Assembly (NCBI GenBank): GCA_964035545.1
Contig: CAXIUT010000269.1
Location: forward strand, 1 to 34,142
DNA length: 34,142 bases
Direction of reading: 5' to 3'
Source: Bugula neritina
Taxonomy: Eukaryota > Animalia > Bryozoa
The translations under genes and the position numbers were made by a program. This document shows, in pieces, positions 1 to 34,142 of this stretch. The notes beneath the pieces are model-generated. The model was given only the letters and a program-made list of their open reading frames with translations. It was not told the origin of the DNA and ran no database searches. Position 1 is the stretch's first letter. Each line of letters opens with the position of its first letter.

Positions 1-101
1 CCCAACCCCAACCCCAACCCCAACCCCAACCCCAACCCCAACCCCAACCCCAACCCCAACCCCAACCCCAACCCCAACCCCAACCCCAACCCCAACCCCA
101 A
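1..101. repeat. Left telomere, (CCCCAA)n
   Basis: Uninterrupted C4A2 hexamers at the window start, the Tetrahymena-type ciliate telomere repeat. Confidence 0.98.
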
Positions 102-136
102 TATTTATAAATAAAATATACATTCAATATCTGATA

Positions 137-1596
137 TCATTTATTTCTTTATTATTCTGATGATAATTCAGAACTCTATATCTCATAAGTCTTTTTTTTA
201 TTTTTACTCTTTTTTGTCTCACTCTTAACCTGACTTCTATACACCTGATTATTCTATGTATCATTTGCTCTGTAATATCCTCCAACAACATTTTTGCTTT
301 GCCTAACATGCTAACTGATATTTTTCCATAAAGCTGCTTTTTACCCTCCATCAATTTCCTCCAATAAAAAATTTATACTGCCTATCATGCAATCCATAAA
401 GATGCTTCATAAATTCCTATATCTTCTAATTACCATGCTATACAGGCATCTGAATACAATACTATTCTGGTTTCAACTAGACCAACAACTAAGCTATCCG
501 TCTATGATCCATAATACTGATAGTCTCCTTATAATTTTTAATATCATATTAATTATCTGAAAAGATTTTGATAAACGATACTACCTTTTTCAAACTGTAA
601 CCATTTATAAATTGTTTGTACAACTTGTTACTAATTAAGTCATTTTTGAATAGCTAAGTCACCAGGATGTCAAGATCGACATTGGCCAAATTGTTTTTAT
701 TTTTGTTTCTTTTTTATAGCTATTTAAAACTGTTTTTGAGGAGGTTTATATTTGATTGCTTCTGAGGCTACTTTCCGCCTTTCTTTGCCATCTTGCCGTC
801 CTGAAATTGAATGTCCAGTTGCTATTGATTGAAGTTTATCAATTATATTTGCTTGTTTTGGATTGTTTGTTCAGGTCGGTAGTTTGAAGTTAGCTAGTTA
901 GTGTTGTAGTTGTTGTGGTGGTTGTAAATATAGTGGTTAATTAGGTTGTTGTTTTGTCTATCGTTGTTGTGGTTGATGTTGATAGGTTTTTCGTTATTGA
1001 GACTAATAGGTTTTTAGTTAGTAAGATTTATAGACTTTTAGTTATTGAGGTTAATCGGTTTTTAGTTTGTAAGATTAATCGGTTTTTGGTTGATTTTAAA
1101 AGATGGTTTTTTATTTGTACTATTTTTACCAGATTTACCTTGATGAATTTCTTTTCTCTCCTGTCTTTCTTTTCTACAATCAATAACCTCAAGTTATTTC
1201 CAATCCTCCAGATCAGGAGCCTTATCCAATCCCAACCTAACAATCAGCTAATTCACATCAATTTTATCCAAATCAAGATCCCCCCTTCCCATCCTTATTC
1301 CCCTCCCTATTCTCCTCCTACTCCAACTGAATATATTCTATCTAATCCATCTGATCATTAATAACGATCGGCTCTATATTCTTTTACTATATTTCAGATA
1401 GATCTATATTATTTGCTGTTTTGTTCAATATCTTATCAGTTAGTCTTTTCTTGAAGGTGTCTTCTTAGAGTAAGTTGCTTATTTTGTCAGGATCCTATGA
1501 TTTGCTTTATTATGGGGAGATTATTTGGGGTTTTGAGATTGTTATTTCTGGGGGGTTGTATGAAAAATTCACTTGGGTTAGATAATCGTTGTCCAT
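137..1596 (-). CDS. Hypothetical Asn/Lys-rich protein, possible Myb/SANT-like C-terminal segment
   Basis: Long frame open under TAR=Glu from ATG 1596 to TGA 139-137. It needs one frameshift near the G-run at ~1280-1285. C-terminal LWKNISEHVRQSKNVVGGYYR only loosely resembles Myb/SANT. Start uncertain. Confidence 0.5.
978..1094 (-). repeat. About five degenerate 24-nt coding repeats (N-E/Q-K-P-I-N-L-x)
   Basis: Units such as AAC TAA AAA CCG ATT AAC CTC AAT recur at 24-nt spacing on the minus strand. Confidence 0.75.
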
Positions 1597-2360
1597 TGTG
1601 TTAGAATGTGGTTGTTGGTTTTGGAGTTTATTATGTTTTGCTATTATGATGATTGGACATTTTTTATATGTTATTTTTGTTGATTTTGTTGTTTAGTTTT
1701 TTACCTCTTTTCGCCTATTTCTTATATATTATTTTATAAAGTTTAATAAAGAGTAACTTAATAATAAAATCTGATTAACTTCCTAATATTTGCTAATTTA
1801 GTTCTAAAATAAGTTACAAATTGACAAACAACTAAAACAAACCAAATAGAATACCAAAATAATAATATTTTTATAATAAGTAAAATATATAAGTTCAAAT
1901 AATACTTCATTTCCTAGTCTAATTATTATTATTATTATTTTCTAATTGATTTTCCAATAATTAAAAGAATGATAAAAATCCATCTTATTTAACATATATT
2001 TTTATGCCAATTTTTATGATCAAAAATAATACATGTATTTTTAACATTATTAATAGTCTTTAAGAGTATTTTTTATAAAAAATTAAATGATGAATTTAAC
2101 AGATATTAATCAATAACAAATAATACCTCTAATTCTTATAATTAACCCAATTGTTTTATATTGTTCAACTCTTATCATTATTCTGTAAAAACAATATATT
2201 TCCTTTATAAAATATAAACTATTTTAATACCTTAACCATTACCAACTACTATTAACAAATTCTCTTAACTTTTAATTAATAATAATTGGCATATTTAAAC
2301 CACCACCACTGATTAAAAAATCATTTCAAAAAAATAAAAAACTATAAAAAAGAGTATAAA

Positions 2361-2699
2361 TCATTCAAGTCGATGATGATGTTCTTAGGCTAATTTTTTT
2401 CTAGTCTACATCGATAGGTTCCAAGTACCAGAATATGCAAATAAAGTTTAATTACAATATAGACAGACCAGACAGGCAATAATAGCCACCACAACAGTAC
2501 CTGCAACAATCGCTGCATAAACAATAGAATCCATTCTTACTCTTGCGTGACACTCATGATCGTCAGCCTAGCATCCTCCATGGGCACTTCCATCGCACAC
2601 TCCCAAAGTATACCGATACGTCTATTAACTTTTTTGTTGGTTTGTTGTTAAGATAACTAGAAATAGGACCATTGCCATGAGAAAGATAGTGTGCTTCAT
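2361..2699 (-). CDS. Small single-pass membrane protein with signal peptide (112 aa)
   Basis: MKHTIFLMAMVLFLVILTT (signal-like), Cys-containing ectodomain CDGSAHGGCEADDHEC, TM segment IVYAAIVAGTVVVAIIACLVCLYC, TGA stop. 339 nt, intronless. Confidence 0.75.
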
Positions 2700-3457
2700 T
2701 AGGTGTTTAGGTTTTGATGATTTTGGATTTGATTGTTGGTTTTATAGTTATGTATCAGAAAAGATGTTTATAGAAATCAAATATTATGTGATTTGTAGCA
2801 GATATGTTGATGGTAGGCTATGGGATGGATTTTGTAAGTATTTTGGTAAGTGTTTTTGATATAACAGGTCTGTTTGAACTGATTTAAGGTCATTTAAAAG
2901 GATTTGTTTTGTATTTTAATATTAAAATATCAGATAATGTTCTTGTATTATTAATATTTATTAATATATTTTATTAATAAATTAGTTTTAAATCAATGAT
3001 TTATCTGATCAATACTATTTAACTATTAAAATATCATTTTTTAAATTTATTTAATTACAAATTGTTTTTTATTCTTATTACTCAAATAATTATAAAATGA
3101 GTACTTTGACACCTTCTCCTCCAATAATAATAAAATCACCTCAAAAAGTATATTTTAATACATTTAGATAATAGTAGTCATTGATGTGGGTTGGAATAGT
3201 AGTTAGTTATAGAACTAGACCAACCTTTTATAAAAAAGCAATAGAAATAAATCCTAATTTAGGGTTTTTGGGGTAAATATCCTTTTATTATAGGTTATTT
3301 TAAAGTTCAAATCCCTTCTTTGCTTTTTCTATTCTTTTTTTCATCAGACTTTATAAGCAACTCTACACTTATATCTTCATCAAACGAATAATCATAAAAT
3401 ATTAACAAAAAAATAGTTTAATTAAAAGAACAACTCATGTAAAACAATGTTTGAAAT

Positions 3458-4054
3458 ATGAATGATATTCATAGCAATGATAATTTAATATAACCTTTTA
3501 TGAAAAAAACTAATAAAATTATCAATCAATCAGAACTAGGACCCTGGAATCCAACCATATAACCTATAGACACTCTACTCCCAATTTAATAACTAACTCT
3601 ACCCCTCCGCACCAACCGAACAATCAAGTTACCAAGAATAACTCCCTATATGAGCGACACCCGCCACTCCAAAAAGCTACATTTCCAACTATACCATCAC
3701 AGTCTACAACTAAACGCCTAAAACAAACAACCAAACAAAGCAAAAAATGCAGGCATGACCGGCTCACTGCATTATAAGTCAAAAGGTAATAACACATAGA
3801 GAAAACATAATAGATATTAATCGCTAAGCATCGATTCCAAAGGATAATCGAAAGAGAAATAGTTAAGTCGGCAGGTATCGACTATTCAAGTCGGGTAGCC
3901 AGTGGATAAATCAGATTTTAAAGAGAAGCATGGTAGTCGATACTTGTTGAATGCTTAGAGTGCAAAAAAGAGGAGTTTGAATCATTTTATAAATGGGGTA
4001 ACTAAAAATCATGACAACTTTTAATTGTATTTACTATTAAAGAAAAACAAATGA
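3458..4054 (+). CDS. Hypothetical protein (198 aa)
   Basis: 597-nt ATG-to-TGA frame under TAR=Glu, higher GC than flanks, no recognised motif. Confidence 0.55.
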
Positions 4055-4099
4055 TACTGAAATATATTTTTATCTTGTTTCGATTTATAATTTAAGTTG

Positions 4100-5215
4100 A
4101 TGGCAACTAAAATAGGCAAGACGTTAGCCAACTCAGTCATCATATAATACTAAAATCTCATCAAAGGTATAAATCTTCACGCATAAATAGAACAAGCCTA
4201 TGGTCCTGGAGGTACTATTTGATGTTAGTGAGGTATGGGCATATTATTTATCAACAATATTCCTGAATATCCATAACAGAGAAAGAAAACTTTGAAATTA
4301 TTTCATAGATTAGCCAATCTACCATAATAGATACTTAAAAAATACGAAAGACCATAGATATTTTATTCCAGAGGACGGTCTCGAGGCATTGAAAAGTTTC
4401 AAGACAAATACGATACTGGCAAAGGAAGTTACTACATAAATGCCGCCTCAGATGAAGGATACATCATCCAATAGAACGAATAACATCTATTCACATAACA
4501 ATAAAAACAATTCTACACCCCAATAGCTGGATAAACGACATCCCATAAATGTACTCTCTTTAACATACAGCTAAACAAACGTAAAACTCCTATCTAGAAT
4601 GATGCTGCAAGTTGGCGCTATGCTGGCCCTGCAAGTAGACAGATACGTGCTTTCTAAAATAAATAGCTATCCTGAGAAATATCTACATAATATTGCCGTA
4701 AATGGTAAATCGCATATGGGTAAAATGCTACACTACTATTCTTTTGACGAGAAAGGGTCGAATGAAGATGATTGGTGCGGATGGCATAATGATTTTGGAT
4801 TGCTGACTGCGCTGACTTCTCCTCTCTATACTGATCAGAATGGATAGATTGCTGATGTCAGGTTGGAATCTGGTGGTCTCATGGCCAAAAATAGGTTTGC
4901 TGAGACCTCGCAACTTGTCATTCCTGATAACATGCTTGCTTTTCAATTTGGTTAAAGTTCTCAGATAAGAAGCGGAGGATATTTTTAAGCTACACCTCAT
5001 TGTGTGTCTAAATGTAGTTAATTGGCTGGCACAGGAATCGGCAGGAATACTTATGCAGTATTTATCGAGCCTGATCCATTGGAGTTGATGTAAGTACCAT
5101 AAGGAGTTCATATTTAAAACGTTTTAACAAAATAAAGTTATAAGACACCTCGACTTAGAATAATGGAATATACTATAAAGATTTTCTAACAAAAACCCTA
5201 TAAAAATACACCTGA
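4100..5215 (+). CDS. 2-oxoglutarate/Fe(II)-dependent dioxygenase (clavaminate synthase/IPNS-like fold)
   Basis: IEQAYGPGGMG, GKGSYY, CGWHND (HxD), FQFGESSQI, ATPHCV (distal His), GRNT. Introns 4212-4232 and 4551-4570. One probable indel near 5155 before NGIYYKDF...KYT-TGA. Confidence 0.88.
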
Positions 5216-5267
5216 TATCAACCATTTTATATTCAATACAAAATAAAAGATAACAAATATTCAAAAA

Positions 5268-8200
5268 TCATTAATCAAAATCAACCACAAGTTCCCCATT
5301 CCTAGGATTATGACTAACTTCAACCATATGCATCTTATCTATCCACACCCTCATATTCTTCAACAACTTACTTTGCTCCTATGTTTAGAGGTTAGTATAG
5401 TTCCCAAAATTATTGAAAGTCATTCTAACAGGTTACTATTCAAGTTGAGAACTGTTGATTTCTATTTTGTTTTGCTAGATTGTTATTATCTTTTATATCT
5501 ACATTCTATACAGCGATATCGGCTTCAAAAACTATACAGATCCATATTGGTTACTCACTTTCACCTGGTATACGTTTCTTATCTGTGGGATTGTCATTTT
5601 TCTTATTTACTACATCGATGGCTAGATATTAAGCTGTCCTATTCTTGGCAGATTTTATTATTTTAAAGAGGTGTATGTTTGCTATTTTTTATATTTTTAT
5701 ATTCTGTTTGGTTTTGGAAATTTAAAATTTCCAAGAGGATCTATTTTTTTGTTATTAGCATTATAGCTCTATTCATATCTATGATAGGCATCTATTTTAT
5801 ACATTGATTAGTATTTTTATTAAGAATAATTGTTTTTATACTTTTTTGGCTCTTTTGTCCAAAATGATGTAGTGGCTAGTTATTTTTATTACTATTCAAA
5901 GTTGTCAAATGGATTTCTTGTTACTTTAAAGGTTTATTTTTATTTGTTTTTGGCTGATTCTTTAAAGAGAGCGTCGATGAGAGAGGATGCTATTTGGATT
6001 TGTTGCTAGTTTTGAGGGAGAAGAGTTTGAGTTAAAAGTAAGCTTATAAAAGGACTTAGTTGAGATCTGTTTTCAAGTGTGAAAAGAGATGGCAGATAAG
6101 GACTAATATACGACTTAAGATACTGAAGGTAAGTTATGATATCTATCTAAGTAAGAGGAATAGTAATGTTTTGAATTGGTGTTAATTGAGAAGCAACAAC
6201 TTGATGAGGCATATATTGCCCAGCTGGGTAAACTGGTTGATTCATAGGTATGTTGCTACTGGGTTGTTGTGGAGTGTTATAGGGTTGTTGTGGAGTGTTA
6301 TAGGGTTGTTGTGAAGTGTTATTGATTGGTATTTGAGTGTTATTGATTGGTAGTTGAGTGTTATTGATTGGTAGTTGAGTGTTATTTAAGGGGAAAAAAG
6401 TATTTTGAGAATTATTTGAGTTGATTTGAGGAGTATTTTGATTTATCGTTGATGGCACTGGAGTGTTAAATAGTGATGTTTGGTTATTTGGTTGTTATTG
6501 ATTTGGAAAACAAACTGTTGGTGCTGGAATATTGAAATTAAATAATGATTGATTTTGTTGATGTGTTTGATTTGAAGTTTGGTTTTGTGTATTTGCTACA
6601 AGTGGTGAAGTGTTTGCGGCTTGATATACTCCTAATGGTTGATTTAGTTGACCTGAGTTTTGATTGTTTAGTCCTACAGGCTGATTATTCATTCCAATAG
6701 GTTGATTATTCAGTCCAATAGGTTGATTATTCTGTGCTACAGGTTGATTTAGTTGACCAAATGGTTGATTTGATTGACCGAAAGGTTGATTTGTTTGACC
6801 AAAAAGAGGAGGTTGAGCTGTTTCAGGTTTATTTTGATTATTATTATTTTGATTGCTAGTTGAATTTTGAGAAAACAAAGGTAGACTTTGATTATTTTTT
6901 GCAATATTATTATTTCCACTGATAACTTTAGTTGCACTAAATGATTTATTATAACTAACATTATTTTTATTATTTCCAACCTTATTCTGAATCAAAGCAG
7001 GTTGCTGCCTAGTTTATATGAAATTTATCCTCAACTATTCTTTAGTCTTACCTTAAAACTGTTCCAAAGCTGCTATACATTTAATTTGATGTTTTTTATC
7101 AACTTTTAGACTACGAGTATGAGCCGATACAAACTTTCCTCCCGATATATTGCTATTGTTATTGTTATCAGTAATCAAAGTAGTATTATTGGTAGTAGCC
7201 AAGTTGAAGTTATTGTTAGTGCTATTTGCTGGTACTCCCCAGGTAGGACCTCCCAGCTGATTATTATACATAGGAGGGTTTGTATTGGTTGTTTGGTTTG
7301 GGAAGAGCGAGGAGTTGGTGTTTTGAACTGGATTAGAAGTTGTTGCTAGAGAATTAAAAAAACCACTGTTTTGTTGTGGTTGATTCATGTTATGGATGTT
7401 TTGGTCTTGATTGTTCAATGAGAAGTTCTGGTTGTTTGTATTGAGATTTTGGTTCATGTTATGGACTTGATTGTTGATATTTTGATTTTGACTGTTCATA
7501 TTAAAATTCTGGTTCATATTTTGATTCTGACTGTTTAGATTTTGATTCTGAGTATTCATATTCAGATTCTGGTTCTGGTTGTTCATGTTAAGATTCTGGT
7601 TTTGGTTGTTCATATTAAGATTTTGGTTGTTCATAGTTTGATTAGAATTGTTCATATTTAGATTAGTTGCTGTATGAGCTAAGTTGCTTTGGAATGGTTG
7701 TGTAGTCCCAAAAAACCCTGTTCCTTGATTAGTCTGTGTATTATTTTTTAAAAATCCATTATTTTGAGTTAAACTTGATTGAGTTCCGAAAAAACCTTGA
7801 TTTCCATTGTCTTTATTTGCCCCAAACATTCCTTGGTTAGATTGCCCAAACATTCCTTGGTTAGATGGCCCAACACTTTGATTTGTCTGTCCAAACATGC
7901 CTTGAGAGGTATTCTGAACATTACTAGCTATTCCTTGATTACTAGCATTTATTCCTGGAGTATTATTCATGGCATTAGGTTGATTAGTATTGGTTTGAGT
8001 CAAGTTTCCAAAAAGTCCTGTATTCGGTTTGGGAGTAGCTCCGAACATTGCTTGAATATTAGGTTTATTTTGATTCATAGTTGAGTTGTTTGAAGTAGCT
8101 ATATTGATTCCACTAAAAAGCCCTCCCTTTTGATTAAGGTTAACATTTTCAAAAGGTGATGCAGTAGAGAGCCCAACACCTTGACTAGCCAATGAGTTGT

Positions 8201-8408
8201 TGGTTCCTAAGTTAAAGGAGGTATTTTGGTTGGCATTTTGTCCAAAAAGTCCTTGATTTTGATTTTGAGGATTAGGATTTTGATTTTGAGGATTAGAGCC
8301 AAAGAACCCTTGATTTTGAGTATTTTGATTGGGTTGATTGTTTCCAAAAAGTTGTGAGGTAGTATTGTTTGGTGTGAAGGAGGAGTTGTTTGATTTGTGT
8401 CCAAACAT
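5268..8408 (-). CDS. NUP98: Nup98-family FG nucleoporin (1046 aa, intronless)
   Basis: Three track ORFs share one frame joined by TAR=Glu. GLFG/GFFG/GMFG repeats with N/Q spacers, GLEBS motif CIAALEQFEGKTKEELR, and C-terminal autopeptidase-like domain (EPSMEEIRKM...NQYGSVEFLKPISL...NPRNGELVV). Confidence 0.9.
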
Positions 8409-8857
8409 GTTGATATTATTAGGCGGGTTTGATTTATTACTTATAAGATTAAATTCTCATATAATTGCAATTTTGTATTCAACAACTGTTTATTTCTGAT
8501 AGTTTCTAGTTCAATAAAATAGTTTAAATTTATAAATTATCCAAATCACTTCATAAAAAGCTTTACTAAAGATTATTCTAATTTTTAGGAGAATAATTTT
8601 ATCGACAACTGTGATTAATTCGATACTTTATAAATTGAACATCAGTTGATAAATATTAATAGTTATAGGTATTAATAAGATAAATTATTGAGTAAGTATT
8701 TTTAGCTCATTAAAAATAAGTGACTAATTCTATTAAATATTAATTTTTAATACAATTTGATAAATAAAATTATATTTAATTTATTTAAATCTATTTAATA
8801 GGTTAAGTCAATACTGAGTGCTATTATTTTGTTGGTGCCTCTTTACTATAATAATAA

Positions 8858-9436
8858 ATGATTGGTAAATTCAAAGGAAAAAGGCTTGAAGAAGAATAAG
8901 CACAGAAAAAGAAGAACACCAGCGATGTCATCACAGCTGAAAAACGCATGAAAATAGACATCCAGAAATACCAAGAAAACAAAATCGACAACGTCTAGAT
9001 CTCCTTCCCCAATTAAGGCTCAGTCACAGAAATACATATCACTATCTTACCCAATCAAGAAAGATCCTACTATCGCAACTCTAAAATCACCTTCTCCTAC
9101 TTCGTCAATGAAAAATATCCCTATGAACAGCCAGAAGTCAAGTGCCTCAACAAAATTCTACACCCAAACATCGATAAACAAGGAAACGTCTGTCTCAATC
9201 TCCTTAGAGCTGGCTGGAAACCTATCTATGAACTTCATTTGGTCATCATTGGACTTCTTCATCTTCTTTAGAACATCAAATCAGCTGATCTTGAAGAACC
9301 ACTTGACAGAGATGCAGCTGCTTTGATGAGCAAAAGCCATGAAGAATTCGATACAGCTGTTCAAGATACAATCAAAGGAAAATCTCTTTTCGGAAGGCAG
9401 TTTGACAATGTTTACTTTATTCCCAAGAAAAAATGA
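8858..9436 (+). CDS. UBC12: E2 conjugating enzyme, Ubc12 (NEDD8 E2)-like
   Basis: YPYEQPEVKCLNKILHPNIDKQGNVCLNLLRAGWKP active-site signature, basic N-terminal extension, 192 aa, TGA stop. Confidence 0.82.
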
Positions 9437-9595
9437 TATCTAGTACCCATAACTCCTGTTATTCTCTATCTTGAAAAGATAAATAATAAATAAATATTTT
9501 TAACAAAAAGAATTAACCTTCGAATAATTAGATAAGACGATCATAAATTACAATTATATTGAACTATAATTATGTAATAAACATCATATAGGTTA

Positions 9596-9677
9596 GGGGT
9601 TGGGGTTGGGGTTGGGGTTGGGGTTGGGGTTGGGGTTGGGGTTGGGGTTGGGGTTGGGGTTGGGGTTGGGGTTGGGG
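9596..9677. repeat. Internal telomeric tract (GGGGTT)n, right end of the first minichromosome
   Basis: About 13.5 perfect G4T2 units, 159 nt after the E2 stop, preceded by AT-rich non-coding DNA. Confidence 0.97.
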
Positions 9678-9679
9678 CT

Positions 9680-10522
9680 CACAAAAATAAACCTAAAAAA
9701 AATATAAGACTAGATTTTTTAAAACAGAGAGAACTATTGAGAGATGACTCATCTTCTTTTCTAAGCATTAGGGCAGATAGACAAAAAAATCACACAGAAG
9801 ATTCATAACAAAAAAATCCATAAATATTGGTTTAAGATTTTACTCCAAAAGAACATAATTAACAACCATTTCAAAGCATAAAAAAAGTCAATAAAGGAAA
9901 TGAAAATTTGAGAAGAGTAAAATCTCAAATAGTTAAATAAAAAACATAAATATCTCCAAAAAACATCCTAAAAAATATAAAAAGTTTTTTATAAACATCT
10001 GGAATTTATCAAAAAAAATAAAAATTTATACATCCATCTGAAGTCCTCCAAAGAACAATAAAAAGAAAATAAAGATTAAGATAAAAACAAAAAATAAAAA
10101 ATAAAATAAGAATCAATTCATAGTAATGTTTAGTAGTTATACCTAAATTATCAAAATAAGAATAAATAAAACAAATGAAATAAAATCTAATGAAATCACA
10201 ATATAAGAATAATAAATCAAAAAGTAATATTAGAGATTAAAATAAATGGAAAAAGATAATAAATAAATCAGGAAAGACTAGTAACCTTCTTGATTTATGG
10301 AAAACAAGACCTCTTTTCAAATAAAAAGTATCAAAAAATAAACCTAAATTAACAATGAATTAAAGTAAATAAATAATTACAGAACAAATTAAAAAAATAT
10401 AACCCAGTATTAGAAGAATAAATAGATTAATGACCTAATTCGATGATAGCAAAATGTATTGTAACTGGAATTACAATACTGGCTTTCTTATGCACAGTAG
10501 TAGTGATATGAAAACTCTTTGA
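9680..10522 (+). CDS. 5'-truncated hypothetical Lys/Glu-rich protein
   Basis: Frame is open from the telomere junction (HKNKPKKNIRLDFLKQRELLRDD...) to TGA 10520-10522, with no in-frame ATG near the junction. Confidence 0.6.
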
Positions 10523-10730
10523 TTAAATGACTTCTATGGCATTCTTGACTATTTACTATTCAATTTATCATTATTAATTATTTATTTTATGATAGATTAT
10601 GTAAATAGTTAGTTATGATCAGAAGAAAAGTCCTTTAGAAAGTATTTTTATTAGTTTTTAAGAAGAGTATTGATAATTTGTTCAGATTAGAACCAATTTT
10701 TCTCAAATAGTGAATAAACTAATTATTTTA

Positions 10731-11930
10731 TCATCTTTTTTACTATTTTATGAACTATATTTATTTATTTTTCTTGGATGTTAAACTCATAATCATATTT
10801 CTCATCTCCTGACTCCAATAAATTTTTAATTAACATATATTGATCTAAAACATCGAAGTCTCCATCGATCCAACACCAATTAAAAAGTTAGTCAACTACT
10901 TACATCCATAATCTTTCAATATATTGATGTAATAATTTTACTTTAACCTTTTGATACTTCTCTCTTCAACTATCGAAAAAAAGAATCCCAAACCAATCAT
11001 TTCCTTCTTATATTTAAATGCAGATAAATTGATAATACTATGCTCTAAACTCTTCTCATGAAACTTGACTATGTTGTTTACCACAACTTGTATCACTTTT
11101 TATATAAATTGCTATGAAAAACTAAGATGTTTATTATTAAGAACGTAACCTTCCAAAGAAGAGCATATTTAACTTTTTTTGTCTTCGATAGAATAACCGA
11201 CATATTATCATTGCTGAATGCTACTCTGTAGTTGTCAACTTAGTGAGCTCTTACTTCTATGTACTGTTCGATATTTATTTTAGTTTTTCTAGCTGTTTCC
11301 CAAACCTCTGCAAGACATAATTTATTGTTTTTTTTTTCTGATTATTTTAGATTTAGATTTTTATACTTTTTATCAAACATTAATCAATATCAATCAATAT
11401 TTATTTCTTTGTTATTTAGGACAAATCATTTCTTGATAAATATTTTTAATACTCATATTTTCAATCAAATCGTTTGATTTGACATAAATAATAAAGATAA
11501 GACATATTTATCAATTATTGAATGCAAATTAATGTTTGTATTGTTCTTTATTATCATCTCAAAAAGAAGATACTTTCTTTTTTTTACATTCTTTTTGGTT
11601 TTTTATTCGATATCTTTTTGTTTGTCTTTAAAAATTGACATATTTCTTATCTTAATCGAGATATAAATATTTAGTTTTAACCATTTTCTTCTATAATGAG
11701 GTTCTTCTCTTATTCCTATTGATGAATCAATATATATTTTTCTGTTTATTTCATTTTAGTGAGTCATAATGCACATTTATTCTTTTTATATCCCACCATT
11801 TTTTATTCCATTTGACTTTCATGATGACAGAGCGCATAATACTCTTCAAACTGATCATTTTGCTTATAATTTCAATCTATTCTGAATTATTTTAAAGATA
11901 TGGAAGGTCAAATGATATATCAACTTGCAT
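10731..11930 (-). CDS. Hypothetical protein (boundaries uncertain, probable indels)
   Basis: Long open stretches on the minus strand ending at TGA 10733-10731. Frame changes are needed and no motif was recognised. Confidence 0.35.
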
Positions 11931-12206
11931 CCCAACAAAGAATAAAAAAGAAGTGGTTGATTGAGCAGAAGTCCGACTGAAAGTGACAACTTATCTTGAT
12001 AATTTTCTTTGTTGAAATGTGTTTTTTTTGAATGATTTTCTTTTAACTCTATCGCTGCTAAATATTCAGATAAAGAAATATAATGATGAAAGTAACGGAA
12101 ATTAGATATTTTTGTTGAAAAGTGTTAAAAAAGAGTAGAAAGAGTTGAAATAGATGATAGGACTATAGATGTAAGGAAAGATTGGTTATAATTTGTTCGA
12201 TAACAA

Positions 12207-13833
12207 ATGGGCATCAAGGCGATTAAATCGTTAGAGAATAACCTTCAACCAGATCCTCTCTTTGAACTCCAAAACATGATCAAAATTAGACACGACCCAG
12301 TCACCAACTACTATCGCTTCATCAAAAAAGTCGGAGCCGGCACCTATGGAGAAGTATTCCTTGCAGAACACTAACAAACAGGCCATAAACGTGCTATCAA
12401 AAAAATAAACACCCTCAAATTCGCAAAAGCAAAAACCATGATTCTCAACTAAATTTCTCTTCTGAAAAGTCTGGTAAAATCAAAATAATAAAGGACCACC
12501 CGAACATCATCAAAGTGTACTAAGTTTTCGAAATGGGATAGTTCGAGTATATCGTCACTGAATATTGTGATGGAAAAGAACTCTTTGATGTTATTCTTGA
12601 CCGTCATTATATTCCTTAGTAAGAAGCTTGCTATATTGCTTATGATGTCGTTTCAGCTATTAGAGGAATGCATGCCAATCGAATAATGCACAGGTATCAA
12701 TCACTTAATCCAGAGATGTCAAGCCTTAAAATGTAATGTATGACTCCAAAACGAAAAGTTTGAAGATAATTGATTTTGGAAGTGGTGTCAAATTTGAAAC
12801 TCCATATTAAACTAGACCAAGAAAAAGAGTTGGCACTGTATTTATCTCTAACTCAGTCCTACTACATCGCACCAGAAGTCCTCATGAGAAACTATAACTA
12901 AAAATGTGACATCTGGTCTTTGGGCTGTCTTTTTTATGTACTTTTAGTAGGAGAACCGCCTTTTCCTGGAGTAGATGACTACAAAGTAATGGAATCTATT
13001 GCTCGAGGAGATCCTCTTAAATTTAGAAGTAATCTTTGGAAGAAAGTATCGTCTAAAGCTAAGACTCTTATCACCAAAATGCTCAATAGATAGATATGCA
13101 AACGTCCAACAGCTGCTCAAGTTATGGAAGATGCATGGTTTCAAGAAAAACTATTGAATAGAAAATTAGATCCCAATGAAAGTCGTAACATAGCTTACCA
13201 CCTCAAAAACATGAGAATGTACAAAGTAAATCATTTACTATTAAGGATATATAAGCTAATGCACTTCAAGAAGGCATGTTAATCTTTATTGTAAACTTCG
13301 TTCAAGATAAAAACGATTAAGCAGAAATGGCAAGATCGTTCAAAGCCCTTGATCTTAACGGAGATGGAGTAATCAGTTTATAAGAGCTACAAAAAGGATT
13401 AGGAAAGTATCTAGGAGTCGATGATCACAGAGCTCTAGGAGTAGCAAAACAAATCTTCAAGAAAGTGGATTTGAATAATTCAGGTGCAATCGATTTTTCA
13501 GGTATTTATCAAATTAAGATAGAATTTTTAATGTGTGCCTCTAACATCTAGTTGACAGTAACTGAAGACAATTTAGATATTGCTTTTGATTACATCGACG
13601 CTGTACTGCTGTAATAAAGTAGGATAAAAGTGGAAAGTTGAGCGTAGAAGAAATCAGAGATAAGTTGGGTAGTAATGTGACTGAAGAAGTCTATAATAAC
13701 CTTTTATAAGAATTTGACGTAAATAACGATGGATAAGTACCACTAGAATAACTAGATATCACGAGAAGAGTTTAAAATAATGATGCAAGTACTTGTTCGT
13801 AAAAATAAAAAATCTAAAGAGAAACTTTATTGA
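12207..13833 (+). CDS. CDPK: Calcium-dependent protein kinase (kinase + 4 EF-hands)
   Basis: GAGTYG, RAIK, HRDVKPEN, DFG, YYIAPE, DIWSLG. EF loops DLNGDGVISLEEL, DLNNSGAIDFSEF, DADKSGKLSVEEI, DVNNDGEISREEF. Seven 19-21 nt introns, N-terminal MG. Confidence 0.95.
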
Positions 13834-13997
13834 TAGAATTTTACCTACCACTCTTATCAGTTTATATTCATTATCTTATCAGTTTTATATCATGTCTATC
13901 TATGAAAATAATTGATAGACTAAAGAATATTGACAATAAATTTATCAACCAAAATGATTTCTAAGTAAAAGTATAATGATCGATGATACTAGAACAA

Positions 13998-15011
13998 TCA
14001 CTAGCTCTTGAAATAATTGTGCTTTAGAGCTTAGTTAGCAGTTATTCGATATTTTGGGTTCAATATCAACATCCTCTAAATCAAATCAAATTTACACTCA
14101 GCAAGTTCTTTCCTTAGTTGTCCAAATAACTGAAAAATAACTTCTCCTTGAACATCTCCCCACTCCAATTACTCTACTCCTAGTTTTCTTCAACCATCCC
14201 TTAGTTACTTGACTTCTTGTAATATTCTGGCCATTCATCTTTTTTGGGACTACCCATCAAAATCAAAATTTTGTTCATCTGATCAACCTCATTTTTGCCT
14301 TCAAAAATAGGCTAGCCAAAAATAAGTTCACCAAAAATGCACCCAATCGACCAAATATCAACTGGAGGACCATATTCTTTAAAACCTTTCAAGATTTATG
14401 GCGCTCTATACCAAAGAGTCACTACTTCTTCAGACAAAGGACGAATAGGATATGTAATAGGCCTCGCAAGTCCAAAATCTGCCAACTTGATAGTCCCTAA
14501 GTCAATAAAAAGTTACCTTCCTTGGAGAGAAGAATATTTCCAGGTTTTATGTCTCTGTGAATGACTCTCCTCGCGTGGCAGAGCTGAACCGCTTTGAGAA
14601 TTTGTTGGATAAAAGATTTAACATGTTGCATAGGAATGTTGTTTTTATTGTAGGTGTTGAGATAGTTTCTAAGATCCATTTCCAATAACTAGAACACCAG
14701 GAACAAGTATGGCAACTGGAAAATAACATCTTTGAGTCTACGTTATTTGATTAATTACTTCACAATATTTTTGTGCTGCATCTCTTTGAGAATAGAGATT
14801 TCTCTAAGAGCAGTAGCAGGAATTCCTTCAACTTATAGATGGAGTTGTGATTGCTTAATGGCCACTCTTTCTTAAGTTTGATTGTGCTTGCATTCATAGA
14901 CGATGCCAAAAGTTCCCTTTCCTACATTCAAATTGAGTTACCTCTGACTCTAAGCACCTCATAGTGATGACAAATCACTGTTCCAATCTAAAGCTAAGCA
15001 ATTGATTCCAT
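13998..15011 (-). CDS. Cyclin-dependent kinase (PATALRE variant)
   Basis: [59 protein letters not shown]. Four 20-21 nt introns. Confidence 0.95.
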
Positions 15012-15251
15012 TTCAAGCTACAAAAAATCAATATATCAACTAACACTCCAAATGATTTAAATCACGATATACCACTAGTTTAAGCTACTATAAAACAAAG
15101 ACCCCTTTGAATGATCTGACTGTTTTTATCTAAACTAGCTTGTTTAAGTCTTTTTTAAGAATAGGCACTCTTGATTGCAGTTATGGTGATTCAAATTTGC
15201 CTATAATGATGAATTTGATTGATTAATATTGGAGTATACTCTTTAAATTAA

Positions 15252-16447
15252 ATGGATTCATTTATGAAATCGCCGGTCGTCATCGACAACGTAACAACAT
15301 CACTATTCAGGGCAGCGGACTCATGAAAGTAGGCTTCAGTGGATAAGAAAAGCGTCCTTTCATTTTTCCTTCCATGCAAATCATCTATTATTCAGAGTCG
15401 GAAGACCTAAATATCAAGTTGTCATACCCAATACCGCTAACCAACTCGAAACATATATCGGAGACGAAATAGCAAGTAATAAAAGAGGACTTTATAAACT
15501 CAAGTATCCTCTCTCTCACGGAGTCATCGAAAACTGGGACGATATGGAAAGCCTTTGGAGGCATGCTTTCAATCTCTTAAAGATATCACCCGATTAATGT
15601 CCAGTCCTTCTCACAGAAGCAAATATGAATCCTACTAAACACAAAAGAAAAATGCTTTAAATCTTTTTTGAAAAATTTAATGTTCCAGCAGTTTACGTGG
15701 CTGTCCAAGGAGTTCTTTCTCTGTATCTTTTTCTTAACAAAGTTTTGCAACAGGAAAATCTACTGGTATCGTCTTAGATTCTGGTGATGGAGTTACTCAT
15801 GTTATACCAGTTTATGAAGGCTACTCTTTGGCCCATAGTTGTGAAAGAATGGATTTAGCAGGTCGAGATGTCACTTCTCATCTTCAAAATTTACTAAGAA
15901 AAAGTGGAGTAAACTTAACTACAAGTGCATAATTTTAGCTTGTTCGATCTATAAAAGAAAAATACTGTGCTATTAGTCTAAGTCCTTTAGAAAAAGCAAG
16001 ATAAAAAAAAGATAAATATACTCTACCTGATGGTCAGGTAGTTTAATTCAGTAACAATGAAAAAGAAGCTGGATAAATCATGTTTTCTCCTGATAAAATA
16101 GGTCTCTAAAATCCCTGTAACTATAATTTAACTCAGCTGTTATCCAACTTCTACAAAACAGTTTGGCTAAAGTAGATATTGACCTAAGAATGACTCTTTA
16201 CAACTAAATTGTTCTTAGCGGAGGCAACACTTTACTCTAAGGTTTTCCTGATAGATTTGTAAAGGAACTTAAAAGATTACTTCCCAACTAGGTAAAAACA
16301 AGAGTATTAGCACCAGGCAAAAGAGATACAATGTGTTGGTAAGGAGGATCTATTTTGGCAAGTTTGCCATCATTTAAACATGTCTGGATTAGCCGTAAAG
16401 AGTACAACGAACAAAAAGAACAGGTTTTCGCAAAAAGAGCGTTCTGA
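15252..16447 (+). CDS. ARP1: Actin-related protein, Arp1/centractin-like
   Basis: [89 protein letters not shown] and C-terminal KRAF favour Arp1 over conventional actin. Four 20-nt introns. Confidence 0.85.
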
Positions 16448-16535
16448 CCTGATGTTTATGCCTATCACCAGTCCAAACATAATAATATAAAATATTAATA
16501 TTAAGATGACTAATATCATAACAAATAACTTATAA

Positions 16536-17611
16536 TCAATTCTATCTAACATCATCGAAGTAAGGATGACCCATACATTACATAGCAGTTGGTCTGAGAT
16601 CCTAAATAAAAATAAAGCTACATGATCATATTGCATCATTTTCGATAATAGATCCAAAGCATCAGCAGAGGCTAGATGTCTGTTGTTCTAATTGATAAAA
16701 GAAGATAGTTTTTTTGATTTATGATCTCCTAAAATACGCTATAAAGCCATCTACAACTTGATGTTATATTTATTCAAATATAAATACAATTCCTCAGTTC
16801 CAAGACATTTAGTTATCTGCTCCAATTGATCATAGTTATCAGTTCCCTTGAAAAAAGGCTATTTGTTAAAAATCATTCCAGCCATCATGACTCCCAAAGA
16901 CCAAATATCCAAAGAATAGTGATAGAACTCATAACTCACCAATAACTCAGGACCCTTGAAATATCTAGAACTAACCCTCACGTTATAATCTTTCTCTGGA
17001 AGATAGAACTCTCCCAATCCCCAATCTATTATCCTCAACTACATATCATGACATTTACTTTTTTTCGTTAATGATCAATAATAACATTTTGAGGCTTGAT
17101 ATCTCTGTGCATAATTCCAATAGAATGCGCATAATGCAGTCCTTTTAGCACTTGATACAGATAATATTTGCAATCTCTCGGTGTAATTATTTACAACAAT
17201 TTACGATATTCTATTGGAGCGACATGTTCCATCACCAAACAATACACCTCACCTTCTTTCACTATATCTAGCAGTTTAATAGCGTTATGTTTGCCATTTA
17301 GTGCCATCAATATTTTGATCTATCTGTTTACTTTTCTGAACTTAACTGCATTAAATACTATATACTGGGCTTTAACATCTTTACTACACATTTTTATGAG
17401 TTGTTAAGATTGACCGATTCGAATACTTCAGAATATTTCCCCCTTCCGATTTTTCTTTCACAAGCGTAGATACTGGCATCGCTGTTTTCCATCAAATGTA
17501 CCCAGGAATAACGTTGATATTGTTTTCATAATCATAGTAAAGAGAACCTTTTCTTAATGCCTATTCAGCAAAACTTTTAGGACGCTTCTTTATCACTTTG
17601 TCGTACTACAT
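16536..17611 (-). CDS. CSNK2A: Casein kinase II catalytic (alpha) subunit
   Basis: [76 protein letters not shown]. Four 20-nt introns. Confidence 0.95.
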
Positions 17612-17749
17612 TCAAATATTATTATCATCTATCAATCATCATCAACAATTATCAACTACCAACTATCAAAAGTTATCTTCTTATGATTACTAACTAAAAC
17701 TTGAACTCATTTATAAAGAAACAAAGTTATAATATTTAAGTTACATTCA

Positions 17750-17970
17750 ATGAGCCAGGTAGATTTAGATCTATTTAGTCAGCCAAAAACAGTCTATAGA
17801 CTCTACCTATTCGATCCTACCTCGATGAAACAGTAGTACCTTTGGTCTTAGAAGCTCTCTCATCTCTCGCCCAATAAAAAGATAAACCTCAAAACCCAAT
17901 CGATTACATCGCAGAATACCTACTAAAACATAATCCAGAAGATAAACTCGCCAATCAATAACGCAAATGA
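17750..17970 (+). CDS. DPY30: Dpy-30 motif protein (66 aa)
   Basis: After removing intron 17759-17778: LPIRSYLDETVVPLVLEALSSLAQEKDKPQNPIDYIAEYLLKHN. Confidence 0.9.
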
Positions 17971-18198
17971 TCTCATTATCATATTTCAACTTAATCATCT
18001 TCTTGTGTAAGCCATCACTTGATCTATCAATTGACAAAAATTACTATTTACAGAAGGATTTTATCAATTTTACTTAGCAGTCCTTTTTCAAAAAAATAAA
18101 TGTAAAAAAGATAGCTATTGAATGGATGATATATTTATTGAGTTTAGTTTATTGAATCGAAGTCAGATAGTGGTTGTATAGAAATTAACATCATTCAT

Positions 18199-19987
18199 AT
18201 GCCTAAGTCAGTGGACATTTATGTTCTTGAATCAAAGATAGGTTCAGGACAGTTTGGATAAGTCTTCAGAGGCTATAGTAAAGTAGATGGACAAGACGTT
18301 GCCGTCAAAAGTATGAGAAGAGATAAAATCAAAGGTAATCCATCTCATATTTAGGAAAGTTCACCTAACTACTAGAAAATTAAATACAAGTACTCCGCAG
18401 CTGCAAAAACAATAACATAGTCAGACTCATAGATATCAAAAAGACTGCCAACAATATCTACCTCATCCTCGAATATTGCAACGAAGGCGATCTCCATGCT
18501 GCTTTAAAAAGTCGCAAAAAGTTTCCAGAAGAAGAATCATTAGAGTGTTTTGTACAAATTCTTCATGCTTTCCAAACCTTGGTCAAAAGCAAAATCATGC
18601 ATAGAGACTTCAAACTGGCTAACGTCCTTAAAAAAGATGGAGTTATCAAAATTGGAGACTTTGGATTTGCAAAACTATTGGGTTCATAAGATTAAATCGC
18701 TTAAACTATCTTAGGATCACCTCTGAACATGGCCCCCTAAATTCTAGACCATAAACCCTACAATAGCAAAGCTGATATCTGGTCAATAGGAGTAGCATTC
18801 TACGAACTCCTCTTTGGAAAGTACATATTTATCCATTCAGAGTTCCATATTCTGCTTCTAATATCATTGATCTTCTCAAAAAAATCAAGAAAGAACCAGT
18901 TAGTTTTCCTCTAAAAGTTCATCCTCACATCTAGGATGTTATCCGTAAAATGCTTATAGTAGATCCAGTTAAAAGAATAGATTGGAATGATCTCTTTCGG
19001 CATCCAGTTACTAGACTGCTTGAAGATAACATTGAACATAATTTAAAATTGAGTTTTTTATGTAAAAAGGAAGAATTACCATTGAATATGTCTAAATTTT
19101 ATATTAAAACAAATAAAGTTATAGAAAATGTTCATGATATTTCTACTAAAAAGGATCTAAATCAATATGTTAAAGAAGTTATGCAACAAAAATAAAAAAC
19201 ACCTTATCAAGGCACCTATATTCGAAGAATTTCATAAAGACAAAATAAATAAAATATCTAAAATATCAAATATCTACCCACAAAAACATAAAAATAAATC
19301 AGAGAAGAATAATCTGATCCAAGAGCTGAACAAAAACTATTATAAATGGCTAAAATATAAAGATTAAGAAAAAATTGTGCTATTATTTTACATTAAAGAA
19401 ATGTATATGCCTTCTTAGGACATCTAGCTGAAGATCTTATCTAAACACACTATAATACATACTACCAATGTCTCTCTTTCCTTCTTGTCAAAAAAGCCAT
19501 CACAATCCTTGGAACTCTCACTCAGTCGATCAATAAAAGATCACTTAAAGGAGTTAAAGAATGGCAAGAACTTTAAAACGATAATGAATTTAGATAAATT
19601 TGTGCGTTTATCAGTTCAGAATAAGAAATCTTTGGCAGATTTTATTAAAAATTGTCTTTAAAAGTATTAGAAGAGGGCACTCTATCAACTTTTTAGGAAG
19701 ATCTCATGCTTTCAGGTAAATTCACAAGAGAAGAAACCAATAATCGTATTTTCTAAAGAGTTCTCAAAGAGTATTTAATAAGAGTTATGGGAAACAACAA
19801 GATTTTGAAATTTGATCAAGCCAGTCACGTCCTCAAGCTCCTTGATTCTCTGAGAATATAGACCAAATTTTCACAATAAGATTTCGATTTTACTGGCTAT
19901 TATCAACAATATGGATAAACTGAGGAAAAGGCCCTCTGTTAAAACGCAGTAGTCAAAGTGCAACAATATCTAATGATCTCTCCTTGA
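18199..19987 (+). CDS. Ser/Thr protein kinase, ULK/Atg1-like, with long helical C-terminus
   Basis: GSGQFG, VAVK, LENEIQVL, IYLILEYCNEGDL, HRDFKLAN, GDFGFAK, LGSPLNMAPE, ADIWSIG. Introns 18335-18354 and 18821-18840. Subfamily is an inference. Confidence 0.9.
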
Positions 19988-20087
19988 TATCTTTTAACTT
20001 ATGTTTAATAATTATATTTATTTATAAAAAATTAGTTCTGATAACTTCTTCAATTATGAATAAAAGAAATGGTTATTTATGACTCAA

Positions 20088-21875
20088 TCATTGACACATA
20101 GTACAACGACTACATTTAGGATTCTTTTTCTTGATATCTTTCAATAAATCTTAAAGAACAAAGGAAGGATCTTTTATTGAACTAGCATTTGGCATAACTC
20201 CATTCCTCATCGCTTCATTTATCACCTGAATTTTATTCATAGTTCCCATAGAAGCAGCTCCTAAGACCTTATCATCACTCTTTCTGATGTAATAAGCAAC
20301 AAATTCCATCTTGGAAAGATCTCCAGTAATATGTAAATCGTCCCATCCTTTAGTAACACCTGTAAAAGCCAAAGAGTTGTTAAATTGTCTAGTCCAAAAG
20401 AAAGGAATATTATCCACTGGGAATTTCTTACCATTCATATTCATGCCTGCAACCGATCCCTGATAGATAGCTTCATTATAGTGTTCAATTCTAGTTGACT
20501 ATCCAGTATACCAGAAAGGATAACTAGCAATATCTCCAGCTGCAAAGACATCTTTTTGGTTAGTCTCCAAGAAAACGTTAGTTTTTAATCCTCCCTGTTC
20601 TCTATCAAGTCCATTAGCAAATTCAAGGACTGGCTCAACACCTGTAGCCACAATTAATACATCTGTAGGAACATTGCCTCCTTCAAGAGCTACGTTTTAT
20701 ACCTTTCCATCTCCATCAATTTGTCTAATTTTGACATTTGTCTTTACATTTACTCCATTCTTTTAGGATAATTTTTGTAAAACTGATCCTACCTTTTCAC
20801 CAAGAACATGACCCAAAGGAATCTTTTGCCCTTCTAACACAGTAACATTCAGATCTTTTAGTCCAAGTCGAATCGACGAAGCCAATTACATACCAATAAA
20901 TCCAGCACCAATGATAGTAACATTCTTTACTCCTGGAGCTCTAAGAGCAGCATTGATATCCTGATAATCCTTCTTATTTCTAAGACTAAAGTATGGAACC
21001 TGATTAAGTCCCTTGATAGGAGGAATTCTATTTCTCATTCCAGAAGCTATCAACAACTTATCATAAGGCAAAGAATCCTTACCCTAGATATTAACACTTT
21101 TATTTTAATAGTTGATTCCAGTAACAGTAGCTTCCTTTACCACTACGATTCCATTATTATCGAGAGATTATTGGTTACGAATGGCTGAAGGTGGATAGTT
21201 AGGATCAAGATATTTACTCAAAAGAGTTCTATCATATGGTAAATCTGCTTATTTGGTAACCAAATATATATAACCTTTATATCCTGTTTTTCTGAGAGTA
21301 TCAGCAGCAGATAGACCTGCACTTCCTGCTCCAATAATAACTATTTTCTGATCTTTGTTTACATTATCAGCTCCGATCTATTTATACTAAGGACCTGAAC
21401 TCCATGAAGTTTTAGGAAGAATAACTCGTATTTTGCCATCAATTCTTTCAACTTTAAATGATTTTAGTCCTCCAAAAACAGGACCTTGCTCTTCCTGTCC
21501 ATCTCTAATCGAAAAAGCAGCATTATGAAGCGGACATATTAATTTATCTCCAACCAATAGGCCTTTAGCCAAGTTGAAACCAAAATGAGCACATTTACTT
21601 TGCACAGAGAAGATGCTTCCTTGATAATTGATAACTAGAATAGTATCTTCAGGTTTAGGTCCAACAAGCAATTCTCTGACTTCTCCTTCTTGAAGATCAT
21701 CACTAGTTTAGATAATTTGCATTTCCTATCCAAATACTTTAGATGATGTGAACCAAGCAGAAAGGGAAAGACCTAGTGTGGCCAATCCTGCCTTTACCAT
21801 GTGAGGTCGAGATGTGAAGAGAGGCGAACGATTGATTCTAGTCAATGATTGTAGGAATAGTTTTCCAACCTTCAT
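20088..21875 (-). CDS. AIFM3: AIFM3-like Rieske [2Fe-2S] + FAD/NAD oxidoreductase (595 aa)
   Basis: Rieske CAH...CPLH, GAGSAG, LPYDRTLLSK, YDKLLIASG, GAGFIGME, VFAAGDIA, RIEH, IPFFWT. Basic Ser-rich N-terminus resembles a mitochondrial presequence. Intronless under TAR=Glu. Confidence 0.9.
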
Positions 21876-22035
21876 TTTATGATATATCTTTATCTACTTT
21901 CACAAATATTCCTGATTCAACTTATAACTCACCATTTTCTTAAAATCAGATAAATCTAATAAATAATATAACATTAACTAAATAACAATAATAGCTCTAA
22001 AATGTGATTATTAATCATTTCAAGGATTATTCTTA

Positions 22036-23075
22036 TCATTAGCATTACTGATTGGTATTTTTTATGGCGAAGCAGGAGGTGGATTCTCTTCAACTGAATG
22101 CTGCTGCTGAGTAACATTCATCTTCTATTGCTTCTTGCTCATCAAAGATGATGACTGATATCTTTTTCTTTGAGCACCCACCAATTGTGACACAATTTCA
22201 ATCTAACCCCTTAATTTTAGTATATTACCCTCAGTTTATTGTATTACTGTTTATTGCCTGTTCAAATTATTTACTATATTTTATAGTTCTTTCAACTTCA
22301 TAAGATAGTTTCGCTTGTAGACATGCTAGTACTTGCCAATGGCTTCTTTCTGTTTTTTTAACTCTTAATATCTTTAAAAATGGATTTCTTCAGCAATGTA
22401 GTTCTCCTGCTTTGAAAACTGCTACATACGCAAATCTACAGCTTTCTGCAATTATGCTCCCTTCTCCTTAAACCTCTAATTCTTACTATTTATGGTCTTC
22501 AAATGCTATTCATATTTTTTATTTTTCTTAAACTCTGTTCCCAACTTTTGCTCCTCAATCATCAATCGATCAAGCATTGAAGTATTATTAACCAAATCTC
22601 TTCCCTGCAATTCTGCATTCCTCTTGAGTTATCGATTATTTTTTATGACACTTTTTATTTTAGCCTGTAGCTGCTGTCCTTCAATATTTAAATCATCCAA
22701 AAAGTTAGGCTTAGATGATAATAACTTAATACGTTCTTCATGTCTTGCCAACTAATTGTTATAAGTATTCATTCTAGTTTCATTTGCTTTTTTTTCATCT
22801 TCAAGCAAAATCAAAGTCCCTTCCTGATCTTTTGATGTCTTGTTCTTTTAATTTTTACCCAAATTACTAAAAGCTTTCTTTTCCATATGGAAAAGCACCT
22901 CTTAGTTAAGCTATTTAAGACAGGCTCTTAATTTTTAATATTCTTTCCAAATTTGTCCTTCATTCAGCTCACTATAGTTGGCCAACTTGGTCATATGTTC
23001 ATAACGTTGTGTGTAGCTAAGTTGCGGATTGGCTATCGTAGGTAAAGAACCTCTTGATCCTCCTCGAACACTCAT
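22036..23075 (-). CDS. Hypothetical coiled-coil protein
   Basis: MSVRGGSRGSLPTI... followed by a long E/K/L-rich frame, a probable intron at ~22210-22228 and TGA 22038-22036. The 3' frame may contain an indel. Confidence 0.65.
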
Positions 23076-23188
23076 TACTTTATTTATATTTAAAGAAACT
23101 AAAGCAAGTTGCAAAAAGGAATAAAAAGAATCTTAATTATCAATCTATTTTGAAATATTGCTAAGAAAAAAATATATTTGATAATAAT

Positions 23189-23985
23189 ATGGGAGGTAGC
23201 GAATAAAGTAGAATAGAAGCAGGTCGAAGGCACTCACCAGAATATCTATCAAACAAAATAAAATAAAATCTCTCTTAGGAAGGACGACTTAAACTCTCAC
23301 ATCAAGCTAACATCTGGGAAATTTGTCAACATCTAGCTCTCAACTACTCCTAATGGCAAATCAAAGAAATCTACCTCGGTATATCGCCATCCATCAAGCA
23401 AATGATATGATTGCAGGAGAAGTAATATAAGAAATATCAAAAATCAATTTCTAAAAAGCAAAAACTCCTCTCAAAGTACTAGCTCTCAGTATTGATAAAA
23501 TAAAACAGATCATAACGATATTCAATGCGATAATTTGAAATATTTCAGAGGAGCATACTTCAATACCCTTCTCATGCTCTATCTAGGTACTTACTTTATA
23601 ATCTAGGTACTCCCATAGTTACATAGGTATCATTCTTACAAGTAGACCACAATAAAATAGCCAGCGATGGATGTTACTATATAAGCAAAACGGCTCTTAA
23701 ACGTCTGCAAACCCTTGACCTCTCTCACAACCTTATCAAAGATAATGCAGCTGCTCATCTTGCCAATAGTAACCTTCCATCTCTGCTTAATTTGATTATC
23801 TGTAGATTTTTACCAATTTAGCTAATAATCAGATGAGTTTTAAAGGAATTCGATAGTTTTCAAATGCTCAATGGCCTTCATTAGCTTTTCTTCAAGCTAA
23901 AGATAACTAATTCTAACCTACCAAATAAATGGAAAAGTTGGAATTTAGAACAGATATGAAAATGTTCAGACTCGAACTACAGTGA
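23189..23985 (+). CDS. Leucine-rich repeat protein (26-aa repeats), possibly N-myristoylated
   Basis: MGGS start. Repeats LKVLALNHNDI, LLMLYLDHNKI, LQTLDLSHNLI, LLNLIISNNQM. Phase-1 introns at the same repeat position: 23379-23398, 23489-23508, 23587-23645, 23802-23821. Confidence 0.88.
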
Positions 23986-24054
23986 TTTATATTCAACTAA
24001 AAAGAAATTACAAAAGTCAAATAAAAAGAAAATTTAATAATAAATTTTATCCTA

Positions 24055-25232
24055 TCACCAGTACTTATTGCTTGCATTCTTTGTGTTACTTTTATTGATC
24101 TCAGATGAAGGTTTGCTTCCTTTGCCTAGACCTCCAAATGGACCAGAATTACTTGGTTTTGGCTGTTCAAAAGTATTCTTTTTTGACAATCCAAATTCTT
24201 TCTCGACCTTAGCATTAACAGAACTATTAGATACTGGCTTAACAGAACTATTAGTTGCAAAATTAGGTTTAAGCGGGTTGCTTTTCGGTTGAACATAAGA
24301 ATTACTCACAGCTCCACTTCCAGTTCCAGCCACGTATTTATCTTGAATTTTACTACGTTGTATACCTCCAGGTTTATTCACTATAGTTGCACATTTAGGT
24401 ATATGCCTTTCAGCTACATCAGGTGCATACTTCCTTCCACAGTATTTACATTGAGTGTAATGGTCGTAGTTGGATGGAGGCGGAGGCGGCAAATCAGATA
24501 GTTTGCCTCCTTTTGCCTCAACAGCTTTTATCTTTCTCATCATCTTCATTGCTTGTTGAAGTTCTTCTGATTGAATTTTCCACTTAGCTTTCTTCTACAT
24601 CAAGTTCGGTTTGAATTTAGATGGCGATTCTATCTTTTTTTATACTTGAGGAGGCTTTTTGGCTTGAAGAGGGTCAGCCTTACAAACACGTTCATGTTTA
24701 GCGACTCTATCAGCAGCAAAAGTTCTTCTACACTTGCGGCAAGGCACAAGATTCCCTGTTTCTTCTTTTGCTCCTTCTTGGAAATTAAGGTTGTAACCGC
24801 CTTTTTTGGAAGCCACTACTGGTTCTTCCTAAACTGCATACTTGCCCATGGGTCCCTTATTAACCATAGGTTTGCGTATCATAGGATTAGTTTTACAAGC
24901 CTTTTGATGAGGTACTAAAGATGTTGGATTAAATTTGCGACCACAATATTAACATCCAACCAAGGCCTCCTCAACATATGAATCATATGAATTTGAGTTG
25001 AATTTGTTGATATCATTTTTAGTGATACTATTATTGGACAATAGAGAGGACATACCTTGAGGAGGTTGAGGACAGGGTCTTCTTTATTTAGGAGGTTTCA
25101 AGTTTTCCGTATTTTCCCATTTTTTCTAGCAAGCCTTCAAATGGATAGCCAAGCTCTTGGTTCCAAACCTGTCTCATAACATACTTACTCTCTTCCACAG
25201 ATATAGCATACTAAGGCAACAGGCCGATTCAT
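24055..25232 (-). CDS. C2HC zinc-finger protein (ZNF474/ZC2HC1-like, four fingers)
   Basis: CYICGREFGTKSLAIHLKAC, CEYCGRKF..HQKAC, CRKCRRTF..HERVC, CKYCGRKY..HIPKC. Intron 25169-25188, 385 aa. Confidence 0.9.
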
Positions 25233-25298
25233 TATTATAGAATTAATTCTAAATCATTTTGAATGTTCATACACAAAATTAATAATCTAGACTCTCCC

Positions 25299-25374
25299 GG
25301 GGTTGGGGTTGGGGTTGGGGTTGGGGTTGGGGTTGGGGTTGGGGGTTGGGGTTGGGGTTGGGGTTGGGGTTGGG
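25299..25374. repeat. Internal telomeric tract (GGGGTT)n
   Basis: About 12.5 G4T2 units with one G5 variant. Confidence 0.97.
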
Positions 25375-25375
25375 T

Positions 25376-26542
25376 ATATCTCGTAGAAGTGATTTCTCTT
25401 TACCGCCACTTCTAGATCTATCGGTAGCTATCACACTATTAAGAGAGCAGTTTTCAGCTAAGAGATAGTACTCTTATAAGTATGGATTGCCAATATTGAT
25501 GAAAGTATAAGCTATAGGCAAGGAAAAAGCTTTAGTATCTGCTCATATATCAACAAAGCGCGCGTAAGATCAAAACATAATTCTGGTTTTTTTGAATAAT
25601 ATTGAAATACATACAATAAACCGCTCTCAAAACACAATCATCAAATGCAATGTCTATAAAATACCTTCCTAAATCATACATTCCACGGTTCTAACCGATC
25701 GTTTCTGCTTTGCCATGTACAACTTCAAAACTGCTGAAATATCTTTTGACACCTTTAAATTAGTAACCCATCAGTCTAGATATAAATATAAATCTTTGGA
25801 AACAGAATCACCCAGAAAATAATATGAACTCAGCAAGTAAGAACTGATAAGACTCTATCAAAACTAATCCCAAAAACTATGGCAAAGAACAGATGGAATT
25901 CTAGTCCTAAACTAGACAATAATATCAGACGAATTCAGCGAAAGACTAAACATCTCAAAAAGTTACTAATAATACATGCATCTCTAACAAAAATAACACA
26001 ACCCAATAAAATACGAACTATCAGTCTGCCAAGACTACCTAATCGGCTGCGACAACATAAAAGAGACCTATCCCAGCAACTACTACATTCTCAGATCAAA
26101 AAATACAAATTGGAGTCAAAAGTCTGCTAGAAAACAAACCATAAATCAACCAATATTGGTCTCACTACTATTACTATCAATTGACTCTGAGCGGCAACAA
26201 AATAAAATCAAATAAAAAAATAAACAAATCAGCTCTCTAATCAACGTTAAATCCGATAGAATCATGATAGCTTACTATGATTTCAAAATGAAGGAGATTG
26301 TTGTTTGTTGGATTGTAGTGGATCTGCAGAAAAGAAAGGTATTGCCTGCTATATAGAATAGAAATTGTTAGCAAAGTGATTTGGTTAAATATTAGTCTAT
26401 GATAAAGAAGATAGCTACGATTCGGAATGTTAAACATATGGTTGTTGAGATCAAATGGATTGGGTTGACTGCCTTTTTGGCGTTAGAAGAGTAAGGGCAT
26501 GTTAGATACTATTAGTTTGATAGAAGTATTGTTAGGAGTTGA
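25376..26542 (+). CDS. Probably 5'-truncated hypothetical protein
   Basis: 389-codon frame open from the telomere junction (ISRRSDFSLPPLL...) to TGA 26540-26542. First in-frame ATG is at ~25499. Confidence 0.65.
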
Positions 26543-26743
26543 TTTTTAAGATTTATATGGTTTTTTGGATTTATCTATATTTTTGTATTATATTTTAATT
26601 TATTTATATTTTGATAGTTTTCTTGAAATTAACTTATTTATTAAGATTTATCATTGATATCTTATTTACTTCATGATAATATATCTATTTTAGTTATTAC
26701 TTTTGAATTTTGTATTTAAAATCTTGTTGATTATAATATTTGA

Positions 26744-27778
26744 ATGCAAGAAGCTTTACTAAGAGAGTAAAACTACCAACTAAAAAACGAAATAACAGAT
26801 CTAAAAAATGCATTCGATCTGAATCGAGACATCTTGAAGATCCTTTCAACTTACAACCCAAAAAACGATTCACAATTCTATCTACTAATGCAAATCATAA
26901 CAAGATTAACAACAGTCAACAACCAAGCAATGATCAATGGCATAGAACTAATCACAATAAAAAACTAACTCAAACAAGAAGTACTCATTTTAATTATCAA
27001 AGAATAGTAAATATTAGATGCAAATTTAACAACTAGAAAATCGTTTGAATAATTAGATATAAATCAATAAAGTCAACAGTATGCCTAACTAATCAAAAAT
27101 ATTAATGCAGTAACAATTCAATTCATTGAATAAATAACTCATGGCAGCAAATTAGTAAAGAATCATCAAATAGCAATAAATACAATTTTGGAAACATAAA
27201 TATTAAGTATTTTTTTATGATATTTTCAGAGATAAAAATAAAATGGGAGAAATGATAATTAAATCAAAGAAAAATCAATCAATAATCATCATCAGTAGAA
27301 AATATAACAAATTGAAAGATAATAAAAAATAAGTAGAAAATATAAATCCAATCATACCTTCCTTGCTGATCTGCTTAATAAACAACTTGCTAAATAAAAC
27401 AAAATTCTAAAAAAACATATATAATAGCTATAAAATCGACTACTTCTATTCATCAGAGCCTTCAAACTAGAAGATTAAGCCATGAATAATGGATAAGATA
27501 TCAGATAAAGCAAAGTACCATGGTTCGATACCTAAAGATAATAGATAAGACTCCTCAAATATGCATTAAATGATATACAAGTATAAAGAAAAGAATAAGA
27601 ATATATTCTAACTATTACTCAAAGATTCAAATAGAAAGACATGATTAGTCAGTAAAACAAAAAAAGAAGTTCATCATGGCCTAAACATACCAGTAAATAA
27701 GAACCAGATAAAACCAATAAAGAACTTCCACATAAAATATTAAACAGAATCGAATAAAGATAAGAAAGATAATACTGA
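26744..27778 (+). CDS. Hypothetical coiled-coil protein
   Basis: MQEALLREENYQLKNEITDLKNAFDLNRDILK... heptad-like start after an AT-rich spacer, ending at TGA 27776-27778. Internal exon structure unresolved. Confidence 0.55.
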
Positions 27779-27827
27779 TTTTCATATAAAACAAATACTT
27801 CTATTCAATAATAAAAGGAAATAGATA

Positions 27828-28542
27828 TCACAGATTAGCACCTTATTATTGCTACTGCTATAAACGATAAACATCTGGTCCTGACTCATCTTCAACTTAG
27901 ATTTATCTATCTTTCAACTCCTTCAATTCATTTAGCATTTATTCGTGCTTTCTATCTGCTTCTCGCCTGATTTCTCTTTTAAATTTCAATCCCACGATCA
28001 GCAAAATTCCAGCAAATACTCTGAAAGTAGTCAATATCAGGTATTTTAGAGTTTTACCTCTTTTTTATGGGGATAGCATCTTAGCCACCCTTTCTGTCGG
28101 TAGTTTGCCCTCGATATACTTTGCTATTGATTCAGTTGTCTCTTTCATAAAAGTAAAAAGCTTCTTCATTAGTTCAGAAGTCGTCATGCAGAAGTTAGCA
28201 AGAGCTATAAATGCAAAACCCAACTCAAGTATAGATTTAAGACCGTTCATCATTTTGAACCATTCCTCAACCACCTTTTTATCTACATAACAACAACGAT
28301 ACCTTTCTTTTATTCTTTTTTCTTTTATGGATCTATTGGATCTTTCCCATCTTCGCCTTCTCTGCTCAATCCTACATCAACTATTTAATACCTGCCAACC
28401 CTCTTCGCCCTTCCAAACTTCCATACCCGCCACTCAATCCGCCTAAACCTCCTCCTAGACCTCCTCCTAATCCTCCATAACTTCCATAGCTACTACCATA
28501 GCTACCTAATCCACTATACCCTCCACCCATTCCTCCATACAT
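27828..28542 (-). CDS. PEX13: Pex13-like peroxisomal membrane protein (YG-rich N-terminus, no SH3)
   Basis: Tyr/Gly-rich N-terminus, amphipathic helix WFKMMNGLKSILELGFAFIALANF, TM segment and acidic tail. Two 20-nt introns give 224 aa. Called on architecture only. Confidence 0.6.
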
Positions 28543-28561
28543 CTTTATATAATTACTACAA

Positions 28562-29588
28562 TCAATAATCAGTATAGAAATCATTAACCTCATTGAAATC
28601 CTGCTTAATTTGCCAAGCTTCAATAGGTGGAGGCTACTTTGCCCTTACCCCAGCCCTCTGCTTGAATATTACTCCCTTAGGATCATTATTAACTTTATTA
28701 ATAGTAGTTATTTTCGAGATATTTGTGGTATTTCGTTTGAGTATTCGATTACAAACCGTATTTTGACTTTTGAAACAATTATTTCTACTACAATTCTGAC
28801 TCTATCGATTCTAATTAGATTGATATTTGATTTGTATTCCATTGAAAGGCGAAAATACATTTTTAAAACTGTATGTTACAGAATCAACAGGCATATAAGT
28901 TATCGGTAATGTCTTGTATTTCTATTATTAGATTGGTCTTTCAGAATTACCCTTCTTTTATTTGTTTTTACTATTAATTTATTATTCTATTAGAGATGTC
29001 GGTTGAGGTGTCTTGTTTTTTCTTAAATTAACCATCTTATATTTTTATTTATTTATCTTCAATTCCAACTCTTTTCGATTCCCTGATATTTCTAGCTATA
29101 TTTCTTTATTTTTGATCGAATCGAACATAGAATAATCAATCAAATTAGTACTCCTACCTAAATTTTTACTTTGTTTTTGATTAATAACAAAACCTTAAAA
29201 ACTATTATCTTTATTTTTCGCAACTTTCTCTTTATTTAGCATATATCTATACTAAAACTTCTTTTTATTCTAATTCTACCAAATCTACCTCAACACCTTC
29301 TTCTCTTTCTTCTATAATTTACTACTATATCGAACTTACTACTCCTAACAACCGACATCTATCGACTGGTTAAATAATTTTCTATAACTTTGATTTCTTC
29401 ATAGATTTTGATATATTGATGCGATTTGATTGCTAGATAAACCCATTTTTTCTACCTTATTTACGATTCTCATTTATAAATTCTTTGAAATGCTACTGAA
29501 TTGTAAGGGTTCGACTTCTTTTCTGTGAACTTAGAGTTTATATCTATTTATCTTGCTAATTATGAATACTAGTTTCAGTACGATACAT
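28562..29588 (-). CDS. Hypothetical Glu/Lys-rich protein
   Basis: MYRTETSIHNEQDK... open for more than 140 codons, with a C-terminal frame ending ...PPPIEAWQIKQDFNEVNDFYTDY-TGA. The middle is unresolved. Confidence 0.5.
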
Positions 29589-29676
29589 CTCTTTACACTG
29601 AAATATTATCAAATCCAAAATAATATATATAATAGCTAATAATTTTAGATGACAGATGATCGACAAATATCAACCA

Positions 29677-29759
29677 GGGGTTGGGGTGGGGTTGGGGTTG
29701 GGGTTGGGGTTGGGGTTGGGGTTGGGGTTGGGGTTGGGTTGGGTTGGGTTGGGGTTGGG
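29677..29759. repeat. Internal telomeric tract (GGGGTT)n
   Basis: About 14 units including GGGGT and GGGTT variants. Confidence 0.96.
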
Positions 29760-29760
29760 T

Positions 29761-30712
29761 ATTCGTTTAGAATGTTAACAAATATATAAAAATAAATCGA
29801 TAATGTCTCGGTGATATCGATATCTACCATTCTGTCAAATTAACCAAGAATAATATTGTATCATTATTGATCAATTAAAATCGATGTTTGTGAGGTTTTA
29901 GAATAGGATTTGCAAAGATGGGATTAGTAGGAATAGATAGGTTTATAAAAATTGTCAAGAATATCTTAGAGAATATTATAGTAGTCATTATGTGGATCAT
30001 AATGAGAGCAATATTATGAAATAAACTAGAAATAAGTATATCTATGCTGATAGACTAGATAATAGAAAAAGTTTATTAACAACTACTATTACTATAAAAA
30101 AGAAATAGAAAACAATTGGTTGTTCAAAAAGACCTTTTTCATCAAAAAGTTCAAAAGATTAAATCCTAAATAAAATGGCACTAGCTTATAATGCTTTTAA
30201 TTCTAATATAGGCCAACTCTTTAAAATAAAAACTATTTAAGCCTATGTAAATTAGCCATAAAATCCATAAAAATCAAGAAAAGATAGTCAAAATAAAAAA
30301 TAAAGAAAAATATTAAAAAATAACCAAAGAGTCATCCTCAGATAAGAACTACTAAGAACTAAAAAAAAATATATGCAATCATTCATAAACACCTCATAAA
30401 ATATAGTAAACATCGTCAAATATCAATAGAAATGGAACTTTCTTCTAAGCTAGATAACTCAAAACACTTCCTTAAATAACAGACATAAATAATGCACCTG
30501 TTATCAATGGCACAAGCTTCACTTCAAAAAGAATTACTTCTCTAAGATGTCCTCATGATAAGGAATCAACCGCATCGCAACCATTTCATAATATGAGATA
30601 AATTAATAAAAATAAAATATAAACAAGATTGAATATAGTAAATCGAGTTTTAGGTATAAATATGATCCAGACTCAAGGATACGTCCCACGTCGTAAAAAG
30701 ATATTCGAATGA
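29761..30712 (+). CDS. Probably 5'-truncated hypothetical protein with indels
   Basis: Frame open 29815-30558, and an overlapping +1 frame open ~30300-30712 ending RRKKIFE-TGA. One TGA at 29812 near the junction. Confidence 0.4.
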
Positions 30713-30836
30713 ATAGCAAAACAACCTCTTTAAAACCCTTTTGATTTTTTAATATATTTAATCAATAATAGTATATAGATATTGAAGTATTCGAATAGAT
30801 CTAATTTTATATTTTATTGATAGCAAGTTACATTTT

Positions 30837-31709
30837 ATGTCGATGAACAACGATGCCATCTACGCCTGGTATTTCATATTTTAAGTAGGATCATAGCCCA
30901 CGGACAAAACTATCCAGGAAAACACCTCGCCTCGCAACCCAGAACCAACCCGTCAGTCAAACCCCTAGACCCCAAGTCACAATTCCATCTAGTCATCAGA
31001 TCTCTAGGATAATATATAAAAGAAAATATCGTAGGAGGCAGAGGAGTCAACTACAGAAATATGGGAGCATTTGCCTTCGAAGTGATACCGATATCGTCAA
31101 ACCAGCACAACATTCCAACTTCGACATCACCAAAGAACTCTCCAACCAAAGAGAAGAAAGACTCCACAACCATAGAATCCGACCATGTTTCGTTCCAGAC
31201 AAAAAGCTCCATGAATGTTGCTGAGATACCCAGGTAAATAAGAAATGACAAAACCTAAAAGTCAACACTCCATCTACCAGAAAGGTTTCAACATGATCTA
31301 CTGCAACCCCGTCCCCATCGCCGCTTCATGCGAACTAGACAAAGACGTCGCCGAATCAATTCTCAACGTGTTTGCAAGAGGAGTTTGCGATTTGACTGAA
31401 TTAGGCAAAAACATGGACATTAGCATCGGGCCCTGCCACATCCAAATCAACAACAGAAATATGAAATACAACTATACCAACAACTTCGCGAACTAACTCA
31501 ATAATACCGAGTATTAGAAGAATTTAAAGAAATCGCTTAAGGAGACCAAACAGTTTTGGGGGTAAAGTCATGACTAGAAATGGAATAAGAGCAACCTCAG
31601 CCATATGATTAGTAAACCAGAATGCTAGAAGACCAACCAACTCTATTAGAAAGGATTGTCTCTCAAAATCATGAGTCTTGATCTCAACACCACTGAAAAG
31701 AAAAAATGA
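30837..31709 (+). CDS. CCDC81: CCDC81-like protein with tandem HU-like domains
   Basis: YIKENIVGGRGVNYRNMGAFAF, IRPCFVP, NPVPIAASCELDKDVAESIL...GKNMDISIG. Intron 30869-30888 and one apparent 1-nt deletion at ~31085. Confidence 0.7.
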
Positions 31710-31815
31710 TTATCAGCATCTATACATCTACATCTTCATTATCAAATGTTAACACACTATCTATTTCAATCATTGTTTACAAATTCGAATAATAGATAGA
31801 TAAATCATTGGATCA

Positions 31816-33852
31816 TCACTCTCTCTTGCTATCTGTATTTATTGCCCCCCTCCATAAAATCTTATAGGTCGTTTTCCAAAGATATAGAATGCTCATGTTC
31901 TTTATCTCGCCTTAGCCCTCCATCCAACCGTTATCTTTCTTTCTCTAGCCCAACCGACTCTACTTGATTCGTCTCCTTGCCTTCACCTCAGCTTTATCCA
32001 AAAGTATTTTTCATCTAGAAACTATCATCTTCCAAATTGTAGAAAACCTCACTATTGGTCTTAACCAAAGGAGGAAACATACCTCTTTTAGGACTTTGCT
32101 AGCTAGTCTGATTGACTATCCTCTTAATTCTCTCAGCAGCCTGCTCCATATCTTTTTACTCACAGAAGAACTCTAACTCTCTATCTTGATTGACGTCAAA
32201 GACTGCATTATATCCCTCAACATCGTCTTCCTCAGACTAACTATCACTCGTAGGCTAATGATACTCTTCAATATCAATATGTCTCATACTTTCACTCAAA
32301 TAACCTGAAGCTTTTATATTGTTATTTCTTTGACCAGTCATATTATCATTTCCCATCATAATGTTCGATATTTGATGCTTATCTGACTCCTCTTTGATTT
32401 ATTTCTACTTGCAACCCTCTGGATCCTCCTTCATCTTTTTCAACTTATGCAAAAACACCTCTTAAGTATTTTTATAAGTTTTTCTATTCTATTTAGCTTT
32501 ATCCAAAGTATCCCTCTCAAACAAATGTATCGCCTTAATTTGCCTATCACTCAATAAAGTACCTATAGCTCTCTCCAAGAAACTGATTCTTTTAAACAGA
32601 TAGAGTATATCAAGTTGCCTAAGCATCTCATCTCGACAATCATAGTACAACTTCCCAGTCGGCATATCACAATTCTTTTTGAACAGATGCAATAACATAT
32701 ACAAAAGATGCCACATATAATAGAAAAAGTTATATTTTTTAAGTTGTCTACCCTAATCATCATTATTAGATTAAAGAGATACCCGCCCATCGCCATCTCA
32801 AAAGAATAACTGGTTATATATATTAACCATAAATAGTATAATCGCTATCGTTCCAAACAGACCCCCAATGTATGACAATATCTAATCGATTTTCTGAAAA
32901 GAACGCTCAATTGTTCTAGATATCGGCGATTTGTAAATAAAAAATGTAGTGTATAAGATTTATGAATGCGTGGGGTCGACAGTATACCTATTTTTAATAC
33001 AATTTTTAGTTACAATACCACCTTATTAGATTTTTTATTAGGCAAATGGAATTATACTTTAGTCAGTGATAATTTTGAAATCCTACATCATGATTTGACA
33101 TTCCTACCCATCCGTTCTAGAAACATAGCATAATTACTATCCTCAAGATAATAACTCAAATACTCATTACTATCAGGATTCAACAAAGGATTGATAAAAT
33201 ATATAGTATAGTAAAAAATAACCTCCTGCTTAAATATATCTTCAACCTACTGCTGGAAGCACAAGGTCGATCAGGCTACGACTCATTAGTGCAACTATAT
33301 ATACTCACCTCTATACTCTTAGACGTAACCGATGAATATTTACCATTGATTTAGTAATCTTGGTTCAAAGGTAGACACAACCATGTGTTCACCTTCAGAC
33401 GCTAGTAATCATTGGCGACAACTGGATATTATGCCCAATGCTATCTAGTACATGGCTCGAGTTTTATCGATTTCGTTTTTTAGTAATTCCAATCTCCAGT
33501 ATCTAAGAACACATGATCGGCATAGACATCGAAATATCTAGTTCCATTGGTGAGATCGAAATGCCATAGCTAAACTCCAAACATAAATTTTTTACCAGGT
33601 CTAGTCGACATAGTATAAGCCTGAGGATCATCAAAACTCGTAGATGAGAAAGCAGAATTAATGATAACTTTATCAAATGTATCAATAACTTTGCTATAGA
33701 ACGTCACCAGCAATCCAACAATGATAGTAATGGATAGTATACCACCAAAAATGGTTTCTATACTCAGGCTATTACTTGTATCTAAGCACTTCTGCAGTAT
33801 AGAAAAAATCTAGTTTGAAGATAACCTCCTTGAGATTAGAAAGAAAACCCAT
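31816..33852 (-). CDS. Ciliate-type two-transmembrane protein with large Cys-containing ectodomain
   Basis: N-terminal LDFF...YRTIFGGILSITIIVGLL (TM1), ectodomain, ERSFQKIDEILSYIGGLFGTIAIILF (TM2), QLDILYLFKRISFLERAI tail. Several indels near 32790-32815 and ~32000, so the 3' end is uncertain. Confidence 0.75.
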
Positions 33853-34050
33853 CTTGCCGTTTTAATTTTGTTATTAATAAGTTGTAATTTAATCAGAATT
33901 AATATCCATTGTTGAAAAGGGATTAAAATAAAATATAAATAAAATATGACCTATAAGACAAAGATAACAACATGATCACAAATGAATTAAATAAAAGATA
34001 TCATATAATCGATCAAATTAATATTTATTTATAAAACACCATAAATATCA

Positions 34051-34142
34051 GGGGTTGGGGTTGGGGTTGGGGTTGGGGTTGGGGTTGGGGTTGGGGTTGG
34101 GGTTGGGGTTGGGGTTGGGGGTGGGGTTGGGGTTGGGTTGGG
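34051..34142. repeat. Right telomere, (GGGGTT)n
   Basis: About 15 G4T2 units running to the window end. Confidence 0.98.

Follow-up and report, generated by a model that had tools for sequence, protein, structure and literature searches.

The window analysed in this work is the whole of contig C278 (34,142 nt), which begins with (CCCCAA)n at 1-99 and ends with (GGGGTT)n at 34051-34142. Its genes can be read in one code only, with TAA and TAG as sense codons and TGA as the stop, which identifies the window as a ciliate somatic chromosome, namely a telomere-capped mini-chromosome with G4T2 telomeres. On the forward strand lies an LRR protein gene that contains, besides three single introns of 20 nt, a segment of 59 nt composed of three intron-like units, U1 to U3. 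The features of this gene are given below, L053 being a related ciliate sequence described later.

23189..23985, + strand: LRR protein coding region, ATG at 23189, TGA at 23983-23985; 225 aa, repeats of 30/26/26/26/26 aa
23379..23398, + strand: single 20-nt intron, phase 1, after LxxLxL; position common to L053
23489..23508, + strand: single 20-nt intron, phase 1; position common to L053, where it is 19 nt
23509..23586, + strand: 78-nt exon, one LRR, ending ...CTC TAT CTA G; 78 nt in L053 too
23587..23606, + strand: unit U1, 20 nt, intron-like, GTACTT...A(-6)TCTAG
23607..23626, + strand: unit U2, 20 nt, intron-like, GTACTC...A(-6)CATAG
23627..23645, + strand: unit U3, 19 nt, intron-like, GTATCA...A(-6)AGTAG
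23646..23801, + strand: 156-nt exon, two LRRs, starting AC CAC AAT AAA; as a query it gave ortholog fragments of 71-82% identity
23802..23821, + strand: single 20-nt intron, phase 1; position common to L053

The LRR gene and its 59-nt array

All intron sites of the gene are of phase 1 and lie immediately 3' of the LxxLxL strand. On the 51-aa exon, the Pfam models LRR_6 (E 0.0022) and LRR_4 (E 0.0026) both remain under the curated cut-off, and the LxxLxLxxNxI periodicity is clear by inspection. The same exon used as a query gave 375 matches at E <= 0.001 among representative proteins, of which the long multi-stretch ones look like repeat proteins. No paralog of the LRR exon was found in the assembly, where the gene is single-copy.

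An earlier note, made from the letters of the window, had described three abutting GTA...TAG units at 23587-23645, and this was borne out: on the forward strand the segment reads CTAG|GTACTTACTTTATAATCTAG|GTACTCCCATAGTTACATAG|GTATCATTCTTACAAGTAG|ACCAC, that is 20+20+19 nt, in the reading context of CTC TAT CTA G before and AC CAC AAT AAA after it. U1, U2 and U3 alike start with GTA, end with TAG and have an A at -6, and 3' and 5' splice sites are juxtaposed as TAG|GTA at 23606/23607 and 23626/23627. Three of the eight splice combinations are free of a premature TGA, namely removal of all three units, of U1 alone and of U2 alone, and the remaining five lead to TGA. Removal of U1 only or U2 only stays in frame and adds 13 aa, so the in-frame +13 aa product proposed earlier for the loss of a single 20-nt unit is true for either of these two. 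The 26-aa period is retained only with all 59 nt removed, and the gene model agrees with the earlier description of a regular 26-aa LRR flanked by exons of 78 and 156 nt.

Contigs of public sequencing runs cover the array with zero differences (X1 record 5, 23508-23673; X2 record 12, 19520-23673; X3 record 21, 23614-23842). The locus occurs in runs X1-X4, which sampled the host with which this ciliate lives and whose contigs are unspliced and DNA-like; no deletion joints across the array were present in the contigs of these runs, and the sequence on which the earlier claims were built is thereby supported. No RNA run containing the locus was found among the indexed sequencing runs. At 23662-23773 the LRR exon is present in runs X1 and X2 in two contig versions each, of which the first agrees fully with the window and the second departs from it at 6 positions over about 112-130 nt (about 5%), which suggests two diverged alleles. 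No variant of the array itself was seen.

Tiny introns of the ciliate

The motif GTA-N-A-N3-AG shows in the window a peak at exactly 20 nt, with 45 matches versus about 17 at other lengths. Introns were validated by continuity of conserved proteins, and outside the LRR gene 11 of them (nine of 20 nt, two of 19 nt) were accepted on this basis.

15291-15310, 15376-15395 (GC-AG), 15723-15742, 16117-16136: 20-nt introns of the actin-like gene
12474-12493, 12694-12713, 13226-13245, 13603-13622: 20-nt introns of the CDPK gene
12838-12856, 13737-13755: 19-nt introns of the CDPK gene
18335-18354: 20-nt intron of the kinase gene

With the three single introns of the LRR gene, all of 20 nt, this makes about 14 validated introns, the longest being 20 nt, and the range of 19-21 nt that the earlier note gave for the other introns holds for all of them. 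An A at -6 is present in every validated intron inspected. The lengths of U1, U2 and U3 are inside the narrow length class of the organism, including its 19-nt class validated at 12838-12856 and 13737-13755. As only about 14 introns were validated, rare long introns removed in a single step could exist.

Two sites in the actin-like gene show how far the motif can be relied on. Removal of the GC-donor 20-nt intron GCAAATCATCTATTATTCAG at 15376-15395 is needed to join FPSI|VGRPK, hence GC-AG tiny introns occur in this ciliate. The segment GTATCCTCTCTCTCACGGAG at 15504-15523 matches the motif (GTA, A at -6, AG, 20 nt), yet it encodes a conserved 14-residue actin segment; as it lies inside a conserved actin exon it must stay unspliced, and the minimal motif is therefore necessary and insufficient for splicing. 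Perhaps this segment evades splicing through its GAG acceptor and C-rich interior.

Introns of 35-85 nt proposed by two home-made codon-based gene finders were rejected as spurious, the finders being too weak in an AT-rich, TGA-only code; one such intron was disproved by hand inspection. In a literature search of incomplete coverage, neither abutting tiny introns in ciliates nor a fixed 19-20-nt class turned up.

Relationship of the three units

A scan of the window for chains of units returned the triple at 23587-23645 and one doubtful 19+18 pair, with no others. From an off-peak motif rate of about 2.5e-4 for each position and length it follows that a real intron would be adjoined by two further units of 19-21 nt with an expectation of about 2e-6, and chance is a negligible explanation. 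The units share 12/19 (U1-U2), 8/19 (U1-U3) and 8/19 (U2-U3) identities against a background of 9.8 +/- 1.7, and no copies of the units within 2 mismatches exist in any small contig. A recent tandem duplication or minisatellite is ruled out by this background-level similarity, as the earlier note had concluded from the internal differences between the units.

One direct repeat of 11 nt is placed over two successive junctions:

23581-23591 and 23601-23611, + strand: direct repeat ATCTAGGTACT, copies exactly 20 nt apart, placed over the exon/U1 and U1/U2 junctions

Once the splice-signal positions are allowed for, its p value is about 0.01, which gives a weak hint that U1 may stem from a duplicated exon/intron junction. 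Reviews cited in PMC13685798 and PMC12862383 list tandem duplication of an AG|GT site among the mechanisms of intron gain, and the repeat of ATCTAGGTACT exactly 20 nt apart resembles its expected trace. Unlike in such gains, the remainder of the units is unrelated and the synonymous sites are saturated in comparison with L053, so a duplication origin is neither demonstrable nor datable.

Orthologs in related ciliates

The 51-aa exon was searched against 1.84 billion representative proteins, and the DNA of the matches is represented by L053, L054, L055 (= L056, L057), L058 and L059. The matches are short ORF fragments with 51-82% identity, that is, genomic read-throughs of related ciliates. In each of the five relatives a single intron splits the identical codon in phase 1, between an exon end ...L.L G and a start AY CAY AAY, and its length is 20 nt in L053, 22 nt in L054, 21 nt in L055, 19 nt in L058 and 21 nt in L059, versus the 59 nt of the window. 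In L055 synteny extends to the adjacent zf-C2HC_2 gene.

L053, the closest of these relatives, has all four intron positions in common with the window gene, and its upstream exon is also 78 nt long. The spliced proteins align end to end (225 aa in the window with 59 nt out, 223 aa in L053 with 20 nt out). The junction-spanning segment is FNTLLMLYLDHNKIASDGCYY in the window versus FNTLLTLYLDHNKIASDGCYY in L053, and FNTLL(M/T)LYLDHNKIASDGCYY is conserved. With a single intron at the site in five relatives and this end-to-end alignment, the reading of the whole 59 nt as intronic is strongly supported, and the triple array is, by the same comparison, derived from a single intron, a lineage-specific gain of two units (1 -> 3). 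An origin by loss of LRR exons, which the earlier note had suggested, is refuted by these data: exon length (78 nt) and all four intron positions are unchanged in L053, and the relatives have a single intron at the site and no extra exons.

Between the window gene and L053 pN is 0.20 and pS 0.76, and the LRR gene is, judging from these values, under purifying selection. The synonymous sites of the pair are saturated and their remaining introns cannot be aligned. A resemblance of the L053 intron to the 5' half of U2 and the 3' half of U3 was rejected as insignificant, the other introns being fully diverged and pS saturated.

The intron at this site is of 21 nt in several relatives, among them L055 (2014-2034) and L059 (725-745). 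Read-through of such introns is also seen in the relatives' ORF fragments P0061 and P0089; for P0061 a length of apparently 24 nt was derived from the protein alone. Introns of 21 or 24 nt are multiples of three and carry no stop, so prokaryote-style gene callers read straight across them. In other ciliates introns of 3n length are said to be counter-selected.

A second array and the counts of abutting units

The assembly G000 (216 Mb) is mixed and contains a standard-code eukaryotic host together with ciliate mini-chromosomes, so statistics over the whole assembly are unreliable for the ciliate. Host contigs C1-C9 use the standard code, reach 35.6 Mb and carry LTR-retroelement ORFs, including a Ty3/gypsy-type polyprotein ORF. 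Host and ciliate were compared as C1-C9 versus small contigs (L001-L020, L004:612-5282, L050), and in the motif length counts the 20-nt intron peak was absent from C1-C9.

Abutting units recur in a second ciliate gene, a reading that we draw from protein alignments:

C272:29702-29741 (L052:1501-1540, - strand): abutting unrelated units of 20+20 nt, GTATTAATTTTATCATGTAG|GTAACAATTTCAAGACATAG, in a DHHC palmitoyltransferase gene

The gene matches Pfam DHHC with E 8.7e-27. Its ATG exon (MPKLFQTWPGRNRFFC...) joins the DHHC frame only if all 40 nt are removed; the unspliced frame has a TGA and lacks an ATG. The 270-aa product predicted after removal of 40 nt aligns over its full length to the uninterrupted ORF of the related ciliate L060 (143 identities, score 766), and every other splice option scores <150 against L060. 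Neither L060 nor L062, another related ciliate, has an intron at this site, and the change in the C272 gene is accordingly from 0 to 2 units. A search for homologues of its N-terminal exon found none.

The strict 20+20 pattern has 59 matches in G000, nearly all of which are host satellites. Outside C1-C9 it is found in two identical-unit, satellite-like pairs on C239, at C272:29702-29741 and at the 23587-23645 locus; the ciliate contigs thus hold two strict 20+20 matches, and three 20+19 matches lie in small contigs. An excess of abutting pairs was not seen in these counts, the 20+19 total of G000 being 37 versus 26 for the control, which we take as equal. The genome-wide excess of phased AG|GT expected by the earlier note was consequently not demonstrated by the pattern counts (20+20 and 20+19 in G000). 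Abutting arrays are rare and do not form a genome-wide system.

Two further 20+19 motif pairs, C179:5342-5380 (-) and C182:9229-9267 (+), both end in purine-rich GAGGAAG; in each, the second half is probably an exonic sequence that happens to match the motif behind a genuine intron.

The host contigs contain many minisatellites of 20-nt period with the unit GTA...CAG or GTA...TAG, the triple-unit pattern giving 231 matches versus 14 for the reversed one. Examples (L021-L050) are C3:6765031-6765793, C4:24289515-24291042, C3:431741-431940 and C2:31510293-31510492. The minisatellite of L050 begins precisely at an exon/intron boundary (..TTATACAG|GTAAGTGTCA..). On inspection of their flanks these repeats were rejected as intron arrays; they appear to be splice-junction duplications within ordinary long introns.

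Splicing of the array

We consider it probable that the 59 nt are three complete and independent tiny spliceosomal introns with zero-length exons between them, removed one at a time. The 5' splice site would be paired with a branch A about 14 nt and an acceptor about 20 nt downstream, each unit would be recognised as an ordinary intron, and three successive excisions would follow. With U1 out, the exon end CTAG would meet the GTAC of U2 and make a normal 5' splice site again, so the process would be formally recursive through AG|GT; as the units are self-contained, any order of removal would work. We infer stepwise removal from the following facts. Within U1 the donor is already followed by a branch A and an acceptor at the usual spacing, and a skip of 59 nt is unprecedented among the validated introns. 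The unit interiors are unrelated to each other or to other sequence of the ciliate contigs, and their internal signals are all perfect, as would be expected of signals in use. No long removed segment was found other than exact multiples of the unit.

More tentatively, the spliceosome of this ciliate may act as a strict ruler with a limit of about 20 nt per reaction, under which introns would grow by whole units and recursive splicing of arrays would be obligatory. If one size only is permitted, an insertion in or beside an intron would persist only as a whole functional unit, and such survivorship would explain why the long removed segments (59 nt here and 40 nt in the DHHC case) consist of whole units joined end to end. 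The material suggests that introns here lengthen only in whole units.

The 59 nt could also be one intron, spliced in a single step from the donor at 23587 to the acceptor at 23645 via the branch A of U3, with the internal AG|GTA as historical leftovers. The orthologs argue for removal of the 59 nt and say nothing on its manner, and the relatives accept 19-24 nt at the site, so the size limit is not fully rigid. We nevertheless regard single-step removal as unlikely: the outer donor would have to bypass a branch A and an acceptor that stand in perfect position for it at 20 nt, the validated introns of the window are all <=20 nt, and both long segments comprise a whole number of units whose internal signals are complete in spite of their unrelated interiors, a state to be expected only if these signals matter. 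Nor is there secondary structure to shorten the distance, as no RNA structure looping out 40 nt of the 59-nt segment was detected (z +0.8).

It is hardly probable that the array reflects damage, in which insertions beside the original intron impair splicing and the gene copy decays or is down-regulated via frameshifted, TGA-terminated transcripts. The premature TGA of five splice combinations out of eight would suit such a course, as would the single-copy state of the gene in the assembly and the failure to detect expression in any indexed run, the runs with the locus including no RNA run. The frame is nevertheless intact from ATG to TGA, the other introns and the exon ends are conserved, pN is much below pS versus L053, the array is identical across runs of two studies and the signals are perfect in every unit.

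Quite improbable is the splicing of one 20-nt unit only (U1 or U2) with translation of the other 39 nt, which would yield a protein of 238 aa with a 13-residue insertion in the LRR, possibly as a regulated isoform. Both of these removals keep the frame and meet no TGA, and the retained U3 reads VSFLQV, a mimic of the LxxLxL strand. Against this, two retained units would match the full intron signals by chance with a probability of about 1e-7, the five relatives have only an intron of 19-22 nt there and read-through peptides unrelated to the insertion, and 13 additional residues disrupt the 26-aa period.

That the segment is a germline, TA-bounded internal eliminated sequence (IES) of Paramecium type, removed as DNA, can be practically dismissed: possible TA...TA boundaries (23585/23644) would give the same product and short Paramecium IESs include lengths such as 59 nt, but the contig is a telomere-capped somatic mini-chromosome, the segment is at full depth in the DNA contigs of three runs with no deletion joint, its ends do not fit TAYAG and each third of it is a perfect intron unit.

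Comparison with known systems

Successive removal of abutting units, the reading that we prefer, has a partial counterpart in fungal stwintrons, where a splice signal of the outer intron is split by the inner one and the order of removal is fixed. In both cases more than one splicing reaction would be needed to clear one intronic segment. Unlike in stwintrons, the units of the array abut, each of them is complete and their order of removal would be free. Nested splicing also occurs in C. neoformans (10.1101/224170).

Recursive splicing via zero-nucleotide exons is described for long introns of Drosophila and mammals and for the 375-nt intron of Cryptococcus neoformans BOT1, which is made of 210+165 nt (10.1101/224170). 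The array resembles these cases in having AG|GT inside the removed segment, in the 5' splice site that would be re-formed at the exon end and in a mature mRNA that would keep no trace of it. In the known cases the introns have hundreds to hundreds of thousands of nt, and removal in one step is also possible. The array differs in its length of 59 nt, with units of 19-20 nt, and in that stepwise removal would be obligatory.

Very short introns are established in other ciliates: in Stentor coeruleus 92.8% are of 15 nt and 7.2% of 16 nt, with the branch A at position 10/11 (= -6) (PMC9505925), and in Loxodes the mode is 17 nt (PMC11441545). The introns of the present ciliate are like those of Stentor and Loxodes in their very narrow length class, the GTA...AG ends, the A at -6 and the AT-rich interior, and unlike them in belonging to a 19-20-nt class; abutting units or unit-length multiples are not described in PMC9505925 or PMC11441545.

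The question addressed by such arrays is whether the spliceosome measures a distance or short introns merely drift to a minimum. The LRR gene, with 3 units versus 1 in its relatives, and the DHHC gene, with 2 units versus 0, are natural experiments in this respect: tolerance of nothing but whole units would mean that length is measured. If the proposed stepwise removal is true, recursive splicing would be extended from very long introns to the shortest known. Gene-finders for such genomes should permit abutting introns.

Internal telomere-like repeats

Apart from its ends, the window has (GGGGTT)n at three internal places, 9596-9673, 25299-25371 and 29688-29735, as arrays of 48-78 nt in identical orientation, each followed by unique sequence. 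One of them reads GVGVGV within a predicted ORF, and a contig of run X2 spans the array at 25.3 kb. They may mark sites of alternative fragmentation or breaks that were healed, or may come from a join made in the assembly.
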